DNA of 64,000 nt from NCBI GenBank assembly GCA_964355855.1, contig CAYHFD010000001.1, positions 9,921 to 73,920 on the forward strand, in the 5' to 3' direction. Below the pieces are notes generated by a model, which worked only from the letters and a program-made list of their open reading frames with translations, searched no databases and was not told where the DNA came from. Shown here one piece after another: positions 1 through 64,000 of this stretch. The translations under genes were made by a program, and so were the position numbers. The stretch comes from an uncultured Candidatus Saccharibacteria bacterium. GTDB taxonomy: Bacteria; Patescibacteriota; Minisyncoccia; Phycocordibacterales; XYD1-FULL-46-19. The stretch's first letter is position 1. The number at the start of each line of letters is the position of its first letter.

Positions 1-336
1 GTTGGCTAAAGCCCCTAGACACACCACGCGAATACCCTCCAGCAAAAAGCTATATATAGTATTAACCAGGCCAGCTGGACCAACCGATTCATAACCCTTC
101 ACAAAAATACCAGAATATTCATACTCACCTGGACCATCAATAATAAAAGGTTCTTTACCGCCACCGGTTAGACCAGTCACACCATTAAACAAATCATCAT
201 GACAACTAGAAATTGCCAAATCAGCCCCGAAACGAGCTGACTTATTGTTAGCACTTTTACCGATCGGATTTACCGCTACTACCGTGTCACCAAAAGAGAC
301 CTTCAAAAAAGCCTCACCATAATATGTGATAACCAT
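1..336 (-). CDS. MBL-fold metal-dependent hydrolase, N-terminal part (gene runs off window edge)
   Basis: Minus-strand translation from ATG at 334-336 gives MVITYYGEAFLKVSFGDTVVAVNPIG...HDDLFNG...; UPF0173/MBL-like pattern; truncated by window start. Confidence 0.45.
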   Translation of the reverse strand, partial: MVITYYGEAFLKVSFGDTVVAVNPIGKSANNKSARFGADLAISSCHDDLFNGVTGLTGGGKEPFIIDGPGEYEYSGIFVKGYESVGPAGLVNTIYSFLLEGIRVVCLGALAN

Positions 337-544
337 TGGTTAATTATAGCAAAAAGTTAAACAAATTGAAAGCCTGGAGCTGACCATTTCACTGGTTGCC
401 AAAGGCTAATTTTTATGTAATACTTTGGCCTATTACCAGTCCTGTTATTGGTCAGGTGGCATAAAACCCAGATGTTTTGTCCCACTAAAACCAGCAGGGT
501 CCATGTCAATTAAACATTGAGTTGGGCTAATTCATAAAATAATA

Positions 545-1756
545 ATGAAAGAAAAGGATAATGTAGTCGATGGTTTAACGACCACGCCGATTGATGGTGG
601 AGTAAAAAGTAAAAGTTCGCCAGCCATGGAAGAGGTGGCCAGATTGTCTCTAGGCAAGCCTGCCCCCGAAACCCTAATTGATGGTCGAGTAATTTCCAAA
701 GAAAAAAAGGCTTTGTATGTAGATATTGCACCGTTTGGTACCGGTATAATTTTTGGGCGTGAATATCTAAATGCCCGCGATATTATCAAAAAAATAAGCC
801 TTGGTGACACGGTCACCGCCAAGGTGGTTGAGTCTGAAGGAGAAAATGGTTATATTGAGCTATCTCTAAAGGAAGCCAAGCAGGCTATTATGTGGGATGC
901 GGCTGAAAAGTCGATGAAGCATAAAGAAATGTTTTCTATTACAGTTAAAGAAGCCAATAAGGGCGGTTTGATTCTCGAGTGGCAAGGCATGGATGGTTTC
1001 GTCCCAGCTTCGCAACTAAAACCAGAGCACTATCCCCGCGTTCCCGATGGTGATAAGGACAAAATTGTTGGTGAACTAGAAAAATTGGTTGGTACTCAAA
1101 TTGAGGTCACAATTATTGGTATTGACCCGAAAGAGGGTAAACTTATCTTTTCTGAAAAAACAACCGACAATAAATCGCGCAAAGAAATTGTCGATAAATA
1201 TGTCGTCGGTGATGTTGTCGAGGGTGAAGTTACCGGCGCTGTCGATTTTGGAATTTTTATTAAAATTGAAGAAGGTTTAGAGGGTTTGGTGCACATTTCC
1301 GAATTAAACTGGTCATTAGTCGAAGACCCGCGCGACCTTTATAAAACTGGCGACAAGGTGCGAGCTAAAATTATCGAAGTTAAGGACGACAAAATCTCTC
1401 TTTCGGTCAAAGCCCTAAAACCAAACCCTTGGCACGAAGCCGAGAAAAAATGGAAACGGGGTGATGTGGTCTCTGGTATTGTTATTAAGTACAACAAACA
1501 CGGCGCACTGGTGGCTATTGAAGAGGGAGTGGCCGGTTTAATTCACATCTCTGAATTTACTGATGAAAATGACTTGCGAACCAAACTTGAACTAGGTAAA
1601 CCATATACTTTTACCATCAACTTGTTTGAGCCTAAAGATCAGCGCATGACTTTAGTGTTTGGTGATAAACAAAAAGAAGTGCTGGCTACTCCAGAAAAAC
1701 CAAAAACTAGAAGTCGCGTCAAAAAAGAAGAGCCGGCGACAACGGAAGCTAAGTAA
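545..1756 (+). CDS. rpsA: 30S ribosomal protein S1-like (four S1 RNA-binding domains)
   Basis: 403 aa with repeated S1-domain signatures (GxxVxGxV...G..GL.HISE); followed by intrinsic terminator. Confidence 0.8.
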   Translation: MKEKDNVVDGLTTTPIDGGVKSKSSPAMEEVARLSLGKPAPETLIDGRVISKEKKALYVDIAPFGTGIIFGREYLNARDIIKKISLGDTVTAKVVESEGENGYIELSLKEAKQAIMWDAAEKSMKHKEMFSITVKEANKGGLILEWQGMDGFVPASQLKPEHYPRVPDGDKDKIVGELEKLVGTQIEVTIIGIDPKEGKLIFSEKTTDNKSRKEIVDKYVVGDVVEGEVTGAVDFGIFIKIEEGLEGLVHISELNWSLVEDPRDLYKTGDKVRAKIIEVKDDKISLSVKALKPNPWHEAEKKWKRGDVVSGIVIKYNKHGALVAIEEGVAGLIHISEFTDENDLRTKLELGKPYTFTINLFEPKDQRMTLVFGDKQKEVLATPEKPKTRSRVKKEEPATTEAK

Positions 1757-1771
1757 TAAGAGCCTTCCCCC

Positions 1772-1806
1772 AAAAAACCCGCTTAGATAATGGCGGGTTT
1801 TTTGGT
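1772..1806. terminator. bidirectional intrinsic terminator between rpsA (+) and pth (-)
   Basis: AAAACCCGC-TTAGATAATG-GCGGGTTTT hairpin with flanking A/T runs. Confidence 0.7.
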
Positions 1807-1813
1807 GGGACAA

Positions 1814-2431
1814 CTAGTGATTATATTTATTCATCGCCAGCGCTAGCCCCTCGCGAACAATTGTTTCAATAATTAATGGCAATTTGTCCTTACTTTTATC
1901 AACTAATAACTTTTCATTTGGGGTAAAAGATTCTAAAACATGTTGGGTAATAGCTTTAGTATCCCGACCAACACCCAAACGGACGCGAACAAAATCTTTG
2001 GTTCCAATTGCATTTATGATGGAACTCACACCATTGTGTCCACCCGCTCCCCGATCTTGTGATAACCGAACTGTGCCAACCGGCAAATCAATATCATCGT
2101 GCACCACTATTAGTTGCGGTAATTTAGCTTGATAACGCAAATATTTTCTAACACTTTGGCCCGATAAATTCATAAAAGTTTGGGGTAATATTAGTGTTAC
2201 CATTTTGCCAGCCACTACGCCTTGAGAAATCAAAGCCTCGGCCTTGCGATTCTCTGTCCACTCGGAAAAATTAGAATTTTTGGCCTGCACCCTAAAGACG
2301 GCCTCTCTTCCGGTATTATGTCTAGTTTTTTCGTATTTTTTACCCGGATTTCCTAGACCAATCACCAAACAAGAAGGTCCCGTGGACTCGGTTTCTTCTT
2401 TTTGTCCCCAAATTTTTTGCCAAATATTCAT
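1814..2431 (-). CDS. pth: peptidyl-tRNA hydrolase
   Basis: LVIGLGNPGKKYEKTRHNTG motif; start taken at internal MNIWQK (upstream part of the long ORF is probably non-coding). Confidence 0.9.
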   Translation of the reverse strand: MNIWQKIWGQKEETESTGPSCLVIGLGNPGKKYEKTRHNTGREAVFRVQAKNSNFSEWTENRKAEALISQGVVAGKMVTLILPQTFMNLSGQSVRKYLRYQAKLPQLIVVHDDIDLPVGTVRLSQDRGAGGHNGVSSIINAIGTKDFVRVRLGVGRDTKAITQHVLESFTPNEKLLVDKSKDKLPLIIETIVREGLALAMNKYNH

Positions 2432-2533
2432 GTCTATAAGTAAGATTAAATTATACGATTTTTGTGAAGTTGCGTCAAAGTATAGTTTATAGTACAATTA
2501 CCCCACTTTGCAACTAATTTAGTCATATTTTAC

Positions 2534-3100
2534 ATGCCAGAAAACAACAAACAGACAGTTTTTGACATTATTCGTTTTGCTCTTATCACCCTTATTATTG
2601 TTATCCCTGTTCGAGCCTATGTGGCCCAGCCTTTTATTGTCTCTGGGGTGTCGATGGACCCCACTTTCGAGAATGGTGAGTATTTAATCGTCGATGAATT
2701 TTCTTATCACTTTCGAACGCCTGAACGAGGCGAGGTAATAGTTTTTCGTTACCCCAAAGACCCATCTAAATTTTTTATTAAACGGGTTATTGGTCTGCCG
2801 GGGGAAACAGTGGAAATTGAAAATGACCACGTGTCAGTTGTTGGCACAAACAATGTTGATGTTGTCCTAGACGAACCCTATCTTACTGTCCCTCCTTTAT
2901 ATGTTCCCAAATCTATAAAGCTTGGTGCAACAGAATATTTTGTGATGGGCGACAACCGCAGTATGAGTCTCGACTCTCGTTCGTGGGGCCCAGTCACCAT
3001 TCAACATATCAAGGGTCGAGTGGGAGTAAGACTTTTTCCCATCACTGAGGCCGAAATTTTACCAGGTGACTACAGTAATCAGATTAAAACCACAAAATAA
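2534..3100 (+). CDS. lepB: signal peptidase I
   Basis: N-terminal TM, SMDPTF / VIVFRYPKDPSKFFIKRVIGLPGE / GDNRSMSLDSRSWG boxes. Confidence 0.85.
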   Translation: MPENNKQTVFDIIRFALITLIIVIPVRAYVAQPFIVSGVSMDPTFENGEYLIVDEFSYHFRTPERGEVIVFRYPKDPSKFFIKRVIGLPGETVEIENDHVSVVGTNNVDVVLDEPYLTVPPLYVPKSIKLGATEYFVMGDNRSMSLDSRSWGPVTIQHIKGRVGVRLFPITEAEILPGDYSNQIKTTK

Positions 3101-3101
3101 T

Positions 3102-4406
3102 ATGCCTACCAGCAAAAAAGGCGTGGGATCAAATAAGGAAGAACTGCAAAGCCCTAAAGGTATGAGGGATTTAATTGGCAATGATCTTTTACACTACCAA
3201 GGTTTTTTTGAAAAGGCCGCCGAAATTGCTTTATATTATGGCTTTACCCCTATTGAAACTCCAATCCTTGAAAAAGAGTCGCTATTTATTCGTGGCGTTG
3301 GTGATGGTACCGATATTGTCGACAAAGAAATGTACACCCTAAAAACTCGCGGGGGCGATCGCTTGGCTCTGCGACCAGAATTTACCGCTTCGGTTATGCG
3401 CGCCTATTTTGAACACGGTATGCAATCTAAACCTCAACCGGTCATGCTTTATAGTCACGGACCGCTCTTTCGTCATGACAACCCCCAACGTGGTCGCTAT
3501 CGCCAACTCTACCAATTTAATTTAGAAATACTTGGCAGTAAAAAAAGTATCGCCGATGCAACTATTATAAAAATAGCTTCGCTTATTCTAACTGAAGTTG
3601 GCCTAAAAAATCACACTGTTCTTATAAATAGCATCGGCGACAAAGAATCCCAAATTGCTTACCGGCGTGAACTTGTGGCCTACTATCGTAAACACACCAA
3701 AACTATTTGTGCTGACTGCCGTGAACGTCTAAAGATCAATCCCCTCCGTTTATTGGATTGTAAAAACCCCAAATGTGCTGAAATTAAAAATGAAGCACCG
3801 GAAACTATCGCCTACCTTTCCACGGAAAGCAAAGCCCATTTCAAAGAAGTTTTGGAATATCTAGATTCAATGGAAATAAATTACACTATTTCCAGCACCT
3901 TGGTTCGGGGACTCGATTATTACACCCACACTGTTTTTGAAATAGTACCAGAAACGACTGGCGACGAAACACCTTTATCTTTAGGTGGTGGTGGTCGCTA
4001 TGACTATCTAGGTAAAATCCTATCCGGTAAAAAAGATGTTCCCGGTATGGGTATGGCCATTGGGGTTGATCGAGTTATGGAAACCCCGGGTTATTCTTTT
4101 CCCACCCCACGGATTGTTAAAAAACCTAAAGTATTTTTCATTCAGTTGTCGTTTGACGCCAAACTACGTTGTTTTGAAATTATTGAGATATTACGCAAAG
4201 CCAAAATACCTATCGCCCAATCTTTGACCAAAGATTCCCTATCAGCCCAACTTGGCACAGCCGAAAAATTGGGGGTAGCTTACGCTTTGATTTTGGGTCA
4301 AAAAGAGGCCCTAGAAGGCACTGTGATTGTCCGTAACATGGATACCCGCTCTCAAGATACAATTAAAATGGACAAATTGGCTGACTACCTAAAAAAAATA
4401 AAATAG
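3102..4406 (+). CDS. hisS: histidyl-tRNA synthetase (class II)
   Basis: GMRDLIG, TPIETPILE, YTLKTRGGDRLALRPEFTA, RHDNPQRGRYRQLYQFNLEILG motifs; start at MPTSKKG after lepB stop. Confidence 0.9.
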   Translation: MPTSKKGVGSNKEELQSPKGMRDLIGNDLLHYQGFFEKAAEIALYYGFTPIETPILEKESLFIRGVGDGTDIVDKEMYTLKTRGGDRLALRPEFTASVMRAYFEHGMQSKPQPVMLYSHGPLFRHDNPQRGRYRQLYQFNLEILGSKKSIADATIIKIASLILTEVGLKNHTVLINSIGDKESQIAYRRELVAYYRKHTKTICADCRERLKINPLRLLDCKNPKCAEIKNEAPETIAYLSTESKAHFKEVLEYLDSMEINYTISSTLVRGLDYYTHTVFEIVPETTGDETPLSLGGGGRYDYLGKILSGKKDVPGMGMAIGVDRVMETPGYSFPTPRIVKKPKVFFIQLSFDAKLRCFEIIEILRKAKIPIAQSLTKDSLSAQLGTAEKLGVAYALILGQKEALEGTVIVRNMDTRSQDTIKMDKLADYLKKIK

Positions 4407-4446
4407 TCTTGCGTGTTTTTTATTCGTGTGCTAAACTCAGCGACAC

Positions 4447-4683
4447 ATGGTTATTGTACAAGTTGAAAAAAATTCCAGCGAATCTAATGCTAGCCTCTTG
4501 CGACGGTTTTCTAAACGCGTCAAAAGTTTGGGCCATCTCCAGCTCGTTCGGACCATCCGTTACTCCAGTCGAGTTAAATCGGACCTGAAAAAAAAGCAAG
4601 ATAAACTAAAGCGCATCGCTAAATATCAAAAACTCCAACTAGACAAAAAGCACGGTAAAATCAAAGATGCTTTCTATCGCTAA
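4447..4683 (+). CDS. rpsU: 30S ribosomal protein S21
   Basis: 78 aa basic protein; V.V..NES.ESALRRF.K......R.RRYS pattern typical of S21. Confidence 0.65.
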   Translation: MVIVQVEKNSSESNASLLRRFSKRVKSLGHLQLVRTIRYSSRVKSDLKKKQDKLKRIAKYQKLQLDKKHGKIKDAFYR

Positions 4684-5068
4684 CAAGACAAGGCAGCCCC
4701 TACCCCGGCTGCCTTTTACCGACATTGCCGACCAAACTGCTGGAAAAAACTACATTTTAAGTTTAGTGTTTGTCGGTAGTACCACCGCCAAAAAACTAAA
4801 TCAGACTTACCGCCAAAAAAATTATATTCCAAATGTTTTGTCTTTCCCTTTGTCTAAAAATGAGGGCGAGATTTTTTTAAATCTTGCTTGTGCTAAACGA
4901 GAATATAAAAATTATGGATTATCTTACAAGAAATATATAGCTTATCTCTTTATTCACGGCCTACTTCATTTGAAAGGATACTCACATGGTAGTACAATGG
5001 ACATTAAGGAGCGTTCATTAATACAGCGCTTTCATCTTAATGACCAGAAACATCGTCACCGGCCTTGA
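4667..5068 (+). CDS. ybeY: rRNA maturation endoribonuclease YbeY
   Basis: HGLLHLKGYSHG metal-binding H..H.....H motif of the YbeY family. Confidence 0.8.
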   Translation: MLSIANKTRQPLPRLPFTDIADQTAGKNYILSLVFVGSTTAKKLNQTYRQKNYIPNVLSFPLSKNEGEIFLNLACAKREYKNYGLSYKKYIAYLFIHGLLHLKGYSHGSTMDIKERSLIQRFHLNDQKHRHRP

Positions 5069-6203
5069 TATTGGAACTGCCAGCATTAGGATTGTGGTCT
5101 GTGAATACAAAAACGGAAGCGCTGTGCCACAAGTCCTAGCCCTAGTTAAAAAAAATTCCCGCGGTCTTCGCCGTGGTTATATTTTGCAGTTTGACGAAGC
5201 GGTCGCGAGTATTAAAGAAGCCCTACAAGAAGCAGAGAGAGTGGCTGGTTGTAAAATTAAACAGGTTATCCTTGGTGTTGGCGGTGCCACCCTTGAATCA
5301 AAAATTATTGAGGGAGGGGTTATTGTCTCACGGGCCGATTCAGAAATAAACACCAATGATATTAATCGAGCCATTGAAGCCAGTGAAGCCGGCCTACCAG
5401 ATACCGCCAACAAGTCTATTATTCACCGTGTTCCAATTGCTTTTAAACTTGACGGTAAACGAGTCACCGGTAGACCAGAGGGACTAAAAGGTTCTAAACT
5501 AGAAGCCCAAATTTTGTTTGTAACTTATGCGTCAAACCATTTACGTGATTTTATTTCGGCGGTAGAAAGCGCTGGGGCCAGGGTGGATGATATCGCGGCC
5601 GCTCCTTTAGCTGCTAGTCTAGCTATCACCACTAAACTACAAAAAACCGCTGGCTGCGTGCTAGCTAATATTGGTTCGCAAACAACCTCTATTATAATTT
5701 TTGAAGAGGGTTTACCTCTTTCTTTAAAAGTATTTCCTATTGGTTCGACCGATATCACCAACGACATCGCCTTGGGCTTTCAAATTCCCCTCGAAGACGC
5801 TGAAAAAGTAAAAATAGGAGACATTGACGCCTCTATTCCCCAAAAAAAATTAGATGAAATTATTGAAGCCCGCTTGTCAGATATTTTTGAATTTATCGAA
5901 AATCATTTGAAAAGGTTGGGCCGCAACGGACTCCTCCCGGCTGGTATTATTATTACCGGCGGTGGGTCCGGTATTACCGAAATTGAACAGTTAGCTAAAG
6001 ATTATTTTAAACTCCCCGCCCGAGTCTCTATCCCAGCCGTGTCCACTGCCTCCAGAAACCAAATTCGCGAAACCGCTTGGTCGGTGGCTTATGGTCTCTG
6101 TTTGTTTGGGGCCGATTTTGAGGCCGAAGAATCATTGGGTCTGAAAATTGCTAAAACCACGAGACTAAACATCCTAAGGTGGATCAAAGAACTTTTGCCT
6201 TAA
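5040..6203 (+). CDS. ftsA: cell division protein FtsA (actin-like ATPase)
   Basis: IVTGLDIGTASIRIVV N-terminal phosphate-1 motif, IITGGGSG; directly upstream of ftsZ. Confidence 0.8.
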   Translation: MTRNIVTGLDIGTASIRIVVCEYKNGSAVPQVLALVKKNSRGLRRGYILQFDEAVASIKEALQEAERVAGCKIKQVILGVGGATLESKIIEGGVIVSRADSEINTNDINRAIEASEAGLPDTANKSIIHRVPIAFKLDGKRVTGRPEGLKGSKLEAQILFVTYASNHLRDFISAVESAGARVDDIAAAPLAASLAITTKLQKTAGCVLANIGSQTTSIIIFEEGLPLSLKVFPIGSTDITNDIALGFQIPLEDAEKVKIGDIDASIPQKKLDEIIEARLSDIFEFIENHLKRLGRNGLLPAGIIITGGGSGITEIEQLAKDYFKLPARVSIPAVSTASRNQIRETAWSVAYGLCLFGADFEAEESLGLKIAKTTRLNILRWIKELLP

Positions 6204-6308
6204 ATTATATCCTTTGCCGACCAAAAAACCCGCTTTTTTTAATGGTTTGCTTTTTTAGTAGAGTTTGTTAACATTGAAACTATATTTCACTAAATAACCG
6301 ACTTTTTC

Positions 6309-7478
6309 ATGGCCAAAATTCAACCGGAAATCGAAGCATTTGCCCGCATTAAAGTTATTGGGGTTGGTGGTTCTGGTACCAATGCAGTCAACCACATGGT
6401 CAACGCCAAGGTACGTGGTGTCGAATTTGTCGCTATGAACACTGACGCCCAGCATCTGCACGCTTCGGTTTCTCAAAAAAAGGTTCACATTGGTAAAAAC
6501 TTAACTCGTGGTCTGGGTACTGGTATGGATCCAGAAATCGGTCGTAAGGCCGCCGAAGAAAGTTTAGAGGATATTCAAAATGTCATCAAGGGGGCCGATA
6601 TGGTGTTTGTTTCTGGTGGTCTTGGAGGTGGTACTGGCACCGGTGCCATGCCCGTCATTGCTCGCACCGCTAAAGAACAGGGTGCATTAACAGTGGCCGT
6701 AGTCACCAAACCTTTTATTTTTGAGGGTAAACATCGCATGGCCCTAGCTGAACGCGGTATGTTGGAACTGCAAAAAGAGGTTGACGCAGTAATCGTTATC
6801 CCTAACGACCGCCTTTTAGGCATAATTTCCAAAGACACCACTGCCGAGCACGCTTTTGCGATGTGTGATGAAATTTTGCGCCAAGCCGTCGAGGGTATTT
6901 CGAATATTATAACCATTCCGGGTATTATTAATGTTGATTTCGCCGACATTCGAGCTATTATGCAAAATGCTGGCTCCGCCCTTATGGGTATTGGCAATGC
7001 TTCTGGAGAAAACCGCGCTGTCGAGGCCGCTCGCAATGCCATCAACTCGCCTCTCTTAGACCTATCGGTGGACGGTGCCAAAGGTGTACTGTTTACCATT
7101 GCCGGTGGTTCTGATATGACAATGTTTGAAATTCAAGAAGCCGCCAAAGTTATTACCGAATCGATTGATCCTGACGCCAAAGTTATTTTTGGTGCTATTC
7201 ATGACGACAAACTCAAAAAATCAGAGATTAGAGTTACGGTTATTGCTTGCGGTTTTCCCGAATCACAGAAAAAGAAAGGTGGCTTGTTTGGTTTTGATTC
7301 AAATAACAAAGAGACCGAAGTCGCCAAGGAACGTTCAAATGGTGTTCCACCCTCAACAACCCTGCGCCAGACACCTCCTCGTACCCAGGTAATTGAGCCC
7401 GAGAATCAATCTGATGGCGACGACGAAGACGATTGGTCATCTATCCCCGCTTTTTTAAGACGAGGAAATAAAAAATAG
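6309..7478 (+). CDS. ftsZ: cell division GTPase FtsZ
   Basis: IKVIGVGGSGTNAVNHM and GGGTGTG tubulin signature, acidic/basic C-terminal tail. Confidence 0.95.
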   Translation: MAKIQPEIEAFARIKVIGVGGSGTNAVNHMVNAKVRGVEFVAMNTDAQHLHASVSQKKVHIGKNLTRGLGTGMDPEIGRKAAEESLEDIQNVIKGADMVFVSGGLGGGTGTGAMPVIARTAKEQGALTVAVVTKPFIFEGKHRMALAERGMLELQKEVDAVIVIPNDRLLGIISKDTTAEHAFAMCDEILRQAVEGISNIITIPGIINVDFADIRAIMQNAGSALMGIGNASGENRAVEAARNAINSPLLDLSVDGAKGVLFTIAGGSDMTMFEIQEAAKVITESIDPDAKVIFGAIHDDKLKKSEIRVTVIACGFPESQKKKGGLFGFDSNNKETEVAKERSNGVPPSTTLRQTPPRTQVIEPENQSDGDDEDDWSSIPAFLRRGNKK

Positions 7479-7554
7479 GAATTAGTATTTAGTATATTGT
7501 ATTTAGGATAATTGGAATTTCATACTATATACTCTATACTACATACATATTTTT

Positions 7555-8487
7555 ATGACCTACGACCTCATCATCATCGGGGGCGGACCCGCGGGAGTTT
7601 CGGCTGGGGTATATTCGGCCCGTAAAAAACTAACCACTTTAGTTCTCACTCCCGACTTTGGCGGTCAATCGGCTGTCTCCCCCGATATTCACAACTGGAT
7701 CGGTACCAAGTCTATTTCGGGAACCGACTTGGCTAAATCACTAGAAAACCATTTGCGGGCCTACGAAGGCCCGGATTGTGTCATTCAGACCGGTCAGGCC
7801 GGCCGAGTGGTTGGTCTAGACAAGTCTGATAATATCTTTGTCGTCAAAACAGAGGACGGCCAAAGTACCGAGGGCAAAGCGGTACTAATCACTGCCGGCT
7901 CCATTCGCCGTAAGCTAGCTGTCCCCGGGGCAAGCGAATACGACCAAAAGGGTCTTACCTACTGTGCCACCTGTGATGGCCCGCTGTTTGCCGACCAAGA
8001 TGTCGTCGTGATTGGCGGGGGCAATGCTGGTTTTGAATCGGCCGCTCAACTCTTGGCCTATTGTAAATCGGTCACCCTGCTTCATAAAAATGCCGACTTT
8101 AAAGCTGACAAAATTACCGTGGACAAAGTTTTGGCCAATCCGAAGATGACTGGCATTTTAAATACCGAGATTGTGGAAGTTAAGGGGGACAAATTTGTTA
8201 CCGGCTTGGTTTATAAAGACAAAATTAGTGGTGAAATCAAAGAACTACCCGTCACTGGTATTTTTGTCGAAATTGGTTTTATGCCCAATACGGCCTTTGC
8301 CAAAGATATTTTAGCCACCAACGATTTTGGCGCCATCAAAATCGACGCCCGCAATCAAAGAGCGACGACCGACGGTATCTGGGCCGCCGGTGACTGTACC
8401 GACGCCCTGTACCACCAAAACAATATTGCCGCCGGTGACGCTGTAAAAGCCGTTGAAGATGCCTACCGCTGGTTGCATTTGAAATAA
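7555..8487 (+). CDS. trxB: thioredoxin reductase
   Basis: IIIGGGPAGVSAG FAD motif, CATCDG redox-active disulfide, GGGNAG NADPH motif. Confidence 0.9.
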   Translation: MTYDLIIIGGGPAGVSAGVYSARKKLTTLVLTPDFGGQSAVSPDIHNWIGTKSISGTDLAKSLENHLRAYEGPDCVIQTGQAGRVVGLDKSDNIFVVKTEDGQSTEGKAVLITAGSIRRKLAVPGASEYDQKGLTYCATCDGPLFADQDVVVIGGGNAGFESAAQLLAYCKSVTLLHKNADFKADKITVDKVLANPKMTGILNTEIVEVKGDKFVTGLVYKDKISGEIKELPVTGIFVEIGFMPNTAFAKDILATNDFGAIKIDARNQRATTDGIWAAGDCTDALYHQNNIAAGDAVKAVEDAYRWLHLK

Positions 8488-8533
8488 AGCATCCTCGACT
8501 TGCAACTCAAAATTTGCTAAATTTTACATGTTC

Positions 8534-8610
8534 GGGCGATTAGCTCAGTTGGCTAGAGCGCAGTCTTGACGTGACTGAGGCCACAGGTTCGAGCCCTGTA
8601 TCGCCCACCA
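8534..8610 (+). tRNA. tRNA-Val (anticodon GAC), CCA encoded
   Basis: Cloverleaf folded by hand: acceptor GGGCGAT/ATCGCCC, anticodon stem CAGTC/GACTG, loop TTGACGT, T-arm ACAGG-TTCGAGC-CCTGT. Confidence 0.9.
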
Positions 8611-8624
8611 AACGAAAAACTACA

Positions 8625-8948
8625 ATGAGATTACCCCTTACATATTTTCTGTTACTACCGATTCTTTTTCTCTGTATCGCTTTTGGTGGTAAATACGCCA
8701 TTTTTGTTTTCCTCACACTAGTTTTTCTATTATTTTTAATAGAGGTTAAGGTGAAATATGGAACTTTTACAAAAAAGAACATTATAAAATTCTTTAATAC
8801 CCCAATTATACAAAAAGGTTTTGACGGCGAGACAGTTATCGATAAAAGTCCAAGGGTTTCAATGTTGACAGGTATATTACTTATCTTGGGTGGTACGATA
8901 TTGGTTGTAATCATCCTAACCCTCATTTTCTGGTTTCTTCTTGCGTAG
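8625..8948 (+). CDS. small membrane protein, hypothetical
   Basis: Three hydrophobic segments; start chosen at MRLPLTYF just after the tRNA; weak evidence. Confidence 0.3.
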   Translation: MRLPLTYFLLLPILFLCIAFGGKYAIFVFLTLVFLLFLIEVKVKYGTFTKKNIIKFFNTPIIQKGFDGETVIDKSPRVSMLTGILLILGGTILVVIILTLIFWFLLA

Positions 8949-9122
8949 TTCAAATCCTTAGGTTTTATTTCTGCCTATGGATCAATGAGAAGCATTGTAG
9001 TTTTTTTGCGTTTGTGTGTGCAATAGAGGAGTCGAAGCCAGATTGAAATATTTTATGAGCTTTTGAAATAAAATATCCAATATGAGTACTGGTCGTGTAG
9101 GGACCGAACCCTCTACCACCCG

Positions 9123-9614
9123 CTATTTCAAATAACTATCAAACCAGACCGCGTGGCAGGTGTAGCCACCCGGGTTTTTCTGCAGATAATCTTGATGGTG
9201 GGCTTCCGCTGGGTAGAATTTAGTCAACGGCTCCAAAGTGGTCACCACCGGCCCCGACCAGCGACCAGACTTGTTGACGATATCAATAAATTTTTCGGCT
9301 TCACTTTTTTCTTCATCACTCCCATAAAATATCGCCGAGCGGTAGGAACTGCCTTTATCATTTCCCTGTTGATTTAAAGTGGTTGGATTATGCACCCGAA
9401 AAAAGAAGTCGAGTAAGTTTTTATACGAAGTCTGGGTCAGGTCATATTCTATCTCCACTGCTTCAGCGTGGCCGGTGTGGTTTTGATAGGTCGGATTGGC
9501 CACACTACCTCCGGTATAACCTACTTCAGTATTAATAACCCCTGGTTCTTTTCGAATCAGTTCCTCTAGGCCCCAAAAGCAACCACCCGCCAAAACTATT
9601 TTTTTATTATTCAT
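9123..9614 (-). CDS. msrA: peptide methionine sulfoxide reductase A
   Basis: IVLAGGCFWGLEE catalytic motif. Confidence 0.9.
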   Translation of the reverse strand: MNNKKIVLAGGCFWGLEELIRKEPGVINTEVGYTGGSVANPTYQNHTGHAEAVEIEYDLTQTSYKNLLDFFFRVHNPTTLNQQGNDKGSSYRSAIFYGSDEEKSEAEKFIDIVNKSGRWSGPVVTTLEPLTKFYPAEAHHQDYLQKNPGGYTCHAVWFDSYLK

Positions 9615-9638
9615 ATTATTTACCCATTTCCTTATTCT

Positions 9639-9662
9639 CCTATTCGCGCGAATTAGAGATAT
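9639..9662 (-). repeat. 24-bp motif copy 1 (CCTATTCGCGCGAATTAGAGATAT)
   Basis: Exact copy; supplies last codons and stop of msrB; 26 nt upstream of msrA ATG. Confidence 0.9.
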
Positions 9663-10038
9663 CTTTGACCGAGATATTCTTAGTCACACCCGCTATAAAT
9701 TTCAGCGAAATCGAGTTCACACAATGGCGGATATTTTTGGCGGTTAGATTTTCACCGGTAAACACGTGGCCGAGGTGACCACCACACTTGGCGCAGGTAA
9801 TCTCGGTCCGCCGGCCATCGGCATCAACACTTTTTATTACCGCTCCCGCAATTTCATCATCAAAACTGGGCCAGCCACAATGTGACTCAAATTTATCTTG
9901 CGAATTATAAAGTGGCGCTTCACACTGCCGGCACACATACACCCCCGTGGCTTTATTATTAACATATTCACCCGTAAAAGCCGGCTCAGTGCCTTTATCA
10001 ATGATGACGTGTTTTTCTTGGGAGGTGAGGGGGTGCAT
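9640..10038 (-). CDS. msrB: peptide methionine sulfoxide reductase B (with repeat-derived C-terminal tail)
   Basis: CxxC...CxxC zinc site and HLGHVF / RHCVNS motifs; last 8 codons (DISNSRE-stop) lie inside the 24-bp repeat. Confidence 0.9.
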
Positions 10039-10089
10039 GGTTCGAATTATGTTAGGTTGGTGGAATTAAAAGATAATAATTAAAACTTT

Positions 10090-10614
10090 TTACCTTAATT
10101 CGTAAGTATTAAATTCAATCGGGCACTCTCCAAGTTCTCTACGGAGACAGTTGATAAATTTACTCTGAGCTTGAGTAAATTTATCAAGACTTTCTGTCCT
10201 ATTCTGCTTGATATGATTTATGAGCATTTCTATCATTATTTTAAGCTCTTCGTAAGCAAAAGATGAAATGAAAAGACTTGAACCTAAATAGGTATCTTGA
10301 AATTGACTGATTAGTCTCTTTTTTTCATCTTCATTTAAATTTTTTTCTAATATAAAAACCCTAATAGCTTTCAATAATTCCCAATATTGTTCTAATTTTT
10401 TATCGTATCGTTTACGTTGCATCTCTAAATAGTGAGTACAAAAATAACCAAAAACGATCGTCGTACCCGCCATTGACGCACTTAAAATATCCATACTTAC
10501 ATCCAATCGATAGAAAATGATAAAAAAGATTAGCTCAAAAGAAATCCAAATCACAAAGGACCATATTAATCCCCTCGTTGTTCTTGGAAAAATTTGGTAG
10601 GCAATAATATTCAT
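10090..10614 (-). CDS. hypothetical membrane protein (very AT-rich gene)
   Basis: N-terminal TM helices, no recognised domain. Confidence 0.35.
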   Translation of the reverse strand: MNIIAYQIFPRTTRGLIWSFVIWISFELIFFIIFYRLDVSMDILSASMAGTTIVFGYFCTHYLEMQRKRYDKKLEQYWELLKAIRVFILEKNLNEDEKKRLISQFQDTYLGSSLFISSFAYEELKIMIEMLINHIKQNRTESLDKFTQAQSKFINCLRRELGECPIEFNTYELR

Positions 10615-10637
10615 AAATCGTTTCTATTGGTGTTTAA

Positions 10638-11537
10638 TCAGTATGTATGCATAATATTCCAAATATTTTGCACAAGACCTTGTGTTTCGTAATTACCAAC
10701 AGTAAGCCATGTCGGTACTCCTAAAACACATAACCCATTTTCCCCTTTAGATAATGCAATCCCCCCAGAGTTTCCACTGTCAACTTTCGCTGATATAAAA
10801 TAGTTAGAGTCCGGCAAAGAAGGCTCTGCCCCTTCATAGCCACTGATAATACCATTTGTCACTATTTGTGTAATAGCACTTCGTTGCGCGTAGGCGGGGT
10901 AACCAATAATTACTACAGGAGATCCTGTACTTATTGAAGTATCACACTTTTGTAGTGTGGACATGGAATAATTTAATTTAGTTTTATCGGTGTTATTACT
11001 GTCCAGGAGTGGAAGAAGAGCAATATCAGTATAATTATTCCATCTTTTAGATTGAGATGGAAAAACGTAATATATCCCTGGTGGACCACCATTTATATTA
11101 AAAGCTGGAATTTCACAGTATCCAGTTGAATATGTAGATCTTTCTACCACATGCTGGTTGGTCAATACAAAATACTCACTTCCAATCTTCCATAAAGTGC
11201 CTGAACCAAAAGAATCACCGCAATCAACTTGTACTATGCCGTATAAATATGGGGTTAATTCACTTGAAGTAATTGCAACAGAAATTTTCTGTATCTGAAC
11301 TTTCTCTTCTAAAACTTCGGATATCCTTTCCTGTTTCTCTGTCTTTTGTTTGAGTGATTCAATTTCTAACTTTGCTTCGTCTAGCATTTTTTGTGTCTTT
11401 TCCTCTTTTTTAAATCTTTCTATTTGATAATTTTTATATTGTTTATAGCCAAAATAACCGATATTGGCTAAAACAGTAAAGCTAAGAATGATCGAGATAA
11501 ATATTAGTATTTGTCTATATTTTATTTGTTTCTTCAT
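10638..11537 (-). CDS. membrane-anchored trypsin-like serine protease
   Basis: N-terminal TM + coiled coil; GSGTLWKIG..FVLTNQHVV (His), DIALLPL (Asp), DSGNSGG (Ser) catalytic-triad contexts. Confidence 0.6.
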   Translation of the reverse strand: MKKQIKYRQILIFISIILSFTVLANIGYFGYKQYKNYQIERFKKEEKTQKMLDEAKLEIESLKQKTEKQERISEVLEEKVQIQKISVAITSSELTPYLYGIVQVDCGDSFGSGTLWKIGSEYFVLTNQHVVERSTYSTGYCEIPAFNINGGPPGIYYVFPSQSKRWNNYTDIALLPLLDSNNTDKTKLNYSMSTLQKCDTSISTGSPVVIIGYPAYAQRSAITQIVTNGIISGYEGAEPSLPDSNYFISAKVDSGNSGGIALSKGENGLCVLGVPTWLTVGNYETQGLVQNIWNIMHTY

Positions 11538-11712
11538 TTTTTTAAAAATAGTCCAAAATTATTATTAGAAGTATAATATATCACAAGAAAAATTAAAGTA
11601 GGAGTAAAAACTATCCTATATTGAATACTTTGCTATTCCTCGACTGTGCTTTGGCCCCTCGAGCTAATTAAATTAGGCCTGGGTTTCCATTGGTTGAACC
11701 TATATATTAAAA

Positions 11713-12825
11713 TTACCTCCCCTTCCAACCAACGGCTTCTTGGATATTTTTATAGCCATTTTGACGTAAAATTTTAGCCAAACCCAAATTAATCTCGCTC
11801 ACCAGCTGGGGGCCCTCAAACACCAGACCAGTAATAAGTTGCACCAGCGAGGCCCCAAAACCAATTTTATGATAAGCATCAGTGGCCGAAAAAATACCAC
11901 CGCAACCAATTATTACATATTTACCTTGCGTTTTTTTATACACTTGGCTAATCGCTCGGTCAGCTAGCTCCGCCACCACTTTACCACTCATCCCACCAGT
12001 CGGTGGCACATTCAGGTCATGCACCCAAACATTATTTCTATCTTTCGTCAAATTGGCCACAATAAAGCCGGCGATGGGATAGCGGGTCGCCACCGCCACC
12101 ACGCCGTCAATAATGGCCGGTGTCATATCGGGACTAATTTTGATAAACACCGGTTTGGTGGTCGGGATGGTAAACAATCGTTTTAGAAGCTCATCAAGCG
12201 CCACTGGGTCCCAAAACAGGCGATCATTGGTTTGGTTGGGACAGCTAATATTGATGGTAAAATAGTCCCCCGTGTCGGCCAAAGTGCTAAAAGACTGAGC
12301 AAAATCCGCAACCGCCGTAGCCACGGTTGAGGTAGAGCTATCATTGGTGAAAGCCAGATTGGTACCAACGGGAATGGTATTTTTTTTGATTCTTTGTTTA
12401 ATCACCTCCACCCCGTCATTTTTAAGACCAAAATTTACTACCAGCCCTTTCGACTGGGGCAAGCGCCACAAATGCCGACCCGGGTTACCCTGGCTCGGCT
12501 TGGCGGTGATCGAGCCCACTTCCGTAAAACCAAAACCAACCGCTGGTAAGAAATTTAAAAGCTGACCATTTTTATCAAACCCACCGGCGAGCCCCACCGG
12601 ATTTTTGAAATATAAATTACCAATTTGTTGTCCAAGGATTGGGTCGGAATAGGAAAACAGCAATCGCCCTAAAAATCGCGTCACGCCAAATTTACCCAGC
12701 CAGTGTCCAATCATCACCGTCTGGTCGTGGACAAATTCCGGGTCAAAACAAAACAAGATGGGCTTGATTAAGTAAACATACCCAAAATGTAAAATCTGAT
12801 TGCGAAGGTAAATTAAGGTGGTCAT
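11713..12825 (-). CDS. pyrD: dihydroorotate dehydrogenase (quinone, class 2)
   Basis: GLAGGFDKNG, GFGFTEVGSIT, NFGLKNDG, IISCPN motifs; N-terminal membrane-association extension. Confidence 0.85.
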   Translation of the reverse strand: MTTLIYLRNQILHFGYVYLIKPILFCFDPEFVHDQTVMIGHWLGKFGVTRFLGRLLFSYSDPILGQQIGNLYFKNPVGLAGGFDKNGQLLNFLPAVGFGFTEVGSITAKPSQGNPGRHLWRLPQSKGLVVNFGLKNDGVEVIKQRIKKNTIPVGTNLAFTNDSSTSTVATAVADFAQSFSTLADTGDYFTINISCPNQTNDRLFWDPVALDELLKRLFTIPTTKPVFIKISPDMTPAIIDGVVAVATRYPIAGFIVANLTKDRNNVWVHDLNVPPTGGMSGKVVAELADRAISQVYKKTQGKYVIIGCGGIFSATDAYHKIGFGASLVQLITGLVFEGPQLVSEINLGLAKILRQNGYKNIQEAVGWKGR

Positions 12826-12974
12826 ATTTTTTTTATTTCTGTTTAAGGGTATTAATAGGTCGGACCTTGGATTCTTTAGCAGATAATGCGGCCAAGGGGG
12901 ATAACTTTGACTTTTTATATAAAGGGGATATACTTATTTTGTCTTAGGGTTTTACCATAAACTTTAAGGGTATT

Positions 12975-13012
12975 ACATCCAAGGGTAGCCCTCCGCAAGG
13001 AGGGCTATTTTG
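12975..13012 (+). terminator. plus-strand intrinsic terminator with no annotated upstream plus-strand gene
   Basis: GGGTAGCCCTCC-GCAA-GGAGGGCTA followed by TTTTGTTTTT. Confidence 0.45.
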
Positions 13013-13015
13013 TTT

Positions 13016-13588
13016 TTACGACTTATCCTCTTTATGTTTAAGATCTCTACCCCACACATCTTCCTTCATGTTTAATACATCGAAGTATCCATCACCTCCT
13101 GTTTTTAACTCATGCGACACATTGTTTTTAGAAGAAAAAATAAAAACCTTTTTACCACCATTACGCAAATAATTGACTAAGGCCAGAAAATCAGAATCAC
13201 CGGTAAAAAGAATTACTGTATCATATTTTTTACAAAAATGAATAGCGTCTATAGTCATTTCCACGTCCATATTGCCTTTTTCTTGTATTGAATCACCTAG
13301 ATCACTATGTTGAATTATTCTTTTAAGCTCCTTTTTACGTACTGTAAATCCCAACCCTTTCTTAAGATAGGTAAAAAACTTATGCTTTCCATCTTGACTT
13401 TGTTCCCGAGTTCCTTCTTTTGGATAGGCCGTGTAATAAAATATCTGAAGTTCTGAAGCATTAAATTTTAATTTTAAAAAATACTTTAATTTTTCATAGT
13501 CAAACATCCTACCTTTTGCCTTTTGGGCTTCCCATAGGTTAGAGGCATCAATAAATGCAAATACAATTTTTTCAACTTCTTTAGACAT
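13016..13588 (-). CDS. NYN-domain (LabA/DUF88-like) protein
   Basis: IVFAFIDASNLW ... VILFTGDSDFLALVNYLRNGGKKVFIFS, characteristic of NYN ribonuclease-like fold. Confidence 0.65.
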   Translation of the reverse strand: MSKEVEKIVFAFIDASNLWEAQKAKGRMFDYEKLKYFLKLKFNASELQIFYYTAYPKEGTREQSQDGKHKFFTYLKKGLGFTVRKKELKRIIQHSDLGDSIQEKGNMDVEMTIDAIHFCKKYDTVILFTGDSDFLALVNYLRNGGKKVFIFSSKNNVSHELKTGGDGYFDVLNMKEDVWGRDLKHKEDKS

Positions 13589-13633
13589 AATATATATTTT
13601 ACATTAATCCTCCCTTTTCTGTTTGGGTAATCC

Positions 13634-13681
13634 CCAAGGACCGTCCTTGGAAAAATTTTGATGTGGTGTAATTTTGCTTGG
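13634..13681. repeat. left inverted repeat (IR-A) of ~5 kb island
   Basis: CCAAGGACCGTCCTTGGAAAAATTTTGATGTGGTGTAATTTTGCTTGG matches reverse complement of 18631-18678 with about 5 mismatches. Confidence 0.8.
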
Positions 13682-13835
13682 CGGGCTACTCGAGTTAAAT
13701 ACCCCTAAGGCAAGGTGCCACAAGGGTATTCTAGCACTAATCAGCCCTCCTTTTCGAGACCTCAGAGTCGGGACTATAATATTGTAAATCCGATACTTAA
13801 AAAGATTCCTCTTGATACGCCACCCCTTATTGCGA

Positions 13836-14618
13836 TTAATTCGTTAATTCATTCCAATACTCAATTAATTCCTGTTCGTTAGTTCTGGATCGATCTTTGG
13901 TTTGGGGCAAGACATCACCTTTATTCCACAGCTGATAACCGACAGAAAATACGAGATTAACAAGTCGAACATAAGCATTAAACCTATCCTTTAAATTGTC
14001 CGCCTTAGTATACCAGGCGAAAGCACCATAGAAATCAACGTCATTTTCCTTCAGATATTTGATAGCTGTTTTCTCCCCTCTCCATAAAATATCTCTGAAG
14101 ACAAAATAGCCAGTGAATACTTCCGAAACACTATAGAGTAGCCGCACTTCAAGCGCGTCGTGATATATTGGATCGCCCGACTCAAAGTAGCGATCATTGG
14201 CGACAAAGTTATAATTGATTTTTTGCCAAAGCAAATCCTTTTCTGATTGCGGTATGACAATCTTTTTATTTAGCTCCGTAATTTTTTCTTTCAACCTACT
14301 TAACTTACCCGATTTATCAAACTGGATTACCGACTTTGTCAGCCAGTTCACAAATATCGCGTCCATGGCATGGCCAGGAAATTCCTTGCTCGTCTCTATT
14401 CGCTTGAGGTCGTCATGATCGAAAAAATAAATATCGGCAAATTTATCATCAATCCAAGTATAAAGAGACACCAATTCATGTTTGTGCTTATTGAGAATTA
14501 TAACGAGGTCTATGTCACTATATGATTTGTTTTTTTCATCCTGAGATCCTGTGAGGAATACTACATCCACATTTTCATGCGATTTAAGCTTTTTAATTAT
14601 ATGGGCTAAGGTTGTCAT
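13836..14618 (-). CDS. Pol-beta superfamily nucleotidyltransferase with C-terminal helical domain (KNTase/LinB-like architecture)
   Basis: LTGSQDEKNKSYSDIDLVII = GS...DxD nucleotidyltransferase motif; ~260 aa. Confidence 0.55.
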   Translation of the reverse strand: MTTLAHIIKKLKSHENVDVVFLTGSQDEKNKSYSDIDLVIILNKHKHELVSLYTWIDDKFADIYFFDHDDLKRIETSKEFPGHAMDAIFVNWLTKSVIQFDKSGKLSRLKEKITELNKKIVIPQSEKDLLWQKINYNFVANDRYFESGDPIYHDALEVRLLYSVSEVFTGYFVFRDILWRGEKTAIKYLKENDVDFYGAFAWYTKADNLKDRFNAYVRLVNLVFSVGYQLWNKGDVLPQTKDRSRTNEQELIEYWNELTN

Positions 14619-14718
14619 AAATTTAGGTAATTACTTATGTATTACTTTAGCAAAATCCAAGATAGATAAAAGAGTTTCCTTTATGCTTATTTTCATAATT
14701 TTATCACTTTTTTTCTTA

Positions 14719-14874
14719 TCAAAAATAGTCTTTTAGTTCCACGGCATCGTCTTCATCAAGACCTTCTTCATCCATAATTTCTTTAACCTGCTCGGCTTCT
14801 TCCATATCTAAGCCGTGATTTTGAGCGATTTCGGCAATGGCTTTAATTTCATCTGGGTCTTTATCTTCAAGCAT
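14719..14874 (-). CDS. small acidic protein (51 aa), hypothetical
   Basis: Hand-translated: MLEDKDPDEIKAIAEIAQNHGLDMEEAEQVKEIMDEEGLDEDDAVELKDYF; below ORF-track size cut-off. Confidence 0.25.
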   Translation of the reverse strand: MLEDKDPDEIKAIAEIAQNHGLDMEEAEQVKEIMDEEGLDEDDAVELKDYF

Positions 14875-14951
14875 GGTTATATTGTATATAGAACCAATAG
14901 TAAATCAAATTTGTAATAAATAGATCGGACCTATAATAATTCTTAAATGGC

Positions 14952-15927
14952 GGCTGACCTGCTCCGTAGAAAACACCTAACCCCAGACAATGGTTACATT
15001 GTGGACGAACAATCGAAGCATCATCTCACGACACTGCGACCAATATGACCGGGCTCGCAAGAACAAACCAAGATTGCTTTAATCATTGAGTTCACTGTTT
15101 CCCCTTGCCACCGCTGGCCGTAAAGAACCTTGTTGAAATGAGTGGCCATAATTTTCCGCCACTTGCCACTTGGAAGTTTGTCAGTTCGTCTGCCAATCCT
15201 CGGTGGGATAATTGTCCGAATGTTTTTCTCGCGAGCAAAGACATGTGAATGTTCGCTGTCATAACCAGCATCAGCCGTTAGGATCTTTAGGTGAACATTT
15301 TTTTCGGCTTCTTTCACTGCTTTTTCAAAATGAACAATATCAGGATATGGACCACGGGATGGCACTCCCGCTAGGACGAGATGGGTATGGCAATCAGAGA
15401 CAATACCAACCTTTGGATAGCGAGTATATGTTGTCAATTGGTACTTTTCTTCTCCTTTAGCTCTTCTTTTCACAAAATAAGTACTAATATGGTGCGATTC
15501 GAAGCCGGTGCCATCAATAGCCGAGAGTTGGATATTTTTTTGCATAATTTTTCTCTGAACCGCAAGAGCGAGAATTTCTTTAATGAGTTTGTCTAAGGTA
15601 TCTTTTTTGGTTAGCCGATAGGCGGCTTTTTGGAGGGTGGTGAAGTGTGGAATTTCGTTTAATTCGAGTATTTTCCTTAGATCGCTGGAGTCCTGCAATA
15701 TTTCTTCGATTCCGCGATAATCAGTAGTAAAAAATTCTTTCAGCACTAAGCAGGCGACTAGTTGATGTTGAGTAAACTTCTTGGGACTTTTGAGATGCCG
15801 AAATGGTGGTAATGCTCGCTTGGCGGTGGCGTAGGCAACCACCGCAATAGCGTTAGGTGATTTTGATGTTTTTATTACCCAAAGTATATCATGGGCTGTC
15901 TATGTTTTCTACGGAGCAGGGCTGACC
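14952..15927 (-). mobile_element. IS4/IS5-like insertion sequence with 17-bp terminal IRs and 8-bp target-site duplication
   Basis: CTGCTCCGTAGAAAACA at 14960-14976 and its reverse complement at 15903-15919, each flanked by direct GGCTGACC (14952-14959; 15920-15927). Confidence 0.75.
15021..15842 (-). CDS. DDE transposase (IS4/IS5-like)
   Basis: IDGTGFESHH ... ILTADAGYDSEHSHVFAREKNIRTIIPP catalytic DDE context. Confidence 0.85.
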   Translation of the reverse strand: MVAYATAKRALPPFRHLKSPKKFTQHQLVACLVLKEFFTTDYRGIEEILQDSSDLRKILELNEIPHFTTLQKAAYRLTKKDTLDKLIKEILALAVQRKIMQKNIQLSAIDGTGFESHHISTYFVKRRAKGEEKYQLTTYTRYPKVGIVSDCHTHLVLAGVPSRGPYPDIVHFEKAVKEAEKNVHLKILTADAGYDSEHSHVFAREKNIRTIIPPRIGRRTDKLPSGKWRKIMATHFNKVLYGQRWQGETVNSMIKAILVCSCEPGHIGRSVVR

Positions 15928-15987
15928 CAATTTCTGAAATAGTGGCTGATTTCATTATCTACCACATTATCCATTTCTAGAAGCTGA

Positions 15988-16191
15988 TTACATCCCTGAC
16001 CACTCCTTTTCACACTGTGCGCAACGATTATTGCCAGTATGTTCAAAAATATCAGTAAACTTGTTTGGCTGATATATTTTTTCATCTTCATTCCAGAAAA
16101 ATTCGTCATCTATAATTGTTTCTACTAACTTGCGTTCACAACCACAAAATTGACAAGAATGTTTTGGAAAAATTATGATTTCTTCATCCAT
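15988..16191 (-). CDS. small zinc-ribbon protein (CxxC...CxxC)
   Basis: CQFCGCERK ... CAQCEKEW. Confidence 0.4.
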   Translation of the reverse strand: MDEEIIIFPKHSCQFCGCERKLVETIIDDEFFWNEDEKIYQPNKFTDIFEHTGNNRCAQCEKEWSGM

Positions 16192-16226
16192 ATTCTGATC
16201 ATTGATCGAATCTAGAAGTAAGTCAA

Positions 16227-16994
16227 CTACTTTAATCGGTAGACGCCATCACCAGCGAATTCAAGATAGCCCTTATCTCTCAAGAATTGTAATTGCTGTC
16301 TGATTTTCGGTTTTATATTTTTGTTTTCAGGATGAATGACGGACAAATCTTGCTCAAAGACATACATGTCTTGCAGGGTAAACTCTTTTTTGTTAAGAAA
16401 ATCTATACAATTCATGATATCCAAAATCCAACCTTTTACATCAGCTTTTTTAACTTGTTTGAGAAATACTGTTTTCTGCCATTTTTCCAATACATCTTTT
16501 TTATATAGTTCTTTCCCGTTCTCAATATAAAAAATTTGTCCTGCTTTTGGTATTTTAGAAAAAAGTATGTTTGAACCGACCCAACCAGCTCGTCTAGCAC
16601 TTTCTGCGAGTGGTTTTCTTTGTTCGATAATTTCGGATACAAAAAAGTGTTTTGGTACAACAAAAAAATTATTTACATCCCACATCTCAACCATATAGCC
16701 CATGAAAAAGAAATTTGGTTTTTGAGGTGAATTAATTCTCTTTATCATCTGAGAATAAGCACCCGCAGAAACCTTTTTGCCCATCTTACCTTTTTTGGAT
16801 TTCAGTTCAAAATCTTCCGCACATTTTTTACAATAAAAATCTGCAACAGGCTTGTTGTTGTCATAATTGTAAATATCATTGCCACAGCTTGGGCAATAAA
16901 TTTCATTAAGAACCCAAGCCTCACTCAACACTCTAGCTTTTTGAGAATAACTTGTGTAATTGTTAGCTAATTTTGTGTCAAAATTTAAGTTCAT
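16227..16994 (-). CDS. DpnI-like (Dam-replacing family) methyl-directed type IIM restriction endonuclease
   Basis: Co-linear resemblance to R.DpnI as I recall it: SYSQKARVLSEAWVLNEIYCPSCGN, PVADFYCKKCAEDFELKSKKG, PNFFFMGY, KPLAESARRAGWVGSNI, C-terminal winged-helix IRQQLQFLRDKGYLEF. Confidence 0.75.
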   Translation of the reverse strand: MNLNFDTKLANNYTSYSQKARVLSEAWVLNEIYCPSCGNDIYNYDNNKPVADFYCKKCAEDFELKSKKGKMGKKVSAGAYSQMIKRINSPQKPNFFFMGYMVEMWDVNNFFVVPKHFFVSEIIEQRKPLAESARRAGWVGSNILFSKIPKAGQIFYIENGKELYKKDVLEKWQKTVFLKQVKKADVKGWILDIMNCIDFLNKKEFTLQDMYVFEQDLSVIHPENKNIKPKIRQQLQFLRDKGYLEFAGDGVYRLK

Positions 16995-16997
16995 AAA

Positions 16998-17840
16998 TTA
17001 TGCCCCCAGTTTGTCTGGTTTCTTCAAGCTCTTTTTTTCATCAGATTTTAACTTCCTCTCAATTTTTTTTATGTCTTCTTCCGCCGGTAATTTTTCAGGA
17101 GTAATTCCTCGACTCAAAAGTGTTCTTCGGACACTTCTATTGTTTGTAATATGTTCTTCGGAAATAGATTGTTCACTTCTCAAGTTTTTACTTTTTGAAT
17201 TAAAAATAGTGATCTCTGTTGCAAAATCCTTCGCTTTTAGAATTATTGTTGGTTGAAAATCAGCAAGCGCACGACCACTAGGAACACCGAGCCGATTTTT
17301 CATTTCTTGAGTTGTATACCCAAATAATGCTTTATCTCCCTTACTTCGTATGAGTGCAAAATTTTTATCACTCCCCGTTTGTTGAAAAATAACACCTGAC
17401 AACTCTTTTTCTGTCTCTGTCAATTTTTGCCGAGCGTTTAGTCTTTCAAATTCTTGTATTCGTTTCTCAATAATTTCAAATTTTCTTGTTTGCACCGCAA
17501 AGTAATTTTGAGCAAATGCAATTTCTTCTTTTCTTGGATCGCCATTTTGAGCAATTAGGTAGCAGGCATACCGAGTAAGCATGATATCTGGAACCTCCTT
17601 TTGCGCACCTTTTGGCATTTGGATCGTTTTCCCGACGTCGGCAAAATGATCATTTACACTGTGACCCGTTACCTCACAAGCAGTTTTTGCCTTTGAGATA
17701 ACAGAGATGAAATTATCCCATTTTGTATAACCCAATAACTGTTGTAAATCACGGGCAAGCCAAAATTCAACACCTTCGCTAGATCTATTGGCATAAGATT
17801 CAAAATTACTTATAAGCGATTTAATAATTTCTATTTTCAT
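16998..17840 (-). CDS. DinD-like (DNA-damage-inducible protein D family, Bro-N-like) protein
   Basis: GVEFWLARDLQQLLGY..W.NF, TRYACYLIAQNGDPRK, FAQNYFAVQTR closely parallel E. coli DinD blocks. Confidence 0.7.
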   Translation of the reverse strand: MKIEIIKSLISNFESYANRSSEGVEFWLARDLQQLLGYTKWDNFISVISKAKTACEVTGHSVNDHFADVGKTIQMPKGAQKEVPDIMLTRYACYLIAQNGDPRKEEIAFAQNYFAVQTRKFEIIEKRIQEFERLNARQKLTETEKELSGVIFQQTGSDKNFALIRSKGDKALFGYTTQEMKNRLGVPSGRALADFQPTIILKAKDFATEITIFNSKSKNLRSEQSISEEHITNNRSVRRTLLSRGITPEKLPAEEDIKKIERKLKSDEKKSLKKPDKLGA

Positions 17841-17879
17841 AAGTCTATTTTAACAATTCATAACTCAAAACACCAAGCG

Positions 17880-18113
17880 CTTTGGCAATATTGGTAATGG
17901 TCGAAAGTGTAGGTGATACATAGGTCGGACCCATGGAAATGGTGACCCTCACAGCCTGGGAAACCCCCACCCGCCATCGCAAGCTCAGGCGTTGCGGGGC
18001 AGGCACGGTTTTCCGACGAGCTTCGCTCTGCCTTCCTCCACGGGAAAACAGGTGTTTTCCCGACCCCTTTCCCCTGTAGGGTCACAGTTTTTTCACTGTG
18101 TTTTAAAAAACTG
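17880..18113 (-). ncRNA. GC-rich structured element G (homolog of 27480-27702), immediately 3' of tRNA-Glu
   Basis: GC-rich in AT-rich genome; shared blocks CCTGGGAAACCC, GGTTTTCC, CTCCACGGGA.A.CAGGTGTT.TCC with element R; 20-bp perfect inverted repeat 18074-18124 includes the tRNA 3' end. Confidence 0.4.
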
Positions 18114-18185
18114 TGACCCTACAGAGAATCGAACTCTGATTACCGCCTTGAAAAGGCGATGTCCTAACCGTTAGACGATAGGGCC
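18114..18185 (-). tRNA. tRNA-Glu (anticodon TTC)
   Basis: GGCCCTATCGTCTAACGGTTAGGACATCGCCTTTTCAAGGCGGTAATCAGAGTTCGATTCTCTGTAGGGTCA folds as cloverleaf; loop TTTTCAA. Confidence 0.85.
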
Positions 18186-18542
18186 AATATTCTATATTTT
18201 AAAACTATCTATTATATTTACCAATATTTATTAGGAACATCGCCTTTACTATTTAATGTGAAAAGGCTTACCCTATTACCTTGTAAACATCAGCAATTTC
18301 TCGTCTGTCAGCGAGAACCGGATAAAAGGTAAAGTAGTTTACCTTTTATTCCAATAACCGTTTCTTGCCCGCCGAAGCCTTGGCGAAGGTGGGGACGATA
18401 GGGCCCTAAATCCACTTTTGGCGAATCGGGCGAACAGTTTCAAAGGAACTGTTTTAGCCAAAAACCGACCAAAAACGAACACGCCTAATATAACATTTTT
18501 TTGAAAAAAGCCAAGAGTTAGGGTAGGATGTAGTAGTATCTT

Positions 18543-18633
18543 GGAAGGGTACCAAAGCGGTCATAATGGCACCGATTCGAAATCGGTTGAGGGCGTAAGT
18601 CCTACAAGGGTTCGAATCCCTTCCCTTCCGCCA
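18543..18633 (+). tRNA. tRNA-Ser (anticodon CGA), long variable arm, CCA encoded
   Basis: Acceptor GGAAGGG/CCCTTCC, anticodon stem ACCGA/TCGGT loop TTCGAAA, variable arm TGAGGGCGTAAGTCCTAC, T-arm AAGGG-TTCGAAT-CCCTT. Confidence 0.9.
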
Positions 18634-18678
18634 AACAAAATTACAACACACTAAAATTTTTCCAAGGACGGTCCTTGG
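18631..18678. repeat. right inverted repeat (IR-B) of ~5 kb island, begins at CCA of tRNA-Ser
   Basis: CCAAACAAAATTACAACACACTAAAATTTTTCCAAGGACGGTCCTTGG; reverse complement matches 13634-13681; similarity extends to CCGCCA of the tRNA 3' end. Confidence 0.8.
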
Positions 18679-18687
18679 TAAACTACT

Positions 18688-19092
18688 ATGAACATCTTCG
18701 AAAAAGTAAAATCTCTAAACTTTCCGACCGGCCAATATGTCGTGGTTGGTAGTGGTATACTAGAAGCAAAAGGTATTAGAGAAACTCATGATGTTGATGT
18801 AGTGGTCACTCCCGAGCTATTTGAAAAATGCAAAACAGAAGGTTGGGAACAGGTTCCATGGACTTATGAAAAAATCGACCAGATTTACTTAAAGAAAGGA
18901 GAATTTGAGGTGTACCTAGACGTAAATTGCAGAGATTTTAATCCAACTTTTAGTGAACTTATACAAAGAGCCGAGACTATCGATGATATAACTTTTGCCT
19001 CGTTACAAGATACAATTAATTTTAAAAGGGCTTACAATAAACCCAAGCATTTGGCTGATCTAAAACTTATTGAAAAATACTTACAAAAATAA
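18688..19092 (+). CDS. minimal nucleotidyltransferase-fold protein (MNT-like), hypothetical
   Basis: VVVGSGILEAKGIRETHDVDVVV resembles GS..DxD NTase core; 134 aa. Confidence 0.4.
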   Translation: MNIFEKVKSLNFPTGQYVVVGSGILEAKGIRETHDVDVVVTPELFEKCKTEGWEQVPWTYEKIDQIYLKKGEFEVYLDVNCRDFNPTFSELIQRAETIDDITFASLQDTINFKRAYNKPKHLADLKLIEKYLQK

Positions 19093-19169
19093 ATTCTCAT
19101 GGGTCCAACCTATTTATTCTCTTTTTAGATTTTAGACAAATCATTTATTTAATTTTATTATATTAGGAT

Positions 19170-19709
19170 ATGAAAAATTTTAACGAAATTGAAAAGAGAA
19201 AAACCCCAGAGCAAGAAAAACTAGAAGACATAACCGATTATGTTAGAGAAAATAAAATTAGTGGTACAGAATTAAGAATAGCCCATGAAATAGCTTTGGG
19301 TATCTCCCCCGAAGAAAGCGGTCGAACAGAAGAAATTAGACAAGAGGTTAGAGATTTGGGTGATAAAATAGAAGAACATACTAAAAATGGCCTACCTATA
19401 AACCTGGTGGCAGAATTTATGCTGAAGGTAGAAGAATATGATTTGGCAGATCAAAGTTATTTTAATCTGGTTGACGACCTGCCTATTACCGACAAAGAAA
19501 AGAAAATCTTGTACTCGGTCGTGACAGACAAAAGGGTTGGGATTATTACATTTTGGGACCGTCACGCCAATTCAGTGGTCGCTTCTATAGAAATTCCACA
19601 AGAAGCTGAAAGGGAAGAGGTCCTACCAAAAGATATTGCTATGGATCTTATTAAAATAATACAAAGACTAAAGGGTTATAAAAAATTAGAAGTTGAATTT
19701 ATATCTTAG
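19170..19709 (+). CDS. hypothetical protein
   Basis: ORF with good length and acidic composition; no recognised motif. Confidence 0.35.
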   Translation: MKNFNEIEKRKTPEQEKLEDITDYVRENKISGTELRIAHEIALGISPEESGRTEEIRQEVRDLGDKIEEHTKNGLPINLVAEFMLKVEEYDLADQSYFNLVDDLPITDKEKKILYSVVTDKRVGIITFWDRHANSVVASIEIPQEAEREEVLPKDIAMDLIKIIQRLKGYKKLEVEFIS

Positions 19710-19747
19710 GATAGGAATATCGCTATGTCTATGCTTAAATAGCAATC

Positions 19748-20920
19748 ATGATTATCCTCGCCATCGAGACTTCCTGTGACGAAACTGCAATCAGTATTGT
19801 GAAAGCCGAGGGTGATTTAATATCGCCAAATTTTGAAGTGCTTGCCCATATTGTGTCCTCGCAGGTTGCCTTGCATGCCACTTGGGGTGGGGTGGTACCC
19901 AACCTCGCCCGGCGCGAACATATTGCCAATCTTATCCCCGTTTTAGAAGAAGCTCTGACTAAAGCCCAGCTCTACACCGAACGTGAACACCCCGAATTAT
20001 CAAACACTGAGTGTTTGATAATTCGGGAAATTTTGGAACGAGAAGAAGGTCTAGCTGAAAACATTATTACCTTCCTGTCGGAAATTCAGATTCCGAATAT
20101 TGACCTGATCGCCGTTACCGCCGGCCCCGGCCTTGAGCCCGCCCTGTGGGCTGGCATCAACTTTGCTCGCGCCCTAGCTACGGCTTGGATGAAACCACTC
20201 GTACCGGTCAACCATATGGAGGGACATATCGTCTCGGTTCTTGCAGACGGAGAAAGCACTAAATCCAAAAACCGAAATTTGAAACAAATAGAATTCCCGG
20301 CGGTGGCCCTGTTGGTGTCTGGGGGCCACACCGAGCTAGTTTTAGTGAAAGCGTGGGGCGAGTACCAGCGACTCGGCGAAACCCGTGACGACGCCGTGGG
20401 TGAAGCTTTTGACAAAGTCGCCCGCCTCATTGGCCTACCTTACCCAGGCGGACCCGAGATTTCTAAATTAGCCCAAGTCGCCCGCGCCCAAAACCTGTCT
20501 GGTGATTGGTCCCTCCCCCGCCCCATGAAAAATTCTGGCGACTATGACTTTTCTTTTTCTGGTATCAAAACGGCGGTTCGTTACGCGGTTGAAAAAAAAG
20601 GAGAATTGACTAACGAAAACAAATTGACCCTTGCCCGCGAATTTGAAGATGCGGTAGTGGAAGTACTGGTCGCCAAAGCAATGTCGGCCTGCAATGAACA
20701 CGGCGCTTCTACTCTCATTGTCGGCGGTGGCGTTATTGCCAACCAATATCTCCGTGCCCAACTAGAAAAAATATGCACGGAAAAAGGAATCAACCTTCTC
20801 CTGCCAACCCTCGAAACTTCCACCGACAATGCCACCATGATCGCGATAGCGGCCTTTTTTCACCAAAACGAAAGCGCGGGCGCGGATGAAATCCGCGCCC
20901 GAGGCAATCTGAAACTCTAA
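19748..20920 (+). CDS. tsaD: tRNA N6-adenosine threonylcarbamoyltransferase
   Basis: MIILAIETSCDETAISIV, VSGGHTEL, GIPYPGGP-type blocks of Kae1/TsaD. Confidence 0.9.
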   Translation: MIILAIETSCDETAISIVKAEGDLISPNFEVLAHIVSSQVALHATWGGVVPNLARREHIANLIPVLEEALTKAQLYTEREHPELSNTECLIIREILEREEGLAENIITFLSEIQIPNIDLIAVTAGPGLEPALWAGINFARALATAWMKPLVPVNHMEGHIVSVLADGESTKSKNRNLKQIEFPAVALLVSGGHTELVLVKAWGEYQRLGETRDDAVGEAFDKVARLIGLPYPGGPEISKLAQVARAQNLSGDWSLPRPMKNSGDYDFSFSGIKTAVRYAVEKKGELTNENKLTLAREFEDAVVEVLVAKAMSACNEHGASTLIVGGGVIANQYLRAQLEKICTEKGINLLLPTLETSTDNATMIAIAAFFHQNESAGADEIRARGNLKL

Positions 20921-21076
20921 CTTCAAAAAACCCTTACGGCGTGGTACGATATCGACAATGAATCCCGTTAGAGGTCACGGACACTAAACTTACTTTCACC
21001 ATGAAAAACAAAATTATTATCAAACTAATTCTGGGTAAAGGCAGGGACAAACAGTCCGTGTCCTACCTCTAACGGG

Positions 21077-23212
21077 ATGAACGAAAAACTACTAAAGCCC
21101 TACGACCCCGCGACCACCGAAGGTCGAATTTACGAAACTTGGGAAAAGTCCGGCTATTTTAACCCCGACAACCTGCCGGCCAGCCACACCCAGCCCTTTA
21201 CTATTATTATGCCCCCACCGAACGCCAATGGGCACCTGCATGCTGGCCACGCTCTTTTTATTACCATTGAAGACATCATGACCCGCTACAAGCGGATGCG
21301 GGGTTATAAAGCACTGTGGGTACCGGGTGCCGATCATGCTGGTTTTGAAACCCAAATTGTCTATGAAAAAAAACTAGAAAAAGAAGGTCGTTCCCGTTTT
21401 GGCATGGACCCCAAACAGCTTTACGACGAGATTTATGCTTTTACAATCGAAAATAAAAAATATATGGAAGCCGAGATGCGAGCCACCGGCGCTTCTTGCG
21501 ATTGGTCCCGGGAAAAATTTACTCTCGACGAAGACATCATCAAGAAAACTCAAACTACTTTCAAAAAAATGTATGATGATGGTTTGGTTTATCGTGGCAA
21601 GCGCATCATCAACTGGTGTAGCAAACATCAGACTTCCCTTTCCGATGTGGAAACCGAATTTAAAGAAAAAAAAGAACCGTTTTATTATTTTAAATACGGA
21701 CCTTTCACTATTGGCACCTCCCGCCCCGAAACCAAATTTGGCGACAAGTATGTGGTTATGCATCCGGCCGACTCTCGCTACCAAGAATATACTCACGGGC
21801 AACAAATAGATTTGGAATGGATCAACGGCCCCATCACTGCCACGGTTATTAAAGATGAAGCAATCGATATGGAATTTGGCACGGGCGTGATGACTATTAC
21901 CCCTTGGCATGACGCGGTTGACTTTGATATTGCCCAGCGTCATCAACTTGAAGCCGAGCAAATTATTGACTTCCGGGGCAAGCTTTTGCCAATTGCCGGT
22001 GAATTTGCCGGTCTCAAAATTACCGAAGCCCGACCAAAGATTGTGGAGAAATTGAAAGCCAAAGGTCTGCTTGAAAAAATTGAAGAAGAATATGTCCACA
22101 ATGTTAAGGTTTGCTACAAATGCGACACCACGATTGAGCCACAAATAAAAGAACAGTGGTTTGTCAAAATGAAACCGCTAGCGGCTAAAGCGATTGAAGC
22201 TGTCAATAATAATAAAATTAAATTTATTCCCGACAATTATCGGAAAATATTTCTCTACTGGCTGGAAAACACTTTAGACTGGAACATTTCCCGCCAGATA
22301 GTGTGGGGTATACCGATACCCGCCAAAATTTGCGACGCCTGTGGAGCGAGCGTGCCCGATTTAGATAATACAATTACTGCTTGCCAAACTTGTGGTAAGG
22401 AAATGCGTGCAGATACCGACACTTTCGACACTTGGTTTTCTTCGGGCCAGTGGCCACAGCTGGTTTTAGGCTATCCCGATGCTAAAGATTTTGCCACCTA
22501 CCACCCAACCGATGTGATGGAAACTGGTCACGACCTAATTTTTAAATGGGTACCACGGATGGTTATTTTTGGTCTTTATCTAACCGGCCAAGTCCCCTTC
22601 CACACGGTCTATATGCACGGTTTAGTTAATGACGCTCAAGGTAAAAAAATGTCCAAATCCAAAGGCAATGTCGTAGACCCAATCGAGATAGCTGAAAAAT
22701 ACGGCATGGACGCCCTGCGTATGGGACTTGTTATTGGCAACCCACCGGGCTCTGATTCGGCCCTCGCTGAAAATAAAATCAAGGGCTATAAAAACTTTGC
22801 CAATAAGTTGTGGAATATTAGCCGGTTTATTTTGGAAAATACCGAGGGAATTGATTTTGATCCAAATTTTACGGCTTATAGTGAAGCCGACGTCACCTAC
22901 CGCGATGAACTAGCCAACCTTATTGGTGACATCACAACTGATATGGAAAATTATCGCTTTCACTTGGCAGCCGAAAAACTCTATCACTACGCTTGGCATC
23001 GCTTGGCCGACGACATAATTGAAAATAGTAAAAATATTTTACGGGGCGATGACGAAGAAGCCAAGAAATCGCGTGCTCAGTTTCTCCTTCAATCCTTAAG
23101 AACCATTTTGACCGCCCTCCACCCCTTTATCCCATTCGTGACCGAAGAACTTTGGGGTATAATAAATAAAGGTGACACGCTCCTTATGATCGAGCCGTGG
23201 CCTCATAATTAA
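21077..23212 (+). CDS. valS: valyl-tRNA synthetase (short form lacking C-terminal coiled coil)
   Basis: PPPNANGHLHAGHAL (HIGH), DTFDTWFSSGQWP, KMSKSKGN; class Ia editing-domain blocks. Confidence 0.8.
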   Translation: MNEKLLKPYDPATTEGRIYETWEKSGYFNPDNLPASHTQPFTIIMPPPNANGHLHAGHALFITIEDIMTRYKRMRGYKALWVPGADHAGFETQIVYEKKLEKEGRSRFGMDPKQLYDEIYAFTIENKKYMEAEMRATGASCDWSREKFTLDEDIIKKTQTTFKKMYDDGLVYRGKRIINWCSKHQTSLSDVETEFKEKKEPFYYFKYGPFTIGTSRPETKFGDKYVVMHPADSRYQEYTHGQQIDLEWINGPITATVIKDEAIDMEFGTGVMTITPWHDAVDFDIAQRHQLEAEQIIDFRGKLLPIAGEFAGLKITEARPKIVEKLKAKGLLEKIEEEYVHNVKVCYKCDTTIEPQIKEQWFVKMKPLAAKAIEAVNNNKIKFIPDNYRKIFLYWLENTLDWNISRQIVWGIPIPAKICDACGASVPDLDNTITACQTCGKEMRADTDTFDTWFSSGQWPQLVLGYPDAKDFATYHPTDVMETGHDLIFKWVPRMVIFGLYLTGQVPFHTVYMHGLVNDAQGKKMSKSKGNVVDPIEIAEKYGMDALRMGLVIGNPPGSDSALAENKIKGYKNFANKLWNISRFILENTEGIDFDPNFTAYSEADVTYRDELANLIGDITTDMENYRFHLAAEKLYHYAWHRLADDIIENSKNILRGDDEEAKKSRAQFLLQSLRTILTALHPFIPFVTEELWGIINKGDTLLMIEPWPHN

Positions 23213-24021
23213 TGCCTCCTCAATCGACCCTTGATTTAAGTACCACTATCTTTGCTTTGGTTGGCGGTTTTGTCCCCGCTTTGATTTGGTTGTGGTTTTG
23301 GTTGCAAGAAGACAAACGCCGACCAGAGCCAGCTGGCCTTATCGCCCAAACATTTGTCGCTGGTGGACTGGCGGTCACTATCGCCTTTATTGTCCAAAAA
23401 TTATTGGCCGGTGGTTTACAAAATTTAGGTTTAAGTAGTTTTGATACCAGTGACCCATCTTTTTCCTTGGCCTTTTTTATATCGTCGTTTGGCATACTTC
23501 TAGTCTGGGCGGGGGCGGAAGAAATTGTAAAATTTTTAGCCACCTATTTTTCGGTATTTCGTAATCGCAATTTTGATGAGCCGATTGATGCGATGATTTA
23601 TTGTATTACCACCGCTATTGGTTTTGCCGCAGTAGAAAACACTTTGTTTTTGCTTAGCACTATTTTGTCGGGCGAGGATAGTATTTTTTTTCTTCTCACG
23701 GGTAATTTACGGTTTATGGGTGCCACGGTAGTTCATATAGTTTCTTCAGCTATTGTTGGTGGTATGGTTGGTCTGGCCTTTTGTTCACCTAAAATTACTA
23801 AAACTTTTGCGGTTGTGTTTGGGTTGTTCACTGCCACTTTGTTGCATGCTCTTTTCAATTTCCTTATAATTACTTCCAGTGGTGAAGAGATGTTGCGAAT
23901 ATTCGTAGCGCTATGGATCGCCGCTATTTTCATTCTATATTTCTTTGAGAAAGTAAAAGTCACAATTTGTCACCCAGCGACTGTGATCACCGCAAAAGAA
24001 ATAGATATTGATACCGATTAA
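23212..24021 (+). CDS. PrsW-family intramembrane protease-like protein
   Basis: Polytopic; AEEIVKF and GFAAVENTLFL motifs typical of PrsW. Confidence 0.6.
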   Translation: MPPQSTLDLSTTIFALVGGFVPALIWLWFWLQEDKRRPEPAGLIAQTFVAGGLAVTIAFIVQKLLAGGLQNLGLSSFDTSDPSFSLAFFISSFGILLVWAGAEEIVKFLATYFSVFRNRNFDEPIDAMIYCITTAIGFAAVENTLFLLSTILSGEDSIFFLLTGNLRFMGATVVHIVSSAIVGGMVGLAFCSPKITKTFAVVFGLFTATLLHALFNFLIITSSGEEMLRIFVALWIAAIFILYFFEKVKVTICHPATVITAKEIDIDTD

Positions 24022-24051
24022 GTAAAAAATTAATAAATAATTTTATCTAGT

Positions 24052-24513
24052 ATGGCAAAAGATCGACGATCCTTTTTTGAAAGAATTACCGGCACAATTT
24101 CGGTAGCCGATGACCGCGATAATTACGAGGAAATAGTTCCCGAGACCAGTCGCCCTGAACCAGATTGGGTAGAAGAGGAAGAGGGTGAACTATCGGTAGA
24201 TGTTTATCAAACCCCCAGCGAAATAATTATTCAGACCATGGTCGCCGGGGTGAAACCCGAAGAGTTAAATATCAATATCACCCGCGAAATGGTCACCATC
24301 AAGGGTACCCGCGAAGCTGCCCGCACTATTGCCGACGAAGACTACTTCCAACACGAACTTTATTGGGGTTCATTTGCCCGGACTATTCTCTTGCCAGCCG
24401 AAGTAGAAACCGAGGAGGCCGAAGCAACCGAGAGAAATGGTTTGCTGACAATCCGCCTGCCAAAAATTGATAAGGATAAGTCCACAAAGTTGAAGGTGAA
24501 GACGGGACAGTAG
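24052..24513 (+). CDS. Hsp20/alpha-crystallin small heat-shock protein
   Basis: ELSVDVYQT...ELNINITREMVTIKGTRE alpha-crystallin domain. Confidence 0.85.
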   Translation: MAKDRRSFFERITGTISVADDRDNYEEIVPETSRPEPDWVEEEEGELSVDVYQTPSEIIIQTMVAGVKPEELNINITREMVTIKGTREAARTIADEDYFQHELYWGSFARTILLPAEVETEEAEATERNGLLTIRLPKIDKDKSTKLKVKTGQ

Positions 24514-24544
24514 ACAATTTAATCCACTCTTAAAATATATGACA

Positions 24545-24572
24545 AAGGGCCGCTCGTTTACGAGCGGCCCTT
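24545..24572. terminator. bidirectional intrinsic terminator
   Basis: AAGGGCCGCTCG-TTTA-CGAGCGGCCCTT perfect hairpin. Confidence 0.75.
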
Positions 24573-24586
24573 GTTGCGACCCCGGT

Positions 24587-24913
24587 TCAGATCATATATA
24601 TTGCCTTTTCTTGACGAGGGTAATCAACCACCATCCGCTCCAAAGCATTGACGATATCGGAGACACTATGCGGGGAGTAGGATACATATACCTTCCATGC
24701 ATCATCAGAATCCTTCGGTGGTGATGTCATCTTTGTGACGACAAAACGCACCCCTTTGGTTTCTGAGCACAGAAGTCCAAGATGGACGTGTTCACCCTTC
24801 CTGAATGGTTTCTTCTCGTCTTTCCTCTCCTCCTCCCATATCTCTCGGCAATGGGTCATAGGGAATATGTATTCCTTCCCCCTGATGGTGGCTATAAATT
24901 TCACACGGTACAT
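24587..24913 (-). CDS. hypothetical protein
   Basis: 108-aa ORF, no motif recognised. Confidence 0.3.
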   Translation of the reverse strand: MYRVKFIATIRGKEYIFPMTHCREIWEEERKDEKKPFRKGEHVHLGLLCSETKGVRFVVTKMTSPPKDSDDAWKVYVSYSPHSVSDIVNALERMVVDYPRQEKAIYMI

Positions 24914-24995
24914 CTCGCCAACCCTCCTCTTTTGTTTTTTCGCTCAGTATCTTCAATTAAGGTATCTTATACGGCAAAGGATAGCAAGCACACAC

Positions 24996-25026
24996 GAAAA
25001 AGGCCTCCATCACTGGAGGCTTTTTG
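24996..25026. terminator. intrinsic terminator immediately 3' of tRNA-Phe (minus strand)
   Basis: GGCCTCCA-TCAC-TGGAGGCC hairpin flanked by A5/T5 runs on both strands. Confidence 0.65.
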
Positions 25027-25391
25027 TGCTTGGGGGCGGGTTCGAACCGCCGACCCTTCGCTCTTCCAGAGCGTTTGGACTATATCATCATCCGTTCTGC
25101 TAATAAGCAGAGTTAGGAGGCAGGCGCTTCCCCTCAACTACGCTCGGGGTAAACCCTAAGCTAATCAAGAGTACTCCCTTTCGGGATAGTCTCTACACCT
25201 TCCGAGCACCACTTTTGAATTCTAGAATATTCTAAAAACCAAAAGTGGTGCTCGGCTTGGCTCGGGATTGTCCAAAAAATTAATCTTGGGTGTCCCCCGA
25301 ATTCACCTACTTTTTCGATCCACTTTACAATAGAAAGGCCCGAAGTTTTTTAGGGTCCAGGCGAATGCTCTACCAACTGAGCTACCCAAGC
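25027..25391 (-). tRNA. tRNA-Phe (inferred anticodon GAA) interrupted by a ~282-nt group-I-like intron in the anticodon loop
   Basis: 5' exon 25359-25391: GCTTGGGTAGCTCAGTTGGTAGAGCATTCGCCT; 3' exon 25027-25076: GAAGAGCGAAGGGTCGGCGGTTCGAACCCGCCCCCAAGCA; halves form perfect acceptor (GCTTGGG/CCCAAGC), anticodon (TTCGC/GCGAA) and T stems. Confidence 0.75.
25077..25358 (-). ncRNA. group I intron (self-splicing ribozyme candidate) within tRNA-Phe
   Basis: 5' exon ends in U, intron ends in G; contains GAGACTATCCCGAAAGGGAGTACTC (P7/GAAA-tetraloop-like) and GATGATATAGTCC (P7') reminiscent of the Tetrahymena/cyanobacterial cores. Confidence 0.65.
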
Positions 25392-25460
25392 AATTTTTAT
25401 CTAACCCTTATTTTATAGCATGTCTGAGGCCAGAAATAAAGCCCAGGATCGAGTGAAATT

Positions 25461-25706
25461 TTACCGCCCCGGAATCGGCAAATTCTGGAACACCCCATTT
25501 AGCTGGTTGTAGGCAGCCAAAACTTGGTCTAAATAGGGTTGCAGATAATAGTAGGTCCACAGGCCAATCCCAAGCACTATTACCCACTTTAGAACCGAAT
25601 AAATCGCCTCTAAACGGCGATAGGACAAGAGTTTTTTCAACATTCGGCGATTATCCTTCCCGATAGCCAAAGACTCCTCTAGTAAGCTTTTTGTTTCCTC
25701 ATCCAT
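25461..25706 (-). CDS. small membrane protein, hypothetical
   Basis: 81 aa, one hydrophobic helix. Confidence 0.3.
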   Translation of the reverse strand: MDEETKSLLEESLAIGKDNRRMLKKLLSYRRLEAIYSVLKWVIVLGIGLWTYYYLQPYLDQVLAAYNQLNGVFQNLPIPGR

Positions 25707-25832
25707 TTGGTAAAAGTATAGCGAACCTGGCTTGGAAAATCAAAGGTTGGGCATCTTCCCTTTCTTCTTTACAGAACAATAAATAAATGATATAGAAAGT
25801 AAAGAGATAACCCAACCACAAGGAGAAGCTAG

Positions 25833-26393
25833 ATGGGTACATCGACAAGAGGGCGGAGAGACGTGCTCATCATCCACCCTTATGGGTTCATCACGGAACT
25901 AGACAACAGTGGTTCTGCCGGCTCAAAAGCACAAATTGAAAGGGCTCGCGAACTCATCCGCCACCACAAGGTTGCTGAAAATTGTGTTATGGTCTTTCCT
26001 CAGGGATATTACCCTCACCGACCGGAGAGTCTAGGTGAGAACATGGTCCGTTACATTCGGAGCTTATCGGAATTTAAGAATGTCTATGTGTTGCAGAGTC
26101 CATGTTCGCGAGGCACGGCCACTGACACCATAGCCGCTTATGACATGGTGGAGAAAGACGGGATAGACAGGTCACTTATGTTCCACTTCGTGACCGATCC
26201 CGTCCATATGCGGCGCGTACGGTTAATCTGGTTCCTGACCCACCCCCGATACAGAGGCTGGCAGGCCACATTTCACCCGGCTTACGGGCACCAAATGACC
26301 GCCAGAGAGCGTAACCTCCGCGAGCCATTGGCTCGCGTCAAGGACGCAGTAAGACTTCTACCTGTGTTCGTTAAGCGACTCATTGGCCGTTGA
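25833..26393 (+). CDS. DUF218 (YdcF/ElyC/SanA-like) domain protein, high-GC gene
   Basis: VTDPVHMRRVRLIW resembles conserved DUF218 HMxRA motif; AAGGAG SD 8 nt upstream; GC clearly above local background. Confidence 0.5.
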   Translation: MGTSTRGRRDVLIIHPYGFITELDNSGSAGSKAQIERARELIRHHKVAENCVMVFPQGYYPHRPESLGENMVRYIRSLSEFKNVYVLQSPCSRGTATDTIAAYDMVEKDGIDRSLMFHFVTDPVHMRRVRLIWFLTHPRYRGWQATFHPAYGHQMTARERNLREPLARVKDAVRLLPVFVKRLIGR

Positions 26394-26416
26394 TTCCATC
26401 CGTCTAATACAACTAC

Positions 26417-26455
26417 ACCCCGGTAGCACTTGTGCTGCCGGGGCAAATTTTATTT
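26417..26455 (+). terminator. intrinsic terminator
   Basis: CCCCGGTAGCAC-TTGT-GCTGCCGGGG then AAATTTTATTT. Confidence 0.65.
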
Positions 26456-26624
26456 ACACAAATTTAATTCCTCTTACTGGCACTTCAGCGCCGACCGACA
26501 CTGGGCTTTTTGGGCCCCCGCCAGCTGATCACAAGCCGCACCGCTGACAATTTTCCTTCAACTCTGTTCAGGATGGTGAACCCGTCGAATCCACAACTTT
26601 TTCTTTGGCGACAATTCAGTAACC

Positions 26625-27386
26625 CTAGAGACAAAGAACTGATGAAAAATCTTGATGGCCACGACCAGGCTGACATCGTTGGGTAGTTATTGGGGTTTCT
26701 AAAACCCAAGCTTTATAGCCATAATCGTAATGCGCAGGCGCAACCTTTCTCGATGCGCTAGAGGAATCGTCTCGAAGTCCTTCGTATGTAGCTGTAACAT
26801 ATATAACACCTCCTGTATTACTTACGGAGACCAAAACTTCGGAACAGCTGTCCGGTGTGCATCCTCCCCATGTAGCTTTAACTAATGCAAGCGCCTCACT
26901 ATTTGAAAGGGTAAGTGGAACAGCGGTGATTGTGAAAGTGGAATCACTTACATCTTCAACAAAGCCTCCTCTAACTGGACGAATAAAAATCTTATATTCA
27001 CCCGTCTGGAGATTGGAAGAGATAGTCCACTTATAAAGACCAGAGTTCCGGACATTCAAAGCTACATAACCAGCTCCTTGCCCTGAACCTTCTGATCCTT
27101 CAACAAGTCCAATGTCAACATTACTTTTTATTGAGTTTGATAACCACTTAATGTCATATGTCTTGCCACCTTGATATTTCTCTCCTCCATTTGGCGAGAG
27201 AACGGTGATTGAAGGTTTAGAATTAGAAGACAGAGGAGTGATGTTGGAAGTTGGTGCCGGCTCTTGTGTGACTGGTCCAGATTTTTTAACAAAAACAAAA
27301 TATCCCACTGTACCAACGAGAATAGCAACAATTACTACTATCAAAACAATATTTACAAATCCTTTTTGATTCATATAATAATTCAT
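26625..27386 (-). CDS. secreted/surface protein with N-terminal anchor, hypothetical
   Basis: N-terminal TM, Pro/Ser/Thr linker, beta-rich body. Confidence 0.45.
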   Translation of the reverse strand: MNYYMNQKGFVNIVLIVVIVAILVGTVGYFVFVKKSGPVTQEPAPTSNITPLSSNSKPSITVLSPNGGEKYQGGKTYDIKWLSNSIKSNVDIGLVEGSEGSGQGAGYVALNVRNSGLYKWTISSNLQTGEYKIFIRPVRGGFVEDVSDSTFTITAVPLTLSNSEALALVKATWGGCTPDSCSEVLVSVSNTGGVIYVTATYEGLRDDSSSASRKVAPAHYDYGYKAWVLETPITTQRCQPGRGHQDFSSVLCL

Positions 27387-27479
27387 AAATTATTTTTCAA
27401 CTTTATAATTAAAAACTTCTTCCTCAAAATTAAATACTAGGCGAGCTTAAGTAATATAACTCCGTTTTTTATCATACCA

Positions 27480-27702
27480 TGATTTTCTGGCTGGTACCCC
27501 AGGCTCCTGGGAAACCCTGCTCCTCCGCTAAAGCTAGCGGCACGCGGGCGGTTTTCCCAATCCTTCCCCGCCTGCCATCGGCTGCGCCATCAGGCAATGG
27601 CGGGCAGGCTCCACGGGAGACCAGGTGTTCTCCTCTAAGCCGTTCGGCACGAGCTAGGCCGACCCCACTCCCTGCCGGGGGCACAACTCGTTCCCCTCGT
27701 TG
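27480..27702 (-). ncRNA. GC-rich structured element R (homolog of 17880-18113), immediately 3' of tRNA-Arg
   Basis: Shares ordered sequence blocks with element G; helix CGGGAGACC-AGGT-GTTCTCC covaries with CGGGAAAAC-AGGT-GTTTTCCCG of G; 14-bp inverted repeat GCCGGGGGCACAAC/GTTGTGCCCCCGGC includes tRNA 3' end. Confidence 0.4.
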
Positions 27703-27774
27703 TGCCCCCGGCAAGAATCGAACTTACATCAGCTCGTTAGGAGTGAGCCGTTCTATCCATTGAACTACGGGGGC
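27703..27774 (-). tRNA. tRNA-Arg (anticodon CCT)
   Basis: GCCCCCGTAGTTCAATGGATAGAACGGCTCACTCCTAACGAGCTGATGTAAGTTCGATTCTTGCCGGGGGCA; one A-C mismatch at base of anticodon stem. Confidence 0.75.
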
Positions 27775-27823
27775 AAAGTAAAAATGAGCTCACGCTCATT
27801 TTTGCATAAATTTATAACTTAGG

Positions 27824-28084
27824 CTATAAGCCAAGCTGAGATTTTATTCTATCCTCATCAAAACCAATGGTCATTTCCGCTGGCCCTGAGGGATTTGAAG
27901 GGTCGCTAATAAAAATTACCGGCACGCCCATCTGTCCGCTCTTATCAATCATTTCTTTCGCTTTGGCCCGATCGGCTACCACATCAATATCCTCGAAAGC
28001 CACATTATTGGCCTTAAAAAAATCCTTGGCCATATGACAGAAGTGGCAGGTGGAAGTGCTGTAAATGACAACTTTTTTATTCAT
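27824..28084 (-). CDS. glutaredoxin-like protein (NrdH/Grx fold)
   Basis: VVIYSTSTCHFCHMAKDFF CxxC active site, GVPVIFI. Confidence 0.75.
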   Translation of the reverse strand: MNKKVVIYSTSTCHFCHMAKDFFKANNVAFEDIDVVADRAKAKEMIDKSGQMGVPVIFISDPSNPSGPAEMTIGFDEDRIKSQLGL

Positions 28085-28111
28085 AAAAATTGAAAACTAA
28101 GGGTAATTGAC

Positions 28112-28408
28112 CTATTGTATCACACGCTCTAGATAGTCGGAAATATCATCTGTCAAAGCAGTTTTATTACGTTTTTGGTAACCACAGTCCAAACATTTAT
28201 GGGTAATAACAAATTCATCGCCATCTTTCTCCAGTTGCTCTGGTTCCATCAATCCCCCACACTCAGACCCTCGATCACCCGGATTTATATCGACATGTTT
28301 ACTCCACAAACAAAATGGACAATGGTTGGTATAGCCATCACCCTTTACGTCTTTACCACAATAGCCACAAATAAAATCCTCTTTTACTTTTATAAAATTC
28401 TCAGCCAT
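28112..28408 (-). CDS. RNHCP-domain protein
   Basis: YTNHCPFCLWSKH and CLDCGYQ cysteine motifs of the RNHCP family; start taken at MAENF (longer ORF would overlap tRNA-Gly). Confidence 0.65.
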   Translation of the reverse strand: MAENFIKVKEDFICGYCGKDVKGDGYTNHCPFCLWSKHVDINPGDRGSECGGLMEPEQLEKDGDEFVITHKCLDCGYQKRNKTALTDDISDYLERVIQ

Positions 28409-28410
28409 AG

Positions 28411-28481
28411 TGCGGAATACGAGAATCGAACTCGTGTCTATTGCTTGGGAAGCAACCATTTTGCCACTAAACTAATTCCGC
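28411..28481 (-). tRNA. tRNA-Gly (anticodon CCC)
   Basis: GCGGAATTAGTTTAGTGGCAAAATGGTTGCTTCCCAAGCAATAGACACGAGTTCGATTCTCGTATTCCGCA. Confidence 0.85.
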
Positions 28482-28602
28482 AGAAATGATGCCTAACTTG
28501 ATGTGTGGGTGAACTATATCCGCAAAATTACTACTGGATTTTCATAAATTATACTCGCATGACTCGTTAATTTATGGAAGAAGCAACCATTTTGCCACTA
28601 AA

Positions 28603-28910
28603 CCCACACACTAACTTTTGTTTTGGAAAAGTTCTAAAGTTTTACCAATACGCTTGAGAAGCTGATTACGCGCTTGCCCCCTTAATTTTAAACTACTCTC
28701 CCTGTTGCGCGCCTCCTCCTCAATCGAATAAGCTTCATAATACAGTAGTTTAAACGGGCGTCTAGATTTGGTTGAACGAACTTTTCCTAAATTATGTTCT
28801 TCTAGACGTTTCTTTAAATCATTGGTTGAGCCAACATAAAGATCATGGTCTTTTAAACTTCCTAAAATATACAAGAAGAACATAATTTGAAACAAAAGTT
28901 AGTGTGTGGG
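28603..28910 (-). mobile_element. miniature GIY-YIG cassette with perfect 20-bp terminal inverted repeats and 5-bp TAAAC target duplication, inserted in a duplicated tRNA-Gly 5' fragment
   Basis: CCCACACACTAACTTTTGTT at 28603-28622; exact reverse complement at 28891-28910; flanks GAAGAAGCAACCATTTTGCCACTAAAC and TAAACTAATTCCGCA copy the tRNA-Gly 5' region (28449-28481). Confidence 0.7.
28611..28883 (-). CDS. GIY-YIG nuclease family protein (COG2827-like, ~90 aa)
   Basis: YILGSLKDHDLYVGSTNDLKKRLEEHN = GIY..YVG...R..EH catalytic motif; ATG at 28883 (TTG at 28895 alternative). Confidence 0.8.
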   Translation of the reverse strand: MFFLYILGSLKDHDLYVGSTNDLKKRLEEHNLGKVRSTKSRRPFKLLYYEAYSIEEEARNRESSLKLRGQARNQLLKRIGKTLELFQNKS

Positions 28911-28934
28911 TAAACTAATTCCGCAATAAAAATT

Positions 28935-29327
28935 TTAAGAAAAAATATCCGCTAAAGCCTGCCAGCCCGCTGTCCACCAACCACCATTACTTTTATTATT
29001 TATTTTAACACTTGAGGTTGATTCTCCTTCCACGATAGTTATGACTTTCTCGCCTGGTTTTAGGACTGAATAATTTTTTCTTATTTCCTCTTCTTGACCT
29101 CGATCAGTGCGCAACCAGACTACTTTTTTTTGCAATTCGCTTTTTTGGCCCTCAAGTTCGGTCAAGCTACCTTCAGCTTGTTTTTTACCAGCTCCCGCCA
29201 AATGATTTTTAGCATACACGCCCCAAACAGCCTTACTCATAAAAAGCACCAACAGGAGCAAGGCAACAATAGTAACTTTAGAATATATAAACCGTCGCAC
29301 CCGCCGTCGGCCTTGAAAATCTCTCAT
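28935..29327 (-). CDS. FtsB/DivIC-like septum formation initiator (membrane coiled-coil protein)
   Basis: Single N-terminal TM followed by coiled coil (LTELEGQKSELQKKVVWL). Confidence 0.4.
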   Translation of the reverse strand: MRDFQGRRRVRRFIYSKVTIVALLLLVLFMSKAVWGVYAKNHLAGAGKKQAEGSLTELEGQKSELQKKVVWLRTDRGQEEEIRKNYSVLKPGEKVITIVEGESTSSVKINNKSNGGWWTAGWQALADIFS

Positions 29328-29450
29328 ATTAGAATTATACTACACTCCATGTTATACGGACGCAATCAGCAGAAATATATCAGAATCATTGCTATGGTGG
29401 TAGGAGTGCTTACCATTATTAGCATGGTTGCCTTGTACTCTCTGCCCTTC

Positions 29451-31253
29451 CTATTCAACTGATTTCATCATCTTTAAGAAAACGTCCTGCGGGATGTTAA
29501 CCTTGCCGATTTTTTGCATTTTCTTCTTACCTTTTTTCTGTTTCTCCCGCAGTTTCATTTTGCGGGTAATGTCTCCGCCATAAAGATAGTCTGTTACATC
29601 TTTGCGTAAAGCCGAAATAGTCCGGGAAGAAATAATTCGTCCCATGGCTTTGGCTTGAATTTTTATAGTAATAAGTTGCTTAGGCAAAAGCTTTTTTAGC
29701 TTATCGGCCGCTTCGGCGGCTTCGGTTTCAACTCGTCGGCGAGCCACTATCCGCGTGAAGGCACCAATAATGTCTTCGTTTATCAAAACATCAAGGCGCA
29801 CGACATCGGCCAGGCGACTATCGATCATCACATATGAAAAACTCGCGTAACCCGAGGTTACACTTTTTACTTCATCAAAAAAGTTTCGCATTAGCTCGCG
29901 CAGGGGCATTTCAATAGTCAAGTTAGTCCGGTTATCGCCAAAGTTATCCATATCAGAAATATCGGCTTCATGCTCGTATAAAATAGCCATTAAACTATTC
30001 AGATAATTTACCGGTAATATCAATTTAACCTTGACCCAAGTTTCCAATACTTCTTTATTTTTTAAGTCTTCTGGAAAAAGATGGGGGGAATAAATGGTTT
30101 CCACTTCATTGGTTTTAATATCACGAACATCGTAGCTAATAGTTGGGGTAGCAATAATGAGTGACAAACTGAACTCGCGACGCAAACGCTCGGTAATTAT
30201 TTCCAAATGTAACATACCCAAAAAACCACAACGAAAACCTCGCCCCAGCGAGCCAGACGATTCTTCTTCAAAGGATAGCGCGGCATCTTCTAACTGAAGC
30301 CGTTCGAGTGATTGACGCAAAATGGGAAAATCATCCTGGCCTTCTGGATAAATACTGGCCCAAACCACCGGCGGAGCGGTTTTATAACCCGGCACCGCCG
30401 GCAAAGGATTTATCGGCTGAACCAAAGTGTCACCCACCTTGGTCCCACCAGCCGCCTTGATACCGGTCACCACGTAGCCTATTTCGCCAGCTTTAATTTC
30501 ATTAATAACTGTTTTGACTGGCGCAAACACACCCGCTTCAAGAATAGTAAATTTTTCACCGGAAGCCGCAAAAACAAGAGTGTCTCCTTTTTTTAGTGAG
30601 CCATCTACTACTCGCACATACACAATCACTCCGCGATGAGTTGAATATTCAAAATCAAACACCAAACCCCTAGTGCCACCCCGGCCAGCATATTCAGATT
30701 CTGGCGGTGGTATTTTATCAATAATAGTCGAAAACAAACCAACTACTCCTTCTCCAGTCTTACCTGAAACTGCTACAATATCTTCTCGCTTACAACCCAA
30801 AAGTTTAACCACTTCTTCTTTGGTTTCCTCTACACGAGCGCTGGGTAAATCTATTTTATTGATCACTGGGATAATCAGCAGATTTTCCGCGCGGGCCATG
30901 TCAAGCACCGACAAGGTCTGGGCCTGCACACCTTGGGTGGCGTCAATAAGAAGTAGCACCCCCTCAACCGCCTTTAGTGCCCGCGACACCTCATAAGAGA
31001 AATCAATATGGCCAGGCGTATCAATTAAATTTAGAACATAGGTTTTACCCCCAGCCTCATATCTCATCCGCACTGGTTGCATTTTTATCGTTATGCCCCG
31101 CTCTCGCTCTAGGTCCATAGAATCAAGAACTTGTTCTTTCATCTTTCGTTTTTCAATCGTCGAAGTCACCTCTAGCATGCGATCGGCTAGGGTTGATTTG
31201 CCATGGTCAATATGAGCAATTATCGAGAAATTGCGGACAAATTCATTTCGCAT
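29451..31253 (-). CDS. lepA: elongation factor 4 (LepA)
   Basis: NFSIIAHIDHGKSTLADR G1, DTPGHIDF, NKID; LepA-specific C-terminal domain. Confidence 0.95.
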   Translation of the reverse strand: MRNEFVRNFSIIAHIDHGKSTLADRMLEVTSTIEKRKMKEQVLDSMDLERERGITIKMQPVRMRYEAGGKTYVLNLIDTPGHIDFSYEVSRALKAVEGVLLLIDATQGVQAQTLSVLDMARAENLLIIPVINKIDLPSARVEETKEEVVKLLGCKREDIVAVSGKTGEGVVGLFSTIIDKIPPPESEYAGRGGTRGLVFDFEYSTHRGVIVYVRVVDGSLKKGDTLVFAASGEKFTILEAGVFAPVKTVINEIKAGEIGYVVTGIKAAGGTKVGDTLVQPINPLPAVPGYKTAPPVVWASIYPEGQDDFPILRQSLERLQLEDAALSFEEESSGSLGRGFRCGFLGMLHLEIITERLRREFSLSLIIATPTISYDVRDIKTNEVETIYSPHLFPEDLKNKEVLETWVKVKLILPVNYLNSLMAILYEHEADISDMDNFGDNRTNLTIEMPLRELMRNFFDEVKSVTSGYASFSYVMIDSRLADVVRLDVLINEDIIGAFTRIVARRRVETEAAEAADKLKKLLPKQLITIKIQAKAMGRIISSRTISALRKDVTDYLYGGDITRKMKLREKQKKGKKKMQKIGKVNIPQDVFLKMMKSVE

Positions 31254-31314
31254 ATGGTAATACTAGCGGAAAAAGGACGAAGGGCAAGTTGTCTGGGCTT
31301 AAACCTAGATAAAA

Positions 31315-32991
31315 TTATATTTCCTCTTCCTCCACCCGAATTGGTTCCCGCCACACCCTGGCCGACAAAGCATTGGTAAACTCGGCCAACTCGACACTTT
31401 TTAAAATAAAAAAAATCAAAATAGCTGACATAATTCCCGACACTCCGGCCCCTAGACCTTGCAAAAATATGCCAACATAAGTCTCCTGATCAACATATGG
31501 AGCAAGTAATAGTAAACTATGATAGGTAACAAAACCAGCTACCACTGCCGCGGAAAAAGAACGAAAGGCCGACTGATATACCAACGGACTAAAAGCCCCA
31601 AAGTCTCGGCGAAACACCCACCAATAAATAATGGCGTTTAGGGTCAGACCAAGAGAGTAGGCCAAAGGTAGAGTCAAAATAATAGTTCCTGGTACATTGT
31701 CGACCCGCAATAGTAATTCTATAAAATAGCGAAAAACTAAAACATTTTTGAAAAAATAAATTAAAATAAAAGCTAAAATAATTACCCCTATCGATGATAT
31801 AATATTAGCCAAAAGAGGCACTTTAGTCCGACCACTAGCATAATAGACCCGAACAAAAAGCTGCACAAAACTCTGGGCCACAACTGAAACCACAAACACC
31901 GCTAAGCCCGCGGCTACTAACCTAGTGTCTGACCAACTAAAATTTCCCGCCCCCAAAATGACGCGCACGATTTGGGCGCGCAGGACAATAAAAAGCACCA
32001 TGGCCGGCAGTGACCAAAAAAAGATGTGGCGAATCGCCGTTTCTATTTTACCGACAAATTTTTTGGTTTCCCCTCTCGAAAAAAGAGCAGCTAGAGTTGG
32101 AAAGGCGGCCACCGAATAGCTAACCCCAATTATAATAAGTGGGACCGATTGTAAGTTAAAGGCCAAATTAAATACTGTAATTGAACCGACGGCCATCAAT
32201 GATCCAAGGGCCACCAAAACCGCTAGCGATATTTGATGGGTGGCTAAAGTAAGGGTTCGAGGCAAAGACATAAACACCACTTCTTTTATTTCTTTGAAAT
32301 TTATATGAACTGTAAATGACGGCAATAGACCAAGCCGATAAACACTGGGCAGTTGAATGAGCATGTGCAAAACAGCGCCAACAATCACACCCCAGACCAA
32401 TCCAACCAAACCCATTGTTGGATAGAAAAAAACTATACCCACAATTATACCAAGATTGTATAAAACTGGACTTAGAATATACGCAAAAAATTTACGATAG
32501 CTTTGGGTTATGCCACCCAAAAAGTTAGACAACCCCAAAAGTAGGGGCGATAAGAGTAAAATTCGTGAAAGTAAAATCAATTCTTGTTTAGCTTCTGGCG
32601 TAAAACCCGGGGCAATCAAACCAGAAAAATACGGCATTGTTATGAAAAAAAACAAACCCATTAAACAGGTCGTTCCCACAAACACCGTACTAACACCACT
32701 TAAAAACCGGCGAACTTTTTCTTCTCCTCCTTCCTCTTTCTTTTTTAAAATAAAAGGAATTAAAACAGTGACAGATACCACCGACGCAAATGTGACATAA
32801 ATTAGGTCAGGAATCCGAAAAGCCGAATAATATATATCTAGTTCGGTGCTGGCCCCAAAAGTAGAAGCTAACAAGCGGTCGCGTAGTAGAGCCAGCACTT
32901 GGGCCGCCAGTGAGGACATACCCAAAAGAAAGGCTGCTTGATGCAAGCCACTCCATTCCTTATACAAAAGTGAGAGTAGTCTAGTTACCAC
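31315..32991 (-). CDS. murJ: lipid II flippase MurJ (MviN)
   Basis: LLALLRDRLLASTFGASTELDIYYSAFRIPDLI N-terminal signature; ~14 TM. Confidence 0.8.
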   Translation of the reverse strand: MVTRLLSLLYKEWSGLHQAAFLLGMSSLAAQVLALLRDRLLASTFGASTELDIYYSAFRIPDLIYVTFASVVSVTVLIPFILKKKEEGGEEKVRRFLSGVSTVFVGTTCLMGLFFFITMPYFSGLIAPGFTPEAKQELILLSRILLLSPLLLGLSNFLGGITQSYRKFFAYILSPVLYNLGIIVGIVFFYPTMGLVGLVWGVIVGAVLHMLIQLPSVYRLGLLPSFTVHINFKEIKEVVFMSLPRTLTLATHQISLAVLVALGSLMAVGSITVFNLAFNLQSVPLIIIGVSYSVAAFPTLAALFSRGETKKFVGKIETAIRHIFFWSLPAMVLFIVLRAQIVRVILGAGNFSWSDTRLVAAGLAVFVVSVVAQSFVQLFVRVYYASGRTKVPLLANIISSIGVIILAFILIYFFKNVLVFRYFIELLLRVDNVPGTIILTLPLAYSLGLTLNAIIYWWVFRRDFGAFSPLVYQSAFRSFSAAVVAGFVTYHSLLLLAPYVDQETYVGIFLQGLGAGVSGIMSAILIFFILKSVELAEFTNALSARVWREPIRVEEEEI

Positions 32992-33003
32992 CTTAGCGGG
33001 TAC

Positions 33004-35478
33004 TTAATTGGCGGGTTCGCTCGCCACTTCGTCAGCCTTGGCTGTATCATCACCTCCTTTGGTTTCATTGCCTGTATTTTCTTCTTCGCCACCTTTATTA
33101 GTATTTACCCCACCCACTCCAGCCAAAGCGTCGCGACCCGCCCGAATATTACGGATTATTTGTTTAACTTCGGCATTGTCAGGGTTAAATTTAGCAATCA
33201 ATTCAAATTGCTCAATCGCTTTATCAGCTTGACCATTTTCCGCGTAAGCTAGACCCAAGAAATATGAAGCATTAGCATTTAGACCATTTGGACTAAGGGC
33301 CAAGACCCGTTGCATAGCGCTAATTGCTCCCACAAAATCACCCGAGCGGTAACGCAAGAAACCAAGTTGAAAATATAGACCCGAATCATTGGTAATAGTT
33401 TGCACCGCCTGTTCTAGGCGACGAATAGCCGCCGGCGCGCCAGTATTTTGAATATCTAGTTGGGCTAATAATAATATAGATGAACTGTAGTTAGATTTAA
33501 TAGCCAGAGCTTGTTCTAGGTAGTCTCGGGCCGAAGTAAATTTATTTTGACTGATCTCTAAGCGCGCCAAAGCCAGTAATATCTCGGGATTATTTTTGTT
33601 GACCTTCAAAGCAGTTTGGTAGGTCGACAATGCCTGTTCGTAGGCCCCCGTTACCCCCAGTCCAGCTAGATACTCATAAACATTACCCAAAGACATAATA
33701 TTAGCACTGTCAGATGGATTGATTTTGACGGCTTCTTCACTAGAACCAATAGCCGCGGTAATAACATTTTGTAACAATGGTTGAATCTCTTCGATTTTAC
33801 CTTCACTTGATGATAATAATTTGTTTAGTTCCTGAATTTTAACACTAGAGAACACGCGAAAATATAATGGATCGCCATTATTTAAATTGATGGCCTTTAT
33901 TATATTAGAACTGGCCGACTCAACATTACCCACACTTAAGGCCGACAAGGCTTTTTGATAAGTAATAACCGACCACATGCGCTGAACCAATAAGTAGCCA
34001 CTAGCGATGGTGATAATTAGGATTAGCACTAACACCAAAAGCGACACAAAATAGTTACGGGGATTGGAATAAAATTTTATCGACAGTTGAGGTAGAGTTT
34101 TGCCGGCCACTAAAGAAGCCACAAAAATACCGGTCATAATGAAGAGGAAGGCAAAACCAAAAGCATCTGGGGTATAGACAATAGACATGACCCAAAAATA
34201 GACCATCCCAGTAAAAGATGAGACGATTAGAAACTTGGTTAAAGGGTCACTGGGTATATTTTTAGACGCCTGCCAGGCGGTATAGAGAATAGCAAATATA
34301 AACAAGAGCCAAGCCAATATCCCCACCGCCCCGGTCGTCACCGCAAAGGTCGGTATAATACCCACCGCATCAGCAAAATTAACATTCCAATATTGCATTT
34401 CATTGACCAGACGTGGTTTATGAATTGACCAAGCGCTACTAAAATTACTTGGACCCACTCCGGTCAACGGATCTTTCAGTAACACCTCTTTTATCACCCC
34501 ACCTGTACTAAGCCAACCCGGCCGAACCTCAACAAACGAAATATTTAATTGGTTATAAACAGAACCAAGACCGTCAGCCAACAAACCACCAGGTCGACCC
34601 AAAATCAAAAACAGTAAAGCAATTAAAAGAACGAAAAAAGATGGCCTAAATATTTGTTTACCCTCCATACTGTTTTTGATTGTTTCCGGGGCATCCCCAG
34701 CTGTTCTTGAGGCGATAGAAAATACAAAAGTAAAAAGAGCCACTAGTCCAACCGCTAGCCAAGCAATAATAAAGTTGGTTAAAGCCAACATAAACACCGA
34801 CAGAGAAAGTGAGGCAATAGCTAACCACTTTAAAATTCTCTTACTACCCAAAATTGGCAATTCAAGCATTAATAACGAAATGATAGCGGTAAAACCAAAA
34901 TAAACACTCATTTCATACCATTTACCGATCAAGGTCTGAGGTAAATAATTAAAAATACCTGGTGCAAATGTACCACCAATTAAAAATACTAAAATATGAA
35001 ATAACGCCACTACTACCGAAACTAACGATAAGGTTAGAAAGAAATTAAATAATCGTTTACGACTATCAAACATCATCATTATCAGAAAAGACAAGAGTGA
35101 TAATGCCAATATCGATAACATGGTTCCCGACTGATAAAGTGGTCCAACCAAAGAATACTTTGGACTAGGAGAAAAAATACCCGCAATTAGGAAAGCAATC
35201 GGTAAAATTGGTAGAGCAAAGGTAATAATACTTTGAGGTAGTTTTATTTCCCCGGCCTGGAGTCGACCAACAATCCACAAGGCAATAGCCACCACCAAAA
35301 TACCAAAAATAAAAAACTTCTTACTTACGTCTGGAGCCAGACCAAACATTGGAAAAGTTACCAGCGGTAAAAGAACTGCCCCTACAAACAGAACCCAAAA
35401 TGAAGCCAGATCGGCGGTAATAAAAGATTTAATTGTAGGCTGAACTTCTTTGTCCATCAAATTTTTGACTATAGGCAT
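33004..35478 (-). CDS. large polytopic membrane protein (O-antigen-ligase-like) with C-terminal TPR repeats
   Basis: ~12 TM N-terminal region, then multiple TPR-like A/L/Y-rich repeats, Gly/Glu-rich C-terminus. Confidence 0.5.
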   Translation of the reverse strand: MPIVKNLMDKEVQPTIKSFITADLASFWVLFVGAVLLPLVTFPMFGLAPDVSKKFFIFGILVVAIALWIVGRLQAGEIKLPQSIITFALPILPIAFLIAGIFSPSPKYSLVGPLYQSGTMLSILALSLLSFLIMMMFDSRKRLFNFFLTLSLVSVVVALFHILVFLIGGTFAPGIFNYLPQTLIGKWYEMSVYFGFTAIISLLMLELPILGSKRILKWLAIASLSLSVFMLALTNFIIAWLAVGLVALFTFVFSIASRTAGDAPETIKNSMEGKQIFRPSFFVLLIALLFLILGRPGGLLADGLGSVYNQLNISFVEVRPGWLSTGGVIKEVLLKDPLTGVGPSNFSSAWSIHKPRLVNEMQYWNVNFADAVGIIPTFAVTTGAVGILAWLLFIFAILYTAWQASKNIPSDPLTKFLIVSSFTGMVYFWVMSIVYTPDAFGFAFLFIMTGIFVASLVAGKTLPQLSIKFYSNPRNYFVSLLVLVLILIITIASGYLLVQRMWSVITYQKALSALSVGNVESASSNIIKAINLNNGDPLYFRVFSSVKIQELNKLLSSSEGKIEEIQPLLQNVITAAIGSSEEAVKINPSDSANIMSLGNVYEYLAGLGVTGAYEQALSTYQTALKVNKNNPEILLALARLEISQNKFTSARDYLEQALAIKSNYSSSILLLAQLDIQNTGAPAAIRRLEQAVQTITNDSGLYFQLGFLRYRSGDFVGAISAMQRVLALSPNGLNANASYFLGLAYAENGQADKAIEQFELIAKFNPDNAEVKQIIRNIRAGRDALAGVGGVNTNKGGEEENTGNETKGGDDTAKADEVASEPAN

Positions 35479-35545
35479 ATTATTTATTATCAGTTAGCTT
35501 TATATTTTTTTATTAGTATACTAGATTTGAGCTATAACCTCCAGT

Positions 35546-35782
35546 ATGAAGCCTATCCCCCACCAATCCAAAAATCGCCTTACTGGTTGTATTTCTATCA
35601 GAAAAGCGGCCGAGATTTTACTGGTTTCCCTATCAGCCCTTAGAAAATGGGACCGAATGGGGATATTAAAGGCCTACCGCAACCCAAAAAATAATTATCG
35701 CCTTTATCACATTAACGATTTACAAAAATTTGCCCAAGAGAAGGGCCTAAAATCTAAACCCAAACGAATATTAAAAGACTGA
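35546..35782 (+). CDS. MerR/excisionase-type HTH DNA-binding protein
   Basis: ISIRKAAEILLVSLSALRKWDRMGIL helix-turn-helix. Confidence 0.5.
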   Translation: MKPIPHQSKNRLTGCISIRKAAEILLVSLSALRKWDRMGILKAYRNPKNNYRLYHINDLQKFAQEKGLKSKPKRILKD

Positions 35783-35786
35783 AAGC

Positions 35787-35813
35787 AAAAACCCCCGCGT
35801 AAGCGGGGGTTTT
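35787..35813. terminator. bidirectional intrinsic terminator (MerR-like gene / rnpB)
   Basis: AAAACCCCCGC-GTAA-GCGGGGGTTTT. Confidence 0.8.
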
Positions 35814-35820
35814 CGATATA

Positions 35821-36270
35821 ATTGCCTTTTGTTTATAAGCCGAATTCTGTACCGAGCACCACTTCTGACACCCACATTCTTATTAGAAAACACTAAGTAA
35901 GTGTAAATTGATTTGCTAGTGAAAGTTAGACAGTCAGTAGCAGAAGTGGTGCTCGGCGATAGCCATTTATCTGGGATGACTGTCGCCAGCCACCTCAAGC
36001 GGCACAAACCAGTGCAAAGCACTGGAGTACGACCTTGCATTCGGGTAGGTATTTTGCCGTTTCAATCTTCAGGTTTCCCTGAAGCTTCACCCCAAAGGGT
36101 GCCTTTGCCTCTCGGCTAGGGCGTCACTGCTCTCAACCCTCGGATTGCTCCGGACAGGCGTTACCTGCTACCTTGTTCCACCATCTAAAGATAGTGGGAA
36201 TGTTCGGACTTTCCTCTATCAGCCCGCCCAATCGGGCAAACTGACAGTAGCTATCCAACAAAAGGCAACC
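35821..36270 (-). ncRNA. rnpB: RNase P RNA (bacterial type A-like)
   Basis: Minus-strand: GAGGAAAGUCCGAAC (P4 5' strand), GGUAACGCCUG, GGGUGAAGC, ACAGAAUUCGGCUUAUA (P4 3' strand); P1 GGUUGCCUUUUGUU pairs with AACAAAAGGCAAUU. Confidence 0.8.
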
Positions 36271-36318
36271 TAAATTATAACATTTTTAGGCAATACAAGC
36301 AATATATCCTCTATAATT

Positions 36319-36942
36319 TTAAAACTTAACCTCAACTGGATTTCTAGCCCCTTCCTCCCCCGCGCCTAATTCAAAAAACTCCCGTTTGGTGAATTTAAAA
36401 ATGCCAGCGATAAAATTTGAAGGAAAACTTTCTATTTTGGTGTTCAAATCACGAACATTGCCATTGTAGAAACGACGAGCGGCCTGAATTTTATTTTCGG
36501 TATCACTAAGTTCACGTTGTAGCTCTAGAAAATTAGTATTGGCTTTCAAGTCGGGATAACTTTCCGACACCGCAAACAATGACTTAAGCGCGCCACTAAG
36601 CATATTTTCCGCTTGTTCATGTTCTTTCACTGTTCCCGCTTGCATGGCCATTGTCCGAGCTTCGGTGACTTTGGCTAAGGTGCCTGCTTCGTGACCAGCA
36701 TAGCCCTTGACTGTATTCACCAAATTAGGAATCAGGTCATAGCGCCGTTTGAGCTGAACATCGATATCCGCCCACGCTTCCTTGGTGCGATTAACCAAAA
36801 CCACAAAACCGTTATACATAACACCAAGCCAAATTAACACCAGAGCCACCAGGGCGATAATATTAAACTCCCACGGAATCAAATCAAAGAAACCACTTAG
36901 GATTAGCAAGATTGCAATAATTCCCACAATAATATTAGACAT
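36319..36942 (-). CDS. lemA: LemA family protein
   Basis: N-terminal TM; NGFVVLVNRTKEAWADIDVQLKRRYDLIPNLV LemA signature. Confidence 0.85.
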   Translation of the reverse strand: MSNIIVGIIAILLILSGFFDLIPWEFNIIALVALVLIWLGVMYNGFVVLVNRTKEAWADIDVQLKRRYDLIPNLVNTVKGYAGHEAGTLAKVTEARTMAMQAGTVKEHEQAENMLSGALKSLFAVSESYPDLKANTNFLELQRELSDTENKIQAARRFYNGNVRDLNTKIESFPSNFIAGIFKFTKREFFELGAGEEGARNPVEVKF

Positions 36943-37004
36943 AAAAGTTATTAGATTAACCTATAAATCACTTAGCCACAGGATAACAAAAAAACCGCTA
37001 AAAA

Positions 37005-37058
37005 GCGACAAAAAAAACCACCATCTTTAGAATGGTGGTTTTTTTGTCGCTTTTTATT
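37005..37058. terminator. long intrinsic terminator 3' of groEL
   Basis: GCGACAAAAAAAACCACCAT-CTTTAGA-ATGGTGGTTTTTTTGTCGC then TTTTTATTT. Confidence 0.7.
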
Positions 37059-37075
37059 TAACCAAACTTAAATCC

Positions 37076-38731
37076 CTAATACCCCATTCCCATATCGCCA
37101 CCACCACGGGTGGGCGGTTCTTCTTTTTTCGGAATCTCGGTGATCGCCACGCCAATAGTCAAATAGTTGGCCGCCACTGATATAGCATTGGTAAAAGCCA
37201 TTTTGGTTACTTTGAGTGGGTCCACAATGCCCGCTTTTTTCAAGTCTTCAATCTTATTAGACGCCGCATTAAACCCTAGCCAGGTCCGCGCCGACTTGTC
37301 TTTGACTTCCGCTTTTTTGGCTTTTAATTCGTCCATAATAATGACCGCTCCTTCTCCACTATTTTCGATAATCGCAGTGAGTGGTGAACACGCCACTTTT
37401 TCTAAAATTTCACGCGCATGGTCGGCCACTACATCACCACTGTTCTCGCCAGACATCGTGAGACTAACATTAAAGAGAGCAATTCCTCCCCCTGGCACCA
37501 CCCCTTCTTCCATCGCCGCGCGCGTCGCGGCCACCGCGTCTTCCACTCGTTGTTTAAGTTCTTTTTGGGCCGATTCGGTTGGCGCCCCAATTTTTATTAC
37601 CGCTACCCCGCCGGCCAACTTACCAATCCGCTCGACCAACTTTTCTTTATCATATTTAGACTCGGTTTTGGCTAGTTGGGCCTTAATTTGGGTCAAACGA
37701 TTTTCAATATCCACTTTTTTACCCTTACCACCAACAATAACTGTTGAATCCTTAGACGACACAATTCGACGCGCTCGACCTAGTTGAGTCAGCTCAACAC
37801 TTTCTAATTTTAAACCAACGTCTTCCGAGATTACTTTGCCACCAGTAACCACGGCAATATCCTCCAACATTTCTTTCCGGCGGTCACCAAAACCCGGCGC
37901 CTTGATGGCCACACTGTTAAAAATACCCCGAATTTTATTTACAATAAGAGTCGTCAACGCTTCACTGTCCACATCTTCAGCAATAATCACCAAATCTTTT
38001 TTCCCGCTTTGGGCCATCTTTTCAATCAAGGGCAAAATATCTTTAATTGAAGAAATCTTTTTATCGGTGATGAGAATATAGGGGTCTTCGTATTGGGCCT
38101 CCATTTTTTCGGCATTAGTGACCATGTAGGGCGCAATATAGCCCTTGTCAAAAGACAAACCCTCTACCACTTCCGAGGAATTGGAAATAGTATTGGAGTC
38201 TTCAATGGTTATCACCCCCTCCTTGCCGACCGTTTTAAACACCCCCGCGATCAGCTCGCCAATTTCCTCGTCTTTAGCCGACAGAGTTGCTACTTCTTTA
38301 ATTTTACCAGCGTCTTTGACAGCTTCCGCCTGACTTTCTAAAGCTAAAATAATTTCGGCACTACCCTTTTTTATTTCATCGGCCAAGCGAATAACATTAA
38401 ACCCGCGGTCAGCAATCGCTTTTTCTCCTTCGGCAATTAGGGCTTGAGCTAAAATAATCGAAGTAGTGGTACCATCACCCACATTGTCATTGGTTTTATC
38501 AGCCGCTTGTTTCAAAAGTTCCGCCCCTAAATTTTCAAACCGATCCTCCAACTCAATTTCCTTGGCCACCGTCACCCCATCTAAGGTGACTTGAGGAGCA
38601 CCATAACTTTTTTCGATGACCACCGCGCGCCCCCGCGGGCCAAGGGTCATTTTGACCGCCTCGGACAACTGATCAATTCCGCGTTTCAAAGCCTTTCTGG
38701 CTTCATCATTAAAATAAATTTTTTTAGCCAT
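37076..38731 (-). CDS. groEL: chaperonin GroEL
   Basis: [12 protein letters not shown]..., [12 protein letters not shown]-terminal GGGDMGMGY. Confidence 0.95.
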
Positions 38732-38737
38732 ATTTTA

Positions 38738-39058
38738 TTATTCTTCGATTATAGCTAATATATTTGTCTCACTGACAATGAGATATTTTTCGTCATTAAT
38801 TTTTATTTCGTCCGGTCCATATTTGGAAAAAATAATATGCTGACCTTTTTTAACCCGAAGGGGAATAATTTTGCCATTTTCGTCAAGACGGCCTTCTCCT
38901 ACTGCTACCACCACCCCTTCTTCTGGACGCTCTTTATCTACTGTTTCGGGAATAATAATTCCAGACAGACTTGTTTTTTCTTGGTGCGAAGATCCAACCT
39001 CCACCAATACTCGGTCACCAAGGGGCACAATCCGTATTTTGCTTTTGGTCTTTTTCAT
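38738..39058 (-). CDS. groES: co-chaperonin GroES
   Basis: IRIVPLGDRVLV, mobile loop. Confidence 0.95.
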   Translation of the reverse strand: MKKTKSKIRIVPLGDRVLVEVGSSHQEKTSLSGIIIPETVDKERPEEGVVVAVGEGRLDENGKIIPLRVKKGQHIIFSKYGPDEIKINDEKYLIVSETNILAIIEE

Positions 39059-39075
39059 AGCGTAAAATTCAAAGC

Positions 39076-39149
39076 GTTTTTAAGCACTTTGATGATAAAT
39101 AAAGCTAATAATACAAGGCTATTATAAGAGCGCGGGGGGTAACAGTCAA
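39076..39149 (-). promoter_or_regulatory. groES promoter (TTGACT-17-TATAAT) followed by degenerate CIRCE-like inverted repeat
   Basis: Minus-strand: TTGACTGTTACCCCCCGCGCTCTTATAAT ... TTAGCTTTA-TTTATCATC-AAAGTGCTTAA ~30 nt before the ATG. Confidence 0.5.
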
Positions 39150-39293
39150 CACCCCCTCCACCCAGCGTCTCAATTTAAATTGTTGCAATTTTAATAATAT
39201 TTTGTATACTTGATTGGTAACGGATTCTGGCCTGAAACACATTAGGTACAGGATTACTCATTTCGCAAGAAATGTTCCGCTAACAACTATCTC

Positions 39294-39524
39294 ATGGAAA
39301 CTATAGCCCCTTTTCTACCTTGGCTACAAATTGTATTGTCCGTCCTCCTAATCGCTCTTATTTTGCTTCAGCAAAATGACTCAAGTTTGGGTGGTAGTTT
39401 TGGTGGCTCTGACTCGGCCACCCATGTCCATCGTAAAAGAGGAGCGGAAAAATATGTTTTTAATTTGACCATCGTAGTAGCAGCCTTGTTTATCGTAGCC
39501 GCGATTCTTTCTCTCTTTATCTAG
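39294..39524 (+). CDS. secG: preprotein translocase subunit SecG
   Basis: LLQQNDSSLGGSFGGSDS matches SecG LLQ..G.G.FGG motif; two TM. Confidence 0.7.
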   Translation: METIAPFLPWLQIVLSVLLIALILLQQNDSSLGGSFGGSDSATHVHRKRGAEKYVFNLTIVVAALFIVAAILSLFI

Positions 39525-39610
39525 TATTCCTTCTATCAAAACTGGCTCCTTAAACTATTCACCACACAATAGAACTGTCTCCCTTTATCTGTAAAAATTA
39601 GTAATCATCC

Positions 39611-41356
39611 ATGTTGAAAAAGTCTGAGCTGGCAAAAACAATCCGCTCTTTACCTCAAAAAAATAAGTTTGTCTTAGTTGCTTTGGTAGCCGTTGGCACC
39701 CTGTGCCTAGTTGGAGCATTTTGGATATTCAATAATAAAAACCTCATAGAAATACCAGAAACCGGTGGTAAATATTTTGAAGGAGTGGTGGGTGCCCCCC
39801 GTTTTATTAACCCCCTACTCGCCATTTCTGATACCGACCGCGATTTGTCAGCTTTGATTTATTCCGGTTTAATGCGCAAGGATAAAACCAACCGACTCGT
39901 GCCCGACTTGGCTGAAAGTTATAAAATATCCGACGACGGCCTAACTTATACCTTTGTTCTACGAGATAAATTATTTTGGCACGATGGCACACCGCTGACT
40001 ACCGCCGACATCGTTTTTACTGTTGCCATGGCTAGTAACCAGGAAGTAAAAAGTATCAAAGCTGGCACTTGGAACGGTATTACCGTTAGGGCCGAGGATA
40101 AACAAACCGTAGTATTTCATCTACCCCAATCTTATTCATCTTTTTTGGGTCAAACTACTTTGGGTATACTACCGGCCCATATTTGGAAAGATGTTCCGAC
40201 AAATAATTTTTCTTTTAGTGAATATAATATAAAACCAGTCGGCTCTGGTCCTTACCAGTTGGTTGATATAAAAAAATCTGCTGCTGGTTTGCCTGAATAC
40301 TATGAACTTTCACCTTTTACCCGTTTTGCCTTAGACACACCACATATTAAAACTTTGCGCCTATACTTCTTTCCTAATGAAAATGACTTGCTCCAGGCTT
40401 TCGAAGACAAACATATTGATAGCCTAAGCGGTATTACTCCCGAAACAGCCCTCCGTCTTTCCCGTTTAGGACAAAAAGTGAACAAATCGAGTCTGCCACG
40501 AGTCTTTGGTATTTTCTTTAATCAAAACCAAGCTGAAGTCTTTACCCAAAGTGAAGTAAGAGAAGCCCTAAACGAAACTATTGATAAAAAATATATCGCT
40601 GACAAAATTCTAAAGGGTTATGCTCGACCCCTTAATGGACCTCTGCCCCCCAACTCTTTTTCTTATGAAGCCGAAAAGTCTACGCCAATGAGTCAAAAAA
40701 TAGAACGAGCTAAATCCCTTTTGGCTAAGGCTGGGTGGCAGGCTGGCCCCGACGGTGTGTTAACAAAAAAGGGTTCTAAATCAAACTATCGCTTAGAATT
40801 TACTATCACCACAGCTGATGTGGCCGAATTAAAAAGTATTGCGACTCTGGCAAAAAATCAGTGGGAAAAATTGGGAGCGAAAGTAGAAATAAAAGTTCTT
40901 GACACCTCGACCTTGCAACAAAATGCAATTCGTCCACGCAAATACGACGCTCTATTATTTGGCATTGCAACTGGTGATGATGGTGATCTATATCCATTCT
41001 GGCATTCCTCACAAAGACTGGATCCGGGACTTAATATTGCGATGTACACCAACGCTGAAAGTGATCGACTACTTGACCGCATCAAATTAGAGCCAAACTA
41101 CCAAGCTCGCACCAAACTTATTTCCCGATTTTTTCAAGAAATAAACAAGGATCGTCCGGCTATATTTATTTACAGTCCAGATTTTATTTACATCGTGCCC
41201 AAAGAATTAAAAGCATTTTCATTACCCAACATTAGTATTCCCGCCGATCGTTTTGCCACTGTTTATCAATGGTATGTAAAAACCGACCGAGTATGGCCAG
41301 TTTTTGCTCCCAAAAAACAACTACCACCACTTCAACCGTCAATAATTAATAAATAA
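39611..41356 (+). CDS. ABC transporter substrate-binding protein, family 5 (peptide/nickel type), membrane-anchored
   Basis: N-terminal TM; ALIYSGLMRKD...LVPDLAESYKISDDGLTYTFVLRDKLFWHDGTPLTTADIVFT. Confidence 0.7.
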   Translation: MLKKSELAKTIRSLPQKNKFVLVALVAVGTLCLVGAFWIFNNKNLIEIPETGGKYFEGVVGAPRFINPLLAISDTDRDLSALIYSGLMRKDKTNRLVPDLAESYKISDDGLTYTFVLRDKLFWHDGTPLTTADIVFTVAMASNQEVKSIKAGTWNGITVRAEDKQTVVFHLPQSYSSFLGQTTLGILPAHIWKDVPTNNFSFSEYNIKPVGSGPYQLVDIKKSAAGLPEYYELSPFTRFALDTPHIKTLRLYFFPNENDLLQAFEDKHIDSLSGITPETALRLSRLGQKVNKSSLPRVFGIFFNQNQAEVFTQSEVREALNETIDKKYIADKILKGYARPLNGPLPPNSFSYEAEKSTPMSQKIERAKSLLAKAGWQAGPDGVLTKKGSKSNYRLEFTITTADVAELKSIATLAKNQWEKLGAKVEIKVLDTSTLQQNAIRPRKYDALLFGIATGDDGDLYPFWHSSQRLDPGLNIAMYTNAESDRLLDRIKLEPNYQARTKLISRFFQEINKDRPAIFIYSPDFIYIVPKELKAFSLPNISIPADRFATVYQWYVKTDRVWPVFAPKKQLPPLQPSIINK

Positions 41357-41382
41357 TAGTAAATAAAATAACAACTAATATC

Positions 41383-43278
41383 ATGCCCCCAATCAGAAAA
41401 CCCAATCCTAGTAAAAACTCCAACCCTCGTCCAGCCCAACAACATGGACAAGCCCCAACCTCGGTCGGGACTCGCCCCCCAGGCGAACGGGCGGCTTTGG
41501 GGTCAAATAAGAATCGTAGTCCACGCCCTCCTCGAGGACGGCATTTTGGTAGCAACAATCAAAAAGAGGAGAATAACAAAGCCAACAAAGCTATACCCCC
41601 AATCGCCCCCGGTGTTATCCGTATTATTCCCCTTGGTGGCGTCGAGGAGGTTGGTAAAAACATGACCGCCATTGAAATGGGTGACGATATTGTGGTTGTC
41701 GACATTGGTTTACAATTTCCCGATGAAAACACTCCGGGTGTTGATTATATTATTCCCGATACCACCTATCTCGAGTCAAACAAAAATAAAATCCGAGGAG
41801 TTATTATTACTCACGGTCACTTAGACCATATTGGTGGTATTCCCTATGTCATGCCCAAGATTGGTAACCCCCCAATGTACACCAGTATCTTAACTTCGGT
41901 TATGATAAAAAAAAGACAAGAAGAATTTGTTCATTTGCCGAAGCTAAATATAAATGTGGTGGAACAAAAAGATACGGTGAAGCTTGGTAATTTTAAATTA
42001 CACTTCTTTGGTGCTACTCACACCATTCCCGACACTTTAGGCATTATTTTGGAAACGCCTTTTGGCAACATCATTATGACTGGTGACATAAAAATTGAAA
42101 CCGTCAATAATGAACCAGTGCCTTTTGAGGTTGAAACATATAGTAAACTTGGAGCGGAAAATAATCTCTTACTTATTGCCGACTCCACTAATGTTGAAAA
42201 AGAAGGCTTTTCCTTTCCCGAAAAAGTAGTTCATGACAATCTAAAACAACTTATTGAACGCGCCCCGGGGCGTATTGTTGTCAGTACCTTTGCTTCACTT
42301 TTTGACCGTATTGTCTATGTGATTCAAGCGGCCGAGCTGTTGGGTAAAAAAGTGGTAGTCGAAGGTCGCTCGATGAAAACCAATGTCGAAATTGCTCGCG
42401 AATTAGGCATACTTAAAGTCAAAGACTCGACGATTGTCAGCGCCGACCGAATGGAAGAATATCCGGAAAATAAACTGGTCATCTTGGCCACCGGCGCCCA
42501 GGGCGATGAATTTGCCGCCCTCATGCGTATTTCCAACAAGACTCATAAATATGTGAAATTACACAAAGGTGACACGGTCTTACTATCCAGCTCGGTTGTC
42601 CCCGGTAATGAAAAAAGTGTGGCCCGTCTTAAAGACAACCTCGCTCGCCAAGGGGCCCGGATTTTGCATTATGGGGTAGCCGAAATCCACTCTTCCGGCC
42701 ACTCCTACCGCGGTGAAATTGAATATATCCACAAAATGATTAAGGCCAAATATTTTATTCCTGTTCACGGTAGCCACTACATGCTACGAGTCCACGAACG
42801 GGTGGCCCAAGAACTGGGGGTTAAAGATGAAAATATTATTGTCCCCGATAACGGTAGTGTTATTGAAATCGCCGATGCTGGCAAAAAGTTTTACCTGCTA
42901 AAAGAAACTGCTTCGAGTCGGGTAGTTATGGTCGACGGTCTGGGTACCGGTAATGTCGAAGAAGTGGTTATCCGCGACCGCCAGCTTCTATCCCAAGATG
43001 GCATGTTTGTGATTATTGCCACGATTGATGTTAAAACCGGCAAGGTCCGCAAATCACCAGATATTATTTCCCGTGGTTTTGTTTATCTAAAAGAATCCCA
43101 GGATATGCTGCACACCGTTCGCAACCTCATTAAAAAATCGATCGAAGACTCAACCAGTAAGATGCATCCGGTCAATTTTGACTATGTTAAAAATACGGTG
43201 CGTGAGGAAGTCGGACGATACCTATTTCAAAAAACCCACAAACGACCAATCATTTTACCTGTTCTAATCGAGGTTTAA
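41383..43278 (+). CDS. rnj: ribonuclease J (beta-CASP MBL RNase) with Pro/Arg-rich N-terminal extension
   Basis: IRIIPLGGVEEVGKNMTAIE, ITHGHLDHIGG, beta-CASP blocks. Confidence 0.9.
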   Translation: MPPIRKPNPSKNSNPRPAQQHGQAPTSVGTRPPGERAALGSNKNRSPRPPRGRHFGSNNQKEENNKANKAIPPIAPGVIRIIPLGGVEEVGKNMTAIEMGDDIVVVDIGLQFPDENTPGVDYIIPDTTYLESNKNKIRGVIITHGHLDHIGGIPYVMPKIGNPPMYTSILTSVMIKKRQEEFVHLPKLNINVVEQKDTVKLGNFKLHFFGATHTIPDTLGIILETPFGNIIMTGDIKIETVNNEPVPFEVETYSKLGAENNLLLIADSTNVEKEGFSFPEKVVHDNLKQLIERAPGRIVVSTFASLFDRIVYVIQAAELLGKKVVVEGRSMKTNVEIARELGILKVKDSTIVSADRMEEYPENKLVILATGAQGDEFAALMRISNKTHKYVKLHKGDTVLLSSSVVPGNEKSVARLKDNLARQGARILHYGVAEIHSSGHSYRGEIEYIHKMIKAKYFIPVHGSHYMLRVHERVAQELGVKDENIIVPDNGSVIEIADAGKKFYLLKETASSRVVMVDGLGTGNVEEVVIRDRQLLSQDGMFVIIATIDVKTGKVRKSPDIISRGFVYLKESQDMLHTVRNLIKKSIEDSTSKMHPVNFDYVKNTVREEVGRYLFQKTHKRPIILPVLIEV

Positions 43279-43300
43279 CTACCACCTAAACTCATAATCT

Positions 43301-44494
43301 GTGACCAACCCTAAACTTTTTACCCCCCAAACTCTTCGGCGCCACACCTATATTGCGGTTTTATTTTTAACTTTAAACGGTTCTTTAGTCTCTTATATAA
43401 ACTCTAGCTTCCTATCACAGCTAGTAGGAGAAAAAGCTATCGGCTGGATTTATATCGTCGCGTCCCTCATTACCATTGCCGGTTTTTGGGCCTTACCTTT
43501 TGTTTTAAGAAAAAACGATTTACGACAAATACTATTGATAACTACCATGGTTATGGTTACCGCCACAGGGCTGTTAGGCTTAGTGGCACAGCCCACGGCC
43601 ATTTTGATTGCTATTTTTTGTATTTTTTATATTGCCGGTGCTCTAGCCCGTTATGTTTTAGATTTATATCTTGAAAATATATCCGTCGACAAAGTAACCG
43701 GTGGGATTAGGGGTTTATTTTTAACCATTATAAATGTCGCCTGGCTGGCCTCGCCACTTTTGGCTGGTTTTATGTTAAACGGCACCGCAAATTACCAGTT
43801 GGTTTATTTGGGGGCCACGGTTATTGCCCTGCCTTTGTTTGCCATTATTATTTGGGGACTAACCAAACAGTCAATAAAAAATATTCCGCCGGTTTCCCCT
43901 GTCTCGTCTTTTGCTATCTTATTTAAACCTCAATCAGATTTTGATCGTGATATTAAAAACATCATTTCTATTGATTTATTGCTAAACTTTTTTTATTCCT
44001 TAATGGTGGTTTACACGCCAATCTATTTATATCAACACATTGGCCTATCTTGGGACCAAATTGGTTTAGTGTTTACAGTTATGCTTTTACCGTTTGTCCT
44101 GCTTGATTACCCCCTTGGCCTATTGGCTGACAAAAAAATCGGTGAAAAGGAAATTTTGGTTGGTGGTTTAGTTATTATGGGCCTGGCCACTATCGCCCTA
44201 TCTTTTATCAGTGGCGCTGGACTGGCGGTTTGGGCCTCACTTCTTTTTATTACTCGTATTGGCGCTGCTTCGGTCGAAGTCGCCAAAGAAATTTATCTGT
44301 TCAAACGAATCACCCCGGGCGACACCTCGATTTTGTCCCTATCGCGTATGATGGTGTCATTTTCTTATATTATTGGGCCCGCCCTGGCTACCGTTTTTCT
44401 GGCTTTTTTTGATTTTCGTTTTATTTTCCTTGCCCTTGGCATAATTGTCCTACTGGGTCTACGACCAGCCCTCGCTTTAATCGACACTAGATAG
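43301..44494 (+). CDS. MFS-type transporter, hypothetical
   Basis: 12 predicted TM segments in 6+6 arrangement. Confidence 0.55.
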   Translation: MTNPKLFTPQTLRRHTYIAVLFLTLNGSLVSYINSSFLSQLVGEKAIGWIYIVASLITIAGFWALPFVLRKNDLRQILLITTMVMVTATGLLGLVAQPTAILIAIFCIFYIAGALARYVLDLYLENISVDKVTGGIRGLFLTIINVAWLASPLLAGFMLNGTANYQLVYLGATVIALPLFAIIIWGLTKQSIKNIPPVSPVSSFAILFKPQSDFDRDIKNIISIDLLLNFFYSLMVVYTPIYLYQHIGLSWDQIGLVFTVMLLPFVLLDYPLGLLADKKIGEKEILVGGLVIMGLATIALSFISGAGLAVWASLLFITRIGAASVEVAKEIYLFKRITPGDTSILSLSRMMVSFSYIIGPALATVFLAFFDFRFIFLALGIIVLLGLRPALALIDTR

Positions 44495-44960
44495 CAAACC
44501 CGTAATCCACCATTTGGCCTTGCTAAATTTAGTCCTTGGTGGTATTTTGGTAGCTGTTTTGATCTTGCCTTGTTCAAGGGGAGCGAGGCAAACTCATTGG
44601 AGACAGTTGTTTTATGCCAAAAGCCAATTTGTTGTTGTCGATGGTCGTTGTTGTCTTCCGGCGGACCAACTCTGGAACAATCCAGGACGAGGTGCGTCAT
44701 GACCTTCGAGTTCCAAACGGTGTTGATCTCCCGCCAAAGGGTGGTGAATTCAATGTCAGAGGGGGCCTACCCGGTATATTCGGTGGGGTTTGCATCGTCA
44801 AACCCGGCACAAATGGAACCTGTCAGGTCAAGCGGGTCTCGACGCACAGAGACCCCGCCTTGGCTACCCTACGGGTAAAACTCGCCCCCCGCTAAACGAC
44901 CACTCCAACCCATACCGACCGCCAACATCAAACCAGGTGCTGGCGGTTGTCTTTTTATTA
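44495..44960 (+). ncRNA. candidate structured ncRNA of unassigned class ending in intrinsic terminator
   Basis: ~460 nt with only short overlapping ORFs in several frames, GC above background, multiple hairpins (GGGTCTC-N8-GAGACCC); ends ACCGCCA-N16-TGGCGGT-TGTCTTTTTATT. Confidence 0.3.
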
Positions 44961-45009
44961 ATGAGTTTCACTTTCTTTTCGAAAAGTTTTATATCTAAAG
45001 CGAGACTAT

Positions 45010-45096
45010 TCCGTTTGATTTGCCTTGCACAGGGCGACGGCCCGAGCAGAGCAAATTTTCAGCAGAAAATTATGTGTGCAAATCAAACGGAATAGG
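45010..45096. repeat. 18-bp perfect inverted repeat (large stem-loop) 3' of helicase gene
   Basis: CTATTCCGTTTGATTTGC ... GCAAATCAAACGGAATAG. Confidence 0.6.
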
Positions 45097-45103
45097 CGAG
45101 CGC

Positions 45104-48061
45104 CTATTTCATCAACTGTCGCAGGTGACAATACTCGCACTTGGCATCAGCGCAAGTTTTGTCCCAAAATGATAAGGTGAGAATTTCCGTGGCTACTTTT
45201 TCAATAACCATTTTTAAATTGGCCACCTTCGCTTCACTCACTTCAAATTTTTCTTTTTTATATTTACCACTATCGCTGGGTTCGACAAAGTCTATTTCCC
45301 CCGAGATCATTTGGTATTTTTTATCTTCAAATAAATCCAACAACAATTTGTAAAATACCAGTTGCCGAAAATAGTTACCATCGGCATCTTTAGTCTCGCC
45401 CAAAATTTGGTTGCGACTTTTAGGCTGGCCGGTTTTATAATCCACCACATTGATCTCGGCCCCAGTACCAACAAATTCAACTTTATCTAAGTTTCCCTTC
45501 AATTTAATATCCGGTGTCAGTAATACCCCTTTGATTTGAAATTCGGTTAAAACATTAAGATTAAATTTACCGTCATATTCATCATACCAACCCGACAACG
45601 CTTCCTCGCCTTTAGCCAAACTATCAGTAAAATCACTAGCGGTTAAAGACTGGGCTTGCAACCGTCGCTGAAAGCTAGCCAATAATGATTCCTTGGTTAA
45701 ACCTCTGCTCTTTCCTTGGGCAAAAACATCTTGCAAGGCACCATGAATTGCCAGTCCATATAACTGGTGTTTGGCCGGCACCGCTGGTAGGCGAATAAGA
45801 TTGCGGTAAAAATATTGCCACGGACAAGTTAAATAGTTATTAAGCGCCGTCACCGACAAACCCTGCTCATGAAAAAGTTCGGCCACAAACTGCATATCCC
45901 GCAAACTACTTTCTGTTACTGATTCTGGCAAAAGAAAAACAGCGCGCTCTTTTTTACTATCACTATTCCACTTTTCGGTCTCTATGGCTTGAACCAATTC
46001 TGGTCGCAAATCGGTCACAAACCGGCTAGGGACTTGTTCCCGACCGGTTTCCCCAATTTTAGAATAGGTAATAGTCACCGCCTGCTTTCCTCTAGTTAAA
46101 GCGACATAAAACAATCGCCGTTCATCGGCATCATCAGTCGCCAACACTTCCGCTTTTTGGCTTTCGGCGGGCAAATCATAAACCTCGTTTAGCAGTTTTA
46201 ATTTGTCGCGGTTTTGGCGCCCACCAAAGTGACCATCGTAAACCCCCACGATATAGACCTGGTCAAATTCCAAACCCTTGGCTTTGTGGGTAGTCATTAG
46301 ACGCACTTTACCTTTATAACCTTGACCGGCTTTTTTCTTCAGTAAAACTTTATGTTTCTGGGCAATATTTAAAAAGGCCAAAAAATCCGCCAGGCGCGCC
46401 CCGGGGCGACTGGCCACGACCGAAGCCGCCAAATCAAAAAAAGTCGCGATTGTTTCTAGTCGTCCCCGAGCTTTATGATCAGTTATTACAAACTCGATCA
46501 ATTTTGATTCTTTAAGCAACCGCTCCATAAACGGTAAAAGATTCATATTTTCACTAGCCACCTTAAGCAACGATAATTGATCAAAAAGTTTAGCCTCTTT
46601 TTCTTTTAGAATTTCAATCAGCTCTCGCTTGGCTTCATAGGCTTTACGGATATAGCTATAAGTAGCAAGTGGCGCTAAACCAAAAAAATCAATATGAAGT
46701 AACCGGGCCAATCTTTCATTGTCGCCAAAATTATTTAGTGCTTCAAAAACCGTAATCATTTTCTGCACATCGAGGTCTGACAACAAGTCATCGTCCGACT
46801 CGACCGCCACCGCCAAACCCCACTTACGCAAAACAGCCGAGAGTGGTAAAGCATCACGATTGTCCCGATATAAAACCGCAATTTCATGTGGTTCGACCCC
46901 AGCCGTAATTTTAGATTGAATATCCTTGGCTAAATAAAAATATTCGGTGATCGGGGAGTCAAACTCGCCCACTTTAATCAAAGGCCCCGCTTTTTTACCA
47001 AAAGCCACCAGGGGACTTTTGCTCGGCAAAACCGCTTCAGCCTGATCTAAAATAGCCTGCCCAGAACGATAGTTATCAGTCAAAGTTATTACCCTTGATT
47101 TGGGGTATAAACGGGAAAAGTAAAAAAAGTTTTCGAGTGAGGCCCCTTGGAACCGAAAAATGGCCTGTTTTTCATCCCCCACCACAAACAAATTTGGATT
47201 ATTATGAAAGCTGGCAATTAGTTCCAAAATTTTATTTTGGGCATTGTTAGTATCTTGATGTTCATCAACCAAAATATATTGATGCTCCTCTTGCAACATT
47301 GAAAGCAAAGTGGTATTACTTTTCAACTCTCGCAACACCTCCATAATCATGTCGTTAAAATCGTAAAGTTTTTTCTCGTTTAAACTGGCTTCATAGGCTT
47401 CATAAACTTCAGCCAACTCCAAATTTTTATCAATCTCCCGTCGTAATTTTTCGTAAACTTTTTTTATTTTACCTTTATAGGCGCCCTGATCGTGACGTAA
47501 ATCAGAAATATTGGCATATTCCCTATCGGCTTTAACGCAAATATTTTTATACTCTTCCACACTAACTCCCTCCCGTTTTAAGTCACCAATGGTACCAACA
47601 ATACCGCGCACATAATAAGTGGGGTCACCATAGGGTCGTAATAGTTTAAGGGGTAAACTATCAATTATTTTTTCTACAATCCCAATCTGATCGATTTCGG
47701 TAATACTAGCCGAACCAATGATCCGCGGAAATTCCTCGGGATAATTTTTAATTATGTTGTTACAAAAACCGTGAAAAGTACTAATCACCACCCGATAGGC
47801 CCGACTACCAATCAGGCGGGCTAATCTATCCCGCATATTGGCGGTAGCATTTTCGGTAAAAGTCAGGGCGAGAATTTGCTCGGGGGCACTGTCGGTCACT
47901 CGCAAAATATTGGCAATCCGCATCGTCAAAATCTGGGTTTTACCCGTACCCGGACCAGCGATGACCATGACTGGCCCCTCAATAGTGTCAACGGCTTCTT
48001 TTTGGGCTGGATTTAGGTTGTTATAAGCTTTTTGGAAGTTTTTCTCATCTAGCATAGCCAA
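45104..48061 (-). CDS. UvrD/PcrA-type helicase fused to C-terminal RecB-family PD-(D/E)XK nuclease with Cys cluster (AddA-like)
   Basis: VIAGPGTGKTQIL Walker A, UvrD motifs; C-terminus IDFVE...K and CADAKCEYC. Confidence 0.75.
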   Translation of the reverse strand: MAMLDEKNFQKAYNNLNPAQKEAVDTIEGPVMVIAGPGTGKTQILTMRIANILRVTDSAPEQILALTFTENATANMRDRLARLIGSRAYRVVISTFHGFCNNIIKNYPEEFPRIIGSASITEIDQIGIVEKIIDSLPLKLLRPYGDPTYYVRGIVGTIGDLKREGVSVEEYKNICVKADREYANISDLRHDQGAYKGKIKKVYEKLRREIDKNLELAEVYEAYEASLNEKKLYDFNDMIMEVLRELKSNTTLLSMLQEEHQYILVDEHQDTNNAQNKILELIASFHNNPNLFVVGDEKQAIFRFQGASLENFFYFSRLYPKSRVITLTDNYRSGQAILDQAEAVLPSKSPLVAFGKKAGPLIKVGEFDSPITEYFYLAKDIQSKITAGVEPHEIAVLYRDNRDALPLSAVLRKWGLAVAVESDDDLLSDLDVQKMITVFEALNNFGDNERLARLLHIDFFGLAPLATYSYIRKAYEAKRELIEILKEKEAKLFDQLSLLKVASENMNLLPFMERLLKESKLIEFVITDHKARGRLETIATFFDLAASVVASRPGARLADFLAFLNIAQKHKVLLKKKAGQGYKGKVRLMTTHKAKGLEFDQVYIVGVYDGHFGGRQNRDKLKLLNEVYDLPAESQKAEVLATDDADERRLFYVALTRGKQAVTITYSKIGETGREQVPSRFVTDLRPELVQAIETEKWNSDSKKERAVFLLPESVTESSLRDMQFVAELFHEQGLSVTALNNYLTCPWQYFYRNLIRLPAVPAKHQLYGLAIHGALQDVFAQGKSRGLTKESLLASFQRRLQAQSLTASDFTDSLAKGEEALSGWYDEYDGKFNLNVLTEFQIKGVLLTPDIKLKGNLDKVEFVGTGAEINVVDYKTGQPKSRNQILGETKDADGNYFRQLVFYKLLLDLFEDKKYQMISGEIDFVEPSDSGKYKKEKFEVSEAKVANLKMVIEKVATEILTLSFWDKTCADAKCEYCHLRQLMK

Positions 48062-48100
48062 AGTATAGCACCCCTTGAAAACAGTCGGGAATAGTGTTTA

Positions 48101-48325
48101 ATGTCTACCAGAAAGGAGGCATGGTCAATGAGCCACAATCATCACCCCAAAAGTGGGCGCAAGCATCGACGGCATTTTGGCCGTAGCTTCGCTGGCTGGG
48201 CCGGTGATAAATTTTCGTTCATCTTGTACTATCTGCCTTTATTCGGCAGAAAACAAGCGGAATACATCACTGGTGAACAACTAGCCAAACGGCTAGAAGC
48301 CGAAGATAATGGTAAAAAGTTATGA
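48101..48325 (+). CDS. small basic protein, hypothetical
   Basis: 74-aa ORF, His/Arg-rich N-terminus; weak. Confidence 0.2.
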   Translation: MSTRKEAWSMSHNHHPKSGRKHRRHFGRSFAGWAGDKFSFILYYLPLFGRKQAEYITGEQLAKRLEAEDNGKKL

Positions 48326-48369
48326 CCGCCCGGAAACTTCGCGTTTCCGGGCGATTATTTTTTGATTTT

Positions 48370-48702
48370 TTAAAAAATTAAATGCTTTTCTATGTCGGCA
48401 AGATTTATCTGGTCATGGTCAACATCATAAACCACCACCCCTTGAGCTAAGACAAGCACCTGGGGTGATTCATGTTTAATACCGGTTTCTTCGGCAATTT
48501 GTTTAGCCATTTCCCGGTCAGCCATTACATCGACTAAATATATTGGAACCGTTATAGTTCGGTTGATATCGGCTGAAGAAAACATTGCAAAAATTCTGGC
48601 ACTAGCCCCACAACTTGGGCTATGTTTAAACACAATTACTGGTTGTTTATAGGATAAGTTTTTAGTTTCGAGCCAACCTTCAATCGTTGTCAGTTTTTCC
48701 AT
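48370..48702 (-). CDS. thioredoxin-like protein (YtxJ/DUF2847-like, single Cys)
   Basis: VIVFKHSPSCGASARIF monothiol thioredoxin-fold motif. Confidence 0.55.
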   Translation of the reverse strand: MEKLTTIEGWLETKNLSYKQPVIVFKHSPSCGASARIFAMFSSADINRTITVPIYLVDVMADREMAKQIAEETGIKHESPQVLVLAQGVVVYDVDHDQINLADIEKHLIF

Positions 48703-48754
48703 AGGCTGATATAGTTAGCGGTAATTAATCTAATCAATACTAACACATACTATT

Positions 48755-49204
48755 ATGTTGCACGAAAAAATAAAAAGTGAAATGAAAGAAGCCATGAAAG
48801 CCAAGGAGGCGGTTCGACTGTCGGTTATTCGAGGCCTATTGTCGGCTTTTACCAACGAGGCTGTTGCGAAAGGCAGAAAACCAGATGAAATGCTGACTGA
48901 CGACGAAACCTTGGCGGTATTAAAACGCGCTTCTAATCAAAGAAAAGATGCTACCTCCCAATATCGCGCCGGTGGTCGTGAAGACCTAGCGATAAATGAA
49001 GAAGCTGAACTAATTATTATTCAAGGCTATTTACCGGAACAAATGTCCCGTGAGGAAATTAAAAAAATTGCCTCCACTAAAATTGCCGAACTAGGTGCCG
49101 ATAAATCTAAAATCGGTCAACTAACAGGGGCAGTAATGAAAGAAACGGCCGGCCGGGCCGATGGGGGTGAAGTAAAGTCTGTTTTAGAAGAGCTGTTAAC
49201 CTAA
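48755..49204 (+). CDS. GatB/YqeY domain protein
   Basis: Full-length match to YqeY pattern (KEAMKAKE..RLSVIR..LSA...A...DE.L.VLKRA.NQRKDA...Y...GRED.A..EE.EL.IIQGYLPEQMS.EEI). Confidence 0.85.
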   Translation: MLHEKIKSEMKEAMKAKEAVRLSVIRGLLSAFTNEAVAKGRKPDEMLTDDETLAVLKRASNQRKDATSQYRAGGREDLAINEEAELIIIQGYLPEQMSREEIKKIASTKIAELGADKSKIGQLTGAVMKETAGRADGGEVKSVLEELLT

Positions 49205-49225
49205 AAATAATAATTTTAAAAAATA

Positions 49226-49263
49226 GAGCCCGGGCCACGCACGTGTGACCCGGGTCTTTTTTT
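49226..49263 (+). terminator. intrinsic terminator
   Basis: GAGCCCGGG-CCACGCACGTGTGA-CCCGGGTC then TTTTTTT. Confidence 0.75.
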
Positions 49264-49527
49264 ACCTTCAGCCTACCTCACCTAAAAAGGTGAGTTCCGA
49301 TCAGACATCGAAACCAAACAAAGGCAAAAACAAAAACAACAAAAAGTCCAACCATCAAGAAACGTCCCCCAACGCCCAGTAAATGAAAAGTCATGGTCGT
49401 CGCTCCCTTTTGTACCTCAACACTAAACAAATAATACTCTAACTCTTTTAATTTTCAACTACTCTCGCTCTGTCTAGTTTTTAGCACCCACTGCTTCTTA
49501 TTCTTTTTTCTTGTTTGCCTCACCGGC

Positions 49528-50220
49528 TTATTTTCGGGCTTTGGCTTGAACTTTTTCTTCCATTTGTTCCTCAACAATCTTTTCTTCTTCTTCTTTTTGT
49601 AATCGCGAGAAACCAAACAAAGCAAAAGCAATAATGGCCCCAATAACTATGGCCAATAAATCAATTAAAAATAAAGTTAAACCACCAGCAACCACTACTC
49701 GATTCATCATCACCGTCCCAATACCAACCGCGCACAGTGGTGGCAACAAAGAGACCGACACCGCGACACCCGGCAAAGTGGCAGACAAATCCTGTTTAAC
49801 CCACGCATAAGCTACCGCGAGACCAGAAGCCAAAGAAATTAAAAACATAATCAGGTCAGGCCGAATCCGCAGCAATATTTCGTCCCCAGCCACATTGCTC
49901 GAAAACAAAAAAGCAGTCGCCAAAGACACTATATAAACCAAAACCATTGAGCGAAAAATTATTTTAAGCGCCCGGCCGATGGCTAGCGGTGACGAAGTAA
50001 CCACTCCCATCGCCAGCGACAACAACGGAAACAATATTGGCGTAATCAAAATACCACCAATAGTTATGCCGGCATTGTCAGTAATAAGACCAAGGGTCGC
50101 AATAAATGTTGCAATGGCTAAAAGAAAATGAAAATCCGCTCGCGCCTGGCTTTCATGTAAAAGTTGAATGAGCGTTTTTTTCTGCTCTAGAAAGCTAGCA
50201 ACAAAAAAAGTTTTGAACAT
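49528..50220 (-). CDS. polytopic membrane protein with acidic/lysine-rich C-terminus, hypothetical
   Basis: 6-7 TM segments; no motif recognised. Confidence 0.45.
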   Translation of the reverse strand: MFKTFFVASFLEQKKTLIQLLHESQARADFHFLLAIATFIATLGLITDNAGITIGGILITPILFPLLSLAMGVVTSSPLAIGRALKIIFRSMVLVYIVSLATAFLFSSNVAGDEILLRIRPDLIMFLISLASGLAVAYAWVKQDLSATLPGVAVSVSLLPPLCAVGIGTVMMNRVVVAGGLTLFLIDLLAIVIGAIIAFALFGFSRLQKEEEEKIVEEQMEEKVQAKARK

Positions 50221-50377
50221 GATATATTTGTCTATTATTGTAACACAAAAATATCAAAGCAAGTGCTAAAAAGATGTGGACATTTGCAAATATAAAAATA
50301 AAATCTTTAATTTTTTTACAAAACAACAAAAGACTCAATCACTCCCCTTTCAGTATGTTTTCTGCTAGACTAGCTCT

Positions 50378-51109
50378 ATGTTAAAAGACAAGCCTTCATT
50401 TCCTGTCCGCCTGAATAAATACCTCGCCGACCACTATCCCGTCACCAGACGTTCGGCGGACACTCTTATCACCAAAGGCAAAGTTAAAATAAACGGTAAA
50501 GTCGCCGTGCTTGGTCAAATGGTCCAAGCTGGTGACACCGTTAAAGTAGAGAGCAAAGCTAGCCGACCCGCCTATCGCTATTTTGCCTACCACAAGCCAA
50601 TCGGGGTAGCTACTCATGCTTCCGCTCCCAGCGAAAAAGCAATCTTGAATGTTTTACGTCTACCCATCAAAGCTTTCCCAATTGGTCGCCTCGATAAAGA
50701 TTCCCGCGGTCTAATTATTTTGTCCGACGATGGTCGCTTGGCTGGTGCCCTTCTGGCGCCAGAATTTAAACACGAGAAAGAATATGTTGTAACGACCGAC
50801 CGCACTATTAATGACGCCAATTTAAAACAATTAGCCGTTGGCGTAAAAATTGAAAATTATCACACCAAGAAAGCTAAGACTAAAAAAATTAGGGACAAGG
50901 AATTTTCCATCATTTTGACCGAGGGTAAAAAACACCAGATCCGGCGAATGTGTGCCGCTTTGTCACTGCAAGTTCACGATTTAATTCGTACGAGAATTGA
51001 AAATATCGAGCTAGGTAAACTACCAGCTGGTGAGGTTCGGGAAATTACTGGTAGTGAACTAGTAGAATTCCTAACTCGTCTTGGACTCCAGAAAAAAACC
51101 ACTGGCTAG
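50378..51109 (+). CDS. 16S/23S rRNA pseudouridine synthase (RsuA/RluB family) with S4 domain
   Basis: S4 N-terminus (VRLNKYLA), YFAYHKP, FPIGRLDKDSRGLIILSDDG catalytic Asp motif. Confidence 0.85.
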   Translation: MLKDKPSFPVRLNKYLADHYPVTRRSADTLITKGKVKINGKVAVLGQMVQAGDTVKVESKASRPAYRYFAYHKPIGVATHASAPSEKAILNVLRLPIKAFPIGRLDKDSRGLIILSDDGRLAGALLAPEFKHEKEYVVTTDRTINDANLKQLAVGVKIENYHTKKAKTKKIRDKEFSIILTEGKKHQIRRMCAALSLQVHDLIRTRIENIELGKLPAGEVREITGSELVEFLTRLGLQKKTTG

Positions 51110-51316
51110 AAAAAAATATCCACAATCGCCTTTGTTTATAACAACTTTTATGTTAAACTTATAAGTGGAATATCTGCTCGAAACACCTAAAAGCGCCCCC
51201 AAACAAAAGCGTTAGCGTTTTTATTTGTTTTGCAGTTAGATAAATGGTCATTAGTGCGACTCTGCGCGCTCTTAGGCGTATTTTTTGTTTTTAAAATTTA
51301 TTCCTAAGCCGTAGAA

Positions 51317-51360
51317 ATTCAAGGCCGGCTCCCTAACGGGAGTCGGCCTTGAATGTTTTA
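51317..51360 (+). terminator. intrinsic terminator
   Basis: ATTCAAGGCCGGCTCCC-TAAC-GGGAGTCGGCCTTGAAT then GTTTT. Confidence 0.75.
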
Positions 51361-51424
51361 AAAACGACAGTCACCCAATTTGTTTGTTATAATATAAAAG
51401 ATTAGAAATTAACTAAAATAAATC

Positions 51425-51814
51425 ATGGAACTATTATTTCTCTTGGGCCGTGTCTTGTTTGGTGGCTACTTTATCTTAATGGGTATTAACCATTTTAAAA
51501 ATCCAGCGGGGCTCATAGCCTACGCCAATTCTAAAAAACTGCCTTATCCTAAAGCATCGGTTTATATTTCCGGACTAATGCTTTTCCTTGGCGGACTAGG
51601 GGTGGTGACTGGTGCTTTTTATGTCACCGCCTTGTGGTTGTTAGTAATATTCCTCCTAGTGTCAGCCTTTTCAATGCACAATTATTGGAAGGCTTCGACC
51701 ACCGAGGCAAAGACTGCCGATAAAGCTAGTTTTCAACGCAATTTAGCTTTAGCTGGCGCATCTTTAATGCTAGCCACCATGCAAGCCGAGTGGATATACT
51801 CGGTGATGTTTTAG
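51425..51814 (+). CDS. DoxX family membrane protein
   Basis: LGRVLFGGYFILMGINHF DoxX N-terminal motif, four TM. Confidence 0.75.
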   Translation: MELLFLLGRVLFGGYFILMGINHFKNPAGLIAYANSKKLPYPKASVYISGLMLFLGGLGVVTGAFYVTALWLLVIFLLVSAFSMHNYWKASTTEAKTADKASFQRNLALAGASLMLATMQAEWIYSVMF

Positions 51815-51914
51815 CTAAGCAAATAACGACCTATTTGACAAATTATATTATATAGTGTATTATATACACCAGATTAGTTGCCGGATTGCCCGGTAACACA
51901 AAGGAGAGACACTC

Positions 51915-52196
51915 ATGCCAGCAGCGGCCCCCTCGACGACCCCGATTAGAACTTTCGACCAGGCCTCCGCCCTTCGGTCCGGAGATCGCCTCCGGTCAAA
52001 AGAAGGAGAAGTTTGGACCGTGGCCAAGGTTGACCGAAATCGGTCATACCCCGATGTTCCCCCACCAGCGTTCGTATTCACGAACGGCCAGCGGGAAATC
52101 CTCGCGGGGTGGTGGCCATTCAGACCACAAGGCTTCGTGGACGAGAGCTTCCAGCTCGTCCCGCAACTCATCGGGGCCACCGTGGTCCAGGACTAG
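51915..52196 (+). CDS. hypothetical protein (high-GC, foreign-looking)
   Basis: AAAGGAGAG SD 7 nt before ATG; Pro/Arg-rich 93 aa; followed by strong terminator. Confidence 0.45.
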   Translation: MPAAAPSTTPIRTFDQASALRSGDRLRSKEGEVWTVAKVDRNRSYPDVPPPAFVFTNGQREILAGWWPFRPQGFVDESFQLVPQLIGATVVQD

Positions 52197-52219
52197 CTCC
52201 TCCTTTCTCGTGTCCCATC

Positions 52220-52256
52220 AGCCGGAACCCCTCAGGGTTCCGGCTGTCTTTTTTTA
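52220..52256 (+). terminator. intrinsic terminator
   Basis: AGCCGGAACCC-CTCA-GGGTTCCGGCT then GTCTTTTTTT. Confidence 0.8.
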
Positions 52257-52262
52257 ATTTTT

Positions 52263-52835
52263 TTATAATTCGATTTCTTTGTTCACCTCACGGTCTAGCA
52301 TATAAATATAGTCCCTGGTTTCTTCCGGGGTGAAAACTTGCAGACCAAGCGCTCTGGCCTCTTCACTTATTTTTTCATACATCTCTTCCGCTTGGTCGGC
52401 CACGTCCGCTTCTTGCTCGGCTTCATAGTAATAGTGCTCGCCCGGCGTCCGCACCAAAGACCACTCAATATCGTGATAGCGATAAATATCTTTCAAGCGG
52501 TGCATCCACACCCCCGTGGTACAGCCCAAGGCCTTCATCACTTCTTTACCCTTAGTTAAATCAGCTACCGCCAGCGGCAATGATATTTCCTGCCGGCTGT
52601 TATTGTTGGCCGAAACTTTATGCTTGACCATAATCTCACATTTGTCATTGGTCTTCCGCAAGCGAATATCAGTTGCCCGTTTTAAGGGGTCGACATCATA
52701 GCCAGGGTAACCATCGGTCAACAAAATCATCTCTCGCTCATGACTTTCGACGTGTTCACCCTTATCAGCCATAAACTTCTTTAGCCGATCAAATTCCTCT
52801 TTCGTCAATTCTCCTCTTATTTCAACTTCAATCAT
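52263..52835 (-). CDS. CYTH (triphosphate tunnel metalloenzyme / CyaB-like) domain protein
   Basis: N-terminal MIEVEIRGEL (ExExK) and downstream acidic/basic tunnel residues. Confidence 0.65.
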   Translation of the reverse strand: MIEVEIRGELTKEEFDRLKKFMADKGEHVESHEREMILLTDGYPGYDVDPLKRATDIRLRKTNDKCEIMVKHKVSANNNSRQEISLPLAVADLTKGKEVMKALGCTTGVWMHRLKDIYRYHDIEWSLVRTPGEHYYYEAEQEADVADQAEEMYEKISEEARALGLQVFTPEETRDYIYMLDREVNKEIEL

Positions 52836-53004
52836 ATGATTTGGGGGGGTTATTGGCTATGGGAACAGAATAACAAATATAAAGTTAAAGAAAAAGTTTT
52901 TTAAAAACTTTTGTCAAGTTTCCCCTGCCAACCAAATTATGGTAGAACTAAGGACAGAACTGAACCGTAACAACCAAGCAACAACTCCAGAAAGGGGTGA
53001 CTTT

Positions 53005-54465
53005 ATGCCAAACACAAACGGCATATGGACCGAAATCCTTGGTCAACTCCCCGCGTTAGGAGTTGACGAACATACGATGACTTTTTGGGCCTCCCAGTGT
53101 CAATTTGGTGGAATAATAAATCAGCAAGTTACGATCCTTGCATCCTCACAGTTTGTTGGTGACTGGGTTCGTGACAACGGTCTGGCCGACAAAATTGTTG
53201 AAGCAGCTAACATGGCAGAGTCCTGCCATACGGAAATCCGTTCCTTCAAGATTGTAGTGGATAACCAAATCAAGTTGTCCGAAGAACTATTGTCTGAAGT
53301 GGATATCGACTCGGAAATTCCCTTTGGGTGCCAAGCTACAATCCAGGCTACCACGGTAGCACCAGCACCACTTCGGGCGTCAGCTCACCAACGTTCGACC
53401 AAGAATCGAGGCTGGGGCAACTACCGCGAAGGCAACTTGGTCGTTGGTAAAGCCAACAACTTTGCCACAGCCGCCATCATTGAGCTGGTAAAACCCAACC
53501 GGAGTTTCAAGGGGTTACTCCTTATCGCTCCACAAGGTCGTGGCAAAAGTCTCCACCTGGAAGCTGCCTGTTTTGCCTTCAGTGCTAAACATAACAGCGC
53601 CCAAAAAATTGTCTTCGTTAGCGGAGATGAATTTTTGGCCCACTATTGTGGAACTGCCAACGGCAATGGCGGGGGCAAGAAATTCGACGACCAATACACG
53701 GGAGTCGACCTGCTCGCTCTAGACGGTCTCGAGAGAATGGCGGGCAACACTCGCAAAGGAACCCAAGATGCGCTCGCGCGAGTGCTGGACCGGCTCGAAA
53801 GAAGGAGGGCGCCGGTGCTAATCGCCTCAACAATGCCCCTAGACGAGCTGGCCTTGACCCCGGACTTGAGTTCACGTCTTCAGTCCCTAGTTCCAGTCTC
53901 GCTCAATTTACCCGACACTGATATGCGCCGGGAAATCACCGGGCGAAAATTGGCAATCTGGGGGTTGGCGCCACATCTGCAACCGAGTGGTGACTCGCTC
54001 TCGTTTTTAGCTGGCTTGCCAGTGACAGATATGCGCGAGTTGGTTGGCCACCTAGACAACATCTTGCTTCACAGCAAGTGTTTCCAGCGCCAACTGACGC
54101 TGGACGAGATAAGGGAGTTGGTTTTGGGTCCAACCAAAACTAAACCACCAGTCACTTGCGAGTTGGTCTGTGCTACCATCGCCGAGCACTATCCCGATTT
54201 GAAACGGTTAGGGGGGCTCGCGGTGCTAGCAGGCAAACGTCGAGACCAAGACGTAGCGTTCTATCGCCATCTGGCGATGTATCTGTGTCTGAAATTGGTC
54301 CCCGACGTAACCGGACCCGATGTTGCCAAATTGTTCAACCGCGACCGGACTTCGGTTAGTCATGGTGTGGACAAAATCAACGAGTTGCTGAAAAGCGACG
54401 AGGGTGAGGACCTGCGCTTTCGTGTTGCAAGGATTTGCGACACGCTTGGTTGTACAATCAAATAG
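53005..54465 (+). CDS. divergent DnaA-like protein (AAA+ core + C-terminal DnaA-type HTH), high-GC paralog
   Basis: IWTEILGQLP..MTFW (domain I-like), NNFATAAIIEL...LLIAPQGRGKS (Walker A variant), VDLLALDGLE (Walker B), LSSRLQSL sensor block, AFYRHLAMYLCLKL...RDRTSVSHGVDKI (domain IV HTH); GGTGA SD before ATG at 53005. Confidence 0.6.
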   Translation: MPNTNGIWTEILGQLPALGVDEHTMTFWASQCQFGGIINQQVTILASSQFVGDWVRDNGLADKIVEAANMAESCHTEIRSFKIVVDNQIKLSEELLSEVDIDSEIPFGCQATIQATTVAPAPLRASAHQRSTKNRGWGNYREGNLVVGKANNFATAAIIELVKPNRSFKGLLLIAPQGRGKSLHLEAACFAFSAKHNSAQKIVFVSGDEFLAHYCGTANGNGGGKKFDDQYTGVDLLALDGLERMAGNTRKGTQDALARVLDRLERRRAPVLIASTMPLDELALTPDLSSRLQSLVPVSLNLPDTDMRREITGRKLAIWGLAPHLQPSGDSLSFLAGLPVTDMRELVGHLDNILLHSKCFQRQLTLDEIRELVLGPTKTKPPVTCELVCATIAEHYPDLKRLGGLAVLAGKRRDQDVAFYRHLAMYLCLKLVPDVTGPDVAKLFNRDRTSVSHGVDKINELLKSDEGEDLRFRVARICDTLGCTIK

Positions 54466-54520
54466 CCCGAGCTAGTGGAGTGATCCACGAGCCCGGGCTA
54501 TATTATTTTTATCTATTTTT
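54463..54520 (+). terminator. intrinsic terminator
   Basis: TAGCCCGAGC...GAGCCCGGGCTA hairpin then TATTATTTTTATCTATTTTTTT. Confidence 0.7.
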
Positions 54521-54548
54521 TTAATATTTTGTGCTAAAACTTGGATAA

Positions 54549-55334
54549 CTAACCTTGGTCATCGTCATCATCGTCATCATCGTCATCATCGTCATCATCG
54601 TCATCATCGTCATCATCGTTTAAATTGTCGCCTTCGTCATCGCTTTCGCCATCTTGATCTTCTTGTTCATCATCCCTATCCTCATTGTCTAAGTTATCCT
54701 CGTCATTAATTAAATCCTGACTAGTTTTCTTGTCCTTTATTTTTATTTTAACTTCTTCTTTGCCATTGTTAAATTTAATTTCAATTTCAATACGAGAGGA
54801 CAATAAATCCGTCGGCACTCGTCCAGTCACCCCCGCCACTTCTAGTATCTCATTTATCCGCGCCAAAGTTTGAGGACCAACTACTCCCACCTGTTCTATT
54901 CTTACTTTATTTTGAAAACGTTTAACAGCTTGTTCGGTTAGTGGCCCAAAAAAACCAGTAATTACTCCTTCTGGGTATAAAGCTGGATCAGTCGCTAAAA
55001 TAGTTTGCAATTCTTTGACATCATCTCCCGACATACCAATTTTTAAACTTCTTTTTAACTTAAGCTGGGCTAATTCCGCATTTAAGGATTGATTAACCGT
55101 CTCAGAAACAACTAATTGTGCTTGTAATTTTTTAATTTGAGCCAATAATGATGCGATTTTTTCCTCAAAAGAGCCCAATGCACTGTTTGCAGTAGAGGAC
55201 GTGGTTGAGGTTGTACTTGAAACAACCGATTCATTAGTACTAGTTGCCGTGCTGGTTGCCGTCTGAGCAAGCCCCTCACTTAAGGTAAAAAAGAAACCAA
55301 AAAGCACCAAGACTACATATCCGATTTTTCTCAT
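54549..55334 (-). CDS. secreted peptidoglycan-binding-domain protein with C-terminal poly-Asp tail
   Basis: Signal peptide, Ser/Thr-rich linker, coiled coil, PG_binding_1-like MSGDDVKELQTILATDPALYPEGVITGFFGPLTEQAVKRFQ, then ~25 consecutive Asp. Confidence 0.7.
   Translation of the reverse strand: MRKIGYVVLVLFGFFFTLSEGLAQTATSTATSTNESVVSSTTSTTSSTANSALGSFEEKIASLLAQIKKLQAQLVVSETVNQSLNAELAQLKLKRSLKIGMSGDDVKELQTILATDPALYPEGVITGFFGPLTEQAVKRFQNKVRIEQVGVVGPQTLARINEILEVAGVTGRVPTDLLSSRIEIEIKFNNGKEEVKIKIKDKKTSQDLINDEDNLDNEDRDDEQEDQDGESDDEGDNLNDDDDDDDDDDDDDDDDDDDDQG
54558..54618. repeat. (GTCATCATC)n microsatellite encoding the poly-Asp tail
   Basis: Seven near-perfect 9-bp units; direct read. Confidence 0.9.
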
Positions 55335-55458
55335 AATTATTTTGTTTATTAAGTTATATAATCAAGACTTACCTCTTGATTATATATTAATATCAATATT
55401 TAGCACACTTTATAACCGTAGCCATACTACGGGTATAAAAACCAAAACCGAAAGCAAT

Positions 55459-57240
55459 TTACTGTCTCTTATGTTTGGCGCGTTCAGCTTCGGTTAAATA
55501 CTGTTTACGCAAGCGCACACTTTTCGGTGTAATTTCCAAATACTCGTCGTCGGACATTATTTCCAGTCCCCGCTCAATAGTAATTGGTAGTGGGGGAATT
55601 AAATAAAGTTTTTCATCAGTACCCGAAGCACGCATATTGGTTAGCTGTTTACCCTTAGTTGGGTTCACCGCCATTTCTTCACCCTTGGACGTATTGCCCA
55701 CCACCATGCCCTCATACACCTCGGTCGCCGCTTCAATATACAAAGTTCCGCGCGTCTGCAAATTTGCCAGCGAAAAACCTAAAGCTTTGCCAGGAGCCAT
55801 CGAGGTCATAGAACCCACGGCCCGCTTTTCTATTTCCCCAGCATAAGGTTTAAAACCCAATACCCGACTGGCAAATATGCCTTCACCTTTAGTGTCAATA
55901 ATAAACTGCCCCCGATAACCCAACAAACCACGAGTCGGCCCCTCAAGCGTAAGACGCACAATTTTATCATCAGTCTTCATATTGGTCATATGGACCGCCC
56001 GTTTGCCCAGCTTCTCAATCACTGCCCCCTGGGCTTCAGTTGGAATTTCGATCGTCACCTCTTCATATGGTTCTGATTTTACCCCCTCGATATCTTTAAT
56101 AATCACTTGCGGTTGGGACACCGACAGCTCAAACCCTTCACGACGCATATTCTCGAGCAGGATCGCGATATGCAATTCCCCGCGGCCGTAGACTTTCATT
56201 GTATCCCCTTCAAAGTCGACCCTTAGTCCGACATTGACTTCGAGCTCTTTCAACAACCGCTCGCGGATCTGCCGACTAGTCACAAATTTCCCTTCGCGGC
56301 CACCAAAAGGGGAGTCGTTGACCAAAAAATTTAGGGCAATCGTCGGTTCGTCGACATGAATAAAAGGCAATATCTCCGCCTCGGGATTATCACAAATAGT
56401 GTCACCAATATAAATTTCCGAGAGCCCAGCCACCATTACAATATCGCCGGCGACAGCCTCTTTCACCTCTTGGCGGCTAATCCCCGCAAAAGTGAAAAGT
56501 TTGGTAATCTTGCCCTCTTCCACTTGGCCATTCGATTTTTTTATATAAATTTTAGTTCCGTCTTTGATGACGCCTTCGTAAACCCGCGCAATCGCCAGCC
56601 GACCCAAAAAGTTGTCGTAAGCCAAGTTAAAAGGCTGGGCCCGCAGGGGCGCCGTGTTATTACTGGCGGCTGGTGGCACATGTTCGAGAATCGTATCAAG
56701 TAGAGGCTCAAGGTTTTTCCGTTCATCATCCAGTTTTTTCATCGCTACCCCATCTTTACCAATCGCGTACACCGTAACAAAGTCTAATTGTTCGTCAGTG
56801 GCCCCTAGTTCCATAAAAAGTTCCAAAATTTCATCATGAGCCCGGGCCGCATCAGCTGCTGGCTTGTCGATTTTGTTTAGCACCACGATCGGCTTGTGAC
56901 CAATTTCAAGCGATTTTTTCAACACAAAACGAGTTTGGGGCATGGGTCCTTCTTGGGCATCTACCACCAAAAGCACCGAGTCGATCGAACGCAAAACGCG
57001 CTCAACCTCGGAACCAAAGTCGGCGTGGCCGGGAGTATCAACAATATTTATCTTGGTCCCTTTGTAATTGATCGAGGTATTTTTGGCGTAAATAGTAATA
57101 CCCCGCTCGCGCTCCAGATCATTAGAATCCATCGTGGTCCCTTCACCAGTCATCCCCGTCTCACGCATAATAGCGTCGGTGAGCGTAGTCTTACCGTGGT
57201 CAACGTGGGCAATAATGGCGATATTACGTATCTCAGTCAT
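55459..57240 (-). CDS. typA: translational GTPase TypA/BipA
   Basis: [32 protein letters not shown]; BipA-specific C-terminal domain. Confidence 0.95.
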
Positions 57241-57249
57241 ACTAGAATC

Positions 57250-57470
57250 TAAAGTTAATTAAACCACTTCTCGCCCCGTAGGAAGCTTGGCTTTCCTACT
57301 GGGGTGGTCCACACTTGTCCCGTAGCCAGCGTACTCGCTGTGGTACCGGGATGGGCAATAATAGCGATGTTACGAATTTCGGTCATTGTAGAAATAATTA
57401 TTGTATTAGCGACCCGCCCGCAACGCCTAAGCTTGCGATGACGGGCGGGTGTTACGAATTTCTGTCATAA
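57250..57470 (-). promoter_or_regulatory. bipA leader with two degenerate upstream copies of the first ~7-11 codons, each preceded by a GC-rich hairpin
   Basis: Minus-strand ATGACTGAGATACGTAATATCGCCATTATTGCCC (57207-57240) recurs as ATGACCGAAATTCGTAACATCGCTATTATTGCCC (57352-57386) and ATGACAGAAATTCGTAAC (57451-57468); hairpins at 57274-57304 and 57414-57450. Confidence 0.5.
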
Positions 57471-57546
57471 AAACAAAATGGCCGACACGGGCCAGAAGTA
57501 ATAGTAATAATACCAACAATACCAACTAAAGTCAACAATCCGCTTT

Positions 57547-58299
57547 TTATTCAAACTCTAAATATAATGGGGCGTGGTCAGAGACTTCATCTGGTAAAAC
57601 ATTAAAATTCTTAAGCTCTATCTCCGGTGAAATGAAAATATAGTCAGCATAGGGTTCAATATGACCAAATTTATATAAACTAGTCCGGGTCGTTGCAATT
57701 TTACTTTCGCTAACCAAATTGCGTAAACCACTTTCCTCTAACAAGCGAATGCTCTCGGTTTCCGGCCGAACATTAAAATCGCCACAGATTATTTTTGGCA
57801 AATTAAAACCTTTTAGAAAACCGAGGATCCGCTGTGACTGCGCGAGACGCTCTGGTGTATCATGTTTTAAAAGCGTCCAGTGCCCATGAAGGTTGGCCAC
57901 TAGATACTCGAGACTATTTTTTTCTATTCGAAACCATTGCAGAAGACGATTATGGTCAGCGTCAGGGTCTTCGTCCACCGGAAAATTACTATTTTCATGA
58001 ACCATAATAGCACCGTCTTCTTTTACTTTAATATCTTTCCGGACAAAAGTGGCTAAACCATATTCCCCATTATATAACGAAGAAAAATAGCCGACGTGGT
58101 TAGATAAAAGTTTTTCTATTTCTTCGTACAGACGGGGGTTAATATTTTTAATTTGCATCGGGTTAGCTTCGGTCGCCGTGCCACCCTTAAAAACTTCTTG
58201 AAAGCAAAAAATATCAATACTATTTTCTTTTTCCTTTATAAAGGATAGCAACGGTTCAAGCACCTTTCCACCCCAAGTGTTTAAGGTAATAAGTTTCAT
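57547..58299 (-). CDS. endonuclease/exonuclease/phosphatase (EEP) family nuclease
   Basis: LITLNTWGG, FCFQEV, GDFN, SDHAPL catalytic blocks. Confidence 0.75.
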   Translation of the reverse strand: MKLITLNTWGGKVLEPLLSFIKEKENSIDIFCFQEVFKGGTATEANPMQIKNINPRLYEEIEKLLSNHVGYFSSLYNGEYGLATFVRKDIKVKEDGAIMVHENSNFPVDEDPDADHNRLLQWFRIEKNSLEYLVANLHGHWTLLKHDTPERLAQSQRILGFLKGFNLPKIICGDFNVRPETESIRLLEESGLRNLVSESKIATTRTSLYKFGHIEPYADYIFISPEIELKNFNVLPDEVSDHAPLYLEFE

Positions 58300-58548
58300 T
58301 TATTTGTTGCCACTGATAGGCTTAATTAAAATCTCGGATTCAATTTTTCTGAACCGCTCCACTTCCCGACCATTTTTCGTAATGGTTTCCAAAAACATCG
58401 TGGTTGGTCGCGCCCACAGCCCACCATCTTCCAGGTGAATATAAACGGTTAGCGGTTCCAAGGTTTCGCTATGTTGAACTTCTAACAGCACTCGCACTTT
58501 GGTCCCTTTGTAGTGTTCATATATCGCTCCGATTTCTAGTTTCTTCAT
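58300..58548 (-). CDS. DUF1653-like small protein
   Basis: YEHYKGTKVRVL...HSETLEPLTVY pattern. Confidence 0.6.
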   Translation of the reverse strand: MKKLEIGAIYEHYKGTKVRVLLEVQHSETLEPLTVYIHLEDGGLWARPTTMFLETITKNGREVERFRKIESEILIKPISGNK

Positions 58549-58561
58549 TTATATATTTTAG

Positions 58562-58610
58562 TCTAAAACAACAGAAAAGCCCACTAGAGAAGCGAGCTTC
58601 TCTAGTGGGC
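58562..58610 (-). terminator. intrinsic terminator
   Basis: GCCCACTAGAGAAGC-GAGC-TTCTCTAGTGGGC, U-run on minus strand. Confidence 0.75.
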
Positions 58611-58629
58611 AAAACGATTTCCACAATGT

Positions 58630-59031
58630 CTAGTGGCCAGGGCTACCACAAATTCTCACGGCGTGTACAAATTCTGCTTCGGGCGGGACTAGTCTCCCAG
58701 TGAGAGATAAGGGGATACACAAAGCGTCCACCTGTAAGACCTTGCTAAAGCAGAAGTCCAGTATCTCTTTTGCAAGACGGAACTGCGACGGGGCAAAAGT
58801 TGCCATAGTGTCTTCCAGTAACGCCCATTCCGCATCTTCAAACACCAGCCAGCAAAATTCCTCTTTTTTCGCCAGTTCCTCGACGATGTTAGAGAGAGAT
58901 TTTTCGCCCCTACCCAGCCTAAATTTAACTTCCTTTCTCGCCCAGCTTGAGGGGGGACGAGTGTCATCCGCCCCTGGTGTCAATGTGTACATCATCGGTC
59001 TCCTTCCTGCACTTTGAAAAGTGCTTGCCAA
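58630..59031 (-). CDS. hypothetical protein (elevated GC)
   Basis: 133-aa ORF followed by terminator; no motif. Confidence 0.35.
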   Translation of the reverse strand: MASTFQSAGRRPMMYTLTPGADDTRPPSSWARKEVKFRLGRGEKSLSNIVEELAKKEEFCWLVFEDAEWALLEDTMATFAPSQFRLAKEILDFCFSKVLQVDALCIPLSLTGRLVPPEAEFVHAVRICGSPGH

Positions 59032-59143
59032 CCCAAATTCTCTACTACATATAATAGCACCGTATTACTATTTAGTCAACTCTACCGTAACCGGTAACAC
59101 CTAAACGCTTCTGGTATTGATTAGAATACACCCAGTTTAAATT

Positions 59144-59971
59144 TTATCTTAAACCTTCACACACTACCCCATCACTATCACTATCTAATTTGTGGGGGTC
59201 GGCCGTCGGGCCACCGCAAGCAATAAAAACTGATTGAGCTTCAGCTTGAGTGGTAAAATTGGTGCAATTGTAAATATTGCGGTCACAAATATAGTTTTCC
59301 CCGACCCCCGCCACGCTGGCCGTGGCGGGGGTGTCTTTTTCTATTTTTTTATCCTCACACACCCCATCGGCCCATAAACCCTTTTTTCCCTCGCGTGCTT
59401 GTTTTTCCGCCAACTTAAACTCGGTCTGGTATTTATAGGGTAAATTGTAGGTGTACTCGTAAGCAAATCCTTGGCTAATCATCAGCTTATTAAAATTGGT
59501 CCCGTCGGCTAGAAAAACATAGCGCAACAGCCGGTTATATTTATCCCGCTCACCATGGCTTGGGTCTGCTTCCAGACGCACCGTCCGACCAGCCAAAACC
59601 GCTTTGGCTTTACTGGAAGCCTCTTTACCAAAACATTCTACCGCCTTACGCGGGTCCACGGTCTCTGGTGTATTTATACCAATTAGACGCAAAGTTTCTG
59701 CTTTGCCATTTATATTCACCACCAGCGTGTCCCCATCAATCACTTTCACTACTTGGTAAGCGTCGCCAGTCACGGCCACCGGCAGTAAATTTCCGGCGGA
59801 TGATGTCGCCCGACTATTTGATATTTTTTCCGTTGAAGTCGATCCACTTATTCCCGTCTCCAATTGGGTTATCTCTTCTCTAGGTCCTGTTCCCCATCCA
59901 CTCAACAAAATAAAACCGGCCGCGAGTAATATCACGAGCCCCAGACCAGTAGCCATTAATTTAGAAAACAT
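59144..59971 (-). CDS. secreted thermonuclease (SNase) with C-terminal excalibur Ca-binding domain
   Basis: Signal peptide; VIDGDTLVV, RLIGINTPE, KYNRLLRYVF SNase blocks; DSDSDGVVCE excalibur motif. Confidence 0.8.
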   Translation of the reverse strand: MFSKLMATGLGLVILLAAGFILLSGWGTGPREEITQLETGISGSTSTEKISNSRATSSAGNLLPVAVTGDAYQVVKVIDGDTLVVNINGKAETLRLIGINTPETVDPRKAVECFGKEASSKAKAVLAGRTVRLEADPSHGERDKYNRLLRYVFLADGTNFNKLMISQGFAYEYTYNLPYKYQTEFKLAEKQAREGKKGLWADGVCEDKKIEKDTPATASVAGVGENYICDRNIYNCTNFTTQAEAQSVFIACGGPTADPHKLDSDSDGVVCEGLR

Positions 59972-60093
59972 TTCCCCAGTCTAACATCTCTTCCCTTCGG
60001 CTATAAATCAACTATGACTAAATCTACTTAAATAATAAGGCCCGGGGTTAAAGACCCGGGCCGGTTTTTACTACTTCACACAGTATAGTAAGA

Positions 60094-60933
60094 CTAAAGA
60101 ACAGAAACCGGTAGATGCAAGATAGCGGCCCCAGTTTCCAAATACCAACCCAAGTTGGTCGTCGTGTGACTAGAGACCAGATACCCATGGCGCGCCACAT
60201 ATTCACCCATGACTAGATACTGGGCTGAAGTCCGCGCCGAGCGTTCCATCAGTTCACTAAAAGAAGCCTGGGGACAAATTCGCTCATACATCCGTAAGCG
60301 CGCTACGGTCTCGCCGACTATCCGGCTGAAATATTGCCCGTCGCTCATCAGCTTAGCCGTAAGCTGCTCTTCGGTCTCGACTAAATTCGGTATCTCGTCA
60401 GTCATCAAGCGCACTTGCCAGCCCCGACTCGCTACTTTAGCCCTGGTCGCCGCCACTGAAGCTTCAACACAAGCCAGCAGTTCCTCCCGACTACGACCGA
60501 CGGCTCGGCTAAGCACTGGGTCATCGGCCTCCTGGTTAGGCATCAGGATTCGCACTTCCGCTTGGGGTAAAACCCTGGTCAGCCGCTCTAGGAATCTAAT
60601 CTGACGTTCGCCCAAGAGTGACACCCCGGTCCCCACCGAGCGAAAGTCATAGGCCCCGTCCCGGTGGCTATAATCCAGGCAAGATGGGGCAATAATCACC
60701 GGCTGTTCATTGGTTCTGGCAATCACCAGCCCAATGCGATCACCCATCACTTTGGTTCGGGAAGCATAGCCGCACACACCGATTGTTCGGCACACCCGCC
60801 GCACTTTTTCCATTCTCAACCGCTTGTGTTGCTCTCCCCATAAGCCTGCCTCACCATTGAGGTACTTCCTCGTCCGTGGCAAGCGCAGGCGGGGTACTGC
60901 CATTTCTTCCATCATTTCCACCACTGTTTGCAT
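60094..60933 (-). CDS. hypothetical protein (high-GC, foreign-looking)
   Basis: AGGAG 8 nt before ATG at 60933 (longer ORF to 61098 probably non-coding); no recognised motif. Confidence 0.35.
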   Translation of the reverse strand: MQTVVEMMEEMAVPRLRLPRTRKYLNGEAGLWGEQHKRLRMEKVRRVCRTIGVCGYASRTKVMGDRIGLVIARTNEQPVIIAPSCLDYSHRDGAYDFRSVGTGVSLLGERQIRFLERLTRVLPQAEVRILMPNQEADDPVLSRAVGRSREELLACVEASVAATRAKVASRGWQVRLMTDEIPNLVETEEQLTAKLMSDGQYFSRIVGETVARLRMYERICPQASFSELMERSARTSAQYLVMGEYVARHGYLVSSHTTTNLGWYLETGAAILHLPVSVL

Positions 60934-61269
60934 TTCACATCTCCTGGTTGGTAAAGATCCACTCAACAAAAAACTCCTCGTCGCCAGGCAGGAAAAAACC
61001 TGCCCAGGGACGAGGAGTCTTGAAAAAAACCCAAGCTCGTGGTGCCACCCTAGTTTTGGAACCAAAAAAACACCGTGGAGGTGCTCTTTTAGTTCCACTC
61101 ATCGGCGCGTACATCCCAGAGGGACAGATACCGATTATCCCATGGTTACGGAGGAGTGCCGAGCTGTCACTTGCGCAACAGCCATCCTGCCCAAACGGGC
61201 GATCGCGGCCCAACCCTCGGCTTACAGCCGAGGACCACGATCAAGGATTTTGTCTCTTGTTGAAGTACT

Positions 61270-61300
61270 AAGCTTAGTCTACCAACGCTACCCCCGCTGT
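61270..61300 (-). promoter_or_regulatory. sigma70-like promoter (TTGACA-16-TAGACT) upstream of 60094-60933 gene
   Basis: Minus-strand TTGACAGCGGGGGTAGCGTTGGTAGACT. Confidence 0.4.
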
Positions 61301-61349
61301 CAACCACCACCTTTTCTTTTTCCCTTTTTATTTCTATTTTTTCTATTCC

Positions 61350-61373
61350 CCTATTCGCGCGAATTAGAGATAT
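61350..61373 (-). repeat. 24-bp motif copy 2
   Basis: Exact copy; supplies last codons and stop of ArsR-like gene. Confidence 0.9.
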
Positions 61374-61635
61374 GTTTAGAAACGTATTGAACAATAGGAT
61401 GACGATCCGGCGACAGCGAATACCACATTTCCAAACCCCGCTGCTTTTTTTCCACAATATCAGCCCCGTAAAGCACTGCCAAATGTTTAGAGGTGGCTTT
61501 GAAAGACAAGTTGATTTTTTCGGCCAACTCACTTACTGTCGCCTCTTTTTCTCGCCCTAAATATTTGATCAGCGCCAGCCGCCGCCCATTGGCCAGTGCT
61601 TTCAACACCCGCTCTAACTCCTTAATATTTTTCAT
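61351..61635 (-). CDS. ArsR/SmtB-family transcriptional regulator (C-terminus supplied by 24-bp repeat)
   Basis: RRLALIKYL...ATVSELAEKINLSFKATSKHLAVLYGADIV winged HTH; ends HISNSRE-stop inside repeat. Confidence 0.8.
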   Translation of the reverse strand: MKNIKELERVLKALANGRRLALIKYLGREKEATVSELAEKINLSFKATSKHLAVLYGADIVEKKQRGLEMWYSLSPDRHPIVQYVSKHISNSRE

Positions 61636-61657
61636 CTTCCCATTTTACCACCCTTGC

Positions 61658-61681
61658 CCTATTCGCGCGAATTAGAGATAT
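61658..61681 (-). repeat. 24-bp motif copy 3
   Basis: Exact copy; between racemase stop and ArsR-like ATG (about 25 nt upstream of ATG). Confidence 0.9.
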
Positions 61682-61692
61682 ATTCTACGCTT

Positions 61693-62397
61693 TTAGGTTT
61701 TATTTTCCAGAGCTAAAGCCAAGGCCTTGTCCACTATCACTTGATTAGAGTTTATTAATGGTACCGCTAAAGCCATGGCCCCGAGCGCCAGTGGCAACTC
61801 TGTACAACCAAGAATAATCACCTCGGCCCCGGCCTGCACCAAGCTAGCCACAATTTCTTGAATCAGCTGAGTATCGGCCCCATCATTTTTTCCAGCCATA
61901 ACTTTCAAAATAATCCCATCTAACTTAGCCTGTTCGGCCACGGTCACAACTAGAGGCTCGATACCGGCTTTCACCAGCTTGTCCGTATAAAGATTATACT
62001 TGGCACTACTGGCTGAGGTTAGGAGTCCCGCCCGAGTGTAGCCCCCAGTCTTCGCCATCTGCACTGTCTCATCGACAATACTCAAAATCGGAATATTGAG
62101 TCCGGCCTGCATTTCGTCTTGATAGATATGTACCGTATTGCAAGCGATCACAACAAAATCACACTTGGCCGATTCTAGTCTTTTGACCCCAGATACCAGT
62201 TGCCTCTTGACGGCTTCAGCCTCCACAATCCCCCGCTCGTCAAAACCCTCGAGCGGTAGATTGTAAATAATTATCGGCGGAAACTCATTGTCTTGCACCG
62301 CCCCATATTTATTATGAGCCAGATCGATAATTAGATTGTAGAAATAAGCACTTGCCTCCGGGCCCATACCACCCAAAATACCAATTGTTTTCTTCAT
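61693..62397 (-). CDS. aspartate/glutamate racemase family protein
   Basis: IGILGGMGPEAS, VIACNTVH, IILGCTELP two-Cys racemase motifs. Confidence 0.85.
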   Translation of the reverse strand: MKKTIGILGGMGPEASAYFYNLIIDLAHNKYGAVQDNEFPPIIIYNLPLEGFDERGIVEAEAVKRQLVSGVKRLESAKCDFVVIACNTVHIYQDEMQAGLNIPILSIVDETVQMAKTGGYTRAGLLTSASSAKYNLYTDKLVKAGIEPLVVTVAEQAKLDGIILKVMAGKNDGADTQLIQEIVASLVQAGAEVIILGCTELPLALGAMALAVPLINSNQVIVDKALALALENKT

Positions 62398-62602
62398 AAA
62401 TATTTTCTTAAACCAATAAAAAACGGCCCCCTTGAGGCCGCTTTAGAACATTTGTGACGAGTGGGACAAACAGGTTTACAAATACTCAAAACCGACCTCA
62501 AAGAGGCTCTCCCGACGACGGTTATTGGTATTTATAGACAGTAGTCTCTGCATATATTTATCCTAGCAATTAATCACAATAAGTCCAGTCCGTCTTACTT
62601 TT

Positions 62603-62905
62603 CTATACCCCACAGGCCTCTTCGACATAGGCCACCAGCTGGTCCTTGTCATCAATAATTTCCGGCGGTACCTCCAGATAATTTTTCAAAACTTGGTCCT
62701 GGCTTGGGGTAAACGGGCCCATCCCCACCGCCTGATATTTTTTAGCCGTCTCGGGATTAGTTTTTAAATATAAAACGCCTTCATTCACGATGCCAAAAAA
62801 GGTCTCACCCAAATACAAACCATAAGAAGAAAATATCTTCTTAATCCGGACCTCCCCCAATTCCCCCACCTGATCCGCCACATATTCTGCGAAGCTAGTA
62901 TCCAT
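62603..62905 (-). CDS. TfoX N-terminal-domain protein
   Basis: IKKIFSSYGLYLGETFFGIVNEGVLYLKT and VPPEIIDDKDQLVAYVEEA match TfoX_N pattern. Confidence 0.65.
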   Translation of the reverse strand: MDTSFAEYVADQVGELGEVRIKKIFSSYGLYLGETFFGIVNEGVLYLKTNPETAKKYQAVGMGPFTPSQDQVLKNYLEVPPEIIDDKDQLVAYVEEACGV

Positions 62906-62976
62906 GTTTTTATTTTACCCCAGCTTAGCCCTTATCTAAAACCCCACAAAAATATTTTCACTATTAGCTTTATTCT

Positions 62977-63000
62977 CCTATTCGCGCGAATTAGAGATAT
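62977..63000 (-). repeat. 24-bp motif copy 4
   Basis: Exact copy with same 7-nt extension as copy 1; ~70 nt upstream of TfoX_N gene ATG. Confidence 0.9.
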
Positions 63001-63045
63001 GGTCTGCACTTTTAGACAAGTCAAAATTAGTGTAGGCTAGATTAT

Positions 63046-63723
63046 ATGCAAGCCATTATTTTAGCTGCCGGTAGTCACGAACATAGCCAGTCGCGAGAAC
63101 CCATAAAGTGTCTCTTAAAAGTCGGTCGAGAACCCCTACTTTGTCACCTCACCCGTGAATTGCCCCCAGAAATATCGGAAATAATTATTGTCGTTGGCCG
63201 GCAAAAAAACCAAGTTAAAGAAATAGCTGGTCGCACCTTGGCTGGTCGGACTGTGCGTTATGTTACCCAAAACGAGCAACTGGGTACTGGCCACGCCCTT
63301 TCTTTGTGCCGACCAATTATTCACACCGAACGTTTTTTGGTCTTGATGGGTGACAACCTTTATTTAAAAAGTGATATCAAGGCTTGTCTTAAACACCCAC
63401 GGGCTATTCTCACTAAAAAAATTGACGCGCCCGAACGCTACGGCCTAGTGAGCGAATCTGGTCACTTGTTAGTGGCGGTCACCGAAAAACCCAAAAACCC
63501 AAACGGGGCTTTGATCAACTGTGGTCTTTATGTTCTTGATCATAAGATTTTTGACATACCTTTAGCTAAAATCGGTGAAGACGAATATGGCCTACCTCAA
63601 CAAGTGGCCAATCTTTCCGCTATTTATCCTGTCGCCATTGAACAGGCCCAGTTTTGGCTTCCGGTTAGCACCATCGAAGATTTAAAACAAGCCGACAAAT
63701 ACCTTCGCCGGATGTATTCTTAA
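63046..63723 (+). CDS. sugar-phosphate nucleotidyltransferase (NTP_transferase fold)
   Basis: MQAIILAAGSHEH...PIKCLLKV, GTGHAL, MGDNLY blocks. Confidence 0.7.
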   Translation: MQAIILAAGSHEHSQSREPIKCLLKVGREPLLCHLTRELPPEISEIIIVVGRQKNQVKEIAGRTLAGRTVRYVTQNEQLGTGHALSLCRPIIHTERFLVLMGDNLYLKSDIKACLKHPRAILTKKIDAPERYGLVSESGHLLVAVTEKPKNPNGALINCGLYVLDHKIFDIPLAKIGEDEYGLPQQVANLSAIYPVAIEQAQFWLPVSTIEDLKQADKYLRRMYS

Positions 63724-64000
63724 TCCACCAACATTCCACACACTATAATTAACTATTTACAAATTATTATCTAAAAAATTTCTTAAGGAAACCAAATCTT
63801 TCTTCTCTTGGTCATAATAATAAGAAATAATACCGACCGATTCGGCACTTTTTATGGCCTCTGGGTTATGATCAAAATAAATTACCTCACTAGAGTATAA
63901 AACTCATCGTTCTTTGCCTTTTTGGCATTTGTAAGATTACTGTTGGCCACAGTTAATTTTCCGTCTAATTCATCATTGGTTTTCCTTTTTAGCTTCATTT

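Follow-up and report, generated by a model that had tools for sequence, protein, structure and literature searches.

Two short, GC-rich stretches lie directly 3' of the tRNA-Glu and tRNA-Arg genes in the 64-kb piece of DNA analysed here (the window), and the question they raise is whether they are RNA genes or processing elements linked to their tRNAs, or small mobile modules that use tRNA 3' ends. The first-pass annotation, which had left these options side by side, described two homologous elements of ~220 nt, each folding back onto the tRNA 3' end. The GC content of the elements is 0.575-0.585, well above the ~0.31-0.43 nearby, as had been stated, and their homology is confirmed by shared exact blocks: the window contains exactly two occurrences of ACACCTGKTYTCCCGTGGAG, where 0.01 would be expected, GGGTTTCCCAGG is exact at 17955-17966 and 27506-27517, and a GCCTGA..GATGGC block recurs at 17973-17990 and 27574-27595. 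Both stretches fold better than shuffled controls (z = -5.1 for Glu and -3.7 for Arg). The covariance model found no third element copy in the window, and no further copies of either tRNA end were found elsewhere in it, so that a larger island bounded by a distant third tRNA-end copy was rejected.

The fold-back is formed by perfect inverted repeats. At tRNA-Glu, the 20-nt arms (18074-18093 and 18105-18124) are 100% complementary around an 11-nt loop (18094-18104); the 5' arm, 18105-18124, consists of the last ~12 nt of the tRNA plus a 9-nt trailer, and the other arm is its inverted copy. At tRNA-Arg, the tRNA 3' end plus CAAC (27699-27713) and its inverted copy (27673-27687) form 15-nt arms, likewise 100% complementary, with an 11-nt loop. 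The 20-bp repeat at 18074-18124 thus stands as annotated, while the Arg repeat, given as 14 bp at 27667-27707, is 15 nt long and lies at 27673-27713. Two features had escaped notice, namely a third copy of the tRNA-Glu 3' end, in direct orientation on the far side of the element (17937-17949), and the nested nature of one shared block. This block C is a ~40-nt GCCTGCCC...GGGG hairpin; in the Glu copy it lies within the hairpin-2 loop and in the Arg copy after CGTGGAG, and because its position differs it must be a nested insert. The shared blocks are present in both copies, but their order is not the same, block C being shifted, and the homologous core comes to only ~85 nt of the ~220 nt, the rest being nested hairpin inserts. 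The Arg core is heavily decorated, with two further nested hairpins that are direct repeats of each other (73% identical), and the covariance model R1 scores only 16 bits on it (E=0.011, at 27500-27647) against 79.9 bits on the Glu copy (E=6e-20, at 17949-18075). The features of both elements are listed in Table 1.

Table 1. Positions of the two elements, their parts and their target genes in the window.
Feature	Position	Strand	Evidence
tRNA-Glu(ttc), target gene	18113-18185	minus	ARAGORN; Rfam tRNA 61.7 bits; 100% identical to L096 tRNA-Glu
Glu element left hairpin	18074-18124	minus	repeat search and MFE fold
Glu element core	17955-18073	minus	covariance model R1, I4 hairpin, family alignment, covariation
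GGGGTCGG of Glu core	18059-18066	minus	
Glu hairpin 1, linker GTGGAGGAAGG next	18041-18062	minus	
Glu variable hairpin	18015-18030	minus	
Glu hairpin 2 arms	18007-18014 and 17959-17966	minus	
Glu nested block C hairpin, ~38 nt, within hairpin-2 loop	17967-18004	minus	
Displaced tRNA-Glu 3' end copy Y* (CTGTGAGGGTCACCATTT), slightly decayed, direct; right end of Glu element	17937-17954	minus	repeat search
tRNA-Arg(cct), target gene	27702-27774	minus	ARAGORN, Rfam; 100% identical to L096 tRNA-Arg
Arg element left hairpin	27673-27713	minus	repeat search and fold
Arg element core, heavily decorated	27506-27672	minus	R1 model, exact blocks, repeats
GGGGTCGG of Arg core	27659-27666	minus	
Arg first nested hairpin	27633-27658	minus	
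Arg hairpin 1, then CGTGGAG	27616-27633	minus	
Arg nested block C	27567-27608	minus	
Arg hairpin 2, 5' arm	27550-27558	minus	
Arg second nested hairpin	27518-27548	minus	
Arg hairpin 2, 3' arm and CAGG	27506-27517	minus	
Remnant of displaced tRNA-Arg end (AGCCTGGG)	27498-27505	minus	comparison with L096 empty site

The core is not confined to the window. About 60 further loci share it, and all true matches are in Patescibacteria MAGs or in AT-rich metagenome contigs. When GTDB species genomes were scanned with a pattern, the compact 32-nt form turned up 29 times, in each case in a Patescibacteria MAG (Saccharibacteria, Yonath-, Kaiser- and Nomurabacteria, Paceibacterota, Minisyncoccia); the other matches fell in GC-rich genomes and looked like chance. 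A metagenome scan yielded 31 more true loci. These loci, of a family here called type A, score 78-97 bits with the covariance model. In contigs of viruses, a first scan of IMG/VR returned three matches that were GC-rich or coding and were judged chance on inspection, and a second returned seven, one of them with a weak covariance-model score and without the conserved blocks; blastn of the core against phage and plasmid collections gave no match. The annotation had asked whether the stretches belong to a known RNA family and whether they recur in other genomes. Rfam 15, applied to the whole window at the gathering threshold, recovered nothing beyond the tRNAs, RNase P and, elsewhere, one group I intron, and scans of both window elements and the canonical locus L016 at permissive E-values gave nothing but generic hairpins well under threshold (miRNA precursors, for example). 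The stretches match no known RNA family, and the element is conserved beyond this genome. In the literature, full-text searching turned up only papers on CTXphi and integrons, on which the comparison below draws, and no account of elements like these. The family is apparently undescribed and has so far been found only in Patescibacteria (the candidate phyla radiation).

The type A core consists of two hairpins with strong covariation, joined by purine-rich linkers that are invariant. In the family alignment, 94% of cells are paired, and double-change cells number 43, against 16 +/- 2.6 in shuffles, none of 500 of which reached 43. The compensatory change noted earlier in hairpin 1 is borne out by two variable pairs (AU:20/GC:13 and AU:26/GC:7 over 34 family members), and the covariation upholds the view that a nucleic-acid structure rather than a coding sequence is conserved. 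Coding was rejected on other grounds as well: the overlapping ORFs are not conserved, core lengths range from 83 to 140 nt regardless of reading frame, and a 9-codon ORF after GGAGG is lost between copies through 1-nt length changes. Besides the ACACCTG loop, variants with a CGGGAG loop occur. All members were recruited by patterns that need an intact core, and the conservation of core versus flank therefore cannot be judged from them.

Around this core the layout is constant, in an element of ~150-250 nt without protein genes. An intact gene end (Y) is followed by a spacer hairpin (Z), an inverted copy of the 10-25 nt that adjoin the junction (Y'), the core, and a displaced second gene end (Y*), which is the native one, moved to the far side and decaying. 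Z is a short loop or a terminator-like hairpin of 11-60 nt; at most loci a terminator-like hairpin with a T-run stands between tRNA and element, whereas both window copies are devoid of a T-run terminator there. In several tRNA loci (e.g. L016, L037, L064, L084) the right copy is followed by another terminator-like hairpin. Direct repeats are 7-52 nt long, with a median of 16 nt; the match between inverted and left copies extends over 18 nt in the median; and Y' and Y* flank a core of 85-215 nt and can pair. Copies are solitary or stand 2-3 in tandem at tRNAs, and one tRNA hosts, besides type A, a further core family built to the same design, a case of tandem accretion.

The targets are mostly tRNA genes, many different ones, with the junction in the T-loop; here the direct repeat starts at the T-loop/T-stem boundary and ends 0-7 nt beyond the tRNA end. 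In addition, the element occurs at the 5' ends of an EF-G-like gene and a GT4 glycosyltransferase gene and at the 3' end of rplL (AGAKVTLK*). At protein-gene ends it is found in either orientation relative to transcription, and at 5' ends the core sits on the strand opposite to the gene. In the EF-G-like gene the displaced copy breaks off after MERDYSLPFVRNFGIIAH. Nearly all codon differences that separate the two copies of a protein-gene end are synonymous: all six differing codons in rplL, Thr ACA versus ACC in the glycosyltransferase gene, and Arg CGC versus AGA in the EF-G-like gene, where the sole non-synonymous difference (Ile versus Lys) lies at the junction. Mostly synonymous change would follow from divergence under selection in separate lineages and would not be shown by a displaced, unexpressed fragment, and this pattern suggests that the two protein-gene-end copies evolved separately. 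Fold-back or target-primed synthesis, by which the inverted copy would be made locally, was considered as the source, and the mostly synonymous differences argue that the protein-gene copies were imported; the inverted copy may have had a local origin at the first insertion event. The targets have no common sequence (the T-loop, CGCCCCGCC in the glycosyltransferase gene and GCATCAATGTGGGC in the EF-G-like gene), and for this reason it is difficult to square one conserved core with a classical sequence-specific recombinase.

Close relatives differ in which sites are occupied. A syntenic sister genome (L096/L097, TsaD 83% identical) carries identical tRNA-Glu and tRNA-Arg genes without the core. 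The native flank, GTACCAG, can be made out on either side of the window insertion and, by comparison with the empty site of L096, restarts at 27497, past the Arg element. L096 in turn has a copy at tRNA-Phe, where the window has none, and the tRNA-Gly(ccc) of the window is empty, whereas the tRNA-Gly beside lepA is occupied in L020 and L041. Synteny around the 253-aa downstream gene is not conserved, and the TsaD neighbourhood served for the empty-site comparison instead. The insertion shared by L047 and L025 seems to be old and to have been inherited vertically; its core is intact, and its spacer shows compensatory changes. Native terminators overlapping the tRNA end were considered as a source of the inverted copy; against them, no inverted copy lies downstream of tRNA-Val, tRNA-Ser and tRNA-Gly in the window or at the empty tRNA-Arg of L096. 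The hairpin at tRNA-Phe keeps this idea partly alive. The tRNA-Phe spacer hairpins are homologous between the window and both L096 copies, which suggests that a spacer hairpin can be derived from the locus or persist without the core, something that an element carrying Y-Z-Y' as a unit does not predict.

We consider it likely, with good confidence, that type A is a mobile, gene-end-restoring integrative element. With somewhat less assurance, each stretch in the window is read as an integrated copy of this small, protein-less, site-specific insertion element. Of the options offered by the annotation, small mobile GC-rich modules that use tRNA 3' ends is the one favoured by the many targets, the duplicated gene end and the absence from the sister genome, and a tRNA-linked ncRNA or processing element finds no support as the main explanation in view of the terminator-like hairpins, the protein-gene ends and the element-free orthologous tRNAs.

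It is nevertheless conceivable, if unlikely, that the core is a functional structured ncRNA made with or beside the tRNA, for instance a mimic of the tRNA top half (acceptor/T-arm minihelix) or a 3'-processing or stability element, with the insertion-like features secondary. Such an RNA would agree with the strong covariation of the hairpins, the invariant single-stranded linkers and the GC-richness within an AT-rich genome, and with the intact core and compensatory spacer changes of the apparently old, vertical insertion in L047/L025; read-through is plausible for the window copies, as no T-run terminator separates them from their tRNAs, and the tRNA-linked Y'/Y* stem of at least 12 bp is identical to the acceptor/T stack of the neighbouring tRNA, ending in its discriminator. 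What tells against it is that identical tRNA-Glu and tRNA-Arg genes do without the element in the sister genome, that a terminator-like hairpin intervenes at most loci, that the same core sits at protein-gene 5' ends on the opposite strand, and that no conserved promoter is visible and no Rfam family matches. The RNA reading is compatible with mobility, as the element could be a mobile ncRNA gene. Very unlikely is that the element encodes a guide RNA on the model of IS110 bridge or seek RNAs or IscB/TnpB omega RNAs, in which Y' would be a 10-25-nt guide and the core the scaffold, together programming a recombinase or nuclease encoded elsewhere. A structured, conserved scaffold plus a target-complementary segment is common to both, the order on the tRNA-sense strand is guide then scaffold, the complementary segment always covers the bases adjoining the junction, whatever the target, and one core is joined to many target-matched arms; an IS110-family transposase in the related contig L095 shows that such enzymes are present in the lineage, but there is no type A core near it. 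Against this, no DEDD recombinase, IscB or TnpB was found beside the copies (~30 loci clustered) or in the scanned window ORFs, while bridge RNA and the IS1111 seekRNA are encoded in the non-coding end of a DEDD/Tnp element, and neither HEARO nor any other Rfam family matches. Moreover, bridge RNAs are bipartite guides with two internal loops and omega-RNA guides are the flanking sequence itself, whereas type A has a single contiguous arm outside the core that is an inverted copy. Any nuclease that Y' guided would cleave the restored, working gene copy too, and Y' follows a terminator at most loci, with no evident promoter.

Two known classes of mobile DNA invite comparison. It is characteristic of islands inserted by tyrosine integrases that they enter the T-loop, restore the tRNA 3' end and leave a displaced direct repeat, and type A could be a relic, or a minimal cis-mobilisable attL-attR (CIME) derivative, of such islands or prophages, the core being an attachment-site arm region. 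The T-loop insertion point, the newly supplied 3' end that leaves the tRNA intact, the displaced end as direct repeat and the tandem accumulation at one tRNA are all shared, and the Glu copy in the window is next to a variable island that contains Bro-N, DpnI and an IS5-like transposase. We nonetheless give this origin little credence, since no copy has an integrase or kilobase-scale cargo, the total length being 150-250 nt, and searches of IMG/VR viral contigs and of phage and plasmid collections yielded no match; the stem covariation indicates selection on single-strand structure rather than on repeated double-stranded protein-binding sites, the inverted target copy is foreign to lambda-type attachment sites, and one core is joined to many unrelated targets, protein-gene 5' ends included. 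Slimmer still is the probability of a non-autonomous IS200/IS605-type element (PATE- or REPIN-like), moved single-stranded by a Y1/HUH transposase encoded elsewhere, with hairpins 1 and 2 as its two subterminal transposase-binding hairpins. Like these elements, type A is small and protein-less, lies extragenically after genes and has two similar, here covarying, hairpins that lie in direct orientation on a single strand and carry similar purine-rich tails behind them (hairpin 1 GGGAAAAC..GTTTTCCC-GTGGAGGAAGG versus hairpin 2 GGGAAAACC..GGTTTCCC-AGGAGTGAG), and single-strand structure is probably important in both. The right end lies ~10 nt beyond the foot of hairpin 2, GCGAAGC, known to form an unusually stable DNA mini-hairpin, recurs at the right junction, and Y' is able to pair with either junction, recalling the pairing of guide and cleavage site in IS608. 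The known family, however, makes no duplications and inserts 3' of a fixed 4-5-nt site, whereas type A has no fixed short target, its targets are unrelated and its long, variable direct (7-52 nt) and inverted repeats derive from them. A gene-end-restoring segment has no precedent in that family, and no Y1 transposase was found in the scanned window ORFs or beside any copy. A classical MITE has a fixed-length target duplication and element-specific terminal repeats, unlike type A, where the duplication varies over 7-52 nt and the inverted repeats are all target-derived and differ at each locus.

The mobile, gene-end-restoring element favoured here appears to travel without machinery of its own. 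The sequence available comprises the window (64 kb) and loci of 8-21 kb. Around ~30 loci, clustering ORFs of at least 80 aa all against all revealed no recurrent protein family beside the elements, only housekeeping synteny, and a Pfam scan of 38 window ORFs detected no recombinase except the IS5-like DDE transposase of the variable island. No integrase, HUH enzyme, IS110 or TnpB protein was found among the scanned window ORFs of at least 110 aa, nor an IntI-like protein among those or the clustered neighbours across loci. Type A is thus taken to be non-autonomous, and its integrated layout is the one that a folded, single-stranded hairpin attachment site in the style of CTXphi or integron attC would be expected to leave. 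The two attachment copies of CTXphi stand in opposite orientation ~90 bp apart and fold into a forked hairpin, and its integration leaves one functional site and two non-functional copies (PMC3089051). Type A resembles CTXphi and IMEX elements in its opposite-orientation copies that are able to pair, ~90-130 nt apart, in having no recombinase of its own, and in a product made up of one functional site with inverted and direct non-functional copies (PMC3089051). It differs from them in its targets, which are tRNA or protein-gene ends varying from copy to copy instead of dif with XerC/XerD, in lacking phage genes, in having no more than an 11-60-nt loop or terminator as the 'genome' that separates functional site from inverted copy, and in that the spacer between inverted and direct copies is a conserved, covarying structured core.

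Integron attC sites offer a further parallel, as recognition would rest on single-strand hairpin structure and not on sequence, and hairpin sequences vary widely. The attC boxes R''/R' have the consensus RYYYAAC / GTTRRRY and form the base of a bottom-strand hairpin with extrahelical bases; the tRNA-linked motifs ATCGAAC and GTGAGAT, compared by eye, each match 6/7 positions and pair via tandem G-A. These motifs stand at the inner, not the outer, end of their stem, and neither the window copies nor the protein-gene copies have them. Type A also has no integron platform, IntI, cassette arrays or ORF cargo, and its targets are gene ends rather than attI.

A mechanism based on a single-stranded hairpin can be offered tentatively from this topology, and we regard it as possible rather than probable. 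The element would move or integrate as a folded single strand, the tRNA-sense strand, in which Y' pairs with Y to form a stem that imitates the duplex target beside the structured core. A recombinase encoded elsewhere would exchange one strand pair between the Y/Y' stem and the chromosomal target, and replication would then complete the insertion, giving exactly gene-Y-Z-Y'-core-Y*. Homologous recombination across the conserved gene sequence would probably help the element to spread into the same gene of other lineages. No excised or circular form was seen. Folding favours the tRNA-sense strand in 28/38 elements, and the stems have G-T wobbles on that strand; this strand preference is weak, because G-rich strands fold better anyway. 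In the Glu copy, the left copy is fully (100%) complementary to Y', the 9 nt of trailer outside the tRNA included, and the right copy has decayed; this could point instead to a left hairpin made locally at insertion, or kept under selection once integrated.

Bolder, and in our estimate rather doubtful, is the proposal that type A represents a class of protein-less integrative elements whose target is set by base pairing and not by a sequence-specific protein, with the core recruiting a host enzyme. The Y' arm would then define the chromosomal insertion site by complementarity, and the element would repair the gene that it interrupts; at least two unrelated cores (types A and B) would share this vehicle design. 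Hairpin-guided insertion of this kind, by single-stranded DNA or RNA, would be natural, reprogrammable and aimable at any conserved gene end. An additional role of the element as RNA may exist.

If confirmed, type A would be a very small site-specific mobile element, ~150-250 nt long and gene-less, that enters essential conserved genes without inactivating them by means of a target-mimicking hairpin, a replacement gene end and a core. The joining of one core to many target-matched arms would make it testable whether a nucleic-acid arm alone encodes target choice, which would be relevant to programmable DNA insertion. In such genomes, type A would account for GC-rich 'orphan' segments and for duplicated tRNA ends, both of which complicate the annotation of tRNA flanks and of genomic-island boundaries. 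Moreover, Patescibacteria, with their tiny genomes and few recognised mobile elements, would host dedicated parasites or passengers of tRNA ends that accumulate in tandem.

Type A, the name proposed here for a family of elements of ~150-250 nt, is a protein-less structured element that sits at a fixed point of conserved genes and restores the gene end; it carries an inverted copy of the junction-side bases, its presence varies from one related genome to another, and insertions build up in tandem. Two copies lie in the window, directly 3' of tRNA-Glu (the Glu copy) and tRNA-Arg (the Arg copy), where GC content is 0.575-0.585 against 0.31-0.43 in the surrounding region; on both strands, each stretch has a more stable fold than its shuffled controls. 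The blocks that the first-pass annotation had described as common to them are real and far above chance (ACACCTGKTYTCCCGTGGAG twice in the window with 0.01 expected, GGGTTTCCCAGG exactly twice), as is the fold-back of each onto its tRNA 3' end. The reading of these blocks as a collinear scaffold does not hold, since the ~40-nt hairpin GCCTGCCC..GCCTGA..CGATGGC..GGGG is placed differently in the two copies and is therefore a nested insert (block C). The Rfam search that the annotation had proposed gave no family match, even at permissive thresholds.

The common core of ~85 nt runs from RGGAAG-GGGGTCGG through hairpin 1, CGTGGAGGAAGG, an optional variable hairpin and hairpin 2 to AGGAGTGAG. Both hairpins covary: 94% of cells are paired, and changes of both partners occur in 43 cells where shuffling gives 16 +/- 2.6 (0/500 as high); the purine-rich linkers are invariant among members found with intact-core patterns, and length variants do not respect a reading frame. 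The core is therefore a structured nucleic acid, not a gene. A single pattern scan over 185,579 species genomes found the compact 32-nt form 29 times, always in Patescibacteria MAGs (Saccharibacteria, Yonath-, Kaiser- and Nomurabacteria, Paceibacterota, Minisyncoccia); the remaining pattern matches of that scan had the look of chance hits and came from genomes of 57-74% GC. A different pattern, applied in one metagenome scan, yielded 31 more true loci, several being the same locus independently assembled, and none of the viral contigs, phage records or plasmids searched carried a core. Because the search patterns demanded an intact core, conservation of the core in this sample may be no greater than a young selfish element would show. 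A covariance model built on 34 members scores 79.9 bits on the Glu copy, 16 bits on the much-decorated Arg copy and nothing else in the window; other loci reach 78-97 bits, and a few more divergent copies are added, some with a different hairpin-1 loop.

On the tRNA strand, all informative loci follow one order. First comes the intact end of the gene (Y), still joined to it. The spacer after it (Z) is more often a terminator-like hairpin with A and T tracts than a short loop. Next are an inverted copy of the junction-adjacent bases (Y') and the core, and last a second direct gene-end copy (Y*), after which several loci (e.g. L016, L037, L064, L084) have another terminator-like hairpin. In most tRNA-linked copies Y' continues into GGAATCGAAC, the complement of the T-loop. 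Median lengths over 35 distinct loci are 16 nt for the direct repeat (range 7-52) and 18 nt for the match of Y' to the left copy. tRNA-linked copies have a fixed right junction, in which ...GTGAGAT is joined to the T-stem 3' strand either directly or through A or AGCGAAGCG. At tRNA-Glu, the right copy of L064 and the sequence downstream are laid out like the sequence after the tRNA in L096 and L098, which indicates that the inserted unit is Y-Z-Y'-core and that the old gene end was displaced rightward.

Candidatus Vogelbacteria RIFOXYD1_FULL_44_32 is a close relative of the source (TsaD 83% identical), and its syntenic contig (L096/L097) spans both window loci. Its tRNA-Glu and tRNA-Arg are identical to those of the window, with no core after either, and at tRNA-Arg the ~205-225-nt window insertion is bordered on each side by recognisable native flank (GTACCAG...). 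In this sister genome type A occupies the intron-containing tRNA-Phe, and the loop of its hairpin 2 encloses the nested hairpin seen there in the Glu copy; the window tRNA-Phe has no core. Likewise, tRNA-Gly(ccc) is empty in the window, and tRNA-Gly beside lepA is occupied in L020 and L041. Some insertions appear old: the spacer hairpins of L047 and L025 are homologous and show compensatory changes.

Three kinds of protein gene also carry the core and layout: an EF-G-like GTPase gene at its 5' end, where the displaced fragment codes MERDYSLPFVRNFGIIAH and then enters the element; a GT4 glycosyltransferase gene at its 5' end, with a repeat of about 50 nt that stops at the start codon; and rplL at its 3' end, with AGAKVTLK-stop duplicated. 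The first two genes lie on the strand opposite to the element. Differences between the two gene-end copies are almost exclusively synonymous at all three targets (6/6 differing codons in rplL; Arg CGC vs AGA in the EF-G-like gene; Thr ACA vs ACC in the glycosyltransferase gene), the sole exception being one Ile/Lys codon at the EF-G-like junction. This is not expected of an unexpressed displaced fragment drifting in place; the two copies therefore probably diverged in separate lineages, each under selection. On that reading, the working gene end would travel with the element or its carrier block, and the repeats would for that reason end at gene boundaries.

Coordinates of the elements, their targets and accompanying features (window unless a locus is named)
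Feature	Position	Strand	Remark
tRNA-Glu(ttc)	18113-18185	-	target gene of Glu copy
Glu copy, fold-back onto tRNA end	18074-18093 + 18105-18124	-	20 nt, 100% complementary, 11-nt loop
Glu copy, Y* (further direct copy of tRNA 3' end)	17937-17954	-	element end
tRNA-Arg(cct)	27702-27774	-	target gene of Arg copy
Arg copy, fold-back onto tRNA end	27673-27687 + 27699-27713	-	15 nt, 100% complementary, 11-nt loop
Arg copy, remnant Y* (tRNA 3' end)	27498-27505	-	element end
Block C hairpin	17967-18004; 27567-27608; L096 about 16085-16125	-	~40 nt
Nested hairpin pair in Arg copy	27523-27544; 27630-27651		direct repeats, 73% identical
Type-A copy of L069	about 3511-3643	+	AT-rich ~56-nt insertion in 5' arm and loop of hairpin 1
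tRNA-Phe(GAA)	25027-25391	-	group I intron in anticodon loop
tRNA-Phe exons	about 25359-25391 and 25027-25066	-	
Rfam Intron_gpI	25058-25361	-	54.3 bits
Long hairpin directly after tRNA-Phe	24985-25034	-	no core
Type B	L096 16262-16400; L041 1506-1529; L025 6336-6359	-; -; +	second, unrelated structured core
Type C	L096 9041-9089; L098 6495-6542	-; +	third conserved element; also after right copy in L064/L091
Variable island after Glu copy	15021-17840	-	small; immediately downstream
Bro-N domain protein	16998-17840	-	island
DpnI-family restriction enzyme	16227-16994	-	island
IS5/IS4-type (IS5-like) DDE transposase	15021-15842	-	island
RNase P RNA, bacterial class A	35820-36266	-	103.4 bits, barely above gathering score
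Stand-alone small GIY-YIG nuclease-domain ORFs	28611-28895; L092 5643-5897; L094 3202-3435	-;; 	77-94 aa
IS110-family transposase (DEDD_Tnp_IS110 + Transposase_20)	L095 7197-8234	-	related contig

Smaller modules are nested in the cores. Block C (outer stem CCTGCC/GGCRGG, covarying inner stem, loop GCCUGA) was found only within type-A cores of the window's lineage, at two different positions, and looks like a still smaller insertion module; the hairpin pair of the Arg copy, with the motif CGTGCCG..GCTT(T)AG.GGAG, is another small repeated module. The L069 copy is evidence that further insertions into the core are tolerated or attracted.

Other structured sequences accompany tRNA genes in the window and at further loci. 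The intron-containing tRNA-Phe was not called by ARAGORN on the window, and its orthologue in the sister genome has the same intron region. The hairpin that follows it in the window is composed of the tRNA's last ~8 nt, an A-tract, a GC stem, a T-tract and a 10-nt inverted tRNA-end copy (TGTGTGCTTG), is homologous to two spacer hairpins at tRNA-Phe in the sister genome, and is either what a deleted element left behind or a 'vehicle' hairpin on its own. Type B begins with a covarying hairpin, AGCAAGNCG-YCTGCK-CGNCTTGCG, and follows the type-A design of tRNA end, spacer hairpin, inverted copy and core; the two types occur in tandem at tRNA-Phe and tRNA-Gly. Type C (GTCGGAG...GACCGGGTCTGGAAAATTCAC...GTGAATTATTGTGGACCACAA, ending near GCGAAGC) is placed after the tRNA-Glu terminator in the window's relatives and is absent from the window. 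GIY-YIG ORFs recur near tRNA genes in the window's lineage, and the RNase P RNA of the window measures 447 nt against a 367-position model, the extra length including a ~90-nt insertion near the 3' end.

Clustering of all ORFs around about 30 loci revealed no recurrent neighbour of type A. The window ORFs scanned comprise housekeeping genes and the small island downstream of the Glu copy, and include no integrase, HUH enzyme, IS110 or TnpB; the equivalent site in the sister genome is taken up by another defence island (SNF2/PLD and an Eco57I-like methyltransferase). The IS110 transposase of L095 adjoins a homologue of the window's 253-aa gene and has no type-A core nearby.

Type A is likely to be a mobile, gene-end-restoring integrative element. 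A functional ncRNA, such as a tRNA top-half mimic or processing element, is an unlikely main explanation, since it does not account for orthologous sites that are empty, for terminators between tRNA and element, or for copies at protein genes; such a function may be an added role. The arm-plus-scaffold arrangement would suit a guide RNA for an enzyme encoded elsewhere, but this is improbable given that no enzyme or promoter is associated, the architecture is unlike that of bridge and omega RNAs, and the guide would target the restored gene itself. Relics of integrase islands are a still more improbable source, for integrases, cargo and phage or plasmid relatives are missing and the stem covariation and inverted arm would be left unexplained. 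Least probable is an IS200/IS605-like derivative, whose paired hairpins fit but to which the long variable repeats and unrelated targets do not.

How the integrative element would insert is a more tentative matter. As the targets have no common sequence, a single conserved core does not sit easily with a classical sequence-specific recombinase, which gives grounds to consider base pairing as the means of target choice. By analogy, integration might possibly proceed through a single-strand hairpin: single-stranded Y-Z-Y'-core would fold with Y' pairing to Y, one stem strand would be exchanged with identical chromosomal sequence at the stem base next to the core, and replication would complete the insertion, giving gene-Y-Z-Y'-core-Y*. 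Once present, an insertion could also spread between lineages at one and the same gene, by homologous recombination through the conserved left gene and the short right copy. The hairpin route is documented for CTXphi: its single-stranded genome has two dif-like sites, oppositely oriented and about 90 bp apart, that form a forked hairpin, and the integration product has one functional dif and two dead copies (PMC3089051). Integron attC sites work on the same principle. Of 38 elements, 28 fold better as the tRNA-sense strand, with G-T wobbles on that strand, and hairpins 1 and 2 resemble each other like paired protein-binding sites; both features hint at the hairpin mechanism, as does the recurrence at the right junction of GCGAAGC, a very stable DNA mini-hairpin. 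The homology of the tRNA-Phe spacer hairpins (the window one without a core, and both in the sister genome) indicates that the hairpin can persist or arise without a core. In the Glu copy, Y' has full complementarity to the left copy, 9 nt of trailer included, beside a decayed right copy, which suggests selection on the integrated left hairpin or local synthesis at insertion.

No description of type A exists in Rfam 15 or was found in full-text literature searches. It probably belongs among the site-specific integrative elements, combining features of tRNA-integrating islands and hairpin attachment sites without a gene of its own. That its nucleic-acid arm encodes the choice of target is rather doubtful; if true, type A would be a new class.

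Follow-up and report, generated by a model that had tools for sequence, protein, structure and literature searches.

A group I intron between U33 and G34 of a tRNA-Phe(GAA) gene in a Vogelbacteria-like genome of the Patescibacteria

The window, by which we mean the whole 64-kb stretch of DNA analyzed here, carries a tRNA-Phe gene that is interrupted within its anticodon loop. The gene lies in an order conserved between the window and Vogelbacteria genomes, which runs TsaD, a class I tRNA synthetase, PrsW, HSP20, tRNA-Phe, tRNA-Arg, and tRNA-Gly and continues with LepA, MurJ, a TPR protein, and RNase P RNA. A preliminary description of this DNA had located the split gene at 25027-25391; the location stands, with the strand corrected to minus. 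It had also given the intron about 282 nt, whereas the actual length is 292 nt (25358-25067). The features of the locus are as follows.

25359-25391, minus strand: 5' exon of tRNA-Phe, positions 1-33, ending in C32 U33; found by ARAGORN -i and the same as the 5' half of the intron-less tRNA-Phe of a close relative (L144)
25067-25358, minus strand: group I intron of 292 nt, starting with GGACCC and ending with CUCUG; supported by Rfam RF00028 and by covariation in 43 homologs
25338-25345, minus strand: internal guide CUUCGGGC, read directly from the sequence and also present in a Doudnabacteria Phe intron
25027-25066, minus strand: 3' exon of tRNA-Phe, positions 34-73, starting with the anticodon GAA followed by G37 A38; the CUGAAGA loop is shared by intron-less orthologs
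25003-25020, minus strand: terminator-like hairpin, 6 nt past the 3' end of the tRNA, with the sequence GCCUCCA-GUGA-UGGAGGC and a U run behind it

Read 5' to 3' on the minus strand, the 5' exon (25391-25359) is GCUUGGGUAGCUCAGUUGGUAGAGCAUUCGCCU and the 3' exon (25066-25027) is GAAGAGCGAAGGGUCGGCGGUUCGAACCCGCCCCCAAGCA. Joined, they form a perfect 73-nt cloverleaf, with the stems already recognized in the preliminary description: acceptor stem GCTTGGG/CCCAAGC, D arm GCTCAGTTGGTAGAGC, anticodon stem TTCGC/GCGAA, and T arm GGCGG-TTCGAAC-CCGCC, with the discriminator A at 25027 and no encoded CCA. ARAGORN calls the joined exons tRNA-Phe(gaa). In default mode this program did not report the split gene in the window, and with intron search it recovered tRNA-Phe(gaa), interrupted at 33-34 by 292 nt ('cgcct-Intron-gaaga'), the only split tRNA that it found in the window. 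The identity elements of bacterial tRNA-Phe are A73, U20, and G34 A35 A36; A73 and U20 are both in the sequence, and the anticodon GAA is formed upon joining. The spliced tRNA has G37 where bacteria usually have A, and G37 is also present in all intron-less relatives with the same CUGAAGA loop; it is therefore a lineage trait and not a splice-site artifact. The intrinsic terminator proposed earlier corresponds to the hairpin with its T run at 25020-25003 (minus strand). Rfam matches to Phe_leader and Thr_leader on the plus strand are merely this hairpin and score far below the gathering scores.

The tRNA-Phe(GAA) gene genuinely holds a group I intron. The Rfam family Intron_gpI (RF00028) matched 25361-25058 on the minus strand over the whole model (1-253), scoring 54.3 bits where the gathering score is 50 (window-wide E = 5e-11), which bears out the earlier proposal of a group-I-like intron. 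The score is just over the threshold because P6 and P7.1/P7.2 are counted as insertions. In addition to the Rfam score, the intron has the U.G pair in P1, the terminal (omega) G with P10, and the P3-P8 core of a group I intron. As had been noticed before, U (25359) is the last base of the 5' exon and G (25067) that of the intron. Read by hand, P1 comprises 7 bp between GCCU+GGA (25362-25356) and UUCGGGC (25344-25338), in which the guide GGGC pairs with the exon GCCU and U33 (25359) forms a wobble with G (25341) at the 5' splice site. The four bases directly 5' of the P1 guide, CUUC, pair with GAAG of the 3' exon in a 4-bp P10. Since CUUC complements the first four bases of the 3' exon, CUUCGGGC is one continuous guide that aligns the ligated junction GCCU|GAAG. 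Only the proposed sites combine the P1 U.G, the terminal G, P10, and an anticodon loop of 7 nt: the loop contains no other U, as GGACCC comes right after C32 U33, and any other terminal G would leave 6 nt or more than 7 nt in the loop.

Open reading frames lying wholly inside the intron on its own strand have at most 28 codons and encode no credible protein; longer frames over the intron, either antisense to it or extending into the flanking sequence, are spurious. No homing endonuclease frame of the LAGLIDADG, GIY-YIG, HNH, or PD-(D/E)XK type was found in the intron, which thus does not qualify as a mobile intron of the endonuclease-bearing kind, and it had no match in phage genomes.

We further assessed the distribution of this intron by scanning GTDB, with one genome per species, using the deliberately narrow pattern GGTAGAGCNNNNGCCTGN{2,20}CTTCGGGC. 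The scan matched 59 loci, almost all of them labeled Patescibacteria (Vogel-, Taylor-, Magasanik-, Berkel-, Niyogi-, Staskawicz-, Ryan-, Lipton-, Doudna-, Colwell-, and Azambacteria, plus many generic labels). In 53 of these loci, ARAGORN recognized a tRNA-Phe(gaa) whose intron measures about 180-336 nt; among the six without a tRNA call, four are at contig edges. Two loci without a call, labeled Chitinispirillales and Chloroflexia, look like chance matches. All 18 loci tested passed the Rfam gathering score (52.6-109.5 bits). The tRNA-Phe 33/34 intron is present in at least 53 species-level genomes and is common in Patescibacteria. Two architectures occur in the family, one with P7.1 and P7.2, as in the window, and the other with a single hairpin that has a conserved 17-nt loop, UGAGUCCCAACAAUAAU; according to Nakagawa et al. 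(2026, PMC13011429), both are also found in tRNA-Asn 35/36 introns. A strict parser left out 17 loci, and the 42 parsed loci together with the window made up an alignment of 43 sequences (A2), onto which a hand-drawn fold of the window intron was mapped and tested. In the following list, "cells" are those of this alignment.

25319-25334, minus strand: P2 hairpin UCUAUU-GUAA-AGUGGA with a GNRA loop; 95% of cells paired, compensatory changes in 6 of 6 pairs
25304-25310, minus strand: P3 5' strand GUAGGUG, partner of 25120-25126; 99% of cells paired, compensatory changes in 3 of 7 pairs
25295-25301, minus strand: P4 5' strand UUCGGGG; 99% of cells paired, compensatory changes in 3 of 7 pairs
25272-25290, minus strand: P5 hairpin, weak and poorly conserved; 69% of cells paired, fold z-score -1.3
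25261-25267, minus strand: P4 3' strand UCCCGAG; same alignment
25202-25255, minus strand: P6, a near-perfect 54-nt hairpin ("T1" module), CCGAGCACCACUUUUGG...CAAAAGUGGUGCUCGG; -37.5 kcal/mol, z = -9.8
25187-25193, minus strand: P7 5' strand GAGACUA, the guanosine-binding helix by analogy; nearly invariant, 98% of cells paired with 25077-25082
25175-25186, minus strand: P7.1 hairpin UCCC-GAAA-GGGA with a GNRA loop; from the fold, covarying in the 17 homologs that have P7.1
25131-25171, minus strand: P7.2, a long hairpin that follows P7.1 and precedes the P3 3' strand; from the fold, an insertion relative to RF00028
25120-25126, minus strand: P3 3' strand CGCCUGC; same alignment
25091-25118, minus strand: P8 hairpin; from the fold, base 85% paired, compensatory changes in 2 pairs
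25077-25082, minus strand: P7 3' strand UAGUCC, after J8/7 GAUGAUA; Rfam alignment and covariation

The core motifs quoted in the preliminary description fall into place in this fold, with GAGACUA as the 5' strand of P7, UCCC-GAAA-GGGA as P7.1, and GAUAUAGUC as J8/7 plus the 3' strand of P7. Standard pairs were found in 87.3% of cells, compared to 75.2% in shuffled alignments and 31-50% with the partners slid. Changes on both sides were observed for 31 pairs, a number reached in none of 500 shuffles of these mutually related sequences. P3, for example, occurs as GUAGGUG/CGCCUGC, CGAGGUG/CGCCUCG, and UCGGGUG/CGCCCGA, and the base of P6 is 99% paired with covariation in 5 of 5 pairs; P7.2 is not alignable across the family. 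The exon cloverleaf showed compensatory changes in 12 of 21 pairs, including three anticodon-stem pairs that span the intron; its 100% pairing is partly by construction, the parser having required paired acceptor and anticodon stems, and the same holds for the invariance of P1 and P10, both fixed by the search pattern.

At the 3' splice site of the window, the intron tail and the 3' exon can pair over 6 bp into a hairpin with the terminal G inside it, a potential competitor of splicing. The final intron bases are able to pair with the 3' strand of the anticodon stem in approximately half of the sequences, a potential that tracks the stem sequence: the longest helix averages 4.77 bp, compared to 3.79 bp with permuted partners (maximum 4.21 in 200 permutations). 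These bases may form an optional P9-like helix. Rfam microRNA matches in the region are merely the P6 hairpin, far below the gathering scores.

The closest relatives of the window include genomes both with and without the intron. LepA of the window and LepA of Candidatus Vogelbacteria RIFOXYD1_FULL_44_32 share 80% identity, and the named best LepA matches are all from Vogelbacteria or Paceibacterota. A 186-aa protein encoded beside the tRNA gene (25833-26393) has an identical copy on a 76.9-kb contig recovered from the 0.1 um filter fraction of Hainich groundwater at well H52, where the surrounding genes have the same sizes and order as the window ORFs. A cyanobacterial origin of the intron, considered in view of core strings like those of the Anabaena tRNA-Leu intron, was rejected given the groundwater source, the Vogelbacteria-like LepA, and the non-IC3 architecture.

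At the syntenic position beside the HSP20 gene, Vogelbacteria RIFOXYD1_FULL_46_19 (L144) has an uninterrupted tRNA-Phe, which contains ...GCCUGAAGAGCG... and equals the predicted spliced product save for one base of the T loop. This agreement upholds the loop CU|GAAGA and the anticodon GAA proposed at the outset. Intron-less tRNA-Phe genes with the CUGAAGA loop were found in five further relatives (L145, L147, L148, L149, and L150). The intron is present in the window, in L143/L015 (LepA 80% identical), in L006 (80%), and in L026 (66%); it is absent from L144 (77%), L145 (75%), L147 and L148 (69%), L149, and L150. The exons of L015 (RIFOXYD1_FULL_44_32) and L006 are identical while their introns diverge in sequence and length. 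An extended P1 loop, CCCUAAAA, is common to the four intron-bearing genomes, and this shared loop suggests that the introns of the Vogelbacteria-like genomes may descend from a single ancestor, followed by precise losses; lateral gain of the tRNA-Phe intron would be the alternative.

The stem of the P6 hairpin recurs in another catalytic RNA gene of the window.

35852-35956, minus strand: hairpin of 105 nt that occupies P19 in the RNase P RNA gene and has at its base a 16-bp stem matching intron P6

The 13-mer CCGAGCACCACTT has exactly four copies in the window, arranged as two inverted pairs, one being the intron P6 hairpin (25202-25255) and the other the base of the P19 hairpin of RNase P RNA, whose gene spans 35820-36266 (103.4 bits in Rfam). 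The P6 and P19 stems have 16 bp each, with 13 nt identical per arm and one compensatory pair differing. The T1 module (CCGAGCACCACUU...) makes up intron P6 in both the window and L143/L015, and the L006 intron has only CCGAG-UCUAAUUUA-CUCGG at P6, with no T1 extension. T1 is also found at several places in the RNase P RNAs of relatives. In L146, a 54-nt hairpin at a third site, just after GAGGAAAGUCCGGACACAG, is identical to the intron P6 hairpin at 48 of 54 positions (89%); L144 has T1 twice, at P3 and at P19; and P3 of L145 is a short CCGAGCAC-UAUUUAUA-GUGCUCGG. L142 and L143 share a second module, T2 (93-94 nt; CCCUGUGGAAUAAAGAG...), whose two copies are 92.6% identical; it follows P4 in L142 and occupies P19 in L143, and outside T2 the two RNase P RNAs are 72-76% identical. 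Across 12 RNase P RNAs of the clade, the three module positions vary from no hairpin to more than 130 nt.

Since the copies at non-homologous sites are more alike than the RNAs that host them, the comparison implies that the T1 and T2 modules have been relocated or exchanged between sites. No copy of T1 or T2 was found outside the RNase P RNA and intron genes in approximately 250 kb of clade sequence (the window plus LepA-centered loci), and the hairpin arms were not found in viral contigs. A 207-aa protein adjoining RNase P is widespread in metagenomes, where it is not syntenic with RNase P. We tentatively propose, at odds slightly short of even, that the P6 hairpin is one of a family of modules that, in Vogelbacteria-like Patescibacteria, relocate from one peripheral helix to another among catalytic RNA genes. 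If true, such a module would be an RNA-helix element that moves or recombines, either specialized for ribozyme helices or only tolerated in them. The modules might be excised in the manner of rRNA intervening sequences. A literature search on such hairpin modules returned nothing. Their nearest known analogs include the intervening sequences found in 23S rRNA and the repeats that occur in RNase P RNA of cyanobacteria. They also include P6b of the Nostoc tRNA-Leu intron, a hotspot for repeat insertions (PMC4476775).

We interpret the locus as a functional tRNA-Phe(GAA) gene with a group I intron between U33 and G34 that carries no endonuclease, belongs to the P7.1/P7.2 lineage of Patescibacteria, and is an old, patchily kept resident rather than a recent invader; we put the probability of this reading at approximately 0.92. 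The sequence elements, the covariation-backed fold, and the exon junction are observed, and catalysis would follow by analogy. The intron is most likely self-splicing. In the precursor RNA, the exon GCCU would pair with the guide GGGC to form P1 with the U33.G wobble, and the P3-P8 core, including the P3/P7 pseudoknot, would fold around it. An external guanosine would attack after U33; the guide would then swap the intron GGA for GAAG of the 3' exon, with CUUC holding GAAG in P10. Finally, the 3'-OH of U33 would attack after the terminal G (25067), and the exons would be ligated to give the anticodon loop CUGAAGA.

Many natural group I introns need protein help. The intron could be genuine and yet be removed non-autonomously, with a protein cofactor or chaperone acting in vivo, for instance by binding the P6 hairpin shared with RNase P RNA. 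The same 16-bp stem in the intron and in RNase P RNA would offer a putative shared binding site, and the weak P5 is in line with a need for assistance. However, the L006 intron is near-identical apart from the missing P6 extension, so the core does not require the P6 hairpin; no candidate protein came to light; and related Patescibacteria tRNA introns are reported to self-splice in vitro (PMC13011429). We regard such dependence on a protein as unlikely.

Considerably less probable is a decayed, non-splicing relic, in which case this copy would be a tRNA pseudogene and a working tRNA-Phe would reside elsewhere in the genome, of which the portion examined is 64 kb. The marginal Rfam score, the long 54-nt P6 hairpin, the large P7.2, and the weak P5 could be seen as signs of decay. 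Nevertheless, the exons equal the intron-less ortholog except for the one T-loop base, the core helices are all intact and covary across 43 species, and the exons of L015 and L006 have remained identical through the divergence of their introns. Moreover, the complete Doudnabacteria genome has exactly one tRNA-Phe gene by each of three tools, as listed in the supplement of PMC13011429.

Shifted splice sites that would give the mature tRNA another anticodon, in the way that two-base shifts led ARAGORN/tFind to call a Patescibacteria tRNA-Asn as tRNA-Thr, are scarcely credible here: such boundary errors are documented for 35/36 introns (PMC13011429), and the Rfam alignment sets P1 elsewhere (ACCC with GGG, splice-site U at 25352), but that placement has a U-C mismatch instead of a U.G at the splice site and yields no tRNA, CUUCGGGC complements GCCU|GAAG only, the loop leaves no second choice of U or of terminal G, and the intron-less orthologs read across the junction exactly as predicted.

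For the reading as a functional, intron-bearing tRNA-Phe gene, the consequences are partly practical. Because default ARAGORN misses the gene, the genome would seem to be without tRNA-Phe. The Phe 33/34 intron is far more widespread in Patescibacteria than suggested by the single case that the literature reports among 95 complete genomes (PMC13011429), and the present analysis adds its occurrence in at least 53 species and its patchiness among close relatives. Intron-bearing and intron-less alleles at one syntenic position offer a clean natural setting in which to follow the precise loss or gain of an intron by reduced genomes. The intron itself is already known in kind, and only the hairpin modules call for closer study. 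If true, they would represent small structured elements spread among the ribozyme genes of CPR bacteria and would partially explain why the RNase P RNAs of these bacteria vary so oddly in size.

The preliminary description had called an insertion between positions 33 and 34 of tRNA-Phe unusual, which is overstated. Position 33/34 is the classical site of tRNA-fMet introns, and the four classical settings of bacterial tRNA introns were extended to 21 by Williams (2020, bioRxiv 10.1101/2020.01.27.920355), whose covariance-model seed alignment includes 'Mba55.Phe.2Ug'. A Phe(GAA) 33/34 intron of 211 nt is given for Doudnabacteria GCA_016699995.1 (Nakagawa et al., mSystems 2026, PMC13011429), and at least 53 genomes of our scan carry one. 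The window intron is a member of this already published class, Phe(GAA) 33/34 'Phe.2Ug'. It shares with the Doudnabacteria intron the tRNA, the insertion site, the CU|GAAGA loop, the guide (cttcgggcc), and the core strings GACAATCCCGAGCCAAGCC, GGAAGGTGTAGAGACTA, and GATGATATAGTCCAAA. P3 differs between the two by compensatory changes only (GUAGGUG/CGCCUGC in the window, UCGGGUG/CGCCCGA in Doudnabacteria). The window intron is longer (292 nt compared to 211 nt), with an 11-nt P1 loop and the 54-nt P6 hairpin, and its P7.1 (GAAA loop) and P7.2 stand in the place of the single hairpin, with its conserved 17-nt loop, of the Doudnabacteria intron.

Approximately 60 nt separate the P7 5' strand GAGACUA from the P3 3' strand CGCCUGC in the window intron, a stretch that Rfam treats as an insertion and that folds as UCCC-GAAA-GGGA plus a long second hairpin. 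Helices P7.1 and P7.2 between P7 and P3' are reportedly the hallmark of subgroup IA in the 1990 scheme of Michel and Westhof; by that account, and by the Azoarcus sequence, IC3 introns are said to have no helices there. The two hairpins thus point to subgroup IA rather than to the cyanobacterial IC3 type, an assignment by architecture, despite a real likeness of the core sequences to IC3. The IA architecture fits the assignment of Patescibacteria tRNA introns by Nakagawa et al. (2026, PMC13011429), who place none in IC and nearly all in IA.

The tRNA-Asn(GUU) 35/36 introns, such as that of Paceibacteria GCA_026016225.1, have a 3' half very like that of the window intron (agagactatcccggaagggagtac ... 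ggggaagcgcc ... gagatagtcc) and the same P7.1/P7.2 architecture; they are assigned to IA, and self-splicing in vitro has been demonstrated for this class (PMC13011429). They differ from the window intron in the tRNA, the site, and the guide, and some Asn members carry HNH genes, whereas the window intron carries none. The IC3 tRNA introns comprise those of cyanobacterial and plastid tRNA-Leu(UAA) at 34/35, cyanobacterial tRNA-fMet at 33/34, and Azoarcus tRNA-Ile at 36/37. Like the window intron, all of these lie in the anticodon loop and contain no endonuclease gene, and the P4/P6/P7 core sequences are similar (AAUCCNGAGCCAAGCC and GGUGYAGAGACU, with Anabaena as the intron compared). The cyanobacterial tRNA-fMet intron even occupies the same 33/34 position, but the host phylum and the tRNA differ between the IC3 introns (tRNA-Leu, tRNA-fMet, or tRNA-Ile) and the tRNA-Phe intron of the window.

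The RNase P RNA gene of the window matched its covariance model at 103.4 bits, barely above the threshold of 100. The P13/P14 region of the model is mostly deleted from this RNA, and large hairpin insertions are present. Matches in two relatives fell below the threshold (75.6 bits at locus L150 and 57.7 bits at L152), and the model search reported no RNase P RNA match at the gathering threshold at L144, the locus of Vogelbacteria RIFOXYD1_FULL_46_19. The RNase P RNA genes of such relatives would escape annotation pipelines.

Window 35820-36266, minus strand: RNase P RNA gene

A hairpin module with arms CCGAGCACCACUU, termed T1, is common to helix P6 of the tRNA-Phe intron and to RNase P RNA in Vogelbacteria-like genomes. 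Within RNase P RNA, T1 occupies three different positions depending on the genome, namely P3, a site just 3' of the P4 5' strand, and P19. The 54-nt copies retain 87-89% identity between non-homologous sites.

T1 copies in the window and in the loci of relatives (L143-L146)
Window 25202-25255: tRNA-Phe intron P6
Window 35852-35956: RNase P RNA P19
L143 15808-15861: tRNA-Phe intron P6
L146 5620-5673: RNase P RNA
L144 4869-4957 and 5338-5397: RNase P RNA, two copies
L145 5655-5678: RNase P RNA

T2, the second such module, is a hairpin of 93-94 nt whose copies in two species (loci L142 and L143) share 92.6% identity. Its insertion points in RNase P RNA differ between the two, and their RNase P RNA cores are only 72-76% identical. 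Such a pattern implies that T2 was relocated or spread laterally.

L142 5110-5202: T2 copy, RNase P RNA
L143 5377-5470: T2 copy, RNase P RNA

Other repeats were observed in the window. A ~31-nt motif, TTATTCTCCTATTCGCGCGAATTAGAGATAT, whose palindromic core is TTCGCGCGAA, occurs four times and may represent an operator or promoter element common to these sites. Another repeat, GC-rich and hairpin-like (CCCGCC..CATCGCAAGCTYAGGCGTTGCGGG), has two copies in opposite orientations, and a third lies 3' of tRNA-Phe in Vogelbacteria locus L015. One copy of a 51-nt inverted duplicate (92% identity) adjoins the tRNA-Ser(cga) gene.

Window 9632-9662, 61344-61377, 61658-61696 and 62970-63000: ~31-nt motif
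Window 17956-18041 and 57413-57462; L015 6292-6383: GC-rich repeat
Window 13634-13684 and 18628-18678: 51-nt inverted duplicate
Window 18543-18633: tRNA-Ser(cga)

The Patescibacteria-type tRNA-Phe intron is also borne by the genome of locus L017, labeled Gammaproteobacteria; this label is probably wrong. The Rfam bacterial SSU rRNA model was matched full length (1-1533) in only 1169 nt at L017 6333-7501, and this 16S looks strongly reduced. Six relatives have an intron-less tRNA-Phe(GAA) at or near the syntenic position, and four genomes of this neighborhood bear the intron; thus, its presence is patchy inside one clade.

Intron-less tRNA-Phe(GAA) in relatives
L144 14686-14759
L145 13396-13469
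L147 17077-17150
L148 13681-13754
L149 14904-14977
L150 13828-13901

All these tRNA-Phe have G37 (loop CUGAAGA) in place of the usual bacterial A37.

Follow-up and report, generated by a model that had tools for sequence, protein, structure and literature searches.

A dispersed family of small palindromic hairpin cassettes in RNase P RNA, introns, rRNA and operon spacers of Patescibacteria

Palindromic repeats in functional genes

Small palindromic repeats are known to invade the functional genes of reduced genomes, as do the Rickettsia palindromic elements (RPEs) of 100-150 bp, which are best known for in-frame insertion into protein genes and for which we know of no linked transposase. R. 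felis carries 728 RPEs, 3 of them in RNA-coding genes (PMC1166351). The hairpin cassette described here is likewise a small palindromic repeat of a reduced genome that invades functional genes, RNA genes included, but it is shorter (23-105 nt), has no CPR copy in an ORF, and sits in structured RNAs in most of the copies examined.

Several other systems share features with it. The intervening sequences (IVSs) of bacterial rRNA occur in helix h6 and other variable helices of 16S rRNA and in helices 9, 25, and 45 of 23S rRNA. Like them, the cassette forms a sporadic extended stem-loop that replaces the tip of a variable rRNA helix, and it does so at 16S h6 and in the h10 region; at one locus (L164), a classical ORF-bearing IVS occupies h6 and a cassette adjoins it in the h10 region. 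What defines an IVS is that RNase III cuts it out of the transcript and leaves the rRNA in pieces, and to our knowledge IVSs share no sequence with RNase P RNA, introns, or mRNA spacers. In heterocystous cyanobacteria, outside which they are not known, STRR repeats are reportedly found in P12 of RNase P RNA, and the P6b helix of the tRNA-Leu intron reportedly contains heptamers or small dispersed repeats. There too, short repeats spread over the genome extend an outer helix of RNase P RNA as well as the P6 of a tRNA group I intron, but the cyanobacterial repeats are tandem heptamers or units of 21-27 nt with another sequence, whereas the cassette is a single palindromic hairpin with a 10-bp core. 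The mobile hairpins of organelles (yeast mitochondrial GC clusters, the double-hairpin elements of Allomyces, and the palindromic repeats of Volvox and Chlamydomonas) are also short palindromes in the variable rRNA regions, group I introns, and spacers of compact genomes, with mobility read from presence and absence. They differ in belonging to eukaryotic organelles and in their unrelated sequences, and we know of no report of such hairpins at several positions of RNase P RNA.

REP/BIME-RAYT elements and bacterial MITEs (Correia, ERIC, BOX/RUP) resemble the cassette as short, dispersed, non-autonomous palindromes or TIR-bounded elements that form hairpins in transcripts, and the inverted termini of the cassette (10-16 bp) are perfect in all copies, as terminal inverted repeats of a MITE would be. 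Unlike these elements, it has only 2 copies in 64 kb, mostly lies inside structured-RNA genes, and carries no GTAG head, the mark of REP elements, in any copy. It thus falls outside each of these classes, as it lacks the target-site duplication of a MITE, the GTAG, extragenic location, and high copy number of REP/RAYT, and the coding insertion of an RPE. In the literature searched we found no description of the family, and the sequence GTGGTGCTCGG appeared only in unrelated primers. Studies of CPR RNase P RNA (PMC8172020), CPR ribosomes (PMC9297842), and Patescibacteria tRNA introns (PMC13011429) cover extended helices, rRNA insertions, and the tRNA-Phe intron and are silent on a shared hairpin. 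Nor does any Rfam family cover it, even at E <= 1, where only spurious microRNA models were returned.

The two hairpins of the window and their family

The window (the whole stretch of DNA that was analysed, 64,000 nt) comes from a contig of Hainich groundwater metagenomes, and the nearest homologs of its proteins belong to Candidatus Vogelbacteria/Paceibacteria (Patescibacteria, CPR). A cyanobacterial source, which the combination of intron and rnpB had first suggested, was rejected on these grounds. Its two hairpins lie on the minus strand. Copy 1 (25202..25255), a near-perfect palindrome of a 54-nt class, forms helix P6 in a group I intron of 292 nt (Rfam RF00028 at 25058-25361, minus strand, 54.3 bits), which interrupts the tRNA-Phe(GAA) gene at 25026..25391 on the minus strand (ARAGORN with introns). 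Copy 2 (35852..35956), of a 105-nt long class, belongs to a bacterial class A RNase P RNA gene with extra P5.1-like and P19-like helices (35820..36266, minus strand; Rfam RF00010, 103.4 bits). Rfam alignment places this copy between the 3' strand of P2 (GGCUAUC) and the 3' strand of P4 (ACAGAAUUCGGCUUA), which is the P19 position; the same alignment procedure identifies copy 1 as P6.

In copy 1 the arms CCGAGCACCACTTTTG and CAAAAGTGGTGCTCGG are separated by 22 nt, and in copy 2 the arms CCGAGCACCACTTCTG and CAGAAGTGGTGCTCGG form a 16-bp stem around an irregular inner part of 73 nt. Both stems are perfect over 16 bp and lie one compensated pair apart (T-A to C-G). The conserved 10-nt core arm CCGAGCACCA of copy 1 (25202..25211) faces its partner TGGTGCTCGG at 25246-25255, and the same pair occupies 35852-35861 and 35947-35956 in copy 2. 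Folded in RNA sense, copy 1 forms 17+7 bp (dG -36.2 kcal/mol, z = -11.2) and copy 2 reaches a dG of -42.6 (z = -7.0), both far better than shuffled sequences. With up to 3 mismatches allowed, the 16-mer is found 6 times in the window where 1.15 +/- 1.12 occurrences would be expected, and none of 100 shuffles contained as many; the exact matches (n = 4) are the four hairpin arms. The inner 73 nt of copy 2 had no relative among the other long copies (best local score 13; shuffle 95th percentile 14). Hairpins with the same architecture as the cassette also follow the tRNA-Glu, tRNA-Arg, and tRNA-Phe genes of the window. Two other classes of DNA site were rejected: a DNA-uptake sequence, because every exact match in the window belongs to a pair of arms within an RNA gene and none is a scattered single site, and a recombinase core site of the lox/dif type, because the spacing of the arms varies from 3 to 85 nt.

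The original prediction had placed two hairpins with a common 16-bp stem, one compensatory change apart, at these coordinates in a tRNA-Phe intron and an RNase P RNA, the latter copy ahead of the P4 3' strand. Coordinates, sequence, and folds agree with it, as do Rfam and ARAGORN on the hosts and the Rfam alignment on the position of copy 2. It had also taken the 16 bp as the module, and here only the shared stem stands: the conserved unit is the GC-rich outer 10 bp, CCGAGCACCA/UGGUGCUCGG, as a fuzzy search of ~430 kb of CPR sequence revealed. This core is the sole part retained in the short forms and in copies that the search pattern did not force. It recurs in more than 70 copies from Patescibacteria genomes and groundwater metagenomes, although copy numbers, and conservation at forced positions, are biased by the scan patterns and by the extent of the match lists, and the conservation of the outer positions is partly by construction, since two large scans forced the outer 12-16 nt.

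Copies range in size from 23 to ~105 nt. In mini forms of 23-24 nt, a loop of 3-4 nt follows straight after the core (e.g., CCGAGCACCA-GAAA-UGGUGCUCGG); beyond these there are two length groups, ~38-56 nt and ~95-105 nt, and the longer forms carry an AU-rich extension inside the core that is often a perfect palindrome.

A scan of one genome per species with the pattern CCGAGCACCACTTNTG gave at least 120 matches. Among the genome matches listed, the hairpin form is restricted to CPR and was found only in Saccharibacteria (L001), Parcubacteria, Taylorbacteria (L052, L074), and Yonathbacteria (L120); a single Parcubacteria MAG accounts for five of these loci (L002, L071, L088, L092, L101). The other, non-CPR genome matches listed have one arm only. 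Seven single-arm loci read in Entotheonella place the 16-mer at the start of a multicopy transposase-like ORF and were rejected as unrelated. In metagenomes, a hairpin-shaped pattern that fixed the outer 12 nt and capped the whole hairpin at 98 nt matched 44 loci. No viral contig matched the hairpin pattern, and a phage origin of the cassette was rejected on this ground.

Hosts, sites, and turnover

Hosts outside the window were assigned from the flanks, with Rfam confirmation where the score allowed. Within RNase P RNA, the cassette occurs at P3 (L154, L172), at a P5.1-like site that directly follows the 5' strand of P4 (L134 and L153, with mini forms in L154 and L157), at P15-17 (L157 and L159, with a mini form in L154), and at P19 (the window, L153, and a diverged copy in L172). 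The cassette-bearing rnpB genes score below the Rfam thresholds, in agreement with the "diverged" CPR RNase P RNAs with large helix extensions reported previously (PMC8172020). In 16S rRNA, copies were read from the flanks as lying at h6 in five loci (L130, L139, L140, L150, L166) and in the h10 region in one (L164); Rfam puts the L139 and L164 copies within 16S rRNA matches, so that among the h6 copies only that of L139 is confirmed. Copies in regions or insertions of 23S rRNA were found in L132, L156, and L165. The flanks of L165 resemble the cores of group I introns in which the cassette makes up P6 and mini forms occupy P8.

The remaining hosts include introns of tRNA-Phe and tRNA-Thr genes (ARAGORN) and of one gene labelled tRNA-Asn, a doubtful call; the group I intron sites of the cassette are P6 and P8. 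A tmRNA-like RNA of ~160 nt (L142) holds one copy, and another lies ~250 nt beyond a 16S 3' end, likely in a spacer (L149). About 13 intergenic copies, found in ribosomal-protein and translation operons ~10 nt ahead of a start codon, each cap a larger inverted repeat. No CPR copy lies within a long ORF; the sole copy in a long open frame (L131) is on a metagenome contig of 58% GC that is probably not CPR.

At P3, h6, and P16/17 the conserved strands on either side adjoin the cassette directly, which indicates that the whole native helix has been replaced and not inserted into. The module had been proposed as an insertion hairpin, a description that fits the P19 copy of the window and fails in the many hosts whose entire native helix is replaced.

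Whether the helix is an ancestral part of its hosts was addressed in both RNAs of the window. The window rnpB was compared with 11 other CPR rnpB genes, those of the nearest genomes having been fetched through homologs of the adjacent syntenic TPR-protein gene (identities below are to the window's TPR protein) and without use of the hairpin. The junction between the P2 and P4 3' strands also holds a hairpin in L153, L154, L157, L167, L168, L171, and L172. Among the nearest relatives the P19 sequences are unrelated, and the cassette is found at P19 only in the window, L153, and L172. L167 (61%) has a different hairpin of ~100 nt (CCCUGUGGAAUAAAGAG...) at P5.1 and a small unrelated hairpin at P19, whereas L168/169 (Vogelbacteria, 56%) has a small unrelated hairpin at P5.1 and, at P19, the same CCCUGUGG hairpin that L167 has at P5.1. 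L170 (58%) also has the CCCUGUGG hairpin at P5.1, making this a second hairpin family, unrelated to the cassette, which likewise changes place between P5.1 (L167, L170) and P19 (L168/169). In L171 (57%), P5.1 and P19 are both small unrelated hairpins. L172 (48%) has a third hairpin of ~190 nt at P5.1, a CCGAGCACCA cassette at P3, and at P19 the diverged copy of the cassette (CCGAGCAUCA...UGAUGCUUGG), which carries a compensated change (AUCA variant).

The P19 cassette was thus not inherited vertically within the clade. A module universal in the RNase P RNAs of this clade would have spoken against the original prediction; P19 is some other hairpin in each of the closest relatives (L167, L168/169, L171) and is the cassette in the more distant L153 and L172, so the module is neither universal nor ancestral.

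For the intron, orthologous tRNA-Phe loci were located through Hsp20 homologs. The syntenic tRNA-Phe gene is without an intron in L153, L178, and L179. Where an intron is present, its P6 is a 54-nt cassette in L175, a 32-nt short form in L177, and a decayed copy in L159, whereas L174 has no cassette and a 19-nt hairpin (CCGAGUCUAAUUUACUCGG) in its place. L174 and L175 form a clean presence/absence pair of the kind that the original prediction called for: intron and exons are 100% identical outside P6, so the cassette changed between them while the rest of the gene took no point substitution.

These comparisons leave the idea of a native ancestral helix in each host RNA, with the identity of intron and rnpB copies due to chance or simple convergence, extremely unlikely. 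P19-like and P5.1-like helices are indeed regular in these rnpB genes, as P6 is in the introns, and the cassette-free P6 of L174 retains the outer CCGAG/CUCGG pairs. However, the nearest relatives lack the cassette at P19, the window holds four exact 16-mers where about one loose match is expected by chance, more than 70 copies with homologous inner parts occur across unrelated hosts, and one rnpB (L153) carries two identical copies of 82 nt.

Copying, mobility, and possible functions

Similarity between copies within a genome is one sign of copying. The two identical 82-nt copies of L153 lie at P5.1 and P19 of the same rnpB, and the five copies of the Parcubacteria MAG, almost identical to one another, are spread over three kinds of flank. 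In L179, two rnpB copies have genome-specific stem variants in common (inner stem CUUUCAG, 3' arm GCUUGG) and unrelated loops. Within the 54-nt class, the inner 22 nt share a mean of 15.5 of 22 positions against 8.6 when shuffled (95th percentile 12), and this homology spans intron, rnpB, and intergenic hosts; among long-form loops, one intergenic copy clusters with one copy from a 16S insertion. Even in the genome of L171 and L174, which is without the core, the P19 of rnpB (UCGAGUACUAAUAAUACUUGA) resembles the P6 of the intron (score 8, versus -4 to 4.5 for 8 control hairpins), which hints that P6 and P19 have been homogenised there too.

A mobile hairpin module that colonises RNA genes, as originally proposed, is the best-supported reading, and on the sequence evidence we consider it somewhat probable. 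The membership, distribution, patchiness, and rapid turnover of this dispersed family in many RNA genes are observed, as is the likeness of copies within genomes; its mobility we infer from the distribution. The cassettes would constitute a Patescibacteria-wide family of small palindromic hairpins that multiply by copy-and-paste at the DNA level, either through non-autonomous transposition or through short-tract gene conversion or template switching between hairpins, and that may have spread within genomes and, partly aboard mobile group I introns, between CPR lineages. The cassette persists only where a long helix is harmless, namely in the exposed variable helices of stable RNAs (P3, P5.1, P15-17, and P19 of RNase P RNA, P6 and P8 of introns, h6 and the h10 region of 16S rRNA, and spacers and insertions of rRNA) and where it caps a hairpin between genes. 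Its part in the RNA would be that of a very stable, coaxially stacked helix that passively replaces or extends the local helix and leaves the catalytic core untouched, and it would have no dedicated function.

Against copy-and-paste, the flanks of more than 60 copies contain no target-site duplication, no direct repeat, and no common insertion target, and none of the 10 ORFs examined next to intergenic copies is a transposase. Neither a RAYT gene nor a parent transposon was seen beside the copies examined, and no autonomous parent is known. Simple insertion also does not explain the exact replacement of whole helices at P3, h6, and P16/17.

Copies reside almost only in stable RNAs and highly expressed operons, and the core is conserved across CPR phyla, a pattern that selection for function could explain equally well. 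The conserved helix would then be a recognition site that stable RNAs and operon transcripts have in common, and copying between sites would merely be the way in which a useful module is acquired; we regard such a role as a serious but unlikely alternative. The candidates are a tether for a CPR-specific RNA-binding protein or chaperone and an RNase III signal that removes the variable inner part, as in IVSs. From Saccharibacteria to Parcubacteria the core is constant and everything within it is variable, and copies concentrate in RNase P RNA, rRNA, introns, and the spacers of ribosomal-protein operons and not in ordinary intergenic DNA: both copies of the 64-kb window are in RNA genes, and both copies in 22 kb of L179 are in rnpB. 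Stems co-vary within one genome while loops differ, and the cassette sites in 16S rRNA (h6 and the h10 region) coincide with known sites of rRNA IVSs.

Mismatches in oriented copies, read in RNA sense, favour G.U over A.C (13 versus 5), which is weak evidence of selection for pairing at the RNA level and would be expected for any functional-RNA helix; nevertheless, the short rnpB copies do contain A.C mismatches in that sense. A perfect Watson-Crick helix gives little purchase to sequence-specific RNA recognition and would make the cassette a poor ligand, while the mini forms (10 bp with GAAA or a 3-nt loop) would not be long enough for RNase III. At the same sites, moreover, close relatives do without the cassette, decayed (L159) and compensated (L172) variants occur, and an unrelated hairpin family occupies the same sites in rnpB.

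The core also invites comparison with the acceptor end of tRNA-Phe. Its 5' arm (CCGAGC-A-CCA) can be laid out as the acceptor 3' strand, the discriminator, and CCA, and its 3' arm (UGGU-GCUCGG) as a leader with U(-1) at its end and then the 5' strand of the acceptor, so that G1-C72, A73, CCA, and U(-1) are all present. The last 10 nt of mature tRNA-Phe in one Parcubacteria MAG (JALVSO01, L092) are identical to the core, the tRNA-Phe of the window itself has the main variant of the core, CCAAGCACCA, as its 3' end, and conservation ends exactly after CCA. In addition, the tRNA-Glu, tRNA-Arg, and tRNA-Phe of the window each have a hairpin behind them that is built from the tRNA's own 3' acceptor strand and a copy of its 5' strand further downstream. 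The helix might on these grounds be a permuted pre-tRNA acceptor stem used by the enzymes of tRNA maturation, or else a mere trace of origin from hairpins at the 3' ends of tRNA genes.

We think such mimicry very improbable. The CCA is fully base-paired in the fold and not free, and it has been lost with compensation in L172 P19 (AUCA/UGAU) and L165 (ACCU/AGGU) and is decayed in L159. Other CPR tRNA-Phe genes (L153, L159) have different acceptor stems, the second hairpin family has no such feature, and the resemblance was noticed post hoc. A broader proposal joins mimicry to function, with the cassette as a common address label that marks stable RNAs and ribosomal-protein transcripts in Patescibacteria; this label would imitate tRNA-Phe at its acceptor end (CCGAGC-A-CCA) and be read by a shared factor, while whole ribozyme and rRNA helices are swapped between unrelated RNAs. 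We consider this proposal quite doubtful. If it were true, the factor might be a tRNA-maturation enzyme, RNase III, or a folding chaperone, and non-coding RNAs would evolve, and RNAs be processed, in a way undescribed in bacteria.

In several CPR lineages, one short helix thus links operon spacers with RNase P RNA, rRNA, self-splicing introns, and a tmRNA-like RNA, a homology that was not expected. Because unrelated RNAs have it in common, the peripheral helices of these ribozymes are not independent characters but are exchanged or overwritten. In phylogenetics, sequences of 16S h6 and the h10 region can be non-orthologous. Extremely reduced genomes appear to tolerate selfish DNA at the cassette sites; should the cassette instead be a recognition or processing signal, it would represent a CPR-specific layer of RNA maturation.

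Elements beside tRNA genes

The same downstream layout was observed behind four tRNAs. Two of them belong to the window, both on the minus strand: tRNA-Glu (about 17945-18124) and tRNA-Arg (about 27480-27713). The other two, at other Patescibacteria loci, are tRNA-Tyr (L142, 1570-1730) and tRNA-Phe (L179, 18998-19200). The layout begins with a hairpin formed by the tRNA's own 3' acceptor strand and a copy of its 5' strand located further downstream, and this is followed by a structured RNA whose delimited length is 146 nt behind tRNA-Glu and 162 nt in L142. The long terminal stem closing the structured RNA mimics the acceptor or T arm of the preceding tRNA; the element ends in ...ACCA or ...UACCA in three of the four cases and in ...CAUCA in L179, and the RNAs have in common the motif GGGGUCGG...CCGUGGAGGA(A/G). 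No Rfam match was obtained for them at E <= 1, and ARAGORN called no tmRNA.

A repeated segment lies downstream of the intron-containing tRNA-Phe of L159 (200-600). It contains the 3' end of this tRNA, a terminator and three mini cassettes (CCAAGCACCA-AUU-UGGUGCUCGG), i.e., the 10-bp core of the cassette hairpin family closed by a short loop, and looks like a local duplication or the relic of an att site. The window also has an inverted repeat of 22 nt without mismatches, ACCCACACACTAACTTTTGTTT, which could be a MITE-like element; its two arms, at 28602-28623 and 28890-28911, are separated by 266 nt and lie between tRNA-Gly and an ORF.

Hairpins in ribosomal-protein operons and 16S rRNA

A conserved "frame" hairpin occurs between genes in some ribosomal-protein operons of CPR bacteria, at L129 (9253-9349 and 11980-12150) and also in L123, L124, L127, L133, L144 and others. 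Its pattern is AACGAGCGAAGCGA...(variable tip hairpin)...TCGCTTCGCTC(C/G)TTAAnAAATYAAYCATG, where the tip is either a CCGAGCACCA cassette or a different palindrome. The start codon follows about 10 nt past the end of the frame hairpin, and no Shine-Dalgarno sequence was obvious.

Helix 6 of the L164 16S rRNA carries a roughly 430-nt intervening sequence (575-1005) with an ORF that, judged by eye, looks like the four-helix-bundle "23S rRNA IVS protein."

Other hairpins at cassette sites in rnpB, and its annotation

Hairpins of a second family, about 100 nt long with the pattern CCCUGUGGAAUAAAGAG...CUUUUUAUUCCACAGGG, were seen in rnpB. They sit at P5.1 in the relatives L167 (1803-1895) and L170 (start of the locus) and at P19 in the Vogelbacteria loci L168/L169 (2055-2148). 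Yet another hairpin, the third kind, takes up about 190 nt at P5.1 of the L172 rnpB. In the window, the P5.1-like position of rnpB, where relatives have the cassette, holds an unrelated 9-bp hairpin, CCCACUAUCUUUAGAUGGUGG (36120-36145).

The cassette-bearing rnpB genes of L153, L134, L154 and L159 scored 35-42 bits or gave no match, below the Rfam gathering score. Standard annotation therefore misses the RNase P RNA in such genomes, in agreement with PMC8172020.
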